DNA of 60,573 nucleotides, counting the filler, from Basidioascus undulatus (lineage: Eukaryota): the NCBI GenBank assembly GCA_000826855.1. It is 5 parts of 5 records of this genome, joined end to end, with 100 filler letters (N's around TTAATTAATTAA, not from the genome) between each part and the next. Parts side by side here need not be neighbours in the genome. Positions count along the whole stretch, not along the records: positions 1 to 31,604 come from JTLS01000160.1; 4 more parts are not named here. The stretch is one strand, 5' to 3'. Below, in pieces: positions 1 through 60,573 of this stretch (the stretch's first letter is position 1; each line of letters begins with the position of its first letter). The position numbers and the translations under genes are program-made. The notes under the pieces were generated by a model that was given only the letters and a program-made list of their open reading frames with translations, had not been told where the DNA came from and made no database searches.

Positions 1-253
1 TCATTGTCACTGTCGGCTGGGTCCTTCAGCACGGAAGCGCACCGTTGGCACCGATACCTGTGGGTCATGGAGTTAGAAGGAAGTCCTCGAAGCAATTTCA
101 AGCAAATAGCGGACGTACCGTACGCGTCCAAGAACGCGAATATGAGCGAGAACGCAAAGAGGTAGTCGTACTGCGCCTACAAACATCCATCGCCTCGTCA
201 GTCTCGGGGCCGTTGTCCATCCCGCAGCTTTTCCAACTCACAAAGCGAGCCAT
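1..253 (-). CDS. PHO89: PiT-family (Pho89-like) Na+/phosphate symporter, 5' exons only; runs off the window start
   Basis: ATG at 253. Spliced reading MARF|AQYDYLFAFSLIFAFLDAYG|IGAN(D) across GT-AG introns matches the QYDY..FAFLDA..IGAND N-terminal signature of PiT/Pho89 transporters. Confidence 0.85.
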
Positions 254-389
254 CTTGACTACGAATCCGCTCTTCGGCGTGGATTAGAGAGGTAAGGGAG
301 TGAGGCGGGTGGACTGTGAGAGACGAGGGAAAAAAACATCAAGTTGGGCATCGTCTGCGAGCTTTATTGGATGTTGGAGCAGGTTTGTG

Positions 390-717
390 CACGTTCTCGA
401 CGCTCAGTCGCGGATAATTTCTGATTCCACAATTCCCTACATTACCGACCGACACATTTCCTTGGCTTTCATCCCTTCTGGACCGAGGTGGGTGGTGGCA
501 GGCCAAGAAGGCCAAGCAGACGTTTCCTGCCCAGGCCTGCCCGGTGTACAATGGGGCTAGAAACTCGCTGATAGTGAACGCTACACTCTAGTGCGCGTGC
601 GATAACGCATCACGTGACTGCCAAGGAGCTTTTCAAATTTGATGTGAATGGGCCTCATGCGGTCGGACGCTCAAGGAAGATGCAGGCAGAAACCACCCAC
701 TTGTGCCTCAACACGTT
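390..717. promoter_or_regulatory. Cluster of Pho4/NUC-1-type E-boxes upstream of the PHO89-like gene
   Basis: CACGTT at 390-395, CACGTG at 611-616 and CACGTT at 712-717, all within about 470 bp upstream of the transporter ATG. Confidence 0.5.
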
Positions 718-2917
718 CAGCGCCCTCGCTCCTGACTGGCTCGCCGGCCTTGCAACGCTGCCTTCGCACGCCGCACGACCATCTCACGGCAGTCATCATG
801 ATAGCATGTACGAACGTTGTGGATGTTGTACCTTATGGTACCAGACGGATGGTTTTCATAGCATGAGGTCGAAATAGACAAAGAGCGGATCTTGGCGATC
901 CAGGTTCCCGCGCCAGGAGCCTTGGAGCTCGTGAAGTTCTGAAGGTGCAGCAGCAGCACCTCGCCTTGCCGCCCACAAACTATTTATACAATCGTTTGTT
1001 TCAAAGGAACAAAGGAAGGAAAGGCCACAGACACAATCATTCCAGACGATCGCAGATCCTCGAAGCGAGTGGCTGTCGAGGGACACGGAGGCTGCAACAG
1101 TAGTTGCCCTGCAGGCTGCCGGACTGCACCGGGACACCGAACCACGTCGGCCAGTTGGGCTCCATTTGCTTCTTAACTTCTCTTGCAGTCAAGGGATCAT
1201 GAGTACTTTTCCATAGCCCAAAAAACGTCCAGAAGAAGGGTGTGTCATAGACAACACAGTCGAGGCGCATACGTGAACGTTGCACTGACACGGAGCGAAG
1301 GTACCATCTGCATGGCCCACGGTACGACGAAAGTTGGAAATCCTTCAGCTCGTTGTCGACATCATATAATAACGTATTTGCCCCGTCAAAGCATCGGACC
1401 CACTTCATGATGACAATTTGGGCAAGGTCAACGCAACAGAGGCGGCAGCGCTTTCGCAGTGTCCATTTTGCTCCCACTTCCATCCGTGATGACTCGCTCT
1501 ACGGCCTTATTCTCAGCCACTGATGTGGCGTAATAATGACTTGATTCTTATCGAATGTACACTATAAAGATGGTCCGGGATGTAGATTGATCACATGGCA
1601 ACAATGGGCGTCCGTCATGGAACGTCTCCTGAGATCCAAACGGCAATATCATCCCGACTCTCTGCTTGCCCGGGCCGAGATCAAAATATTTCCACCGACA
1701 TCATCTGTCCAGCTTGGATTTCTTAGTCCGGACCACCTTGCGATTCCCTTTCCGAGCAAGTCAAACACATCTCCTGTTCATCAGAACGATTGTGCACGGA
1801 CTTTTACGGACCGGCGTGCTTGTCTCCTCCTGGCACAAACAGAACGCGATATGTTGTAGACAGTTTGTGGATCTTAAAGGCGGAATTTCGTCCTGGCTTG
1901 TTTGGGAAAAGAATGTACCTCGGGAAGGGGAGGGGGAAGGATGCCATGTCCAATGTTACCGTCGAGGAAGTGCTTTCGTTTCTGTCCCCAGGCGTGAAGA
2001 ACCATAACTTTGACAAAAATAGCTGATACAAAGTGCCTACGAATAATTTACTTCTTTCACTATAAGGTTATGAATGAATTTCAGAACCAGTCGTACGTGT
2101 CAACTTGTGAGCTTTCTGCAGCGGCAAAATAGTTGCACCCGAGAAGAGGTATCACACACGCACACTCAGCAACAGCATGGAAATGAGGGACAAGGGACAT
2201 GCCAAAGCATAGCGCCAACATGAAGTTGTGGCTGCATGAGAACGTGGTAGTCAGCCCCATGGCCATTTATGCGAACACAGCTCGGTGACGCTGCAGAGAT
2301 GAACCACAAACTATATGTACCATGTCCCTCGTTACCAAGCACAAGAGACTTTTTATTACAAGCAAAAACATACTTACGGAAACAAGCAGAATATGCGAGA
2401 GTGCCTTTATCCTGTAATCCTCGGCCTCATGGGCTGCAGACCAGAACAGCAGCGGAGCTCAGCATACGAGATTGGACCAGAAGCATGGCCAACCTGCCTC
2501 CCCATCAAGATATTTAGGGGTGGGCTGGTATCCCGCTGGCCAGTCGCAATGGTCCTGGAGCTCAGGCCACCCTGCGTAAGAACGCGGGACTCATTGATGT
2601 CAGACTGCCCCTCCATCTACCCTTCAGCTCTGCAGATTTCTGCCTAAGAATAGTGCTTCCAAGTAAGACTTAGTTGAGGAGTTACCGTCCAGGTATGGTT
2701 ATCCGCCACTTTGACAACCACGCTGCATAATCCCCTGCACGTACATCCAAAACCTGCATGCCAGACTACCGCCGTCGCCCTCTGCCTCACAAGCGGTTCG
2801 CGTCTCAGATCAGAATCGGATCAATGCTTGCGACACGCACACTGCACCTTGTCCAGAAGCACCTCGCTGTACGGAGTACCTCCCGTACGCACACGGAGCA
2901 TCACAGGCTAAACCTCA

Positions 2918-3971
2918 TCAATCAACCTCCCCTGCGTCCCTCGTCCCCCGCGCCGCCTGCGCCTCATCGCCCCATCTCGGTCTCTCCTCCTCCTCCTCCT
3001 GCCCCTCCTGCCCCTCCTGCCCCTCGGGCTCCTCCTCCCACGCGCGCGTCTCCACATGCCGATGCACATCCAGCGGCGGCAGGCGGGCGTGCTCGCCGCG
3101 GCGGACAAACACTCGCTTCCGCCACGCGGACTCGAACGCCGGCACGGGACCGAAGCGCCAGAGCGGCCAGACAATCCGGTCGACGCGGGAGTTGACGAGG
3201 CCGAGGGGGACCTGGGTGGGACGAAATGTCAGGATGTGAGAGTAGCATTCGGGACCGCGGCGGAGGAGGCAAGGAAGACGGCGCGAGAACGCGACTGCGT
3301 AGGAGAGAGAGGGCTTACTGGCCCGAAGGTATTGCTGTCCCTGCTGCGCATGGGCTCGTCGCCCTCTACCCATGCGTGCCCAGCAGGAATGCGGACGTAT
3401 GTGTCGGGATGAGGCGGCAGTGTTCGAACCTGTCGAGAGCGATGAGGGGCATGTTGAGCTTCATCCCACCAGTTGCACTTAAGCGACAATCCACGGATGA
3501 GTATCCCACGTACCACATCACCTTCCAGTGCCACTATTCGCTTCGTAATGAGCAAGTTTGGGTCTGAGGGTGACCTGCGAAAGGCAACAGATGAACAGGT
3601 GCTCTCGATTTGTTAGAACCACGCCTAGAGCGAAGACGCACCACAGCGTCACAACGTCCCCCCTGCTGAGCTCTTGCAACCCCACCGCCCATCGGTTCAA
3701 AAGCACGACGTCCTTCCTCAGCATAGACGCGTCCGGATTGAACGTCGGCTAGACCGTCCCGCACATCGATCGATTAGGACATAATCTCGCTGATGCTCTA
3801 GCTAGCGAGAAGGATGCGGACCTTCATGCTTCCACCGCTGACTGTTGCTATGCTGTAAACGTTCTGAGCGAAGAACGCCGCGACGGGCGTCCATGCGAGG
3901 AAGCGGAGCGAGTCCGCGAACTGTTGATTGCGGAAGTACGAGCTGAAGCGCCCGGCGAACGAAGAAGCCAT
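2918..3971 (-). CDS. IMP2: Mitochondrial inner membrane peptidase subunit 2 (S26 family), spliced
   Basis: Motifs VSGGSM, DVVLLNRW..RGDVVTLW, ITKRIVALEGDVV, IPAGHAWVEGDEPMRSRDSNTFGP and VPLGLVNSRVDRIVWP; acidic C-terminal tail. Confidence 0.9.
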
Positions 3972-4233
3972 TTCGGCGAGGGTGTGAGTGCGAATTCGAA
4001 ACTGTATGTGAGTGTTTGTGGAATCGAGTGTCCGTATAAGTGGTGTGTGGATGGAAGTTTAAGACGGAGGAGTATGGCCTCGAGGCTATCGGGCGGCCTG
4101 ATCAGCGGGACGGTCTCGTTTCGGCGATTAGCCAGGGCAATTGCATCCGGCCGGCTCAACGACCGGCGTCATCTCCTTTAATCGCGACTTACCTTCTTGT
4201 CCAGCACCATCTTCGTTCTTGAGCGGACACGCA

Positions 4234-6657
4234 ATGTCGATACCAGGATCATTCATATCGTAAGGAGCAAAATTGGACTATACCGGTCTATGAATTGACT
4301 GGCTGATGCTGTAGAGTCATATGCAGCCCTGTCGGCTACAGCTCTTCCACCTGCGGGTACTGCTCTCCGGCAGGCCAGCGCTCAAAGACCAAGAGCAGCA
4401 AGTCGTACGGCTTTTGGGCAAACTCCCTCGAATGCCAGGTAAGGTTGAATAGTCTTTGTTGAACATTATGCGACGCGAGGTCTGACCTGGAGCACTCCTG
4501 CAGACCTACCAAGACCTCATCGATCGCGGCTGGAGTGGGTTGTTTCCCTGCGCCGCACGCTCGTGCAGCGGCTGACGTGGATTATATATGGTGTTCAGGA
4601 CGGAGCGGAAGCTACCTTTATGTGAGTTTTGCGCCATGATCTACATCTCAGCCAGATCCTGACCCGACTTCGCAGCACCCGGACATGGCCCGCACCTGCT
4701 GCCCGCAGTACACGATCCGGCACGTCCTCGACCCAGCTCGCTCATGCGCCCTTCTGACATTCTCGCATGTTATTAGCCTGGACGCCGCCCAATTTCACCC
4801 CTCGCGCTCATCCCGGCAGCTCCTCAACCGCTTTAATCGCTTCGTGCTCGAGGACTACAGGCCCGGAGGCAGCGCGGGCGGCAACGGCGGCGGGGGTGCG
4901 GCAGAGGCTGCAGCGCCTGCCGCGGCTGAGTGGAAGAGTGGGAAGTCGGAAAGCGGGGAGGAGAATTCTATGCTTTTGGACGAGTGAGTGGATGTGCCCT
5001 CTTCGAGGTGGAGTCGTCGAGAGGTTGACAGGGGTTCGCGATGATAGGTTCCCCCAACCGTCCTCCTCTGCAGCCCCGCGCGCGCAACTCTCCCTCCCCG
5101 CTACACCCGCCCTAGCCGACCGCTCCAGCATCAACACCGCCGCGCTTCCTCGACCCTCCGACTCCGCCGCCGCCGCCGCTCCTACCCCTTCCCAACCGCA
5201 GCCGTCCAAACCCAAAAAGACGAAGGGCAAAAACAATGTCTTCGAGCTCATCCCGTCCATCCACGCCGCCGAGAAGGCCTTCCTTCCTGAAGGAACGGAA
5301 GTCAAGCACCACTTCGAGGTATCCTTCTTTCGAGCAAGAATGACTGCCGTCGCAAAAGCGTGCTAAGAAGGGGATTCCTTTACGTACAGATCGTCTTGGA
5401 GCCCTCGTCGTTCACGAAGGAGAAGTACGACCTCTTCCGGTCGTACCAGATCAACGTGCACAAGGAGAGCCCGACCAAGCAGAGCGAGTCCGGCTTCAAG
5501 CGCTTCCTTGTCGACAGCCCACTCGACGTGCGTGCGAGCGCATTCTTTCCCTTCCCGGCGACCCACTTAGAGTCTTTTTCACAGCGGGTCCCCATCCCTT
5601 ATCCCTCTCCGCCCCCCGCGCATCTGCCCACGCATTTCGGGAGCTATCACCAGCTGGTGCGCTTCGGAGCTGCACCTGTGCGATCGAGCTTCCCACTGAT
5701 CGGCCTTTCGACGACAGTACCGCCTCGACGGCAAGCTGATCGCGATGGGTGTGCTCGACATCCTCCCCAGCGCGGTATCGTCCGTCTACCTCATGTATGA
5801 CGTCGAGTACCAGCACATGGGTCTGGGCAAGGTACGTCTTATGTGCTCTGTGTATCGTACGTATGCATCTGATCTTGGCGCAATACAGACGAGCGCTCTG
5901 CGCGAGGCTGCGCTGGCGAGGGAGATGTCGGAGGCAGGGGCCGGCAAGTTAGACTTGTACATGGGTTCGTCTGTGTTCATTTTCCGGCAACGGCATGCGG
6001 CTGACGAGAAGGCTTGTGGGATGGGATAGGCTTCTACATCCACACCTGCGTCAAAATGCGCTACAAAGCCGACTACGCGCCCTCCTCCCTGCTCAACCCC
6101 GTGCGTCAGACCTTTTTCGCCCGTTCCCACCCTCGACCGGTCGTCTCACCCGTCCCCTGATCCGGCAGGCAACCAACACCTTCTACCCGTACGAGACCTG
6201 CGCGCCGCTCCTCGACGCGCACACGCACGCCTCCTTCTCCTCTCCGTCGCACTCCAACTCTCCTGGGCCGAAACCGAAGCCGCCGCCGGACTCGACCTCG
6301 GACTGGCAAGATGCGGTCGACCCGGACGAAGACGAGGACGACGAGGAAGACGGGGACGTAGACTCGGACCTGCCCTCGCCCCCGCCGCCGGGCTTCCTCG
6401 ACACGCGCGATCTGCCAAAGACGGCGCTTGTCAAGATGCTCGTGCTCGAGCAGCGCGAGAACACGGTGTATCCGGCCATCGTGAGTTTGCCGGGCTTTGT
6501 GCTCATCCCGCCCCTGCCGTGTTGCTGACAACTGTATGCGCCCTCGATACTGCAGATGTCGCCGGCTTGGCGCAGCCTGACGACGCGTCGCGAGATCAAG
6601 GAGATCATAGCTGCGCTGGGGGAGGACCTGTGCGAGAAGGTCGTTCTGTACTTCTGA
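4234..6657 (+). CDS. ATE1: Arginyl-tRNA--protein transferase, multi-exon
   Basis: CGYC motif, [59 protein letters not shown] and [20 protein letters not shown]; stop at 6655-6657. Confidence 0.93.
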
Positions 6658-6859
6658 TTTGCAGGCAAATTAAGCTGTCGCGCACAAGCACAGCGCGAAC
6701 GCGTGCATGCAGTCAAGTCGATGGGGCTTCGAAGTCGAAAATACATGGAGAGCATAGCCAGGTAGGCTGGTAAACGGCAAAGAAAGCGGTGAATAAAACA
6801 GGTAAGGCTTAGGCTTGAGGCTTAAGAGAGGGGCATGGGGCATGGAATGTCCATGGCAT

Positions 6860-9800
6860 TCAACGGAAGGAATACGAGAAGGGCTTGGAGAAGGTGTCAG
6901 AAGGTGGCCTTAAAGATACGAGTGCTGTCAGTACCGGGACGCGGAAGACGACTCTCGCTCGCACGCTCACCTGACGGCGACCTCGGGCAGTCCATCCTCC
7001 GCATTCTCGTCGACGCCGCTGCTCGGCGCGATCGCCGACCGCCTCTTGCGGGGCGAGGCGTTCTCGCGCCCGCTCGAGATGCCCGACGTCCGCCGCTCGG
7101 CCTTGATGTTGCGCTCCTTCTGCGGCTGGGGCGACTTGGACCTCGGAGGGGGCGTAGGCGAGTTAGTCCGCTCGCCGAGGAGAAGGGGGCGGAACGAGGG
7201 GCTCTGCCGTCCGCTGCCGCTGCCGCTGCCATCCTCGGGCTGCTCGGTAACGCGCGGCATTATCGCCTTGAAGCGAGCGGCGAGGCTGTTCTGTCTCCGA
7301 TTGTCATTCTGCTGCACGGGCACGAGCGGTGCGAGATTTGAAGAGACGTCAGACCACGAGCTCGCGGTGGACTCGTCGCTCTTGCGAGGCATGTCCTTGT
7401 CGACGGCGCGGAGGGCGGACGGTCCAAGAAGACTCGCATCCGACCAGCCGCGGAGATGAGTCGTGTCGGCCGAGGGACGCGCGGAGGAGCGCTCGTCGGC
7501 TTCTTGCAGCGTCTCGAGCGAGGGGTTGGGCCGGGTGAAGGACGGGCGACGCTCGGGGCGTAGGAAGGAGGGAGATGGCGAGCGCGACGTGGGGAAGAAG
7601 TCGGCTGATGACGGCGGACGGTCGTATGGGTCGTCGGGGGTGTTGAGGTCGACATCGTCCAGCTGCTGCTCGCCACTGTCATCCCCTTGGCTTGGTTTCG
7701 CTGGGTCGTAGAGCGATGCGGATGTGGAGAACATTGAGTTGTCGAGAAGGCGCTCGACGCCCGTGCTCCATCGCCCGGCACTCAGCTGGCCAGCGCCGAT
7801 GGCCGGCAGCGAATTGTACGCCTTGCTGCCGCGGCGCCTCGCCGCCGACTCCCGAGGCGATACGCGTCCCAAACCCGGTGGGTCGTCAGGCGTCTTCGCG
7901 CGTCCTACTGCAGCTGACGCTGTGCGCCAGCGCTCGGGTACGGCGGGGACGGGAGGCAGCGGACCAAAGTCGGCGGAGGCGTCTGGTTCGTAAAGGCCGA
8001 GAAGCGTCGGGTCGCTGTGGACGCGCGTGCGCGATCCGATGCTGATCGAAGGGACGAGGCGAGGAAGGATCTTCGCGCTGAGCGTGTCAATCGACCAGGT
8101 TGACGATGCGCGTTTGTAAGAAGAGGTCGGCGTATTGCGCCCGGACTTGTCGGGAGAGGGGGCGAACGAGACGCTCGTCTTCGTGCGAAAACTGCGGCTG
8201 AAGTCGTACAGGGAAGAAGCTGATCATCCTCGGGAGTATTAGTTCCAGCCGCGAACGTCGGACACGGCCAACTCCACTCACAAATCCCCGTTTGGGTTGT
8301 CTCCAAGGAAGACCTTCCCGAGCGTGCGCCAGTCGCAGCTCGTCCGGTTTCCGGGCTGTCCGTTACGGCGCGGGAAGGGAGAACGGAGAGACTGAACAGG
8401 TTGTCAGCAACAGACAAATTCCTGACAAGGTTACAACAGCAGACGGCATACGGCGGATGAGGTGCGAGTAGCGACATTGCTCGACCAAGGCGACTGAGAC
8501 CGTCAACGGCATCGCCTTGTTGAATCCTGCAGAACGAGATCGCGTTAGAGTCGTCCATCCGAGATCTGAGCGGGCACGTTTTACTTGCCATTTAGCAGAC
8601 GAAGTCTCAAAGAGCGTGACAGGTCTGCGGTTCTTCATCGTCGGAGCGGGCCGCGTCCGGAACTGAGTCGCGTCCACGTCGGTGCTGTCAAAGAGACACC
8701 CATTGAGCGAGAAATCAGCAGTGGGCGGGCGTTGTCGACTCACATGCTGAGCATCGTTCGAGGCCGCTCGCGCACAGCCTGCGGCTCGGTGGTATGCGAG
8801 CAGAAGCCCTCGGTCATGCCGACTTGGAAAGCCAAGAGTGGCCCCGAAACCATGACTGAGAGTACGAAGGCGTAGATAGTACCCGTAGAAGAACCAGAAG
8901 TCGACAGCGACGAGGCGAGGTACGGAAGCGCGAGAACCTTGAGCAAAGAAGTCAGCGAGCGGTCTACCGATTTGGCAATTGCGCGGCGCACGTAAGGAAG
9001 GAGCATGCAGAGGAGATGGCCGCCGAGTCGTGCGACCGCTGTAGGCGAGGAAAATGCGTCAGCCATGGCCTGCGATATGAAACAGGCAGGAAAGAGGCGT
9101 ACCGGCGTGGGCCTCCTTGCGCGAAAGCTCGATACTGCTAGACGCAGACCGGATGGACGCGGAGTACGCTTTGCGACGCGCCAAGAGCTCGCTGCTCGTG
9201 GTACCATGAGAGGCGCTGCTCTCCGGCGTGTGCCCTTGAGAGCTCTGAGACGGGCGTGACTCGTTCGAATACAAGAAGCTCGAGATGGATGGGCGCGGAC
9301 TGTTGGTTGATGATAGCCATGACGATGACGGCCGAAACACTGCCTGTCCACTGGACGGATCGACGCTGTGCAGGCTGTGGGAGTGGTCGGGCGAGTTGGC
9401 GCGAGACGAGAACTTGAAGGACGACATCGTTGGGCGATCCCGATCCGACGGGTGCTCGCTAAGCCACGAACTCCCGGAACGTCGGCTCGAGCTCGCTGGC
9501 GAATGGTCTTCGACAGACGCCGCCGGCGTTGAGCCGAAGTCGAACGAGGACATCGTACGACGGTCGACGTCCGAGGGGTGCTCGCTCAGCCACGAGTCTC
9601 CGAACAGCCCGCTCTCGTCGGCTTGAGAGTAGCGGCTGCAGTCCGACCGCCTTCGCGAGGCCCTGTCCGACGTTCCGTACGAGAAGCTCGACATTGTGCT
9701 GCGCGAGTCGCGGGTCGACTCGAGCCAGCTGCTGCTCCCCTCGAAGTGCGCACCCTGCTTTCCCAGGTCCGGTTGCCCCTTGACCTCGAACGTCCCGGCA

Positions 9801-10806
9801 GCATCGGCTTTGGCAGCGGCAGACGAACGCGCCTCGCTACTGCTGTTTGACGGGCGCGCGACGTCGAAGGAATGCGGGTTGATCTCGACGTCCGAGTCCG
9901 AGTAGCGGTGATAGCGGACCGGTACCGCCGTCGATTGCCGCCGGCGCTTGTGGACGGTCAAGACCGCGTAAAGCAGAGTCTGTCGAGGCGCCCTGGTAAG
10001 TCTCCCTGACGTAAAGGTAGATATGTCTGCAGGCAACAACCACAAGGCTTACAGAGAAGACGCCAGCCGTAGCGACGGCGACGACGGTTGAATAGACCAT
10101 GATGCCCTGCCGAACAACAGGCCGCATGATGTTAGTAGGACTCCCCGTCGCTCCGAAAGTGGGTTGACGTACAACCCAAAGTCTTCCCCAGTGTTCGTGC
10201 GCAGCCACGCCAGCCAAGGCAGTGCCGACGACGACGGCGCAGAATGCAGGTGCAGTGAGCATCCAATCGCCTCGACCGAGCTTGACCTTGCGGCCCCGTC
10301 GGACGTGGACGAAAATGAGGACTGCGACAACAAAGAGGATCGTTTGTCGAGCTTCGAGAGAGAAACTGAAAGGGCATGGGGAGGTAAATAAAGAATAGAT
10401 GAGGACAGGATTCTTGCGAGACGCTCACAACAGACGCGCAGCCGAGCTGGGCGTTGGGCCGCGTTTCGCTGGATCCGAGAAGTCATGGCCGTGGACCAGA
10501 ACCTCCTGAAGATCTGACCGCTTCAACTTCCCACCCAACCCGAAAACGGAAGTTACGCACCCAAACGAGGGTCCAGCAGGCCAGGATGTCGGCAGCGGCG
10601 AGCCACAGCTGGAATCGCTGTGCACTGCGCACGCGAGGAGGCAGGGGACGAGCGACGATCGCTTGCTGGCCACGATAGAGTGGATGTGCTGAAATCTGAG
10701 GAAAGTGCCGGATGACGGTTTTGATGACGACGAAGAGCGAGCAGATGAGCGAAATGAGAGCGAAGGCGGCGGCGACGTAGAGAAGCGGTGATGTTGGTGC
10801 GGGCAT
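6860..10806 (-). CDS. Orphan seven-transmembrane (GPCR-like topology) protein with a very long Ser-rich third loop and C-terminal tail
   Basis: Seven hydrophobic segments across exons: LLYVAAAFALISLICSLFVVI; FQLWLAAADILACWTLVW; QTILFVVAVLIFVHV; WMLTAPAFCAVVVGTALAGVAA; GIMVYSTVVAVATAGVFS/TLLYAVLTV; LGGHLLCMLLPY/VLALPYLA; IYAFVLSVMVSGPLLAFQV. Long disordered ORFs at 9059-10045 and 6967-7872. 3' end approximate. Confidence 0.7.
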
Positions 10807-11317
10807 AATGCGTGTGGAATAGCCTCGGATGCAGGCGACAGGTCGTTAGGACATGCGAAAGTGGGCGTCGAGGATTCGAGCAGATGATGGTCAGTGGGAG
10901 ACGATGCGAATTCAAAACAAACATGGGTGGTGAGGAGCGAGTTAGAGACGCGTTGGCATACATGGCAGCGGACTCCGTCCCGGGCCGCTTGCACCTCAAT
11001 CGCGACGCGCCTCAGCAACGGACTTGGGCGAGAATTAGCCGAACAACGCACTTAAGTTTAACATTATTTGAATTGCCTTGGGAACTTGCGCCGACAACAG
11101 AAGCTGTCGGTGGGGGTGCACTCGGCAAAGCATGGCGAAGCGAGAAGACGCGAGTATTGTGTAGTAGTGCAGAAAGAGAGGGCAAGAAGCGCAAATTGCC
11201 CATACGAAGAGAAGATAGTGAAGCGTCCCGTAAATCTAGGTCATCTACCGAAGAAATAATAAGTATGCGTGCTTAGCGTTACACTCAAAGGATAGGCCAT
11301 CTTGGGCCATCACGCAC

Positions 11318-14300
11318 CTACAACGCATGATGGCCGCCCAGACCGCCGCCCCAGCCGTTTTGGCTGGCATCCGCGCCGTTCGAGCGCCCGTTCGTGCCTA
11401 GCATGTTGAGTCCGAACGGCAGGGTGTTTGCGCTGCTGTCCCACCAAGAGCTGGACGGGCACGCAACCGTCAGACCTTCTCTGTGAAAACGAACGACATG
11501 GTGTAAACGTACCCAGCCTCGAACACACGACTCAGTAAGTCGTCCGTGTAGACCTGCTCCTGCGGCGCCGGCCCGGATCCGCCGGACTGGGGGAAGTAGA
11601 TCTGGCTGAGGGTGTCGAGGTTCCACGGCATCGTGGTCGTCGGCGCCTGTTGACCTTGCAGCTGCTGTTGCGGCTGGGCGAAGCCCTGCGCCTGCTGAGG
11701 AGCCGGCGTCTGAACGGGGGAGACGGACAGGGGTGTGTCTTGCGACAGGTAGACCGGCTTCGGAGCGGCGGGAGGCGTGTGCGCCGCGGTCGTCGCGCTC
11801 GAGGACGCCTGCGCGGGAGCTGGTGACTGAGAGAGCTGCGAGTTCGGAGAGGACGCGTCGTTCGCCGACTCTGCCATGAGACGCTTGACACTGGAACGCG
11901 CATTGCGTGCATCAGCACCCGTACGAAGGTTTGCGCAGTACAAAAGACAACGTACACTCTCCGGAGCTCGCCTTCTGATTCATCCCCGCTTGCTTTGCGC
12001 TTCGTTCCGCCCGTCGCCCTTCTCGCGCCAGCCTCCTCGGCTGCAACACAAATCCGCATGTAAGCACGAGGCAAATCCAAAGAGCCGCCACGCAACACTC
12101 ACCGAGCAAGCCCTCAATCAGCCGAGCCGCCGTTCTCGCACCAGTCGAGACATGCTTGATCTTGTTGAGCGTGTCGAGCGCGGCGAGCATCTCGCGGCGT
12201 TTGATGTCCGCCTCCTGCGAGTGCGGGTTCTTCTCGTGGCAGAGGTCGATAAAAACAACGATGGCCGAGGCGAAGACGAAATAGAGCGCGATCCTAAAGC
12301 GCAAAATCATGCATTCAGCTTCGAATGGCGAAGAAGGTTAAGGGCAGATCATCGGAGACGTACCACCACTTCTCGAGGAAGCCACTCGACTCCTCCGCAT
12401 TCCTGAGCAACGCCAAGGACGCCCTCGCGGCCTTCACGCAGATGTTCTTGCTTCCCGCGTACTCTAAAGAAAAACTCAACGGCGTCAGCAACGTTCTTGC
12501 GACAAGCCAAGCGGAAATAGACGAACCCTTGTTCTTGTAACCCTTCGCCAGGTACGGTCGATGCAGCCTGACCAAGCGCGTCTGGCCCGTGAGCTGGATG
12601 AGGATGCGCTCCCAGTGCAGGCGCTGTGTCTCCTCCGGCGGCAGGCCGAGATCGGCGAGGTCGTAGTCGATCTGGTAGAAGTGCGGCAGGTCGGCGATGA
12701 GCTTCTGCAGCTTCTTGTCTTGCCTGTAGCATGCGAGCGTCAGCATCCGACAGTAGGCGCAGACACGAATGCGTAGAGAACGCACTCTAGAGCGAACTTG
12801 TGCGGGATGCAGCCGGATGCGTTGAACTGGTCAACGATCTCGCGGTAAAGTTGTGCGAAGCGCAAACGGTTGAGTTGGTAGGTCATGGACTGCAGATAAA
12901 GCCAAAACGGTCAATCAGGCATGAATTATTGAATACATAGGTCACAAAGACATACTGTGTGCTGGTCCATCGGCTTCGGCCGCAAAGGTTGGCCGTCGAT
13001 GAGGTCCTCGTCCTGTGAGATGTCCTCTTTCAGCATCAAGCCGATAGCGTACGCTGTAAGAAGCTCGGAACTTACCGAAATGTTCGCCGGGTACGCCGTG
13101 TGGATCTGATCGGGGTGGATGGCGTACGAGTAGTTGTGCGAGCCGGCGAGCAGCCAGTCGAGCAACACCTGCCCAACGTGGAGCAGTCAGGGTCTCCGCA
13201 TCGGCATTCCTGCACGACTGAAGGACTAACCAGGTTCCACCAGATGCGCCTGCCGACCTCGCGCGTGACGACGCTCGCCCAGCGCCCGACCCACTTGCGC
13301 TGGCCGCGCTTCGTGCTCTCGTCGTCCTCGGACGGCTCCGCGCCCAGCCGCGACAGTCCCATGTTTTGCGCGATCTATGACGAAAGCCGAAATTAGTTGG
13401 GTTCCAGCGGAGAGGTGTGCCGCTGACAAGCTGACCTTGATCGCAGCGCCCAGCAGCGAGTAGTGCGTGTCCGCCCCGCCGGAGTTGTTGAGGTACAGGC
13501 CCATCAGGACCATCGTCTGCAGGTTGTCGAGCTCGTGGTTCTCGAGGTAGTCGCTAGTCACCGCCGATATTCAGTTACGGGCATCTCGCGCCATGTGAAT
13601 GCAACGTGAACTGCTCACCTCGCCCACAGCGCCGCCCTGCTGGCCGCAAAGTACGTCGCGGGAAGGCCCTTGTGCCTACGCAATCACGCTGGTAATCAGA
13701 ACAGCATTCCACAGGCAGCAATGAAAGACGTACTCCTCCTCAGTGAAACCCGCTTGCGCAGCTTCATCGGCGTCGGCGAAATGCAGCGCGAGGCACAGGA
13801 TTATCAGGTACAGCCCGACGAAGGCCGGGACGACCTCGGTCACGCCGGACGATGGGGAGATAGCGAAGAACGCGTCAAGCTGTTGAGGAATGTTCAGAAC
13901 ATGCGGAAAACATTCGAGAGCGGGAGATACGTACATCGCGGAGGAACGATGGTACGTGGATTGCCTTGTGGAAGAAGTCGACCCTGAACGCGACGCGTCA
14001 GAAGGAAAGAACTATAGACGATTAATGTAGTCATAATGTATCTCTCACTTTCGCAACTGTGGACCCGCTCGGTGTTAGTCGCCTAAACCGCAAGACAGAA
14101 GAAAGGTAGCGAAGACACACGTAGAGCCGGACCAATGCCTCGCCCTTCGGCCGATCAGGAAGCGTCGCAAGAATGTTGCGCACTGCTTAGACAGCGAACA
14201 TTAGCAACAGGGACATAAGTCTAAGCGGTTATGCCTGACGCACTGTACATCTCCGCGCTGGCCTCGTTCTCGACGAGGAAGAAGGTTGGGTGCGCGAGAC

Positions 14301-15577
14301 TCGCGCGGATCTGGGCGGCGGTAGGATGTGTTCCGCTGGCGGTGGAGCCCCGGCGCGCGAAATGCATCTGCGTTACCGCGTACGAGAGATGCGCTACGTT
14401 CAGCGGCATCTGGGGCTGACCAGGCAGGTGCAGCTTCGACGCGGCGAGTGCAGCGTTTTCACGGCGACCGAAAGCGAGGTCCTGCGAGGCGACACTTTCA
14501 CTGTGAGGGACTGAAATGGATACTTTAAGAAACGAGACTGCACCTCTAATATGACTGCAGCCTCCTCCTCATCCCCGCTGTCCTTGCTCTCCGTTCCACC
14601 ATCGCTCGTCCTCCGCGTGTCGCGCACAGGCGACAGGTCGACCTTCGCTTGAGCTCCCGCCCGAGACTGGCCATTCCCGTCCTCCACTCCGGCCTTGCGC
14701 TTGCCGCCCCTCGGCGGCATGGCGGCCTCGTGCGCGGCGGCGAGGGACGGCGCGATGATGGCGCCCGCGGAGGGGATGCGCTCTTGGATAACCTTCATGG
14801 CCGCTTCGAGATGCGTGACGCGGTTGGTGAGGATCTCGACAGAGGTCGCGGTCGCGCAGCCGGTCCTGGTAGCGAGAATGTGGACATGGGCGGAGTGAGA
14901 TAAGCAGGTGGACGGAGTGGTGGACGGGCGTACGTCGTTCCCTCATGCTTCTCCACCTCCCGACAGATGGCCTCGTCGCCGCGAAGCGTGCAGGGACCGC
15001 AGGGGAACTTGCGGTCGCTGATGAACCCTAGGTTTCAGCTTGAGCCTCCTGTCCCCTGCGAGCGGTAGCAAACGCACCACTTGATCTTCCTCCGCCTGCA
15101 CTCGGAGCAGCTCTGGACCTGGCGCTTCTTGCTCGCGCCCTTCTTCCCTTCAGGCCCCGGGGTACCGAAGGGCTTGCGGTCGCTCATCGCGCTGTCCGGG
15201 CGCGAGGGGGGACTTGGCGGGGCATGCTGTTGGGACTGCTGTGACTGCGGCAACTGCTGGGACTGCTGAGACGGCGGTGGAATGGAAGAGAAGGGTGGCG
15301 GGAAGCTGTATGCGCTTTGGAGAGGCGGCTGGAGTGGCGGCGGCGGCGGTGGGTGATGGGCGGTGTGTTGGGAGAGGGAGGGAAAGAAGGAAGGCGTGGA
15401 AGACGAGGAGGGCAGGTTTGGTGTCGGATAAGGAAGGGAAGGGAAGCCCGACTGCTGCTGCTGCCCCTGGGGAGGCTGCTGGGACTGCTGGGTGTGAAAT
15501 AGCGATTGCGTGGGCGCCGACTGGAACGGCGACGACGCAGTGCTCGTCGGCTGCGACGGTGGAAACGCGCCCGACAT
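11318..15577 (-). CDS. Zn(II)2Cys6 fungal transcription factor with middle homology region
   Basis: SCSECRRRKIK|CDRKFPCGPCTLRGDEAIC binuclear cluster; MHR motif AIK..AQNMGLSRLG..REVGRRIWWNL; LVRLHRPYL; Q/P-rich termini. Confidence 0.92.
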
Positions 15578-17725
15578 CGTTGCCTTCCGACTTCCGAGAG
15601 TCGAGCGAGATTCAGCGAGATGATGAGCGGAGGAATCAGAGGATCGTCAACGGCCGCGGGCCCGCCACCCGTCCACGCTTGATTACTAGCCCTAGGGTAC
15701 AATTTGCGACCCTGAAAATCACGTGCGCTCAAGTCGCGAGTGCGTTCTCGTCGACCTGTCCTGTTTTCACTCCCATCTCGTCCAACGTTATCAGCAAACA
15801 CGTCTTTTAAAATAATAGAGCTGTGAGTCATGTTAGTTATGTTGACGTAAACAAGTTACAAGTACCTACGCGTGCACATCCTCGTCGGTATTCAGAGCGG
15901 AAGCCCGCCATCGCCGAGCAGAGTCGATATCTCCTTTCCAAGTGCGTCTCGCTGTACCCCGCATTTAAGCAGCCATGCATATTCCTGTCTCATCTGGAGC
16001 CGCGCGTTCGCTCCAAATAATAACTAGCAGTATGGCACACCATGTCCGAAAGCCCGACTCAAGGCTGGAGGGCTCCTCACATCCTGTGGGGCACGTTGCG
16101 GCTGTGACTGTTGCTTGCAATAAAAGCCCGCTTGCCTCACGGAGTGGGTTTGTTAGATGTCCAGTGTAAGTTTGTAAGACGCCATGCCCAGTGCTAGCGG
16201 TGGTATTTCTCATCAGTACCATTTGGAACCCGGCAATCCCCTTAGACCAAGCTGGCTTTGAAGTGCCTCGGAGCCGACGAGCACCTGCAGTCTTCTCCTT
16301 TCGACTGCAGTCTATCATGCTCGCCCACTTTGAGCCGCCTGAAGCCGAAAATTGGATAGGTGTGGTGGTTTGTACGGCTGCACAGCGCGTTGAGCACCTA
16401 CAAAGCGATGTTGCAAAATGGGGTATGCCTGACCTATACGACTCGACTGCGTTCATAAGAAATAAAGTCCGATGGGAGGAGGAGGCCCTAGCCTGACCAT
16501 TTGCTAGGCATATACCCACCAGCTGTTTGTTTTCACTGTCGCCATGACCGGTTCACCTCATAATCATTCTCTCGCCTCGAAAACGTAACATCTCACTGCT
16601 CGCCTACATGCATTCCCCAGCCTCATCCTAGACTCCCCGTCTTATCTCCACTATGGCTAGATTCAGCTCCTGACGGCGTATCTGTGCTGCGATATTCCTG
16701 CGGTCTCCACTATCGAACCGAAGCTTGTCGATCCTAGTCCGTTTCAGTCCGAACATGCGATCTTTAGACTTTCTGTCACAAACCTGAGTATGGGCCTTCA
16801 CAACTAAAAATTAAGTACTTTTCAATCGTCATTCAGCGACTACAAACCGTTTCTCAAAGGCGCAGCTTGCAAGCGCACCGCCGCAAGCGACACGCAAATC
16901 GCAGAGTGGGCCGTTTCCGCGACGTCTCCAAGACGGCAGTCTATCCAGATCATGTTGGAGAATGGAGAATGAATCCTCTGGAAATGCTTACTCAGTCGTT
17001 ATTCCATTTGCTCCTCTTCGAAGGATCCACAGAGCCAGGCGGCCGACGCCTCGTGCTGGCATGGGTGAGCCCCGCCACGATGTATAGCAAGCAAATGTCG
17101 TGTTCTCTTTTCAGGTTGTGAAACATTCTAAGCTTGGGATGTAAAGAGCGTTCGACCGCTTTAGGGCGAAGGCGCAAAGCAAGATGATTGTGGGGAAGGA
17201 ACAACAGGCCCCGGGGCACCAACACGTTCGGCGCACCGCTAACATGCTTATCGGGGCCGTGAAGAGCTCAGAAGGATCTATACAGGACGTGAACAAGTAT
17301 GACAGTCTGGAGCTAGTACATCAACGCATGTGCTCAAGGAGCTGAATTCCAGGCCTTACAAACCCGGTTTGCGTATGAGAGAGGATGTAGCACTGCAGCT
17401 GCCTTTCAAGGCCAACTGCTACCTCACCTCGCGTTGGTACAAGTTACTGTCGGACAGGAGACGATATCACGTCTTTCCGAAGCGGACAGAGCTCTTCTTC
17501 ATGCACTTTCCTTGAGTGTTCAGTCATAAATCATGAGCACATGCAGAGGGAGCGGAGGATCCCTGCTCGCTAAGCTGAAGCTGACTCGTCGACCATGGCC
17601 ACTTGCGTGCTCTCTGTCCGGCATCCGCTCATAGCCGCTTCCAGCTCGGGGCATCTTTCCGCCAGCTCTCTCTCTGCTCTCCCACCCACCTCCTTCCCGA
17701 TCACCTCCCTTTACACGCACCCAGT

Positions 17726-18280
17726 ATGCCCGTCTACCGTTTCTCGCACCCAAACGTGATCAACGCCGACCAGCGTCTCGCGCTGGCCAAGAAGATCACG
17801 GCCATCCACGCCGGTGCGTTGCCTTCCCCTTCGCGCCGAGCGTCTCCTCGAGCTGAGGTTGGGCACTTGACTGAGACAGAAGTCGCTGCCACACCTGAGC
17901 ACATCGTCAACGTCACGTTCGCGGACTCCTCGAACGACGACGAGTTTGTGGGAGGGGAGCGCGTCACGCCCCGGGTGAGGCTGCACGCGAACGTGAAGGC
18001 TGGAAGGACGGTGCGTCTTCTTCGCGCATCTGCCGCTCGATGAGGGAAGTTGTTGCTGACTGATTCACATTTAATTTTATTTCTGGTGTAGCACGACCAA
18101 AAGCGACAGACCATTGACAAGATCCGTACGGCGTACCAGGAGATTGTGGGGAGCGAGCTGAACTGTGCGTGGGTGTCTTCGCTGTCGGCTGGGCGTTGGT
18201 TCACTAATCATTGTGCGGTAACAGGGATCTGGCTGTTCGAGAACCCGAGCGATAACAACTTCACGAAGCCGCCGTACTGA
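17726..18280 (+). CDS. Small tautomerase-superfamily protein (cis-CaaD/oxalocrotonate tautomerase-like), 3 introns
   Basis: Starts M-P (catalytic Pro1): MPVYRFSH..QRLALAKKITAIHA..TPEHIVNVTF..FVGG..VKAGRT..QKRQTIDKI. Confidence 0.75.
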
Positions 18281-18436
18281 GCGGGGATCTGGGAGATGAT
18301 TAATGAAGATGAGGGTTGCACGACGAGGCGAAGCTGCCAGATAATGACCTTGCTGAAGACCATTGCAAGCCCTTACTTACACTCACCGCTCACGCATACG
18401 CACCACGCGTTCTCTTCTCTCCTTCCAAGCATGCAT

Positions 18437-19918
18437 TTATCTCCCCCCACCGCCCCGCGCCCACACGCGCACCTCCAAGCTCACGCCCGCCTTCGTGCCC
18501 ACCGAGACGTCCTCGGACGCGATGGCGAGCATGTGTTTCTGGGGGTGCCACGCGAGGGAGTTGGTCTTGCCCTCGCTCTCGAAGGTGTGCACAACTTCGC
18601 CCGTATGCAGGGACGCGATGGAGAGCGGGCGCTCATCGGTCCCTATTGCGATGTACTCGGAGTCGTGTGAGATCGAGAGCGACCGGACGAGTCCTCTGTC
18701 GGTCGAGGAAAGGGGTCAGGGTGGGGATGGGAGGGCGTAAGAGGGAGAGACAGACTCGATAGAGGAAATACAGCGTTGGCCGATCCACTCGTCCGTGGAG
18801 TAGATGCCGACGGTCGCGTCTCCGCCGCCAGTGACCATGTACCTGAGCGCCACGAAGCAGCAATGAGCTTAACCGGAAGAACACGAGCACGACCTGACCA
18901 CGAGAACACGTACTCTCCGTCCCGCGTAAAGTCGAGCACAAAGCAGCTGGAAGGGTGCGCCTCGACCTCATGCACGGTCTGCAGCGTCGGCCAGTCCAGG
19001 AGCTTGACGCAGCCGTTCATCTGCCCGACAGCAAAGATGTCGCCCTCCGGAGCCCACTTGAACTCGTACAGGTTCTGTCATGCGGCCCACAATGCCAAGT
19101 GAGCTTGGCCACGGAGGTGGAGCAGACGGAAAGATGTGATGGAGAGAGACGCACCTGTCGACTTTTCGGGATCTTGCTGAGCGGCTGGACGGGGGAGGGC
19201 GTGCCAGACGCGGCCGCGGCTGGAAGCATGCGCATGTCGAAGAAAGAGATGGCGTCCTGGCCGACGGCGAGATGCGTTCCGGACGGGTGGTACACGATGT
19301 TCATGCACTCAGTCGAGACAGGGATTACGGAGGTTGCGTTGGGCACTGGGGACATACAGCATGGTTGGGCGAATAAGCAAGTGACGGTAGTGGTGTAGGA
19401 AGACGGTGGGGAAGAGAAGACGCGAGGAAAAGAAACGTACCCCGGTCGTCCCACAGCCGCACTGTCTGGTCTCGCGCGACGGTGCTTAGGAGATGAGGGT
19501 CCGTTGGATGCCACGCTAGTTGGTTGAGGCGCGCAGAATGACCTGCCAGCGCAAGGCTCTGCTTGCCATCCGGATTTCTGGAGTCGAGCTGTCCGGCCAA
19601 ACGATCTGAGCCCCTGCAACGACCCCAACACAAAGGGAGCGGGACTCGGGACGTACCGCCTTCTCCGGCCATATCCGAACAGTCTTGTCATCACTGACGC
19701 TACCCAGGCGGCGCCCATCACAGGACCACGCGACGGCGAAGACCTGGGACTTGTGTGCGCGGGCGGACGCGAGGCGGAACTTGTTGAACTCGGGGGACTG
19801 GCGGGGCCGGGCGGGAGAAAGAGAGTGAGGATGGTGGAGCATGGCTGGGTTTTCGGAGGTGGCTGACCTTGACTGTCCGGGCAGCGAAGGTGAGGTGATG
19901 AGGGATGTCCGAGGCCAT
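18437..19918 (-). CDS. THOC3: WD40 protein, THO complex subunit 3 / Tex1-like
   Basis: VFAVAWSCDGRRLGSVSDDKTVRIW, GHSARLNQLAWHPTDPHLLSTVARDQTVRLWD, EAHPSSCFVLDFTRDG.YMVTGGGDA and VRSLSISHDSEYIA; repeat order typical of THOC3. Confidence 0.75.
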
Positions 19919-20191
19919 GCTGATTTGTTGGTTCGACGGACGCAGTGAGGAGATCGAGGGAGATTGAGCGCCCGAAGATTCGACCGCGACAATTATCAAC
20001 TCGAGCTGTGGCCAAATTTGAATGGCAAGGGTGAGTAGGGCAGTGTTGCGAAAGAGCTGCGAGGGGGAGTCGATGGAGGGAAGGCAAGAAGCGAGAGACG
20101 CGACGACGGCGCGTCGTGCCTTGCTCGTTCCTTGCCCTTTCACGCTCATCCACCCGCCCACCAGCAGACCACCGCCCATCCTCCGCCTGCA

Positions 20192-22214
20192 ATGTCCTCG
20201 GTCGGGTCACAACAACAAAAGGTGTCTGCGGCGTACACTCGCCGCGCGGGCCACGAGCTCGCCCGTCTCCTCTCGGCGGATGACTTTGGGCCGCAGGGGC
20301 ATGGGATCGCACTCGTGCAGAACATGGGCAACTCGCAGGTCCGGTTTCTTTCCCGGATGTCCGTGATATCTTTACTAAAGGTGTGGATATGGGACGATTA
20401 GCGCAGCTACCTCGAGCGCCACTTCCAAAAGAACATCGCCGCGCCCTGGGACCAGCTCTGCATAGAGCATGCGATCGTTTGCGCCTGCCTGCGCGACGGC
20501 GAGCGCGCATACAAGGCCGCTTTCGAGACGCAGAACAAGCTAGCGACGTAAGTTTTCTTGACTAGAGGCGATGAGGGCGTGGGCTCATGGGACTGGGTTG
20601 GAGATGGTAGCGAGTTCTTGCGGTGGTTCCAGGCGAGTGGGCAGAGGTGGGTGCTGCCCGTGCTGTACCAGGTGTGCAGGGATATGAGGCACCTGGCGGA
20701 ACAGGTGCGTGCATTTTACGAACGTCTCACTTGGAGTGCGCTTGCTGATCTAGCGTTGCACCTCGTATCTTCGACCTGCTCACCCTCGCTCACCTCGACT
20801 CCCGCTCACTTGCCCTCCATTTCTCACTTTCACTCGCTGCTCATCTCTCATCTGTCAGGCGGACGAATATCTCGCCCGCAAAGGGATCAAGACCTTTGCT
20901 CTCGAAGAGGCTGCCCGCTTCCTCAACAAAGCGTTCACCGCATGCCTAGCCGATCGGTACATTTCCCTTCCTCCGCTCCCCGACTCTCGCTTCCCTGCTC
21001 TCGTCTCATCTCCAACTATGCCAGAATCAACACCTACGATGACTCCCGAAGATGGGGCACGTACTACGTCGTCGGGCTGGTATTCAAGACATACTTCAAG
21101 GTGCGCTTCGCTTCCCCAACCCGCCCGTTCCTCTTCGCCCAGCATCTCACCCCGGTTCTCTTTCGATGCCATCAGGTCGACCGCATCCCTTTGTGTAGAA
21201 ACATCAATCGCGCGATCCAGGCCACGAAGGACCTCGCGCCGCTGTCGGCGTTCCCGAAGTCCCATCAGGTCACGTACCGGTATTACAACGGCGTGCTCGC
21301 GTTTTTGGATGAGAAATTCGAGAAGGTATATTTGCCTATATTCGCATTCCGAGGGGCCTGGCTGACTGTGACGCGATGGGTCCGACAGGCGGAGGAAGAC
21401 CTCAACTTCGCTTCCGACCACTGCCATCGCTCCTCGCACCGGAACATGGAGTTCGTCGCTCTTTCCCCTCCCTCGCTTTTCAGCTTCCATCAAAGCCATA
21501 ACTCATCTCGGCCGGACCCAGGCTCATCCTCACCTACCTCATCCCCCTCCGCCTCCTGCGCGGCACGCTCCCCTCCCGCGCGCTCCTCGAGCGCTTCCCG
21601 CGGCTCTCCACGCTCTACGATCCCTTCGTAGACGCCCTCAAGCGCGGGAACGTAAAGGCGTACGACGAGGCGCTCGTGCACGGGGAGCGGCCACTCGCGG
21701 AGAGCGGGACGTACGGCGTGGTCGAACGCGGGAGGGAGATCTGCTTGAGGGGATTGTTCCGGAAAGTGTGCGTCAATCGATTATACGGGTTTTTATGACG
21801 GAGCTGAAAAGGGGAGACACATACTGATTGATGTGACGTGGGGGGAGGACAGTTGGGAGTTCAACGGCCAGGAGAAGATCGTGCCCGTTTCTCTGTTCCG
21901 AGCTGCGCTGCGCACGGGGGGAGTAGACATCGAGACGGAGGAGGTCGAGTGCTTGTTGGCGGGGATGATCTTCAAGGTTCGCCCGCTCCTCCATACCACC
22001 CCTTCGCACAGCCTTCCCGCATCTGCCTCGCCTTCTCTTCTCTCTGTCTTGATAACCTTGGGTTCTGACTTGCGATGCGGTGCACTAGGGATACATGAAA
22101 GGCTACATCGCCCAGCCGCAGCAGAAGGTCGTTATGCCCGACTTCAAGCTCGGCAAATCGCACCCGTTCCCGCCTGTAGGGCAGGTCAGGCCTGCAGTGG
22201 CCATACCATTCTAG
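20192..22214 (+). CDS. CSN12: PCI-domain protein, CSN12/PCID2 (Thp1-related) family
   Basis: WVLPVLYQVCRDMRHLA, LEEAARFLNKAFTACLAD, SRRWGTYYVVGLVFKTYFK, FPKSHQVTYRYYNGVLAFL, ILTYLIP and EEVECLLAGMIFKGYMKGYI. Confidence 0.88.
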
Positions 22215-22607
22215 GTTGGGCGGGGCGGGCAGAGGGAGTAGCGGCGGAGAGGGACGCATGAATCTTGTTGTACTGATTCCGTCGAGGGCTGAGGAAGAAC
22301 GTGCGCTGAGGATTGTTTCGATTCTAACTGCAGCCCTGTTAGGCCGGACAGGAGTCGCACGTCTTCGACGTCTGCTTCTCCCCACATATTTCGATTCGAC
22401 CTATATTATGTTCTTCTCGAAATCATTATGTCTTGCAGGCTGTAGTCGGTAAGTCGGGGGAACTGTCTTTTTGACGCTGACACTTCGAACGCGACGCCAG
22501 CACGCGCCAACATGCCGCATGCTTCGCGCAAGGCTGGCCCTGGACCATCGCTACCGCACTCTCGTCCATCCCATCCTCCTCACCTTTTTCCCATCGACGG
22601 TTCCATA

Positions 22608-23707
22608 ATGATTACCTACGTGCGCAATGCAGCCCTCGATCGGCCCCAACCGCGGACCTTCCTCCGCCTCATCGCTTATCGCGCGTTCCCTTCCCCTAGA
22701 TCCTCCTCGTCTCCCGCCAGGGCAAGGTCCGGCTCGCCAAATGGTTCACGACCATGCCGCCCAAGCAGAAGGCGAAGATAGTGAAGGATGTCACGCAGCT
22801 GGTTCTGGCCAGGAGGACGAGGATGTGTAACTTCTTGGAGTACAAGGGTGAGTGCGGTGCGTTTGACCGGGACGTGAGGAGAGCGCGGTGTGAAGGCGTA
22901 CGCGAGAATGGATCGTTAGATGGGGAGACGGTACCAGTTTGGTGCTGGAATGTCTTTCTAGAAGAAGCAGAAGGTGTTCAACGCCGTGCCTCCTGAGCCG
23001 CTGGTCAAGGGGCACAGGTCCACAGGTCCACAGCCCCTTCGGCGGCTCCCCACTCGATCAGCCACTGCAGCCCGAACGCGAGCTCACAACCCATTCGGCC
23101 CATACGCCCATAGACACCAAAGTCGTATACCGCCGCTATGCATCTCTCTTCTTCGTCTGCGGCATCTCCTCCGCCGACAACGAGCTGATCACGCTGGAGA
23201 TCATCCACCGCTACGTCGAGGTGCTGGACCGATACTTCGGGAATGTGCGTCCACCGACTGTCTTCCCTTTATAGTTGAGCCTGTACTGATGATCTTGGAC
23301 GGTGCAGGTCTGCGAGCTGGATCTGTGCGTCGTCGTTGGGGGTGTGGATGGGGTCGTTGAGGGGGCATTATACTGACCTTGCGTCGTGGCTCACACAGCA
23401 TCTTTAACTTCCAAAAAGCCTACTCCGTGCGTGGCGCTGCGTCCACATAAAACATTCAAAGCTGACACGATGAGTCTGTTGCAGATCCTGGACGAGCTGA
23501 TCATTGGCGGAGAGTTGCAAGAATCCTCAAAGAAGAGCGTGTTGCGAACAGTACGTCCAGCTCGCTCTCAGCCCCCAGCCCGCCCATTCAGTTGCGGCGA
23601 GCTGAATACAAGCGTTATTGCTTTCATAGGTCGCACAAAGCGATGGGATCCAGGAGGCGGAGGAGTCGGAGGACAGCCTGGCACGGTTGGGCAGCGGTCA
23701 CCGTTGA
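22608..23707 (+). CDS. APS1: AP-1 clathrin adaptor sigma subunit
   Basis: [96 protein letters not shown]. Confidence 0.95.
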
Positions 23708-24008
23708 GGGCGTGCTTGGATTGATCTGATTTTGCACTTTATCGATTCGCGGGCCGGCGCTGCGCGCTGGAATGTTTACTGCTCCGAAGCGACATTGAGA
23801 AAAAGTTTTAAGAAGCAAAGGAAGCCATCACCCACGGCGCGTCTGTAGCGGCTCAACCCGAAGTGCGACGCGGCGACCGAGGTTGCAAGCTGGCGCGTGA
23901 AGGCCAGGGCGAACCCTGCCCCTTGTCTTCCGCTTCGGCCCTTGGACTTGTTCTTTCACCTCCTCGCTGCCAGTTTTCTTAGACACCCGCGCCTCGCAAG
24001 ACGAGCCC

Positions 24009-26247
24009 ATGTCCACCTCAGGGCGCCCCCAGACGCGCGCGCGCCGTTCGAGCTCGTTGCAGCAAGCTATGAACGAAATCAGGTGCGCGCTCCGAGGCTT
24101 CTCTGCTCCCGGGCCTGCTTGTGCACCTTGTGGACTCACCTTCGACCTGCACCTCAATCAGCAATGTTCCGACTCCGGGCCACCCTGAACAGCTTCCGAC
24201 GTACGCAGCGCTCATCCCAAGTATATCCGCGTAATGTTGACCTAGAGAGTCGCTCTACAGCAGGCCGGCTGGGGACGAAGCGGACTCGGAGTCCACCCCG
24301 AGCAGAAGCGCGCCGAAGAAGCGCCGGGCGAGCCCGTCCGGGCGGAAGCGCGGGGTGCGGCCTGGGGAGCAGGAGATGGTGGAGGAGGAGCCGAAGCGGA
24401 AGGGCGCGTTCATTCGGGACTTGTACACGATGCAGTGGATGCGCGAGCCCGGTGAGTGAGCTTTCAATTCGCTGAGCTGAGCTTCCTCGGGAATTGGGGA
24501 CAATAGGAACTAATGTGTTGTGGGTGGGTATGCTGTTATACGGATCAGCTTCGTCGTTCAAGATCATCGTCATCATCCTCGCCTGCTACTTCAACTGGCG
24601 CTTCATTACGCCCCAACTCCCCAACCCCTTCGAACACCTCATCTTCATCTCGAACCCCGTCGGCCCGCGCGCGGACGATCCCGCCGGCACGGTGCGGTAC
24701 GCCAAGTCCTACTGGGTACGTTCTTCGCACAGTCCTGTGATGTGAGCATGGCGCTTACACGCCAGCCGGCGGAACAGGACCTGGCGTTCCTCGTGTTTTA
24801 CGTCGTCGTGTTCTCGTTCACTCGCCAATTCATCACGGAATACATCCTTCGCCCGCTCGCGAAGACCTTGGGCCTGCGGAAGGAGGCTAAGATCCAGCGG
24901 TTCCTCGAGCAGGTGCGTTCTCTGCTCGACTTGACGAAACGCACCCCTGAGCAACTCGCTGAAGCATGAGCGCGCAGAGCTACACCTGCCTGTACTTCAC
25001 TTGCTTTGGTTCTCTGGGTATCGTACGTTTGCAGGCGAGCACCTCTCCGGAAGGCTTTGAGCTGAAGCTGGCTGTGGGTGGCGTAGTGGGTCATGTCACA
25101 GCAGAAGACGTGGTGGTACAAGACCGAGCACTTCTGGCTGGGTGCGCATTCGGAGCTCAACAACTTCTAAAAGCTCCGTTGCTTATTTGAATATTTGCGC
25201 AGAGTACCCCCACTGGGACATGAAGCCGGTCGTCAAGACGTATTATCTCCTCCAGTTCTCGTACTGGCTGCAGCAGCTGCTCGTCCTTGCGCTCCGCCTC
25301 GAGAAGCCCCGCAAGGACTTCAAGGAGCTCGTCGCCCACGTTCGCCATCTTCTTCCCGCTGACCGCGAGGCAGGTGCTGACGAGGTCGGTAACGACAGCA
25401 CATTGTTACTCTTTGGCTTATCGGCTGGAGCTACGGCATCAACCTGACCATGATCGGTAACGCCATCTTCGTGACGATGGACGTCTCGGACATCTTCCTC
25501 GCCGTGCGTGCTTCCCTTCTCCTAAATGATGTGCGCCCAGGCTAACACGCTGCGGGATGGACAGTTCGCCAAGTGCGTCAACTACGTGACATCTGCTGAG
25601 ATTTTCTCTACGATTGTCTTCGGGTGGTTCATCATCGTCTGGACGTGCGTCTCTCCCATGTGCAGCTCGCTCAAACGCATCCCGGCTCTCACACGAGCGT
25701 TGTCCAGGTACCTGCGCCACTGGCTCAACCTCAAGATTCTGTGGTCGGTCTGGTATGAGTTCGACCTCATCCCGTACGTTTTCTTCTCGTTAGGCGGGGA
25801 GGTCCGTACTCATGGCAACGCTTTGCAGCATCGAAAACAAGCGTTGGTGGACCCCGGATGGCGTCTGGATGGTCGACTGGTGCGTGATACTTCGCCTGTG
25901 GTGCTAAGATAACTGATTAGCGGATTCGCTTCTTCAGGATGAAGTACCAGATCTTCGCGCCTATCCTTCTGCTCCAGCTACTCAATCTCTTCTGGTACTG
26001 TACGCACATTCTCCCGCCTATCGCGGCATCTTCGATCACTGACAGTTCCCGCTATATGCAGTCTTGATCTGGCGCATTCTCATTCGGTAGGCCTGTTTCC
26101 TGTAACTGTTTTGTACAATCCAGCTGACTGTCCTGTCCCGCCTGCAGCGCCATCCGCGGCAACGTCCTTGCCGACGAGCGCTCGGAAGACGAGGACGAGG
26201 GCGAGGACGCGCCGGCCGAGAGCGTGGAGGCTGCCAAGGCGGAATGA
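24009..26247 (+). CDS. LAG1: Ceramide synthase (sphingosine N-acyltransferase, Lag1/Lac1 TLC domain), many introns
   Basis: Lag1 motif EKPRKDFKELVAHHIVTLWLIGWSY..IGNAIFVTMDVSDIFLA; YLRHWLNLKILWSVW; C-terminal DERSEDEDE. Confidence 0.92.
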
Positions 26248-26608
26248 GCGCTGGTGCTCGCTCGCCGCCGACCTGTGGGTCTCGCGGATGGGCCAGCTGG
26301 AAGGGACGAGGGAGAATGAATGGGAGCTGTGAAGTCGAGGACGACTTGCTCTAATATGGGACTTGGAACATTATACCCCTTCTGCACTCTACACTGTATT
26401 TCGACAGCCTGCTTTTGATCGACTTGTCGCCTCAATGTGCTCTGAAGGTCACCACGACTGCGTCTTGAGAGCATGGCATGAGCAGGGCCCAGACCTCCAC
26501 TCGTTAGCCTCGATCAACCCGAACTCCCACGGCACCCTCGTGGAAGCTTCCTGCTGCTGCCGTGTCTTCTCTCTTCCCAGCAAATCCACGCCTCCAAGCA
26601 TACACCAA

Positions 26609-27824
26609 ATGGACGACCTGCCAGGCGCCTACCGCTCACACACGCCGTCAATATCCAGCACAAAGTCGGAGGAAGACATCGCGCCGCCTCAGCCGGCCTC
26701 GCAGCGGCTCGAGACGCTCAGCCTCTCCTTCTCGGGCCTGCCGCGCGAGCTCAGCTTGACGGTGGATGCTGGGCCGGGGTGCGGGGGAATCGCTTGGCCT
26801 GCCGGAATGGTGCGCTTCAGTCTCACTCATGCTTTCAGTGGAATGCGGGCGAGAGGATAGGAAAGACTGAAACAGATGGAGTGGCGGCGCAGGTCCTCGC
26901 CGGCTACCTCATTCAACGCGCAGACATACGTGCTGGCGTGTGGAGGGGGAAGACGATTCTTGAGCTCGGCTCGGGAACGGGACTTGTGGGCCTCGTCGCG
27001 GGTATTTTGGAGCCGAAGGCGGACGTGTGGGTGTCAGATCAAGAGTGGGTAGTTTCACTTCGCTTGGTTGCTCAGTGAGGAAAGGGCGGGGATGGCTGAC
27101 GTGAGAGAGACCTGGGGAGCAGGATGCTGCTGCAGTTGATGCGGGATAATATCAACGGAAACGGGCTCGGAAACGCACATGCCGTCGAGCTGAATTGGTG
27201 CGCCCGTTTCTCGCGTGTGCATCCAGTTGCGAGCGGGGGTGCTTACGTGCTGACACGACGAGCAGGGGCGAGCCTGTCCCTGCTGAGCTGCCCCAGCCGG
27301 ACATCCTCCTCCTGGCAGATTGTGCGTCCGCGGTCGTCACTTTCTCGCACAACGGCGCATGATCCCGTCTGACAGAACCCCGCCTCCCAGGCGTCTACTT
27401 CGAGCCCTGTTCGTTCCGCACTGCCCTCTCGGTCTCCGCTGCTCTCTGACCCACCCGCGCCCCGCTAGGTTTCCCCCTCCTCGTCACCACACTCGCACAC
27501 CTTACCGCCTCAGGCCAAGTCGGCGAGATTCTCTTCTGCTGGAAGCGCCGGAGAAAGGCCGACAAACGCTTCTTCGGAATGCTGCGGAAGGTGTTCGATT
27601 ACGAGGAGGTGCGTGTCCTCCCCCCCCCCCCCCTCTCCCAATACGAAGTATGTCTCGATGTGAATGCTGGGATGGAAAGAAAGCTAAATGTGAGGGAGCG
27701 GGGAATACAGGTGCAGGACGACCCGGACCGGGAGGTCTACACCAGGGAGGGTGTGCAGCTTTTGAGCTTGAGGAGGAAGGAGCGCATCAACTGGCCCCCT
27801 GCGGACGCTACCGCCAAACATTAG
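26609..27824 (+). CDS. EFM6: Family-16 (METTL21/Efm6-like) protein lysine methyltransferase
   Basis: DAGPGCGGIAWPAG, ILELGSGTGLVGL, VSDQ, LNWG, LLADCVYFEP.FPLLV and KRRRKADKRFF. Confidence 0.82.
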
Positions 27825-28709
27825 GGAGGAACGCGACGCCGGGGGATGACGGCGGCGGACTGGAGAGCAAGAGAGGCAGGGACGGGGTTGAACGCAGCGT
27901 CGTGGGAGGGGCGGAGGGATGCGGGAGCGGGGCAGCACAGACTAAGACACTGGACCTTTGACATGGAAAACCATCAAATCATGATTCTCAAGGAAAGGCC
28001 CTCAAGTTTGCAGTCCTCAGCTCTCGCAGAGAGGAATGTGACGCTGCGACGAGCGTGCAGCTATTCATTACTAGTCTCCTGCGAGACTGCTCGCGCGGTA
28101 ATGCAAGACTGCCTCTCTGGTTGAAGTCGCTGGCCCTCTGGATACATGTGAGCATCCCTTGGATGTTCCAGGAATGACAATGCCGGTGACGGTGACTAAT
28201 ATATGTGTGTCCCGGTCCGACAGTCGTTCAGTCACTGCAAGACTCCGCAGTGGGGCAGCGACGTCCTATGGTGTGCTCGGACCCTCTAAATTCTGAAACA
28301 TCTCACTTCGATTTACGTTTTTCTAACGGGAAGCTGCATTGTTGCGGTCTGCGACGTGCCAGCTGAGCCACGCACTGTTTGGCGATTCGCAGGCGCCCCA
28401 CACGGTTCTTAGCCTGCCCTGCCGTCGTGCCTCGTCCTCCTTCTCCTCCGCCCCGGTCTGCTTTTCGCCTTCTCTTATTTACGTTCCAGTACCATCGTTC
28501 CATGATACCGCTCTCTGCCGCCGTCGCGTCCCCGAGCATCTTCCCCGCCGCCGCCATCGTCGTTCCGCTCGTTCCCCTGAAGACCCGGCTCCACCGACCC
28601 ACACCTTGAACGCTGAGCCGGCGCCCACGCACGGCTTTCTTGGGTATATCACGCACCAAACCAACTGTCATATATCGTCTGATATCAAAGACTACTTGTC
28701 CACAACGCT

Positions 28710-29609
28710 ATGAGTGGCGCGGCCCGCAACACCGCTCGCGCCTGGGATGATTGGGAAGCCGTGAGTCGGGACTGGCATTCGCGTTCATTCCCACCTTTCG
28801 AACCCCCAACACACCGCCCTTCTTTCCAGGTGTCCGACTCGACTCCGTCTTCTCCACCCGCTGCACCATCCCCCTCCGAGTTCCCTTCCCTATCCGCCGC
28901 GTCCGCCGCCGCCCCGCGAATCCTCGCTCGCCCCTCCCCGTCCCCGACGCCCCTGACGCTTGCGAACCTCACGCTTTGGGACCGCGCACAGTCGCATCCC
29001 AACCCCCAATCGGTTCTCCTGCCGCCGCCCGGGCCCTCGCTCCCCACGTTCACACCCCAGATCCTGAGGCGGCCGACGCCTGCGGGCGGCGACGGCGGGA
29101 AGGATGGAGGAAGGGCAAAAGGGGCAGCGATGACGCCTGAGGAAGTTGAGCGGGGTCTGAGGGAGAGGGAGAGGAGGTACAAGGAGGCGAGAGACAGGAT
29201 CATGGGCACTCCTGCGCCCGGAGAGGGAGATGGCGAGCGCGGGAACACGGAGGGCGGCAAGGGCAGCGGGGGCAGGGCAAAGAGCCGAGCGCGTCAGTCG
29301 CCGGCGGGCTCGTTGCCCCGCATTGCAAGCTCCGCCCCCGGCTCGAGGCCATCATCGCGCGGCGGGGGCGGCGGTGGTGCTAATGGGACCGGGAAGGCCG
29401 GAGGAGGGAACATGAGGGAGCCGCGAGGGCCGGACGGCACCGGCGCTGGGTTCGCGGCTTCTCGGGGAGGCAGGAGAAGGGGGAGGGGAAGGGGAGGCGG
29501 GAACGGCGACGGCGGCGGCGACGGGAGAGGGGGAGGCAAGAGGGAGGCGAGAGAGGTCAGGGATGGGCCGCCGCATTTGGCTGTCCTCGGACGGAGGGAA
29601 GTGGACTAG
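28710..29609 (+). CDS. SUZ-domain protein (RNA-associated, RGG-rich tail)
   Basis: WDDWE N-terminus; PQILRRP..TPEE..ERERRYKEARDRIMG (SUZ) and REPRGPDG..GF (SUZ-C) motifs; probably one intron near 28761-28830. Confidence 0.78.
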   Translation: MSGAARNTARAWDDWEAVSRDWHSRSFPPFEPPTHRPSFQVSDSTPSSPPAAPSPSEFPSLSAASAAAPRILARPSPSPTPLTLANLTLWDRAQSHPNPQSVLLPPPGPSLPTFTPQILRRPTPAGGDGGKDGGRAKGAAMTPEEVERGLRERERRYKEARDRIMGTPAPGEGDGERGNTEGGKGSGGRAKSRARQSPAGSLPRIASSAPGSRPSSRGGGGGGANGTGKAGGGNMREPRGPDGTGAGFAASRGGRRRGRGRGGGNGDGGGDGRGGGKREAREVRDGPPHLAVLGRREVD

Positions 29610-29831
29610 ACATAGATGCACTTTCGCCATGCATTTGGTTTGTGTCGGGCATGTGGATTGTCTGATTGAGCCAGGCTGCTTTGTTTGTTGTCGGTGACAG
29701 CGCTGGTGGTCTAATAAAGGCAGGAACTTTCCAGTTTAATGAATCCCTGCTGGCTCTATCGGAGGTCCACTCGTACTTCGGTAAGGTTGGCTCTTTGCAG
29801 TGAGGAACAGACCGTGGCAGTCGTGCGGATG

Positions 29832-29833
<2 letters not shown>

Positions 29834-29863
<30 letters not shown>
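29834..29863. repeat. 30-nt poly(T) tract
   Basis: Uninterrupted T run in intergenic DNA. Confidence 0.95.
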
Positions 29864-29865
<2 letters not shown>

Positions 29866-30273
29866 GTCGCCACAGAGCCGACATGGAGTTTGGCAATGTT
29901 GACGTGAAAGAGTCCGGTGAGCATCTGTTGCGCCTCGTATTCATTGATTCAATGTCGCAGGTAGAACGCAGGGTCATGCGAGCGCTGTCGCCGGTTTACA
30001 TAGAAGAATGAGCGGCTATGTTATCGTCCGTCATGAGCCCCGTGCATGACAATCAGCCGGAAAGATTCCACGTGTTTTCTGGATTTTCGAACGGCGATCA
30101 GAAACACGACAGGCCAAACGAAGGACCGGGCTCGGCTGCGTGTTCCTCCTGCCTTAAAAGTGCTATCGCAGTCACCACCTCGCTGTGGTCCGCTAGCTCA
30201 TGCAGAAGTCCTAGGCAAAGAGAATCTTGGCCGAAAGTCTAGATTAGGTGGTTATTACTTAGCCAAACACTGC

Positions 30274-31100
30274 TCAGTATTGTGTACCTGTGGGCTTGAG
30301 CAGCTCTCCGGGCAGCTGCCGTGGGCAGTAGTGGGGATGGCAGCCAGAATGATACATACATGGTAATATGAGGGTTTTACTTCGTACTTCATCATACCTG
30401 ATACTCATACATAGTTCTTTGAGAGGACCCTCATCTATGAGATTCAACCTGATAGTATGAGGTGAAGTATAAGGGAAGGTGGCATATCTGGTAACCCAAC
30501 AGACTGCCATGTAAGTTGTGTCTGTAAAGTTGGTTCTCTTTGCCACCTTTTTATAAGAGGCCCAGATTCCTGTTTGAGGAAGTTTGGAAGGCAAAATGGT
30601 GGCAAGCAAGCCATATTCCTGTTTGAAGAGAGGCAACCTGTCCATCATGTCAGAGATCCCCACTGTGCTGGATAGCCCCTCCTTTTTACACAGATTGATT
30701 GTAAAGATCTCTTCTGCAATTGGTTTTATTCGTTTCTTGAGAATACGACTCACATTTTACCCAGTAGGACTGATGGAGTTCCAACACCCTTGTGTCTGCC
30801 TGCAGGGATGCACCACCCAAGTCCTGCCAGGGAGATTACACTGTTGACAGCTTAAATAAGACAGTTCTCAGATCTGTGTATTTTTTGCCATACAGATGTC
30901 TCTCCAGTACTGGATCACATGCTCATTTCATGTTAAAGTCATGTTGGAGCTAGCATTGAAGTGCGGGCCTGTTTGCACTTCCAAGATGGCACAAACTTAC
31001 AGAAGTGTGATGATCCTAATACAAACCTCATGGTACGAGGCAGTATGAGGATATGAGCTTGTGCTAATACTCATTCTCATACATATGCTCAAAATGTATG
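30274..31100 (-). mobile_element. CpG-depleted relic, probably a transposon or repeat fragment, with a 159-aa intronless ORF
   Basis: Only 3 CpG counted in 30361-30960 against CpG-rich flanks; rich in TpG/CpA; ORF 30274-30753 has no domain I recognise. Confidence 0.45.
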
Positions 31101-31536
31101 AGCATGAGTATATGTGCCAACCTTCGGCAGTACGGTACACAGTCCTCAGTACATAGTGTTGTCACCCAGTGCACCATAATGTGTATGCGAAACAGGATAT
31201 TAAGAAACAGGTGACGTATGGAAATTTTGAAAACACAGTGAAGGACAAATATGGCCGAGATGCGTTCACTTGAATTTTACACGCCCGCCGCCAGGTGATG
31301 GCGGCCTGTCCTCGACCGATGTCTGCTGGGTAGACAGTCTACACATTAACCATCACCTGCATATCTCAGAAGTTGTGTAATTTGTATTCTGGATTATTTA
31401 ACATACCCTGAGACCGTCTGCAGGCCGTGTTGGGGCCGAGACTGGCAATTCAAGTAGTTTCAACATACCTTATTTTGATTAAGATTTTATATGCCTTTGT
31501 TCTGTTACCACCAAGGGTACCTAAGTGGTAGTCGAG

Positions 31537-31604
31537 ATCAGGGGGTTGCAGGTTCGATCCCTGCGTCGGTCACGGCCGGCTGGCTCAATGGTAGAGTATC
31601 TGAC
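31537..31604 (+). tRNA. tRNA-Arg-like halves in inverted order (3' half then 5' half); anticodon lost at the contig break
   Basis: 31537-31572 reads A-TCAGG-GGGTT-GCAGG-TTCGATC-CCTGC-GTCGGTC-A (positions 38-73). After one C, 31574-31604 reads GGCCGGC-TG-GCTC-AATGGTA-GAGT-A-TCTGA-C (positions 1-32). Acceptor and anticodon stems pair between the two halves. Confidence 0.8.
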
Positions 31605-31704
31605 NNNNNNNNNNNNNNNNNNNNNNNNNNNNNNNNNNNNNNNNNNNNTTAATTAATTAANNNNNNNNNNNNNNNNNNNNNNNNNNNNNNNNNNNNNNNN
31701 NNNN
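31605..31704. other. Artificial contig linker
   Basis: 44 N + TTAATTAATTAA (six-frame stop) + 44 N. Confidence 0.99.
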
Positions 31705-32089
31705 TATGGTGCTGGCGGCGGGGGAAGTAGGGGACGTCGTCGTTACCGCCCTTGCCGAGCTTCTTGTGCTTAAATTCCTCGAGCTGGAAGTCGAGGTTGG
31801 TGTCGACGCTGTTGTCGATGTTGATAGCATCCTCCTGTTGAGCGCGGCGGCCAAGCGGCGAGCGCCCGCCGGCAGCGCCCGGGGCGAGGAGGAACTGCGT
31901 CGAACCACCGGGGCTGAGGACGTTGGGAGCTGGGGCACGCTGGAAGGATCCGGTGAAGGGCCTTTGGCGGCCCCCAAGGGGGCCGAGGACAGCCGACAAG
32001 ACGTCGATAGGGAGGCTGGGGAAGAAAGGCAGCGGCGCGGCGACGGTGTTGCCGGTAGCGAGCGCGAAGATAATGATTTCAGAACGCAT
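31705..32089 (-). CDS. Secreted protein precursor, 3'-truncated by the contig end
   Basis: Signal-like MRSEIIIFALATGNTVAAP; dibasic GRR and PRR sites; ORF runs into the linker. Confidence 0.7.
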
Positions 32090-33514
32090 GATGGAGTGTA
32101 GGGTGGGACGAGGGGCGGGGCAAATGAGTTTGTTTGCCGTTCGGTGTAAAGGAGCGACGAGTTGCCGAGGCGAAGTAATGAGAGAGAAACGCTACTGCAG
32201 AGAGGACGAGCTGATGTGGGAAGTGAGCGGTCTTCTAACAGGTGCCCTTATATTGAAAAGATAGGAGGCTGAAACCGAAAACAAGACGCTTTCATATTTT
32301 GTGAGAATCGGAGTCTCGATGGACCGACACTGTAACAGCCATGCAATGGCTGACTGCAAGATGGCAGTTCCCGCCAGGGGGAGGGCTGCGAGATAGTCTC
32401 TTTCGCGCGGTGAAGTTGGGCTACGAGGTGTTGACTGCTTTTTACTATATTGTGCAGTATGTGAGCTATTTCGCACAAGCACCAGCCGAAATCGCACGCT
32501 ACGCTGCAGAGTGTGTGCAGCGCGCAACGCGGGCGACGGAAAATACACACAGCGCATTAGAGACTCGCCAGACTCGCCTGTGAAACTGCGCACTATTCGG
32601 GAACTCTAAGGACATGTAACTTCATACTCGAAATTTTCGGGAGACGGCGAGAGCTGACGGTTGTCCCACAGGTACATAAAGGCAATAAAGCATTCTGGTC
32701 CCATCAAAGCGACACAGCCCACAGCGTTGTCGAAGAACATGTACCTGGCCCTCTTTTGTTTCGAGGTCGAAATGAATCATTTGTAAACGGCCTGTTCCAC
32801 GCAAATGGACATGGTGGCCCAAGGAGCGCTGTATGGCTAAGCGATTTCAACGAGCGACACTGTGCATGTGCTTGGGCTTGACAGCGGTCATCCGCTCCAA
32901 AGGAGAGTTCATCCCTATGGATCTCGTGGATAGGCGGCCCAACATTATTCCCGTCGAACATAAGGTCATTAATCTGTGAGTACATGTACCATCCTCCTTC
33001 GCTTGTCGCTCGGATGTGTTTCGCAAAAGAGCTGACGGCGCGATCCCCTCCCGCCCTATTCATGGTGAAGAGGGGATCCCCCTCCGCTTCCCCCGGGATT
33101 CCCCCCTGTGTATAGCTTTGAAAATGGTAGCTTGATTTGTGATTAACGAACCCTCAAGCAAACGCCATTCACACGGACTCACTCACCTTGACACGGACTC
33201 ACGAAAACTCTGACACGGGCCTATGCCGCGTGGGCAGGCCGCCATTTGGCCTCCTCGGCCTCTTCTCCTAGTCCTTGGCCTCCGCTCGTACCGCCCTTTT
33301 CCGCTCGAGCCGCCGAGTTTGAGAACCTCTAAGTAACCGCGGAGCACCGTATATAAGGCGAACTGCTCGCCTCGATGCAGATCCCCATCAAACAGCTCTC
33401 TCTTCCCTCTCTCACTCACTCTAGTCTCGCCTATCCGGCACCCACACTCGTTTACTACACCTCTCTCCCACATCTAATATACTCCCCTACACCCCTCCAA
33501 TCCGAATAATCGCC

Positions 33515-35084
33515 ATGTTCAGCAAGTCGTTCATCCTCGCTGCCATCGCCGCCTGTGAGTTGTTGCGCCTCCTGACTGCCGACCACTGCGCTGACTTACA
33601 ACCAACATCGCAGCCGCTGCGGCCGCCCCCATCGTGTCGCTCGGTGGTGGTGCTGCTGCGCGCGCTGGTGCCGGTGCAGTCGGCGCGACCAACGGCGGCC
33701 AGACTTTCAAGGCTATTGGCGGCGGTATTGGGGCTGGCGCCGGGGCGGGCGCGACTGTCTCCCGTCGCTCGTTCGGGAACGCTAAGCGTGAGCTCAAGGT
33801 AAGCATACCATCTCTAATTGGACACGTTTGTTTACTTGCTAACACACAACATCCTTCAGGCCCGCTGCGCCGACCACGAAGCGCAGGCCGTCGCGGCCGT
33901 CTCGCAGGCTCCTGCCGCCGGCGCTGCCGCCGGCACTGCCTCGACCGCCACCCAGGCGGTTGCCGGCGCGTCTGGCAAGGCCGCCTCCCTCGTCTCTGGC
34001 GCGCCCCCCCAGGCTGCGGGCCTGCTGGCCGGCCTCCCCGTCGGCCAGGCGCTCTCCGTCCTCCCCGGCGTGCCCCAGGGCTTCCCCGTCTCGCTCCCCA
34101 CCGACGTCCTCTCCGGCCTCAAGGAGATCGAGATCGACATTGACGTTGAGGCGTTCAAGGCTGTCTTTGCACAGCTTGAGATCGACATCCACGCCCTGTC
34201 TGTATGTTCACTGCCTTGCGCTTTCACACTCCCCTCAGTAAAAACGGCGACTGACCCGCGCATGTACTGACTCCTCAGGTCGACGTTGAGGCGAAGGTCA
34301 ACGCGGGTGGCATCTCCCTCTTCGACGTCTCTGGCGGTCCGTCTTTCATCGGCTCTTAGCCCCAAACTGAGGTTCCCTCATAACCGATCTCCCATCCCCC
34401 TTCCTGCAGAGGTCGACAAGCTCTTCGGCCTCCTCGGCGGTGTCGCTGGTCAGGTTCAGGCCCTCCCGAAGGCCGCCTCGCCCTGCAAGGTCTCTGTGGA
34501 CCTCCAGGTTGAGCTGGCTCAGATCATCGGTGCGGTCGTCGCCAAGGTGACTGGCACCGTTGAGAAGCTCGAGGTGCGTTCCAATGCTTTCACACGTTTC
34601 CGCTCCCTCCTGTTGGCTCACAAGAGGTCGGCACGCTCTTGTAGGCTGTCCCCGGTGCTGCTGCCCTCCTCGCTGGTATCGGTGAGCCCCTTTGCTCCAA
34701 ACCTCCCTGATCTGAACTCAGCTCATCGACACATCGACGCTCTTTCTGCTTCCATCAGACGCTCGTCTGTCGGCTGTCCTCAACGTCGCGAACGGCGTCG
34801 TCGGCACGGTCCTCGGCCTTGTTGGCCGTAAGCGCTCTACCAGTTCTTACACGCCGCCAAGCTCCCCATGTGCTGATGTCGCATCCACTTCGACCAGACG
34901 TCCTCGCCACCCTCGGCGTCGCCGTGTCCGCGGTCCTGTACCGTGCGGGCGGGGTAAGTGGAGCCTCCTTCCCTGTTCTTTCCCCCCTACAACCTAACAC
35001 TCACTGCTCTGTTTCAAACCCCAGATCGTCTTCGGTCTCCTCAACGGCGTCACCGGCAACATCCTCTCTTGCGGTTGCAACTAA
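33515..35084 (+). CDS. Secreted Ala/Gly/Val/Leu-rich amphipathic protein (surface or cell-wall protein), multi-exon
   Basis: Signal MFSKSFILAAIA|AAAAAP; RR and KR processing sites; amphipathic helical C-terminal part (VDLQVELAQIIGAVVAKV..VLNVANGVVGTVLGLVG..NILSCGCN*); TATAAG at about 33352. Confidence 0.8.
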
Positions 35085-35194
35085 GCGGGGCTTTCACTCC
35101 GCGTTGCTTGGGTCCCGTGTCGTCCACGCTTCCCCACCCTCTTCCTTTTTCCATCTTTGTTTTGGGACTATTCATACCCCTGATCGAAAGGCTG

Positions 35195-35936
35195 TGTGTA
35201 AGAGGTGTGTGACTGCGGATTCCGAAGTTCTGGCAGGCTGGCAGGCTGTACCCGCGACCCGTCCGAAAATGTGCAGTATCAAGTCTTGACACCATACCAA
35301 GTCTCCCTGTTTGCTTGTTCAGACAGATTGATAGAATTGATAGACAAGACAAACTTCTCTCTGGAGATCTGATCGGAGCCGACAGCGGTTCCTATCAGAC
35401 GCTGATCAGTGATCAGAGTGACTAGAACACTGCAGAGGACCAAAAACAGTCTGGTTGTTCTCCAGGCGGTTCCTCTAGCCAACCGGCCCAATAAGGTGTG
35501 TTGCTCAAGATCTGATGGGCAGCAGGACAAGGGGCAGCTTGTGAGGCGTAACAGGGGTGCGATTCCCCAGCGACCAAGATTGTCCATTCAGCTGAAAGTC
35601 GAGCGGAGAAGCAAGGTGTGCTGCCTGGTTGATGGTGATCTGCAATGTTCAGCTCGCAGCGGTGCAGTCAGATCTGACATGCTCTGTATGCCCGCCGCGC
35701 TGGGGCTGTCAGGAACCCAATTGTGTCCCCCTACCCCTCGCTCCTCCCCCGGCCTGGCCCTTCTTTTCAAGGCACAAGGTAGGGATGTGTGTTTAACTCT
35801 TCCATAAGGGTACTCCTCCGAAGTACCCTCTGGGATAGGGACTCTGTATGAATGAACTTCTGGGGCAGCGGTGGCCCAGGATGTTGACTCGGAGTCCCCT
35901 CCGGGCATACGACGAGGGCTGGCATGCCCGACCACA
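35195..35936 (-). mobile_element. Possible solo LTR or TE relic
   Basis: About 740 bp non-coding segment reading TGTGGT...CTTACA on the minus strand, CpG-poorer than its flanks; no clean target-site duplication found. Confidence 0.3.
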
Positions 35937-36481
35937 TGCTTGCTATCAACTCCGTTGTTATACGGCCCATTATGGGTTTCTGGTTATTGTCGTCGTGGGG
36001 AAAGCAGAAGGCCTCATCCGATGAAAAAAATCAGTGGAAAAAACAGCGCTGTCAGCGACCGGCGAGCGATTTGAAACGCCCACGCAGGCCCCCGCGCTGT
36101 CAGCGCGCCTTCATTCTTCTGCGGAAACTTCCCGTCGCTCAATCGAAACCTGACTTCATGTACGCGAAGCGATGATGTTCTGGAAGGGGTCGGTGTGAGG
36201 GAGTGATGTGATGTGAGTGGGGCTGCGGCGAGTGGGTGAGCCGGGAATGGGGGATGGGTCCGAGCTTAATGGGGATGGCGGTCGACTGCGGACGAGAGGC
36301 GCGGGGGAGAAGGGACGATGGGAGAAGCAGGATGCAGAAAACAACGAGCGCAGTACCATGAGGGTTATAATCGTGTACATGTACAAGGTGGTAGTCGTCA
36401 CAGAGCCAGCGCCAGCGCCCAAACCGAGTCCAAAGAGTCCCAAAACCGAGTCCCAAACAAAGTCCTGCAGGCCCTCGCGTG

Positions 36482-37011
36482 CTATAGCTCTGTCACAACC
36501 CCCGCAGCTGAGTGGTTTGTTGCGCCGCCTCCAAGCGCGCGCGCCATGTCCCACCAGTCGGCGAGGACGGCGATCGTCTCGCGCTGGGCCTTGTCGGAGC
36601 CGAAGAGGTAGTACGCCGCGCGGGAGCGGAGGAAGGAGAGGTGGTGCGGGAGATAGAGGTACGCGGAGGTGAGGACGAGGGCGGTGAGGGAGATGAGGAG
36701 CGTCACTGGCGAAGGCAAGCAAGCGTGTCAGGTGCGTCTGTCTATCTTGCATGGGGAGGGGAACGACACGCACTGACGAGGACCTTCTCCCACGTCTCCA
36801 GCCTGGTTCCCCACCAACGCACTCAGTTCTGGCGGGGAGAGAGAGAGGAGGAAGAAGGGAGGAGGGGAGGGAACACGCACATCGCAAGCCCCCACGTCGC
36901 CTCGAAGCGGATCTTTGCGCGCCAGAGGTAGTGCGCGAGCGTGCCCTGCGGGGGCGGGTACGTCGACGAGGTGTAGTATGGTTGGAGGAGTTGGTGCTTG
37001 GTGTACGCCAT
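36482..37011 (-). CDS. Serine palmitoyltransferase small-subunit-like protein
   Basis: YLWRAKIRFEATWGLAM|LETWEKVLV..LTSAYLYLPHHLSFLRSRAAYYLFG, the typical fungal SPT_ssu-like pattern; 2 introns. Confidence 0.82.
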
Positions 37012-37268
37012 CGTGTGTGCGTTGAGATGCAGGGGGAGAGGGGTACACGATAAGAGTGGGTGGCGGATGAGAAGGAGAGGATATGAGGGAGAGCGACAAA
37101 GGTGCACTGAGCTGAGAGCGTGCACTCCTCAATCGTCGGCAGGCGGGGAACGAATCCGCCCCGCGATCAGGGCGCCGTGACTGTCGTACTGTAATTGTAG
37201 TAGCCTGACTTTACGCGTCGCAACACGCTGCTCTCTTCTGGCTGCTACTCACTCCCTACACGCTCGCG

Positions 37269-38854
37269 ATGCCCCCGCCCGCGCCCTCCTCATCGCGCCA
37301 TGCCTCATCTTCATCAACCAGAATGCCATCCACCTCAACCTCCGGGGCGTCAACGTCCACCGCGCGCGCGCCCGCACCGCCCGCGCCGATGACCCCCGGG
37401 CCGCACCGGCCGTCGTCGCGTATGGGGTTGTCGGCGAAGCAGCTCAAGCGCGTGCGTGTACCGCTGCAAACTGTGGGACGTGGAAGGAGAAAGCTGAGAT
37501 GAGAGAGTGAGGGAGGGCAGATGACGGACACGATTGCCTCCGCGCGCAAGCCTGCGTTTGCGGAGGGTGCGATACGGGAGGTAGACGCGGGGGATGATGG
37601 GCTGGGGGAGGTTGATGAAGAGGAGGGGGAGGATGAGTACCCGCATAAAGTGAACGGCGGCGGTGGGGGCGGACGAGATCGCGGGGAGAGATACGGTGCG
37701 CTCTCATCCTCTCAGCGTCTTCCTCCTCAAACTGAACCACTTGAAACGGGTGGAGCAGCCACCGCCGACCACTCCTTCTACCCCGAGCCGTCCTTCCTCC
37801 GCGCGCCCCTTAACTCGCGCGTCCCGCACTTCTCCCCTCGCCAGCCCACCCGCTCCTCTTTCATCTCCCCCACCTCCAAAGGGAAGGGTCGCAGCCCCAG
37901 TCTGGAGGGCGCCCCGCTCGAGGTGCAGGAGGCTGCGCTGCTCGAGGATTTGGAGTTCGTGCTGGTGGTGAGTGCGGGGACAGGAGGGGAAGAGGGAGGG
38001 AGGGAGGGGGAGGGGAAGCGGGGGAAAAGAGGAGAGGGGTGCTGATACGCATGGTGCGGTGGGGACGGATGGGATAGGGCATCGAGGGACAGTACATCAC
38101 TTTCCATCCTGACTACGCGCCCGAAGACGAGCGTGCGCGGCTCAAAGGCGCACGGTTCGTCGTGGACCGGTCTATCGGTACGTGTCCTCTCCCTCTCTGG
38201 CTCCCCTCCCCTTCCCTTCCTCCCCTTCTTCTTCCCTTCCTTCCCTCTGTCTTCCTTCCCTTGCTTCAGCAGCTGAGATGAGGTGCTGTGGAACAGACCC
38301 CTCCCTAGCGACCCTCACGCACCGCATCCTCCCCCTCGCAACGTCCTACACGTCCATTGCGGCGTTTGTCGAGCAGCGGAGCGCGATGGACTGGGGGTTG
38401 GTGAACCACGCGCTGTGCGCGGGGATTAGGGAGGCGCTGAAGGTGCGTCTTCCATTTCCCCCCTCCCCCCTTTTCCACCTCTCCTCTCTTTCCCCCTCTT
38501 CCCCCCTCCTGCTCCCTCGATCCACTCTAGACCTTCCCGGCCGCGACTGACAAACTCCCGAACCAATTGACGAACTCCCGCACTCCGCTGTCTCGCAGGA
38601 GTATCACCTCCTCCTCGCCCAGCTCGAATCCCTCTACTCCTCCTCCCCCCTCTACACGCTCCAAACTGCGTTCTTCCACCTCTCTCCCTCTTTGCACTCC
38701 CTCGCTTTGCTGCACGCGCTGGCCGAGGAGCTCGTGCGAATGGACGACCCGGACCTCTGGGAGGGCAGCAGCAGCGAAGAGGAGGAGAGTAGTGAAGACG
38801 AACTTATGGGAGAGGGGTTTAGGGAGGCGCTGAAGGGGATGCGGGCGGGCCCGG
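37269..38854 (+). CDS. SPC97: Gamma-tubulin complex component 2 (Spc97), 5' part; truncated by the contig end
   Basis: LEVQEAALLEDLEFVL|GIEGQYI, DPSLATLTHRILPLATSY..FVEQRS..GLVNHALCAGIR and EYHLLLAQLE (GRIP1 N-terminus). Confidence 0.87.
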
Positions 38855-38954
38855 NNNNNNNNNNNNNNNNNNNNNNNNNNNNNNNNNNNNNNNNNNNNTT
38901 AATTAATTAANNNNNNNNNNNNNNNNNNNNNNNNNNNNNNNNNNNNNNNNNNNN
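38855..38954. other. Artificial contig linker
   Basis: 44 N + TTAATTAATTAA + 44 N. Confidence 0.99.
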
Positions 38955-39017
38955 TCAAACCTCTCCTTTCTCCCCACACTCTCGCTCCTCCTCCTCTTCC
39001 TCCTCCCCAATCCTCAG

Positions 39018-39557
39018 ACCCCGAGTCTGATGGCCCCTGCGAACAAAGGCTCGGCCACGCCGCCGTCTTCCTCATCGGCTCCCCCATACGCGACGACCCC
39101 CGCGCGCCAACCGCAATCGTTCTCCGCAGCGGCGACGCGGTAGTCATGAGCGGGCCGGCGAGGCGGTGCTTCCATGGTGCGTCTTGCCTGCCCCCCTCCA
39201 GCATGGGCAACGAGGACTGACGATGAGCGGACAGGCGTCCCGCGCATTTTGGAGAACTCTTTACCCGCGCATCTTTCACCCGAATCGCTCGACCCGGAAG
39301 AGGGTGAGGGGGAAGAAGACCCGTGGGAGCCTTACGGGAGGTTCATGTCGCATGCGCGGTACATCCGGCTCTTCCATTCCCCACGTCCCCACATCTCTCC
39401 TCCCCCTCTCGGCACTGACCACAGGCCTGTGCGACGCAGGATCAACATCAATGTCCGCCAGACGGGCTTGAGTAAGGAAGAGATTGATCGGATTGTGGAG
39501 GAGATGGGGGGACCGAGACCGACTGTGCGGAAGGAGGAGGGGGCGGGTGCGGCTTGA
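39018..39557 (+). CDS. ALKBH1: AlkB-family Fe(II)/2OG dioxygenase (ALKBH1-like), 3' part only
   Basis: LGHAAVFLIG..PTAIVLRSGDAVVMSGPARRCFH|GVPRILE...RININVRQ. Confidence 0.82.
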
Positions 39558-40372
39558 GTGTAGCGAGAAAGGAGAGAGGGGCAATGTGCGGATGGGCGGA
39601 GTGGATGGATTGGCACGGGTTTGTTTCTCTGAACGTGCGCATCGGCTCTTCCAGTCGCGGCAGCTGTGTATTCGGTTCGTAAGGAGGACGGCTCACTGCA
39701 TGGGGATAAGCGGCATCTGCAAACGGCCGGAATCTCAGGATGTTTTGCTCCTCAGAGAGTTGACGTTGCAACTTCGCATCGATGTTCGTTTGTTTCTTCT
39801 GTGACCAACGAGCATCTGACGCTGTCATCCGTGCCTCTGCATCGTGCGATGGGACTCTGTCCGACAGATGGTCAAGGAGGCGCTCCTGACGCCGAATCAG
39901 TTTCACCACCCTCATTCCAAGCTCATTCCAAGCTTGAACCTGCCTCTTCTCCGGCCTTCACATCCCCAGCCCGCACTGCATACAGCGTAGTAACAGCAAG
40001 AAAGCAGCGCTGCAACATCCCGCGCGGGCGCCGCCCACCGCTCGGACGCAGCGACGCGCAATGTCCGCTAGCGCGTTGCGCACGCTCACTTGGCGCAGAT
40101 CAGTGATAGACGAGTGCCTGGAAACGTGCCTTGCGATACGACGCTGATCAAGCTGAAGCTTGAAGTTTGTTACTGACCCCCTCGAGCCTCGAGGCGCATC
40201 GCGTAAGAGTCGGATCCGGACGTGCAAGCGTGGGCGATAAGCTGTCTCGCGCATATAAAACCCCCTGCTTCATCTCTGCCTTCTCCCTCGTCCTCCCCAG
40301 CCCAGTCGATCCCGGAAGATACCCCATCTCCTCTCTCTCTCGCTTTCAGTCTACATCCCCGAGAGAAGCAAT

Positions 40373-41514
40373 ATGGTCGCCTTCACCGCCGCCCTCGTCC
40401 TCGCCGCCCTCCCCTTCCTCGCCTCCGCCGCGCCCGCGTCGAACCAGCTCGAGGGCCGAGCGCTCCCTACCCCTTACTCGGCTGCGACCGCCCGAAGCGC
40501 GCTCGCTGGCCTGACTGTGAGGGCTGAGGCGAACGCGGCTACTTATGATCGCGATGCGTGAGTCGTTCTTCCCGCTTGTTCCCGACTTTTGATCTGGGGA
40601 GCTAACGGGAATGACTGCACGGCAGGTTCAATCACTGGATCACTATCAGTGGGTCGTGCGACACCCGCGAGGTATACCGTTATTCTTCTTGGAGGCACTG
40701 CATGAGCAGCTCACTCACAACCGCCAACGCTCGCAGACTGTCCTCAAGCGCGATGGCACCAACGTCGTGCAGAGCTCGAGCTGCTCGGCCACCTCTGGCA
40801 GCTGGCGGAGCGCTTACGACGTGCGTTTAGATTTTTATACCTCCTTTGCAGTGTATAGTCGGAACTGTAGCTGAAAGCAATCATGACGCGGTCTGCAGGG
40901 CGTGACCACTTCGGACGCGAGCTCGTTCGACATTGACCACGTCGTGAGCACCCCTTTTTCCCCTTGAAATGATACCTCCGAGCATGGAACGAAGACTGAT
41001 CCGACCAACTGTCTGTCCGGGACAGATCCCCCTCGCTGAGGCCTGGCGCTCGGGCGCGTCGAGCTGGACTGCGTCGACCCGCCAGGCGTTTGCCAACGAC
41101 CGTGAGCGGACCCTCCATCGTACATAGCAACAAAAACTAACAATTCCCACTTAACAGTGACTCGTCCCCAGCTCATCGCCGTCTCGGCCTCGTCCAACCG
41201 CTCCAAGGGCGACCAGGACCCTGCCAACTGGCTGCCGTTCGTGTCTCCCTTTCATGATTTCCCTTCTCCCATTCAAGCCTACACAGAGTGCCTCCTGAGT
41301 CCTGACTGAGTAATTTGTCCTTTAGGCCCCTCTCCTCCTACCACTGCACCTACGCCCGCGCATGGGTCCAGGTCAAGGCAAGTCAATCATTCCCAGTTTT
41401 TCTGACTCTGAATTCTGACAGAAATGAATCGATGGGGTTGAACAGGACTATTACAACCTCAGCGTCGACTCCGCCGAGAAGTCCGCCCTCCAGTCGATCC
41501 TCAACGGCTGCTAG
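40373..41514 (+). CDS. Secreted HNH-type nuclease-like protein (DUF1524 family)
   Basis: Signal peptide; YDRDAF.HW..CDTRETVLKRDG..GSWRSAYDG..DIDHVIPLAEAWRSGA..FAND..QLIAVSASSNRSKGDQDPANWLP..CTYARAWVQVK.YYNLSVD.AEK.AL; TATAAAA at about 40254. Confidence 0.9.
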
Positions 41515-41909
41515 ACGCACCGCAGCGCCCGCATGGGAAGTTGGCTGTCTACAGGGCTGCCGCAGCGGCCGGCGTGACCTCCTCCTGGGCTTCCGCCTTC
41601 TTTTCTCTTGTTCTCGGGTTTAGTGAATACATTGATTACTTCGAATACCTTTACCAAGCCTTTACTCGGAAAGGCTGCCTCCTTCGTGTCTCTCTGTGTG
41701 CTATTGGCGAGAACTTTTTTCGTTCACTATTCTTCGCGAGTCCAGCTCTTCCGGCGGTCCGTGATTGTCCGACGAAGCCAATGTGCTCCTCCGAGTTCGC
41801 TTTCAACCTGTAGTCGATATTACAGGGTCCATTGGATGAAGGTCTAAGAGAACATGGAGCTTTTCGTTTGTGTGTCAGAATGATGCCTAACATGAAGCAA
41901 CAGACTTTT

Positions 41910-43762
41910 TCAGGACGTTGCGCTCTTTGCCGGCAGGCAGAAAACTGAGGGCGGATTCAAGCTGGTTCTCCGTTGATCTATAAATGGTTCAAGCATAGGT
42001 ATGGCTCTGGCGACCTCCGAGTCCGTCACCTTGACCTGGCAGAACCACTTGCGCCGCGGCCAATCCCTTTCACACAGAGCCCACGTTAACAGCGCTGGCT
42101 CTATTACAACCGATAAAGAATCATTAGGTATTTGAAGAACGTACGATTTCTGGTGGTCCGCGTAACAATACCGCATTCCGGAGCACCTCCCGAACCCGCA
42201 GCGTTTCCAGCCCTAACCTTCGCAGTCCAGTAGGCCGCAGACGCGTCCCTTGCTGACAAGCTGGAGCAGGGTATTCCAGACGTCCGCAAAAATGGGTCGA
42301 TATCGGCGCCGAGCAAGAAGTGCATGAGGGTACGGGTAGGGTAATCCGGGCGTTGAGAGCGCGCAAACGCCAGGGCGCGGTGGGGTCCTCGAGGACGTAT
42401 GGGGCAGAGTGCAGACGAAGCGCGAGGTGATGGAGATACTGGCTCATCGCTTCGAGGATACAGCGGTAGAGCCCTGTATGGAATTGTATAAAGATCTTGT
42501 CGGAAGGCGATGTATGGACCATGCTGGACCATATTCACTTACTGTGGTATTGCATCGGCACGAGATGGATGCGTAGACCGAGGCCGCTCGCCGCCTGCCA
42601 AAGACCGTCGTTGACCCATCTTCCCATCACGACCCTTTGATGTCACAAAGGGAGGTATAATAATAAAATTATTGTGGTTTACATACCTCCACCACACTAA
42701 CCTGTCAACGTGCGCAAGGTCGATTATTATGGCGAGTATCAGCAACGCAGACACAAGGACGAAGGGCCGGGATAGCCCGTCCCACGGCGGCGTGTCGAGC
42801 TCATCCACGAGATACGTCAGAAAGGCCTTCCAGATGAGAGGGTGCTCCGCCCGACTGAGCTCTGGGTCGCGAGCTTGGCGCATTGGGCCGATCGTGGAAA
42901 CAGCGAAAAAAGCTGGTCGCGAGCCTTGAAGCGCTGGGAAAAGAAAATGCGCGAGGCGTGATCGAGGATGTCTTCGAATGAGCTGCTAGCTAAGAAGGTC
43001 TCCAAAGCGGGCGCGCGATCGGAAGAAGGGTAGTTGTTCCCGAGGATTTTGCAGAGGGGCTCCATGGCAAGGTCGATATCGTCGTCTGATGGCGAGGTGT
43101 GCAGCCAGATGTGAGCAGCGAGCGGTATGAGGTGAATCTACGTAGACCCACTAACGCATGAGCACTTGAGTAGCCGCCTGTATCACAAGGCGATCATACT
43201 CTCGGAGTTCCCCAAAGGATTTCACGGCTTGCATCTAAACAAACCCGGTGAGACCACTTTCGCCGCCCAGTTTGTCACGGGTCAGCGAAGATGTGTCGTT
43301 CCAAATCTGTAAATGGACGAGGAGACTATCAAGGTTTTTCTGTGAGTAGTAACATAAGCCACCTCTTACATGTTCAAGCATCTTCGGGAAACTCTCGACG
43401 GAACGGGACTTGGTCTCCTCCGAGAAGCAATACCCGCGCTCTCGCGCTGCCAAGAGCACGCTGATGCACGAAGGGGAGGGAAGACGCCCGCCCGCTCGAC
43501 CATTTCCTGCACGTTGAATCACTTCAGCTCACGGATACGCCGGCTGCTACACTTTTTGACGCACAGCTCCTTTAGTGTAGGCCAGTCCGAAGTTGACGAG
43601 AGGAAGGACTTCGAAGTCGTCCGCAGAATGATTTAGATCGCGAAGCCTTCTGATGAAGCCCGCTGGGTCATAAATGGCGCGCAGCGCCTGCCTCTCTACG
43701 CGCCGGTCCTTGAGGGGAGGGTTTGGTTGGTAAAAGACTGTGGACTGTGCGTTATGGCTCAT
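41910..43762 (-). pseudogene. Degenerate gene with a C-terminal MYND-finger-like remnant
   Basis: Protein-like fragments in shifting frames with stops; PECG/MRYCYADHQKS...DWPRRKWFC resembles the MYND YCS..HQK.DW..HK..C motif. Confidence 0.5.
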
Positions 43763-45882
43763 GTTGCATCAACGAGGGTGATGGTGGGCAATGTAGCACG
43801 AGGACGGCTTGCGCTCGAGCTGCTCCGCGGCCCTTGCTTCCTCGCCGGGGGGCAAACGGCGAGGAGGCTTTGCCCGAATGGAGGTAAGCTCGAAGTACTG
43901 ATTTGTTCCGATAACTACCGGGAAAGGAGTACGACCACAGAAACCGCGCGGCCGAGGTTGCCCCTTCCCCCGGGAGCAATCGCTGTATTGACCGCTTTAT
44001 ACAAACAGAAAAAGGAGACGGTAGGACCTTGACGGGCATATGAAGCGCAGTTGAGCGCTAAGCAGTTGATCAGTTACGCGGCGGGCACCCTTGACAGGGA
44101 GGCTGAGAAATCGTCCTCATATCTAAAGCCACACCTACCAAGCCTACGTCCCCCATGACTTATTCATTGCTACAACCTTCTACTGAACTGTTCGAAGATT
44201 TATTCGGGTTACCCAGAGCCATTCTGGTCCTACGAGGTCGAGCACATCTTTCCGCCGACTGGAAGACATCATATCTTACGGCGTACTTACGGCGTACCAT
44301 GCGAGCTTCGTGACAGACGAGGGGATCAAAAAGATTCACCATAATAAGCTATACAGTTGAAAGATATAAATCTTGGCCAAGTAAGCCTGCCTCATATCTG
44401 CAAAGAGGAAAGGGGCTATCAAGACGGACGAGGACGTCCTACGCCGCCTGGGCTTGTCCGGCCTGGACAGAACGTGGAAAATGGACGGCCAAGTCATTTT
44501 TCAGTCTTTCTAGTCTTCCTTATGCATTTTCGTTGAGGAAGTTTCTTTCCCGAATAACCCACTCAGGTGCCTTATTCAACGCGAGCACCAGCGTTGACAA
44601 CATCGCGACGGTTTCCAGCACTGTAATGACCTGTCCCTCTCACTTGCATCCTCCTTCCAACGCATTTCATGTACCGAGACATCAACAGTTCGGTACCACA
44701 GTGTAGTGTCCCTCTGCTATGTTGCCCTAAGGCCCCGGTTCGCCGACGACACGTTCGCAACCCCTCGCAGGGAGAGCTGGCTGAGCTGCACAACGACTCG
44801 ACGTCCTTGCGTTGCTCGGCTCATGGCGGTAACGGCGTGGGGAAGAAACTGCTCGCTATATTTGCCATTGGGTCCGGGTGTTGTGTGGCTCCGCTTGAAG
44901 TGGATGCACGAACACTTGTACCTACAGCAACATACGCTCGTCCCTCCCGCCATAGCAGTCAAGGGTGAACCTGCGCCCGCAGCGGCTTTACATGGAGCTC
45001 GAAGCCAACCCTGAGAATCGCTTTTACCGACCACGCTTCGTAAGCCGTCGTCGTGTGAGGCTTTGGCCGATCCACAAGACGAAGCGCCCAAATGGCAGCC
45101 GAAGTGGGTACCAGCCCATCCGCATGATCTCGTCAACGACTCGCGCGTGCAACTTTCGTTCTGGTTTTTGTGGAAGTTCCTGAGCAATCAGTCCCGGGTG
45201 TGTCTTGTTCCTGCGCACTCCGTCGACTGTGCATGGCAGTGAAGCGCACCCGTAAGTGACGGAAAGCGACAAGAGGCGCATCGCATCAGGGGAATCAGGC
45301 TCGACGCTGTGTAGGAGAGGGGGGAGAGTGCACGCCGCGGCGGGCGAGTAGCCAGTGCGCGAAGCGCGGGAAGGGCAGATAGATATCTCAACCAAACCAC
45401 CTCCTCCGGCTTCTCCGGACTCGGAAGCCGATCGATCGAGCGGCGCAGGTCTTTGTCGTTTTGCGGACAGAATAGGCGGTGGAAGATGAAGCATGGGCCA
45501 TCGAATCCCGGCATTGATTTGGTAAGTCCGATCAAGTGAAAGAAGAGGGAGACGGCGAACGTCCGTTCTGATTGGGGACTCGGAAGGTGATAGAGCCGAT
45601 GAGCAGAGAGAGCCGAGTGGCGGGCGAATAGCAAGTGAACCGGGCTCGGAACGGACCGAAGACGATCGAGCGGCGAGGGCCTGCTCGCGATCCTTCAGGC
45701 AGGGGTGCGGAACCGCTCATAAATCGAGTGCCGCAAGCGAGAGGGTGAGTCCGCTGGCGAGCGTGCCGTCTCACATTCCGAAGTCGATCTCGGGAGAGCC
45801 CCGCAAGCTGGTCGAGTCCGACCAGCCAGCCACCCCGCTCCCAAGCCCATCCTTTACACATAATCCATATCACCCCGCCGCC

Positions 45883-46094
45883 CTAGTCCGCAAACACCTG
45901 CACCAAATGCTGGCTGACGCCCTCGCTTGTCAGAATCCCAATGTCCGAAAACACGAGCGTGATGAGCTCCGGCGTCGTGTAGTCTACGGCGGGATTGAGC
46001 GCGAGCTGCTCGGGCGTCAGCTCCTTCCCATTTTTCTTTCCATTCTCGTTCTCGTTCCCGTTCTCGGGGGAGGTGGAGGAAGTGGAGGGGGAAG
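45883..46094 (-). CDS. GCN3: eIF2B alpha subunit, C-terminal fragment
   Basis: LTPEQLALNPAVDYTTPELITLVFSDIGILTSEGVSQHLVQVFAD* matches the eIF2B-alpha C-terminus. Confidence 0.8.
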
Positions 46095-46194
46095 NNNNNN
46101 NNNNNNNNNNNNNNNNNNNNNNNNNNNNNNNNNNNNNNTTAATTAATTAANNNNNNNNNNNNNNNNNNNNNNNNNNNNNNNNNNNNNNNNNNNN
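46095..46194. other. Artificial contig linker
   Basis: 44 N + TTAATTAATTAA + 44 N. Confidence 0.99.
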
Positions 46195-47925
46195 CTTCCG
46201 ATCTACCTACACGCGTTTCCCACCCTCACCCCCGACCCCTTCTCCACCGCCAACTTCCCCGACGTGCCTCTTTCGCCGCCTGCGCCTATCCGACCCTCCC
46301 ACCAAACGCTCTCGCGCCTGCGCACGCGGGCCGCCGCGCTCTCGCACCTGCACACCTCCCTCTCCTCCCCCACCGTGCGGCACAGTCCCTCCACCCTCTT
46401 CTCCGCGCTCCAAGCGCTCCTGGATGACCCCACCGCGCCGCGTCCGACGGCAGGCGAGCTGCGTGCTGTCCTGCGGGCGTTCGCTCGCGTGCGCCCGACG
46501 AAAAGAGAGACGCTGCAGATGTGTTTGACCGTGCTGGGCGAGCTGCGGCGCGCGGGGGCGAGCGCCCCGCCCGACCGCGCAGTCGTGATCGAGCGGTATG
46601 CCCTTTCCGCGCGGACGCCGAGCGAGGAAGACCTGCGCGAGGGGCTGGCGGTCTTCGGGGAGTCCTCATCCACCTCTTCCTCCGCCGCACGCAGACCGGA
46701 CCCAGTCTACTTCGCGCTCCTCGCACTCGCCTCACGCGCGGGCCCCAAGGGCGCACAGATGTTCGAGCTCGTCTCGTCCCTGATCGAGCAGCGCGGGTGG
46801 GGCGCCCACGCGCGCGTGCACCTTGCGCACCTCGCGCGGATCGCGCGTGCCCGCGGCGGTAGGTGCGCGGGGGAGGTCAGGGGGGTGGTGGATGCTGCGC
46901 TGCGGGAGGGGGTCGTCGGCGCGGGGAAGAGGGAGAGCGTGTTCTGGACGGCGGTGATTTGGGCATATGCGCGGAGCGCGAGGGGCGCGGACGGGCCGGG
47001 CTGGTTGCGGACGGCGACGGCCTTGTACGAGGCGTGGAGGCGGCATGTTGTGGGGCTTTCTGCCCTCCCGGAAGACAGCACAACGGACCACCCCATCCTC
47101 TCCCTGCCCCACTTCGCCTTCGGCTCGCACCTCCCCCCGCCCCCCTACGCACTGTACCACGCGCTGATCCAAGCGCACGCGTCGTTGGGCGACCTGCGCG
47201 GGGCGCTCTCCCTCCTGCGGGACATGGTGGACCCCTCTTCCTGGCCCTCATCCCCCTCCTCCCCCTCCCGCCCGCCGCCGCCCACGCACGCCCCCGGCCT
47301 GTCGATGTACCACGCGCTGTTCATGGGCTTCGCACGCGCGGCAATCGGCCGGCAGGCGGGTGGGGGGTTCTTGCCTGTTATGCGCGAGGGGGGCGGGGGG
47401 TGGAGGGGCCAGGTGCGCGGGAGGGAGGAGCGTGTATGGAACGTGTTTGAGCGGGCGGGGTCGGGCGAGCATGCCCAAGAGGAACAGGACGACCCGTGGA
47501 CGCTGGACACGCTTCTGGCGCTCTATAACTCGTACATCTCCACCACGCCCTCCCCTGCCGCTCCCGCCTCCTCCTCCCGCACCAGCGCCCAGCGCCCCCC
47601 GCCCCTCAGCCCGGCCGAGCCGCCCCTCCGCGCGCCCACCCCCCGCGCAGTGTTCTTTCTCCTCCTCGCGCTAGACCGGACGTCTGCGGGCGACGCGGCG
47701 CTGCTCCAGCGCGTGTGGTGCGAGCTGTGCGACAAGTTTGACGGGTGGGAGGGGTGGGAGAGGATGGAGAGGGAGCGGAGGGTGAGGCGCGTTGTGGAGA
47801 GGATCGAGGAGGAGGTGCGGGTGAGACGGAAGGGGGAGAGGATTGAGGAGGAGGTGCGGGAGAGGGGGATGGGGAGACGGGCGAGAGCTAGGGCGAAGGG
47901 AGGGGATGAGAGCACGCGGGTTTGA
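46195..47925 (+). CDS. Pentatricopeptide-repeat-like protein, 5'-truncated, one long exon
   Basis: Open frame of at least 553 aa with PPR-like units SVFWTAVIWAYAR, YALYHALIQAHASLGDLRGALSLLRDM and LSMYHALFMGFAR. Confidence 0.7.
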   Translation, partial: LPIYLHAFPTLTPDPFSTANFPDVPLSPPAPIRPSHQTLSRLRTRAAALSHLHTSLSSPTVRHSPSTLFSALQALLDDPTAPRPTAGELRAVLRAFARVRPTKRETLQMCLTVLGELRRAGASAPPDRAVVIERYALSARTPSEEDLREGLAVFGESSSTSSSAARRPDPVYFALLALASRAGPKGAQMFELVSSLIEQRGWGAHARVHLAHLARIARARGGRCAGEVRGVVDAALREGVVGAGKRESVFWTAVIWAYARSARGADGPGWLRTATALYEAWRRHVVGLSALPEDSTTDHPILSLPHFAFGSHLPPPPYALYHALIQAHASLGDLRGALSLLRDMVDPSSWPSSPSSPSRPPPPTHAPGLSMYHALFMGFARAAIGRQAGGGFLPVMREGGGGWRGQVRGREERVWNVFERAGSGEHAQEEQDDPWTLDTLLALYNSYISTTPSPAAPASSSRTSAQRPPPLSPAEPPLRAPTPRAVFFLLLALDRTSAGDAALLQRVWCELCDKFDGWEGWERMERERRVRRVVERIEEEVRVRRKGERIEEEVRERGMGRRARARAKGGDESTRV

Positions 47926-47981
47926 TAAAGATTAAGATGGAGATTGACATGAAGATTGATCGGATGCGGTTGCAAGTGATT

Positions 47982-48750
47982 CTACGCCTTCACATCCACG
48001 CCCTTCGCCTTCACCCACTCGCTATACTCCTCCAATCCACCGCGACCTTCTGGCTCCGATACGTCTCCAACTTCACGCTCTCCCTAATCTCATTCGTAAC
48101 ATGCTCGTCCCACCCGGCCTTGCGAATCGCAGAATCGACGGCCTCGCGCTTGTTCCACGCCTGCGCGGACATCACCTCTGGGAGGTACGTCGCGCTGAGG
48201 GTCCGCCCGGGCCGCGTCGGGTGCGGGAACGCAATGTGAATCCCGTGCGTGCCTAGGGTCCAGTCGTCCCAGGTGTGGTTGGGGGAGAAGTCGACGAGGA
48301 GGGAGACGGCACATTGGAGGTGCGGAAGGAGGGAGCGCTGGATGGGCGGGAAGCGGTGGTCTTTCAAGGCGCTGTGAAAGAGTTCCAGTGGGTGTTAGAA
48401 GGTGGATACTGGGAGAAGGGAAGGAGATGACTCACGCAATCAACGCGTACTCCCTCAAGCCCTCATGCAGCGGTACCTTGCTGAACGTCCCGATGCACCC
48501 GCGGAGGTACGCCTCCCCGCCCCGGAGCACGTTCCACGTAACGAATATCGAGCTTCCCTCAGCACCCACCTTCCTTCTCATCAGTCCCATCGCAGTTGCA
48601 AGAGTGTGGAAGATGGAAGACGCACTACTCGTCGTTGGGGAACTCTGGCGGGACAGGCTCACGCTTGTCAAAGTACGCGACGAGGCAGTCGAACGTGTAC
48701 AGCGCGTGCTCGGGGCGAGCGATCTTGTTTTCGAAGGAGGATTGGGACAT
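47982..48750 (-). CDS. AMMECR1-domain protein
   Basis: IFVTWN..LRGCIGTF..LHEGLREYALI|ALKDHRFPPI..CAVSLL..WTLGTHGIHI..SATYLPEV..AVDSAIRKAGW. As assembled it stops at 48011; a +1 G would restore DWEEYSEW...* at 47982. Confidence 0.9.
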
Positions 48751-51700
48751 TCTGGATCGTCTAGAGGGGGGGTGCCTGCATGGATTGGAGGGAAGATGTG
48801 GTGACTGAGATGGGAGGAGGGAGCGGAGGAGTCAGGATGACCACGTGTTCGGGGCTGGCGCAAGGGGCGTAAGCAGTTCCCGCGCAGCTGCATGTTCCGT
48901 AGTTTCACGTTTGCGTCCCATAGGCTTTGAGCAAACCACTCACCGATAGAGTGGAAGGTTTTGCAAAGGAAATCTACACCGACGTGGGAAGGTAATTCGA
49001 GGAGAGTCGGGGCGCGGTGCCAGGCCGGTGGGTTGGAGCACCCTTACAGCTACGAGTCACTTGTGCTCACGGGTAGTGCTCTGAGCATTGGACACATTCC
49101 ACCTATGCAGTAACCCCTTATAACTGTTTATATTAGACGCGTAGCAGCGAATGTCATGGTAGCTCGCGTAAAACGATGGTACAGGTACAGCAGGGTGAAG
49201 CGGAAGGCAAGCAGTCGTGAGAGGGCATTAGCGATGGTAGAACGACATGGTGGGGACTGCCGGGTGAAGCGAAGCCTTAAAATGAATAATGAAGGGGAAA
49301 TTTGGCCGAGCGTGAGAGTCGAATGGGCGGAAAGCGACTGAGAGTTGGATGGAGGAGCATGGGGGGCGGGGGGTTAACGTCGCGTGTCTGCGACATGGAT
49401 AGGATGGATCAGTCTAATCCTGTAGGGCTAAAGGACGCACCTGTGCAGCTCATTATATCCTGCTGCGCGACAACCGCCCGAACAAATCACCACCGCCTGC
49501 TGCTCGCCACCGTCGCCGTCGGCACCGCCGGTCCAGGTCGTACAAGGATGATGTCTTCGGGCTTCTACCTCCTCTCCGTCTCATTTAGCCCTACCCCTCC
49601 TCCTTACCATATCACACTCACTTACCCTCGTGATGACCTTCCCCGCCTCAGACAGTCTGTCGCCCGCCCTAGACATCAGGGGAGACTGGTGCAGGGAAGG
49701 CAAGAGAGGGACGGTGGAGGAAGAAAGAAGAGAGGAGAGGGTGAAGAGGAGAAACGCACATCTTGACTTTCCAGTGCACCGTGCGGGGGACGTAGATCAG
49801 CTCGATCACCTTCCCTAGTGTCTTTCACCGTCCAGGGGGCGGGGTGTCAGTTGAGGAAAGCTTTGAGGGTGGACATGAGAAGTGGTACCTGGTAAGCCCC
49901 TATGGGTAATAAGGTGTTATAGTTTCGGGTGATAGAGACTGTGTGGGTGAATGGGTCGACCGACCTGCGCTGTACGCGACCTGGACGGCAAGGCGGGTGA
50001 GCAGATCAATCGTAGGCGAAGTAGCGCTCGGGGGAGAGGCGGCGTACCTGGTCGCCTGTTTGACCCAACATCATAAGTTTGTTTGAGTTGATGGGCAGAG
50101 TATAAATCTGTGGGGGAAGCCTACCGATGTTGATGCTGCTCGACCAAGAGCGAAACAGTATGTCAGTGCCTTCGTTTGGAACAGGTACACGCTGCGTCCC
50201 CGTTTCGGTCGCCCTCTCCTGGCACCCATTTTCCCGACCATACCTCATGGGAGGACGTCTATAAAAGTCCTTGGAATCCCCAGCTCGTCTCGATCCAGTC
50301 GCCATCCCCAGCAGCACCACACAACTCCACAGACAGCAACTCACAACCCCCCACGCTTCGCCCGGCCTACACCCGACTGCGCATGCACGGCGGTCGCCAT
50401 TGGTACGTTCTTCTTGCTCTTAAATATTACCCGACTTGTTAGGTGAAAAGTGTGTGCGGTCGTGGTCGAAGCTGAGGTAGGATGGCGAGGGCCAAACGCT
50501 CAGGCAGCGCCTACTCACTGGCAGGCCTGCGTCTGAACGGAACGCATCGACGAGGGAAGACACGACACGTTGCCAGACCAAGTCTCCTCCTCCTGCTTCT
50601 CTAGTCTAATCCTCCTCTCACGCGTCACACAAAATAACTCTTGAATGCGCCCCCGTGTCCTTGCGCTTGCGATGTTTGTCTTCCGCTTAGGCGCGGCTTC
50701 CATTGGATCCGAAAGCGACATGGGGTCACGGTTGGGGAAGAAGTTGCGCAATTTTTCCGGGAGTCGTATGGTGCGCAACGGTATGGACCAGGGGAGGGAA
50801 GAGGAGGGTTGAGCGTGATGATCGACAGAATGTTCGGTGACGGGCGGCCGGCGTGGGAGACGTTTTCTGTGGAAGAGTGGGAGGTGTCTGACTTCAGGAG
50901 AGTTGAATAAGGCATCTGTGGAATTGCGTAGTTCCAGGTATCGTAAGTCGAGAAATTTGATTAAAACAGGTATACTAGTGCTCCTGCTGGATTATGCAAA
51001 TGCGAGATGAAAGCGCAGTGGGTGTATCATGAACGTTGCTCTCGTCGAAGACATCTTGAACTTGTTCGAATGTGCTTAGACGTAAGATTTAAAGAAGTCG
51101 ATATCGGTATGATAATTCCTTGTGGATGAAAGCAAGCGGCGGTGTCAATTCAGGGCAGCGGGCGATCCATCAAGCGTTTCTCTGACCCGACAAAGTATGA
51201 GGGTGGGGTGGTACAGCGATAGCTTTGCATAATAAAGGAAAATTAACAGTATACTACAAGATGGCTCGAGAACAAAAGTAGGCGAACTAGGAAAGCTTTC
51301 AAAGTGTCCCCGGAGCCACGCAGCGGACGAGCGGCGGCTTGCTCATCATGACCCAGATGGACTGTAGGTCTCGGTGGGTCCGCGTGGTCAATTAACATAG
51401 AGACTTCAGTTGGATGGAACCCAAACAAACACAACGAGCTCATTAATCCATTGGCTTTCGACAGGTTTTCGGGGCGCCTGCTTCCCATTCCCTGAGCTTC
51501 AGTATTGTACCTTCCCGAAGAAAACTGTCGCACCTAGTAACAAGCGGTCCTGAATGGGTCTCAATGTAATTCCCCTCCTTCTTTTCAATCGTCAGCGCCC
51601 CTCCTCCCGGGGGAGCCCCTGCTCACACTTTGATCTTGAAAGTGCTAGTGCGCTGGGCAGTACAGGATGTCCTGTGCACGTCCTCCTCCGCATGTTTCAG

Positions 51701-53334
51701 AAATTATTATCCGGCACATCTGTACTCTTCCTAGCAGCGTGGCACCCCCGGAATGATAGAAGACGTAGTCCCCGCTGGTCCAGCCACAGCAACGCATAAG
51801 ACAAGCCACGGCCATGAAACGCTGGGAGGTACATCATGATCGGATTTGCTTTCAAGTCACTTAGTTCCTGAGGCCGAAACCAAGGTTGCTCAAGGAAGAA
51901 CCATTTCTACCTGTTTGACATCGGCAGTTGAAGTGGTTATGCCTTGAGGACATTGCTGCTGATAATTGAGGACAGTGTGGCAAAATGGGCCTAATTGGGC
52001 AAGTACAAAGATTATAGGTGTTTGGGTGAGGACCACCAGGTGGCAAATTCGGAAGACCGGTGGAGTGTAGATAAGCGGTGCAAGTGGACGTCAGCCCGAA
52101 CGAAGATGCATTCTCGGCATCGCGCCTGGATCGGCAACTATTCCGGCGAGAAGCTTCTCTCCGATGTTCCCGTCTCCATAGCCTTTTGTGTTAAACGTTC
52201 TTGAAATCCTCACCACGGGTTCACAGAGTTTCACAGAGCCTTGACGTTCCATTTCACCGTCTGAAAGTGGTTCGCAGCTCGGCCCATCCTCGTATATGTT
52301 GTCTCTGCACTCTGAGTCTGGATTCATCTACCGAGCTCAATTCTGGGCTTCTGGAATTCACAACAATCTTTTCACAGTGCTTTTGCTTGAACTCACTCAG
52401 GTATGGATTTCGGCGCAGCCTGGCGGAACGTTGCGTTCGTCAATTGAGACTAGCGCGAGTAGAAACTCTTCTTGAACAGAACCTACTTACCGACTTTGAG
52501 ATTGAGGAACCATGACAGTTTGAAACACTTACTTGTTGCAGGCGGCCGAACGGAAGGAAGAGAGTCAATGATGATCATCGTCGGATGCGCTGCGAAGCAT
52601 TGCCGCCGGCATGCCTCATCTTTCATCTTGCCTCCGCCTGTTCTTCTTCCCGACTCCGCTATCATGAATCCATGGATACCTGAATTGGAGGAGTATTTTT
52701 GGTACATCCTGAACTTCAGAGCAGGGGTATGCTATCATGGATGAGAGGGAGCTTGTCACGGCGTCTCTATGTTCCTCTCTTCGCTCGGAGTCGTGCGCTA
52801 CTCCCAGGTCCTGCCACTCACCTCGAAATAGGTCTTGAACCTGCATATAAAAGTCTACAAAAATACAACCCGCTCCTGTACGCGTTGCATGAAACCTCCT
52901 GAAACGCAAGAAACCCGCTGCCACCGCCGGCCCCACCTTCTCGCGCGGCGCGACCGACGCGTGCAAGTTGTCTCAAAACGCTATTTTCCACCGTTTCCAT
53001 TGATGAATCGTGGGCTTCTCCGCGCAATGGGCGTCGGAGTAACTGACACTCCTCATAATTCGGGACATCGATCTGCGCTTGGCGGGCAACAAACGCGACG
53101 ACGGTTCCTGACACGAGGCCCTCGCGCTTGTTGCGGGAGCTTGCATGTTGAGGCTTGCGTGCAGAGACCGGGACAGCAGCTTCGCGTCCCAGTTCCTTCG
53201 TGCCTTCTGTGTGAAGGGTCTGGCGCATCAACCATGCCCCACGCATGGATGCATTCGGTTTTCGCTTTCTCAGCTCACCCAGCGTCCTCATGTTTAGCTC
53301 AGTCCAAACTGATCCGAAGGACTTTTCGATCGGT

Positions 53335-53434
53335 NNNNNNNNNNNNNNNNNNNNNNNNNNNNNNNNNNNNNNNNNNNNTTAATTAATTAANNNNNNNNNN
53401 NNNNNNNNNNNNNNNNNNNNNNNNNNNNNNNNNN
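53335..53434. other. Artificial contig linker
   Basis: 44 N + TTAATTAATTAA + 44 N. Confidence 0.99.
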
Positions 53435-54917
53435 CTGACAGTACGCGAACGAGTTCCAGCCCTGCGGAATGGCCTGGAAGACGCGCGAGCCCTTCTTGGC
53501 GAGGTTGATGTCGAAGAACCAGCAGCCTTTTTGACCCCCGCACCCGCACCTCATCCACGTCAGCTCAAAGCGACCTTCGCAAACGAGTGAAAGTGAAGCG
53601 GGGGAGGGGGGCGCACCGCCGAGGTGCCGAACCGGACTCGACACGCCGTGGCTCTCCCCACTGATGATCTTGACCGTCACGCCGCCGTCCTTGCCCTCAG
53701 GATAGGCGCGGGGGAGCTTTTCACCCACCTCTTAATCAGCCCACACTTCTTCCCCCCCGTCTCCTCCTTCTCCTGAGAACGCACCTCCTCGTCCTTGAAC
53801 TCCTGATAGCTGGGCGGGACTGCCCGATCCCTCCGCGTGAGCTTTGAGGGAGAAGAGGGGAGGAGGGAGAAAGAAAGACATACCCATCTTGTGCTCCGCC
53901 GGAAGGTCAACCTTTGCGACGGGGGTTAGTGGGGCTCGGAGGGGGGAAGGGGGAGGGGAAGGACACACCCAGAGCTGCAGGCCGCTCGGGTCGGGGCCGC
54001 CGGCTTCGTGGAGGGGCATTCTGGGAAAAAAAGGTGGTTAGGGGGGTGAGAAGGAAGGGAAGGGAAGGGAAGGGAAGGGAAGGGGATGAGGTACTCGGCA
54101 TGCATGATCCCGCGGCCTGCACGAAGTATTCGTTAACACTGACAGTCTAGGGGGATGGGACCGTATGGACTCACCTGCAAGCATCCACTGGACGTCACCC
54201 TAGTGTATTGCGCTTGGTGAGCCAGCTGTGCATGAGGAGATAAGAAAGACTAGGACACGCACAGGCCCAATAGTGCCAGCGTGCCCCGCGAAGTCCTCTG
54301 CATCGTTACGCAATGGATCAGTCCTATGTGCGCAACCTGTTGCACGGTAGCTGCGCTAGCGTACCGTGCTGGAACCTGTACAAAAAGTAAAGTCAGCTCA
54401 AGCCTTTTGGGGTGAGAGAAAGCAGTCCAAGGCACGCACTTTCCCTCAAGCATGTACGTGACGGTGCCCTGCCCGCGGTGCGGGTGGTCCGGGAACCCGG
54501 CGCCTTCAGTCCCACACAAAGTCAGTACAGCTTTTCTTTACTTCATTTCAACCTCATCTCAGGAAACTGACCCCTTGGAACCTGCAGCGCTCGAGGTGTC
54601 AGCGAACGCGGCATAGCTGAGAGCGATAGTCCGGACCGGGGCTTACGCGGAAGTGGTCGAGCATCAAGAAGGGGTGGAAGTCTGTTTCGATTCCTTAGCA
54701 ATATAGTAGGTTTGAGGAGCGAGGAAGGAGCAAGAAGACGCACTGCGAAGCTGCGGCGTGCCGATCGAGCGGCGCACGCGCGCTCCGGCGCCTTCGCCTT
54801 GCTCCTGCACTCCCATCACATCATTATCTCTGGGGAGATTCGAAGAGTTGATGGATAAGTGAGCCGTACGACAGCGGTGATAGCACGAGAGACAGTGCGC
54901 GAGATTTGGGACGCCAT
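53435..54917 (-). CDS. Pirin (bicupin, Fe-binding), 3'-truncated, many introns
   Basis: EQGEGAGARVRRSIGT, PFLMLDHF, GFPDHPHRGQ.TVTYMLEG, EDFAGH.G.IGPGDVQWM.AGRGIMHAEMP, GLQLWVDLP and VKIISGESHGV.SPVR. Confidence 0.92.
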
Positions 54918-55303
54918 CGTGTTCGTCTTGTTCGAGAGTGGGTTCGAAGTTTGGGGAGAAGAACGGTTAGAGGAGGAGGTAGTACGTGAGCGTGACGATG
55001 AGGGCGAGGAGGAGCGCCGGCGTCTTATAGCCCATCCACAGATCGATGCTGAGATGTGTGCTGAGCGTGGACAACCCAGCGGCGGTCAGCGTTCCGGTCC
55101 GTGTAAGGTCCTGGACTGGGCGTTGTTCAGCAGCGCGATGAGGGGCGGGCGGACCAATTCCGCTGATGCGACAAGGCCAATTACCGGATTTCCCACGCAT
55201 TTCCTGATTGACGCGCGGAGGTAGGTCGCCAACTTGCCCTTTGTGGACCTGCTCCCAGCCCTCTTCTCTCGTAGAATCAAAGTACATCCGTATTTCAGCA
55301 GAC

Positions 55304-56098
55304 ATGTCCACCTACGACCCGACGACCAACACGCTGCACCCGCGCACGGACGCGACGGTGACGATCCGCGTCATCAAGAACTTCGAGTACCGCACGACGC
55401 GCAACTTGCTCCTCAAGCACCTCAATCTTGAGGAGATGACTGTGGGCCAGCTGATCGAGCGGTGTAAAGAGGGTGAGCGGGCGCGTAATTGGGGAGGCGG
55501 GGGAAGCGTACGGTGTTGATTGAGGCGGGCGCGCGGAAGAGGTCAAGAAGACGCCGGCGTTCAAGGCGTATAGGACGACCGAGTTCGGTGCGTTGTATGT
55601 GTCTTTCTCGCTTGCCATCAGATCAGCTGATTGGTATGAGCGATACAGATACCCTCAAGCTGTACACCCAAGCACACGGTGCGAAGGTGAGTCCACCATC
55701 GCTTGGTGGTTTGGCGTAGTGCTGAGGGAGGAGTGGGGGTCACCACAGACGACGAACCTCATCATCAACCTCGACCACCCGGACTGGATCTTGGAAGACC
55801 ACGACCAGATTCTGGCCGATGTGCGGATAGGGGAGCAGCGGATCGGTGTGTGCTGGTCTCCCTACTCGATGTCAGCGTCCACTGCGAAGGGTGGCGGGCG
55901 GGCGGCGGCTGCGTTCCACTGGCCCAGACGCGACTGCCCTGCTACTCACATGGCTGTTCAGGATTACATTTTATGCTGTGGTGCCGACGCTGATGCATGC
56001 TTCTCTTCCGCCACACAGAGAACGAGACCGAGCTCTCCCTCTTCGACCGCGAGGCCTACGAGAAGTTCCTTCTCAACCCGGAGACACGTTGGGACTGA
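55304..56098 (+). CDS. UPF0538/C2orf76 (Aim29-like) ubiquitin-fold protein
   Basis: TVTIRVIKNFEYRT.RNL, DTLKLYTQAHGAKTTNLIINLD and ENETELSLF.REAYEKF..NPE.RW. Confidence 0.88.
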
Positions 56099-56634
56099 CC
56101 GACACTCTCTCTTTTTCACATATCCTGTTCATTACTTGTATCCGTCTCTTTGGGTTGATGTTGCGTTCATGGACATTTTGGGCTTGCACGCCTTTCGAAG
56201 CCGCACTTGACAATTCTTCCCTACCTTCATTGGTCTTGACATGTAATACCGCCCTTGCATCGCATAGCGCACTACCCACGCAATCTTTAATCCCAGAACC
56301 TCTGTGTTAAGTTTTGCGCATAAAAATGATCAAGTGAGCAGGGGTCCAGTCTCGGAAAGTGCTCGATGCGACTAGCCAGGGGCAGCGAAAGCGGTCGAGC
56401 TTCTACCGCCTTCTCTGAGCTGCGCTGCTGTTCTCGGGCTCGGCCTGCCTTCGCCCGTGCGCTCCTGCTCGCTGCCTTCCACACCGGCTGCTTTATTTCG
56501 GCTAGCCTTTTACACCGGACTGCACCGGCCTCCATTCCTCCTCTTCCTCCTCCGACCTACTTTTCCTCCGGCATCGATCGCCCCTCAGCTTGTTTTTTCT
56601 TCGACACCGCACGCCCCATCGCTAGACCGCCGCC

Positions 56635-58528
56635 ATGGTAAAGGAAACGTACGCGATCGGACACTCGCCTGGGCGCGGCATGCGCTCGTGGCATTTGGGG
56701 ACGGGAGGGGAGAGAGATGGGTGCTGACTGTTGAAGATGGGGTGGTGGCGTGCACAGCAAGTTCTACGATCTGCTGGATGTCAAGCCGGATGCCACCGAC
56801 GCTGAGCTGAAGAAGGTACGCCCACCCAACTGATGTCCTTGGATTCCGCTGCCTGTACTCACCTCCCCCTCTACAGGCCTACCGCAAAAAGTCTGCTAGC
56901 CGCACGCTTCTTGATCTCTAGCTGGCATCATCTCTGACCTCGTCGTTATCGCTGTCCAGGGCACTCCGCTTGCATCCCGACAAGGGCGGTGACCCCGAGC
57001 TGTTTAAGGAGGTTACTCATGCGTGCGTGCTTTCCTTCATCTGGTGCGCAGTAGGTAGTGCTGGCTGAACCAGGACTTTTCCGGCAGCTATGAGGTTCTG
57101 TCCGACGACCAGAAGCGGAGTTTGTGCGTCGCTGGAGATGGTCCGGGTGTGCGTCCGGGAAGGGAGTGAGGGAGTGCTGATGGAGCTAGGGGTGGGGTGC
57201 GGTGTGTGCAGGTATGACCAGTTCGGCGAGGAGGGGCTGAGCGACCAGGGCGGCATGGGGGGAATGGACCCGGGTGACCTCTTCTCGCAGCTGTTCGGCG
57301 GCGGCTTCGGCGGGGGCGGGCGCGCGCCCCGCGGCCCGCGCAAGGGCAAGGATCTCGTGCACCGCATTGCCGTGTCCCTCGAGGACCTCTACAAGGGCAA
57401 GGTCACCAAGCTTGCGCTCCAGAAGCACGTCATTTGCCCCGGCTGCACCGGGCGCGGCGGCAAGGAGGGCAGCGTCAAGAAGTGCTCCGCTTGCGACGGC
57501 CGCGGAATCAAGATCGTCCTCCGCCAGCTTGGGCCGATGATGCAGCAGATCCAGCAGTCTTGCGAGGTCTGTGAGGGGACGGTGCGTTCTTCTTACGCCC
57601 CGCTGCTTCGTTTTGCTGGATTGGGAGGTGGACTTGAGGAGGAGAATGGAAAGCAAAGGGAGGGCGTTGGCTCAACGGGGCGCGTGGGCGGGGCGACGGA
57701 CAGGGCGAGATAATCCCCCCGAAGGACCGGTGCAAGCAGTGCAACGGCAAGAAGGTCATCTCGGAGCGCAAGGTGCTCGAGGTGCACATCGACAAGGGCA
57801 TGAAGAACGGGCAGCACATCACGTTCAAGGGCGAGTCGGACCAGGCGCCGGGGATCGAGCCCGGCGACGTCGTCATCGTCATCGAGGAGAAGCCGCACCC
57901 CGTGTTCAAGCGCAAGGGCAACGACCTTTTTGCCGAGAAGGAGATCGACCTCCTCTCTGCCCTCGGCGGCGGCTCGTTCACCATCCCCCACCTCGACGAC
58001 CGGGTACTCGAAGTCAAGTGGAACCCTGGCGAGGTGATCAAGCCTGGTGCGTTCGGTCTTTGCCCTCTTCCCAAGTCCCTTTCAACTTAAAATCCCGCGC
58101 TTTTCACTGACTACGATCTCCCCCGTCTGTCCGTGTTCGCAGGCTCGATGAAGCTCATCCCCAGCCAAGGCATGCCCTCGTACCGGTTCCACGAGCCGGG
58201 CGACCTTTTCGTGCGCATCAACGTCAAGTTCCCCGACTCGCTCGACCCCGCCGTCGTCCCGCACCTCGAGGCCGCGCTTTCGCCCCGGGACGTGCCCGTG
58301 CTCGACGGCGCGATGCACACGGAGGAGGTCGAGCTCCACGACCTCTCGGACCGCCAGCAGCACGAGCAGCACATGCGCGAGGAGATGGACGAGGACGAGG
58401 ACGACGAGCGCGGGGGCGGGCCGGGCGTCCAGGTGCGTTTCTGTTTGCCCCTCGCGCTGGATATCGCCCTACCGTGCTGACTTGTGGGGTGCTTGGGCGT
58501 TGGGGATTTGCAGTGCGCGCAACAGTAG
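56635..58528 (+). CDS. YDJ1: Class A Hsp40 co-chaperone (Ydj1/Mas5)
   Basis: MVKET..HPDKGGD J-domain, G/F region, four CxxCxGxG repeats and C-terminal CAAX box CAQQ*. Confidence 0.96.
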
Positions 58529-59006
58529 TTTTCTTTCGGGCTTCTTTTTTTCTTTTGCTTTTCCTTCTTTCTGTGCATTGCATTACATAGAACCTTGCCC
58601 ACTTAATGCTCCCCCGGCCCCGCGGTCAGTCTGCCCCCTGCCAGATCCATAGTGTCTTTCAGCGGCGCTGTGCAGGGATGCTTGGGTCTCGAAGCTCACC
58701 TCGCAAGAGAAACACCACCAAGGGAACACATTTGGTGCACTCTGGGTCTCCGACTACGGGAAAGTACGAGCTGCGCACACCCGGCCCTTCGGTTTACCTG
58801 GCTCGCAGCCTTACGCGGCCGGCCTGGTGGCACTCTGCAGGCAAGCATACTGTTCATTCTAGTCTTGCTCGAAAAACGCTGCATGATAGGTACTGAATGC
58901 ATAGCTAAGCCTTGCCTGTTGAAGAAATAACTTGTTTCGCCGACGGGACCGATTGTGTTCTTGGAATTCTTAGATTCTTCAGGCACTTGTTCAAAGTCCA
59001 CAACAT

Positions 59007-59099
59007 GACCAGATGGCCGAGTGGTTAAGGCGACAGACTAGAATGTGTTCTAACATCTGTTGGGCTCTGCCCGCGTAGGTTCAAATCCTGCTCTGGTCG
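59007..59099 (+). tRNA. tRNA-Ser(AGA) with 11-nt intron (59044-59054)
   Basis: GACCAGA/TCTGGTC acceptor stem, TGGCCGAGTGG A box, ACAGA-CT-AGA-A-[intron]-A-TCTGT, long variable arm GGGCTCTGCCC, GGTTCAAATCC, G discriminator and downstream TTTTT. Confidence 0.95.
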
Positions 59100-59142
59100 C
59101 ATCTTTTTCTCCCAATCCCCCACTTCGCTGAGACTACTTCGG

Positions 59143-60557
59143 ATGGAAGCCTGTCTTCGGTCAAGTTTTGAGAGGTCTAAACTTGATTTGGCTCAAGAGC
59201 ATGAATTGTTTGTTGCTCAGCAGCTCAACCTCTGCTTCCGAAACGTGAACAGTGAAAGTATCGGCTTGCTGAGTGCTCCTATCTATCCCTCTCCCTCGCT
59301 CCCTCCCATCCCCTCCCAGCGCCAAGCAAGCCGCTCGTCATCCTCGACCTGAACGGGACGCTCCTCTTCCGGAAGAAGAAGGCGCTCGGCGCGCGCGCTG
59401 CGAGTCGGCGGCCTGTGCCGCGCCCGTGGGTGAGGGAGTTTGAGCGGTACTTGTTTGAGGGGCGGAGGTTTGGGGTGATGGGTGCGTCGTCTCTTCTTCT
59501 TGCTCTACCTTGCTTTCTCCATCTCCAACTCCCTCTTCATTCCATCCCCATCACCATCACCATCTCCGTCTTCATTCTCGCACGTACTGATGTACGACCG
59601 CGCAGTATTCTCCTCCGCCCAGCGCACCAACGTCGAAGCGATGATCGAGGGCGTGTTCAGCCCGGGACGGCGGGACGACTGCGTGGCCGTCTGGGCGCGG
59701 GAAGAGCTCGGTTTGAGCGAAGCGAATTTCGGTGCGTCTCCTCTTCCCCTTTCCTCCTCTTCACTCCTTTCTCCCTTCCCCTCCCTCCGTCTTCCTTTCT
59801 CCTTTTCTCACCACCTTCCCCATCCTCTGCCGCGCAGGCCGCAAAGTGCAGTGCGTCTGTGGTTCTTGTTTTCCGAGGCGGCGGTGCGCTGATTGGGCTG
59901 GCTTGGGTGGGGTGGAAAGGACGATCAAAGACCTCTCAAAAGTCTGGGAGCGCGTTCCGGCGCCCTCGATGCCCGCCTGGTCGGCGCTCAACACGATCCT
60001 GATCGACGACTCGCCGCTCAAGGCGCAGTTGCAGCCTTACTCGTTCGTCCCCCTCCTTCTCCCTCTCCCTCCATCCATCCTTCTCTCCCTCCCACCTCCC
60101 ACCCCTACCTTCCTTCGAACCAGGCTCTCCCTCGCCCATCCTGATCCTCCTAGCCTTCACGCTCCTCTCCTACCTCCCCACGCTCCTCTCCTCGCTCCTG
60201 ACCACCCCGCCCCCCCCCTACTCGCTCGACCCCTCCCTGCACTTCTCGCAGCAACTCCACACCGCCCCGCGCTCCGTGCCGTACTACGTCAACCCTTCCG
60301 AGTTCTCCGCGCATCCTTGGTCTTCCGAGGAAGGGGGCGTGCCCCGGAGCTTCGAGGAGAGCGTAGAGCGCGCGCTTGCGGGCAGGTTGGGACGGCAGTG
60401 CGGCGCGTGGAGGGAGAGGCAGAGGCAGAGGGCGGAACATGCTGCGGGCGGGATCTTTGGGCTGGGGAGGGATGAGAAGAGGCTGAGGGAGGTGCTGAAG
60501 GAGACGAATGAGGCGTGTGAGAGGCTGAGGGAGTTGGGGTTCCAGATGGCTTATTAG
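59143..60557 (+). CDS. NIF/FCP1-like HAD-superfamily phosphatase; start codon uncertain
   Basis: KPLVILDLNGTLLFR..PRPWVREFERYL..VYSSAQRTNVEAM..VWAREELGL..KDLSKVW..NTILIDDSPLKA.LQPY. Confidence 0.82.
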
Positions 60558-60573
60558 GAGGGGAGGGGAGGGG

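Follow-up and report, generated by a model that had tools for sequence, protein, structure and literature searches.

A dispersed fungal repeat as a candidate family of circularly permuted tRNA-Arg(ACG) genes

The window, the whole stretch of 60,573 nucleotides that was analysed, consists of five pieces joined by N/TTAATTAATTAA spacers, the first of which covers positions 1-31604. At the very end of this 31.6-kb contig (31537-31604) the two halves of a tRNA were found in permuted arrangement: a 3' half that runs from A38 to the discriminator base comes first, followed by a single C and by a 5' half that runs from G1 to C32 (Table 1). Direct reading agrees with this order as described in an earlier note on the same DNA, and with its observation that the sequence breaks off at C32, which is the true end of the piece. 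The 3' half carries T54, T55, C56, G57, A58, the G53-C61 pair and U48, the 5' half carries U8, A14, A15, G18, G19 and A21, and the tertiary pair A15:U48 bridges both halves. The invariant positions of tRNAs (U8, A14, G18, G19, A21, Y32, T54-T55-C56-R57-A58 and G53-C61) were checked by eye and all of them are kept. The earlier note had seen no 5' half upstream of the 3' half, and this holds: even when 3 mismatches are allowed, the window holds the D-arm word at one place only, with no second occurrence upstream, and ARAGORN in intron mode called no tRNA within the last 4 kb of the contig.

Table 1. Features at the end of the first piece (positions along the window).
Feature	Position	Strand	Basis or remark
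AT-rich stretch with TATA-like word TTTTATAT (31485-92)	31470..31492	+	13-36 nt upstream of the ACCAC motif
Leader hairpin, TACCAC (31506-11) / GTGGTA (31525-30)	31506..31530	+	minimum-energy fold
A-box-like word TACCTAAGTGG	31518..31528	+	1 mismatch to the A-box consensus TRGCNNAGTGG; 22 nt before B box
Conserved leader AAGTGGTAGTCGAG	31523..31536	+	exact repeat starts at 31523; contigs of X1/X2
tRNA 3' half, positions 38-73	31537..31572	+	sequence read, ARAGORN
A38	31537	+	direct read
TCAGG, anticodon-stem strand	31538-42	+	direct read
Variable loop GGGTT	31543-47	+	direct read
T arm GCAGG/TTCGATC/CCTGC	31548-64	+	direct read
B box GGTTCGATCCC in 3' half	31551-61	+	direct read, ARAGORN
Acceptor 3' strand GTCGGTC	31565-71	+	direct read
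Discriminator A (A73)	31572	+	direct read
Single intervening C between A73 and G1	31573	+	direct read; present in contigs of three runs
tRNA 5' half, positions 1-32	31574..31604	+	direct read, Rfam, ARAGORN, A-box word scan
GGCCGGC, then TG	31574-80 (GGCCGGC)	+	direct read
A box TGGCTCAATGG in 5' half	31581-91	+	direct read, word scan
D arm GCTC/AATGGTA/GAGT	31583-97	+	direct read
A; TCTGA; C32	31598; 31599-603; 31604	+	direct read

When the halves were re-ordered and completed with five loop letters from reads (positions 33-37, taken from the contig of another copy), ARAGORN recognised a tRNA-Arg(ACG) of 72 nt. The mutual pairing of the halves that had been proposed from the sequence was recovered, with 7/7 pairs in the acceptor stem (2 G.U) and 5/5 pairs in the anticodon stem (1 G.U); the G.U pairs in the stems are four in total, which was counted against the reading as a permuted gene. 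The sequence in its native order gave no ARAGORN call, with introns allowed or not, and there were 0/4000 calls among the controls (0/3000 for 68-nt stretches taken at random from the window and re-ordered alike, 0/1000 for shuffles of the two halves). Together, the two halves make a complete cloverleaf, the 3' half of which is encoded first on the one strand. The Rfam tRNA model gave a 3'-truncated match to 31574-31604 of only 15.9 bits (E 1.2), and neither ARAGORN nor Rfam gave the normal-order, full-length match expected of an ordinary tRNA gene or a tandem tRNA pair. YrlA (RF02553) scored 30.3 bits (E 7.5e-5), below its gathering score of 69, and the match comprises the tRNA-like module only (model positions 23-88 of 114); identity with YrlA or a Y RNA was rejected on that score and because the unit is without the Ro60-binding stem. 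Folding energy was dropped as support (z = -0.13; 76/200 shuffles were equal or better).

The AT-rich stretch and its TATA-like word upstream of the leader form a possible TFIIIB site; in the part of a 2014 review available to us (PMC3978253), upstream TATA-like elements are described both in permuted tRNA genes and in certain tRNA genes of fungi. The hairpin between TACCAC and GTGGTA that the earlier note had drawn does form in the minimum-energy fold. The leader word A[C/T]CAC resembles CCACAACA, which is located just upstream of the ordinary tRNA-Ser of the window, and because of this likeness it may be a mark of the RNA polymerase III start site. In other copies ACCAC or ATCAC stands 12-16 nt ahead of GTGGTA in the upstream flanks (3/3 loose-end rows entering at 31524-31528, each from one contig or with an agreement of 0.92, plus mixed rows). 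The A-box-like word in the leader was kept as a positional lead only and dropped as statistical support (29 such matches in the window vs 24.1 expected).

Within the conserved leader, GTGGTAGTC is complementary at 8/9 positions to G30-A37 and the next C, the G at 31534 (G(-3)) is able to pair with C32 as the anticodon-intron pair, and the 3' splice site lies in an unpaired AG/A (by hand and in the minimum-energy fold). These three properties, together with a leader that is kept where the flanks are not, were counted for a permuted gene. It was counted against it that a bulge-helix-bulge at the junction would have only 3/4 pairs in its central helix and, with a trailer made up of a C and a U-run, next to no outer helix. 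The ordinary tRNA-Ser of the window has an intron at 37/38, given as spliced by this genome, and its terminator is T6.

The stretch was compared with contigs of public sequencing runs (X1 and X2 (DNA), and X3, the kind of which, 'DNA?', is a guess and which holds next to none of the words of the 2-kb query); X1 and X2 are perhaps the assembly data of the window itself and are not independent of it. From 31523 onward the stretch is a short dispersed repeat. Distinct single-copy flanks enter at 31523-31528 in at least 10 contigs of X1 and at least 8 of X2, and the single-copy contigs of both runs stop at 31552, i.e., at 31522+30. The single-copy depth up to 31506 is 15.8 in X1 and 44.5 in X2; the junction contigs reach 298 + 175 and 650 + 473, respectively, each about 11-19 times single copy, and from contig depth the junction is present in about 26-30 copies. 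The contigs flanking it on both sides are at single-copy depth (records 2, 4, 5, 8, 12, 13), and therefore the repeat is short and dispersed, as tRNA genes are; a larger transposon beyond the contig end was rejected on the single-copy depth of the left- and right-flank contigs. The unit of 3' half, C and 5' half is thus probably a family at about ten loci or more, with tens of copies. The earlier note had read it as a gene or relic at one site; the permuted layout stands, and the single locus gives way to a dispersed multi-copy family.

In 28/44 matching contigs of X1 and 24/41 of X2 the likeness of the core is 99% or more, some copies deviate at 5 of 57-71 letters, and the upstream flanks are unalike except for the positioned ACCAC word. 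An alike core with unalike flanks looks like selection on the core and not like recent copying. Over the T arm the contig depths add up to about double the sum reached at the junction. Among all 10 partly matching contigs of X2 (six loose-end rows), none exits at 31572/73 or enters at 31574, as a branch to an ordinary tRNA-Arg(ACG) gene would, although such a branch, with just 30 letters in common with the stretch, could escape this count. In X3, record 17 consists of two pieces in which the D-loop is joined to the leader, and a 63-nt cyclic contig hints at tandem or circular forms that the permuted-gene model does not predict.

A continuation beyond the contig end is visible in one contig each of X1 and X2, which have the same letters, (G/A)AC TACGA C TTTTTT: the anticodon loop CTACGA, a C and six T, after which come 255 or more letters that do not resemble the stretch. 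This continuation belongs to a variant copy with A in place of G30, and not to the copy that ends at 31604. The loop agrees with the anticodon ACG that had been guessed from the leader word GTAGTC. In this variant copy there is neither an intron nor a second 3' half, and the T6 reads as a terminator; the ordinary tRNA-Ser of the window also ends in T6. What permutation was predicted to look like (loop, short trailer, T-run and no second 3' half) is therefore seen in one variant copy only, the end of the window copy lying outside its contig.

The best explanation, in our view about as apt to be right as wrong, is a dispersed family of candidate circularly permuted tRNA-Arg(ACG) genes that are broken at 37/38 and have a spacer of one base. 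The order of the unit would be an AT-rich upstream region, a start-like ACCAC, a conserved leader of about 14-30 nt, tRNA positions 38-73, C, positions 1-37, C and a T-run. RNA polymerase III would transcribe it from about 31507-31525 through the T-run, and the transcript would fold into a cloverleaf in which the A73-C turn closes the acceptor end, with the anticodon stem open and leader and trailer dangling like a cut intron. The tRNA splicing endonuclease, with the mature domain and the C32:G(-3) pair as its guides, would then cleave after A37 and before A38, and tRNA ligase would seal A37 to A38 into a 74-nt circle; alternatively, the acceptor end might be opened earlier, leaving two paired halves. 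RNase P could cleave ahead of G1, and the remaining C might be used as C74, to which the CCA enzyme would add CA. Two properties of the unit were counted against such a gene: the B box precedes the true A box, and a 1-base spacer makes the acceptor turn only 2 nt long, a size below that of every eukaryotic case in the table of the review.

In the main rival reading, the unit would be a short repeat derived from a tRNA, in the manner of a SINE-like retroposon, or else a tRNA-like ncRNA. Its permuted fold, closed at the acceptor end and open at the anticodon stem, would be the end product, as it is in the tRNA-like module of bacterial YrlA, and would never decode, with ordinary Arg(ACG) genes elsewhere. 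It is possible, and we lean against it. Copies in the tens, some of them with the changes noted above, the A-box-like leader word and B box as an internal promoter in normal order, YrlA as the top Rfam match of the native stretch and an acceptor turn of 2 nt that is awkward for RNase P would all suit it, as would the doubled depth over the T arm and the repeat-like cyclic contig of X3. However, the unit of about 95-112 nt shows neither a tRNA-unrelated body nor a tail that is A-rich or a simple repeat, whereas the SINEs of Aspergillus fumigatus measure 140-493 bp and have such a body as well as target-site duplications, according to the available portion of their description (PMC5063351). Compared with SINE features, the head is in permuted and not in normal order, and no body is seen, T6 coming right after the loop in the one continuation; any one copy has at most one of its flanks in view. 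A terminator directly after an intact anticodon loop, the strong likeness of the core against unalike flanks, the retention of all checked invariants and of a perfect CTACGA loop, and a YrlA score far under the gathering score with the Ro60-binding stem absent also speak against this repeat or ncRNA.

The earlier note had left permutation and head-to-tail duplication side by side. Under duplication, each locus would hold a copy that lacks its 5' part and, one base further on, at least one complete intron-bearing tRNA-Arg gene, as a tandem pair or an array, and the permuted look would be a junction between neighbours. That the contig stops inside the 5' half, that about 26-30 junction copies face 8-10 left-flank contigs, and that TCTG-TTACCAC (31501-11) resembles the end of the 5' half (TCTGACTACGAC), as would fit an origin by duplication, are on its side. 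Against it, T6 stands one base past A37 in the single continuation that is visible and the unlike letters follow, none of the contigs of X1, X2 or X3 leads from a 5' half by way of loop and intron to another 3' half, and the sole two-piece record is the one in X3 that joins D-loop to leader. An intronic T6 would moreover halt RNA polymerase III, given that the tRNA-Ser here terminates at T6, and the right-flank contigs (records 4, 8, 12) are at single-copy depth. We regard the tandem arrangement as improbable, while the permuted gene, with the continuation and without a 5' half upstream, keeps the even standing given above. It is scarcely credible that the junction between the halves is an assembly artefact absent from the DNA. 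It does lie at a contig end within a repeat, but it recurs in contigs that were assembled separately from the reads of X1, X2 and X3, bridged with at least 31 letters on each side by records 4 and 12 and present with 30 + 11-25 letters in records 6, 7, 15 and 16, the depth of which is 11-19 times single copy; the check for misassembly proposed earlier thus turned up none.

The following comparisons draw on the portions of the cited papers that were available to us. The 2014 review counts 34 permuted tRNA genes from six unicellular algae and one archaeon, and those of type II (junction 37/38) are from Ostreococcus, Micromonas, the Bigelowiella natans nucleomorph and Cyanidioschyzon merolae (Soma et al. 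2007 and Maruyama et al. 2010, via PMC3978253). As in these algal type II genes, the 3' half comes first here, the break is at the canonical 37/38 intron site, leader and trailer replace the intron, the upstream region is AT-rich or TATA-like and a T-stretch is downstream, and the likely origin is an intron-bearing gene that was duplicated and lost its outer halves. Unlike them, the candidate has a fungal host, a single tRNA species in dispersed copies that number in the tens instead of single genes, a trailer of C and U-run with a minimal leader-trailer helix, and an A-box-like leader word. In the table rows for red and green algal permuted genes the spacer is 7-74 nt, compared to 1 nt here; the only 1-nt spacer in that table is from an archaeon whose gene encodes the CCA (PMC3978253). 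This is the permuted tRNA-Tyr(GTA) of Thermofilum pendens, with which the fungal unit shares the one-nucleotide intervening sequence (Chan et al. 2011, via PMC3978253) and from which it differs, the former being archaeal, with its junction at 59/60, CCA encoded and a single gene. The review asks how the one-nucleotide spacer of T. pendens gets removed (PMC3978253).

YrlA, so far as the available text and the Rfam entry describe it, has a T arm, a closed acceptor stem (7 bp) and a D arm in one RNA like the fungal unit (RF02553; PMC4201824). However, YrlA is bacterial or phage-borne, lies beside Ro60 and has a Ro60-binding stem in place of the anticodon arm, whereas the fungal unit, with its 30.3 bits vs the gathering score of 69, retains the anticodon stem and loop. 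In Mycobacterium smegmatis, RNase P opens the closed end of YrlA, and its CCA is completed by the addition of CA (PMC4201824), a precedent that was counted for the acceptor-end opening that may take place here. AfuSINE2 of A. fumigatus (PMC5063351) and the tRNA-like repeats of Serpula lacrymans (PMC8450103) are similarly multi-copy, related to tRNA and equipped with RNA polymerase III promoter words. The tRNA part of these fungal repeats is in normal order in the text at hand, whereas the unit here is permuted, about 100 nt long, with flanks that differ and a body that fits the anticodon; in the Serpula repeats the 50-bp flanks are identical, and isotype and anticodon disagree (PMC8450103). 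According to the tRNAscan-SE 2.0 paper, in its available part, different flanks mark authentic fungal tRNA genes and identical 50-bp flanks mark repeats (PMC8450103), and by this criterion the differing flanks of the copies were counted for authentic genes.

The permuted layout has so far been known only from a few algae and one archaeon, and here a candidate is found in a fungus. The available sections of the review judge 37/38-type permuted genes to be plausible in eukaryotes and ask why other eukaryotes lack a workable gene of this type (PMC3978253), a question that a fungal family, if true, would answer. It would also offer a test of how RNA polymerase III handles a B box ahead of an A box and of how a one-base acceptor spacer gets resolved, in a host that is maybe culturable and has splicing enzymes, ligase and RNase P from well-studied families. 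It is possible, though less likely than not, that the back-to-front genes alone encode the whole supply of tRNA-Arg(ACG), the main arginine decoder: an A-box-like leader before the B box would suit a TFIIIC-dependent cell, and 37/38 joining with RNase P opening would turn the spacer C into C74. Standard tRNA finders miss permuted genes, as the missing ARAGORN call illustrates, so that such a genome would seem to be without its main arginine tRNA or short of it. If true, this would be the first tRNA supply in fungi or any opisthokont that is back-to-front only, and the first takeover of a multi-copy tRNA family by permuted genes. If the unit is instead a repeat or ncRNA, it would still represent a type of tRNA-derived repeat not yet described in fungi, with a permuted fold like that of YrlA.

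Metagenomes were searched with a pattern of the T-loop word, a gap of 22-40 nt and the D-arm word, which is too lax. Among the at least 118 loci listed, at least 105 have their T arm in a complete upstream tRNA (ARAGORN); these are bacterial or phage tandem tRNA genes and were rejected as relatives. Also rejected among the matches listed were 2 loci with GGCCGGC, where the word is in spacer sequence, and one locus with complementary strands (L047), which follows a full tRNA. The junction of the fungal repeat was in none of these listed matches, and in prokaryote genomes and viral contigs, which include few or no fungi, neither the junction (tighter pattern) nor the 5' half with its loop had a match (0 each); a sequence word of the unit had no match in the literature searched. 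For the host, a protein search with a 497-aa ORF and the ORF of a SUZ protein returned nothing at E 0.001 or better, and a second Atlas query gave no usable match. The fungal origin of the DNA assumed in the earlier note is supported by the SUZ protein on the first piece, the nearest Atlas clusters of which are labelled 'commonest Ascomycota', and by a Ydj1-type exon in the fifth piece: all named proteins among its best 120 matches are fungal, and the top matches are from Basidiomycota, with 76% identity.

The two halves of a tRNA lie in inverted order at the end of piece 1, exactly as the earlier note had claimed. ARAGORN detected no tRNA in the stretch as it stands, nor in the final 4 kb of the contig with introns allowed. 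When the halves were re-ordered by script, with positions 33-37 (TACGA) taken from the contig of another copy, ARAGORN predicted a 72-nt tRNA-Arg(ACG) with 7/7 acceptor pairs and 5/5 anticodon-stem pairs; the same re-ordering gave no tRNA call for random 68-nt stretches of the window (0/3000) or shuffles of the two halves (0/1000). The tRNA invariants (U8, A14, G18, G19, A21, Y32, T54-T55-C56-R57-A58 and G53-C61) are present in full, and the tertiary pair A15:U48 links the 3' half with the 5' half. Allowing up to three mismatches, the whole window contains the D-arm word a single time; therefore no 5' half lies upstream, in agreement with the earlier note. The minimum-energy fold is a permuted cloverleaf, and the folding energy relative to shuffles (z = -0.13) provides no evidence. 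Rfam returned a truncated tRNA match only (15.9 bits), along with a match to the bacterial RNA YrlA, which has a permuted tRNA-like module; at 30.3 bits (E 7.5e-5), the latter falls short of the gathering score of 69.

Features of the permuted unit and its upstream region
Feature	Position	Content or context	Basis
AT-rich stretch with TTTTATAT	31470-92	upstream of unit	sequence
Hairpin	TACCAC 31506-11, GTGGTA 31525-30		minimum-energy fold
A-box-like word TACCTAAGTGG	31518-28	22 nt ahead of B box (31551-61)	
Leader AAGTGGTAGTCGAG	31523-36	common to copies	
3' half	31537-31572	A38, TCAGG, GGGTT, T arm, GTCGGTC, A73	sequence
Spacer	31573	single C	sequence
5' half	31574-31604	GGCCGGC, TG, D arm, A, TCTGA, C32	sequence

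The contig end is contained in two DNA runs from two studies (X1 and X2), either of which may be the source of the assembly, and which were analysed as contigs built from 31-letter words (Logan contigs, k = 31), not as raw reads. Of the 85 matching contigs in the two runs, 16 were examined as individual records. Depth is flat up to 31506 (15.8 in X1, 44.5 in X2); in the last four bins, summed depth climbs to 588, 3708, 1751 and 1397 in X1 and to 1124, 8310, 5280 and 3936 in X2, sums that do not equal copy number, for which single contigs are a better guide. In X1, the stretch 31543-31595 is matched without difference by a 53-nt contig whose depth of 298 is about 19-fold the single-copy value. 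An exact contig of 42 nt reaches 650 in X2 (about 15-fold), and one of 56 nt with one differing letter reaches 175 in X1 and, in X2, 473 (about 11-fold each time). All three span the junction of 3' half, C and 5' half, extending 30 letters to its left and 11-25 to its right; if 31 letters are required on each side, a stricter measure, the junction is bridged by two matching contigs (records 4 and 12) from variant copies with five differing letters. The window's own single-copy contig ends in both runs at 31552, which is 31522 + 30, and the exact repeat therefore begins at 31523. Contigs entering at 31523-31528 with upstream letters unlike those of the window number ten in X1 (3, 2, 1, 2, 2) and eight in X2 (2, 2, 3, 1), and flank-bearing contigs of 2.5-50 kb have single-copy depth on either side (left: records 2, 5, 13; right: records 4, 8, 12). 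Taken together, depth, entry contigs and single-copy flanks therefore indicate a short dispersed unit rather than a larger transposon, a one-off relic or a misassembly; it is about 100 nt long and occurs at ten or more loci, probably some tens. A larger transposon containing the unit was rejected on the single-copy depth of the flank contigs on both sides, and a one-off relic on the differing flanks of the entry contigs and on junction contigs at about 11-19 times single copy.

The high-depth junction contigs (records 6, 7, 15, 16), both the exact ones and the one-letter variant, start at 31543 (31573 - 30), the pattern expected if copies differ at the spacer base 31573. The family may include two variants of the spacer, one at about 15-19 and the other at about 11 times single-copy depth. 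Summed depth over the T arm (31534-31560) is about twice that of the junction (3708 and 1751 in X1, 8310 and 5280 in X2), and other sequences with the same T arm may exist, e.g., further tRNA families or solitary 3' halves.

Piece 1 comprises 1-31604, and its last letter, C32, is a true contig end; the continuation is therefore revealed only by contigs that differ near this end. X1 and X2 each yield one such contig; the letters are identical, and they represent one variant copy and not the window's own. The variant departs at 31601 as AAC TACGA C TTTTTT G and then continues for at least 255 letters that do not resemble the stretch; compared with GAC in the window, position 30 is A for G, and A31, C32, U33, A34, C35, G36, A37, C and T6 follow. 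By its letters, this end reads as the anticodon loop of tRNA-Arg(ACG) with an RNA polymerase III terminator straight after it. The earlier note had guessed the anticodon ACG from the leader word GTAGTC, which the loop TACGA bears out, and its prediction for a permuted gene (loop, short trailer, T-run) was borne out in this one variant copy in both runs.

Upstream of GTGGTA, other copies show ACCAC or ATCAC at a distance of 12-16 nt with unrelated letters between (on the basis of three rows, with one contig or an agreement of 0.92, entering at 31524-31528, plus mixed rows), and the conserved unit therefore extends back to about 31506. The printed flank of a single diverged copy entering at 31542 opens with CCACCA. 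The ACCAC word may be an arm of the leader hairpin (C to T retains a G.U pair) or a polymerase III start site, beside which option we cite CCACAACA just upstream of tRNA-Ser. The leader also contains GTGGTAGTC, complementary at 8/9 positions to G30-A37 and the next C. Under the register rule of eukaryotic tRNA splicing, the partner of C32 is G(-3) at 31534, and the 3' site falls in unpaired AG|A; the central helix has 3/4 pairs, and the U-run trailer gives almost no outer helix. The A-box-like word has one mismatch to the A-box consensus and is a lead only, because such matches are common in the window (29 observed vs 24.1 expected). No T-run of four or more, and thus no premature terminator, occurs within 31500-31604. 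Positions 31501-31511 (TCTGTTACCAC) resemble the end of a 5' half plus the anticodon loop (TCTGACTACGAC) at 10/12 positions with one gap, and may be a decayed remnant of the 5' half that an ancestral tandem duplication had placed upstream.

In the mechanism considered likeliest, transcription of a permuted gene by polymerase III would start near the ACCAC word or in the leader and stop at the T-run. The RNA would fold into a cloverleaf closed at its acceptor end and open at its anticodon stem, from which splicing endonuclease would cut away trailer and leader; tRNA ligase would join A37 to A38, RNase P would cleave ahead of G1, and the spacer C would be kept as C74, with CA then added. The proposed RNase P opening and CA addition have a precedent in YrlA of M. 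smegmatis, the YrlA tRNA-like module having the same permuted order as the window unit: according to the available text of PMC4201824, its closed acceptor stem of 7 bp is cut by RNase P, and “an additional CA” then completes the CCA. The two-base turn (A73 and C) at the acceptor end is awkward and constitutes the difficulty of the mechanism. In the available text of PMC3978253, the table gives spacers of 7-74 nt for permuted genes from red and green algae; a 1-nt spacer, as in the window unit, is found there only in Thermofilum pendens, whose CCA is encoded.

A serious, if rather doubtful, rival is a repeat derived from a tRNA, or a tRNA-like RNA, that does not mature into a decoding tRNA, such repeats being reported in some fungi in the available text of PMC5063351 and PMC8450103. 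It would agree with the high copy number, the divergence of some copies, the possible A-like/B promoter in normal order and the YrlA-like fold, but the unit has no tRNA-unrelated body or tail, its intact loop is directly followed by the terminator, and its body is fully canonical and consistent with its own anticodon. Furthermore, 28 of 44 contigs in X1 and 24 of 41 in X2 are at least 99% alike while their flanks are unalike, and differing flanks are, in the available text of PMC8450103, the criterion of the tRNAscan-SE 2.0 authors for authentic fungal tRNA genes. Tandem pairs of ordinary tRNA genes, related to the alternative in the earlier note (a tandem duplication without the first 5' half), appear improbable, since T6 follows A37 in the variant contig and the right flanks are at single-copy depth; moreover, no contig was seen to run from a 5' half via an intron to a second 3' half. 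Misassembly of the junction, for which the earlier note had proposed a search of the reads, is scarcely credible and is excluded within the X1-X3 data, as run contigs (e.g., records 4 and 12) carry the junction.

In X3, a run from the same sample as X2, a 93-nt contig (record 17) aligns first to 31565-31588 and next to 31526-31594. Its length (63 + 30) is that expected of a closed loop of 63 words, in which 31526-31588 would be linked head to tail via TGGTAG, a word present in both leader and D loop; at the joint, the 5' half as far as the D-loop TGGTAG passes straight into the leader TGGTAG-TCGAG and the 3' half. The contig ends and starts at the branch to the normal 5' half (record 18, 31565-31604, plus five letters past the contig end). 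The loop could represent a tandem DNA array, a circular RNA of small size or template switching by reverse transcriptase at the direct repeat.

Among the papers listed, no report of a fungal permuted tRNA gene was found by title or abstract opening, subscription-only papers being outside the search. A 2014 review (PMC3978253) puts the number of permuted tRNA genes at 34, spread over six algae and an archaeon, and considers 37/38-type genes plausible in other eukaryotes, yet most are without them; the hosts named in the available text of PMC13578239 are only algae and a nucleomorph.

The five pieces of the window (60,573 bases, with N/TTAATTAATTAA spacers between them) are assumed to come from one genome, and are eukaryotic and fungal by content, with Pfam matches spread over short open frames. 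The Ydj1-type exon in piece 5 (57069-57710) had 836 protein matches; among the 120 listed, all named ones are fungal and the best are from Microbotryomycetes and other Basidiomycota (76% identity). The SUZ-domain frame in piece 1 (28710-29606, +) had no homologue by word-based search and was recognised by Pfam and Atlas, its nearest Atlas clusters being “commonest Ascomycota”. These taxon signals differ, and for this reason we call the host a fungus and name no phylum; a close relative is seemingly absent from the protein collection searched. No homologue (E 0.001 or better) was found for a 497-aa open frame (19017-20510, -), which may have arisen by chance in GC-rich DNA. The window also has an ordinary tRNA-Ser(AGA) gene (59007-59100), with an 11-nt intron at 37/38 and, like the variant contig, a T6 run, here five bases past its 3' end; CCACAACAT lies immediately upstream, and ARAGORN without intron mode labels the gene an undetermined tRNA.
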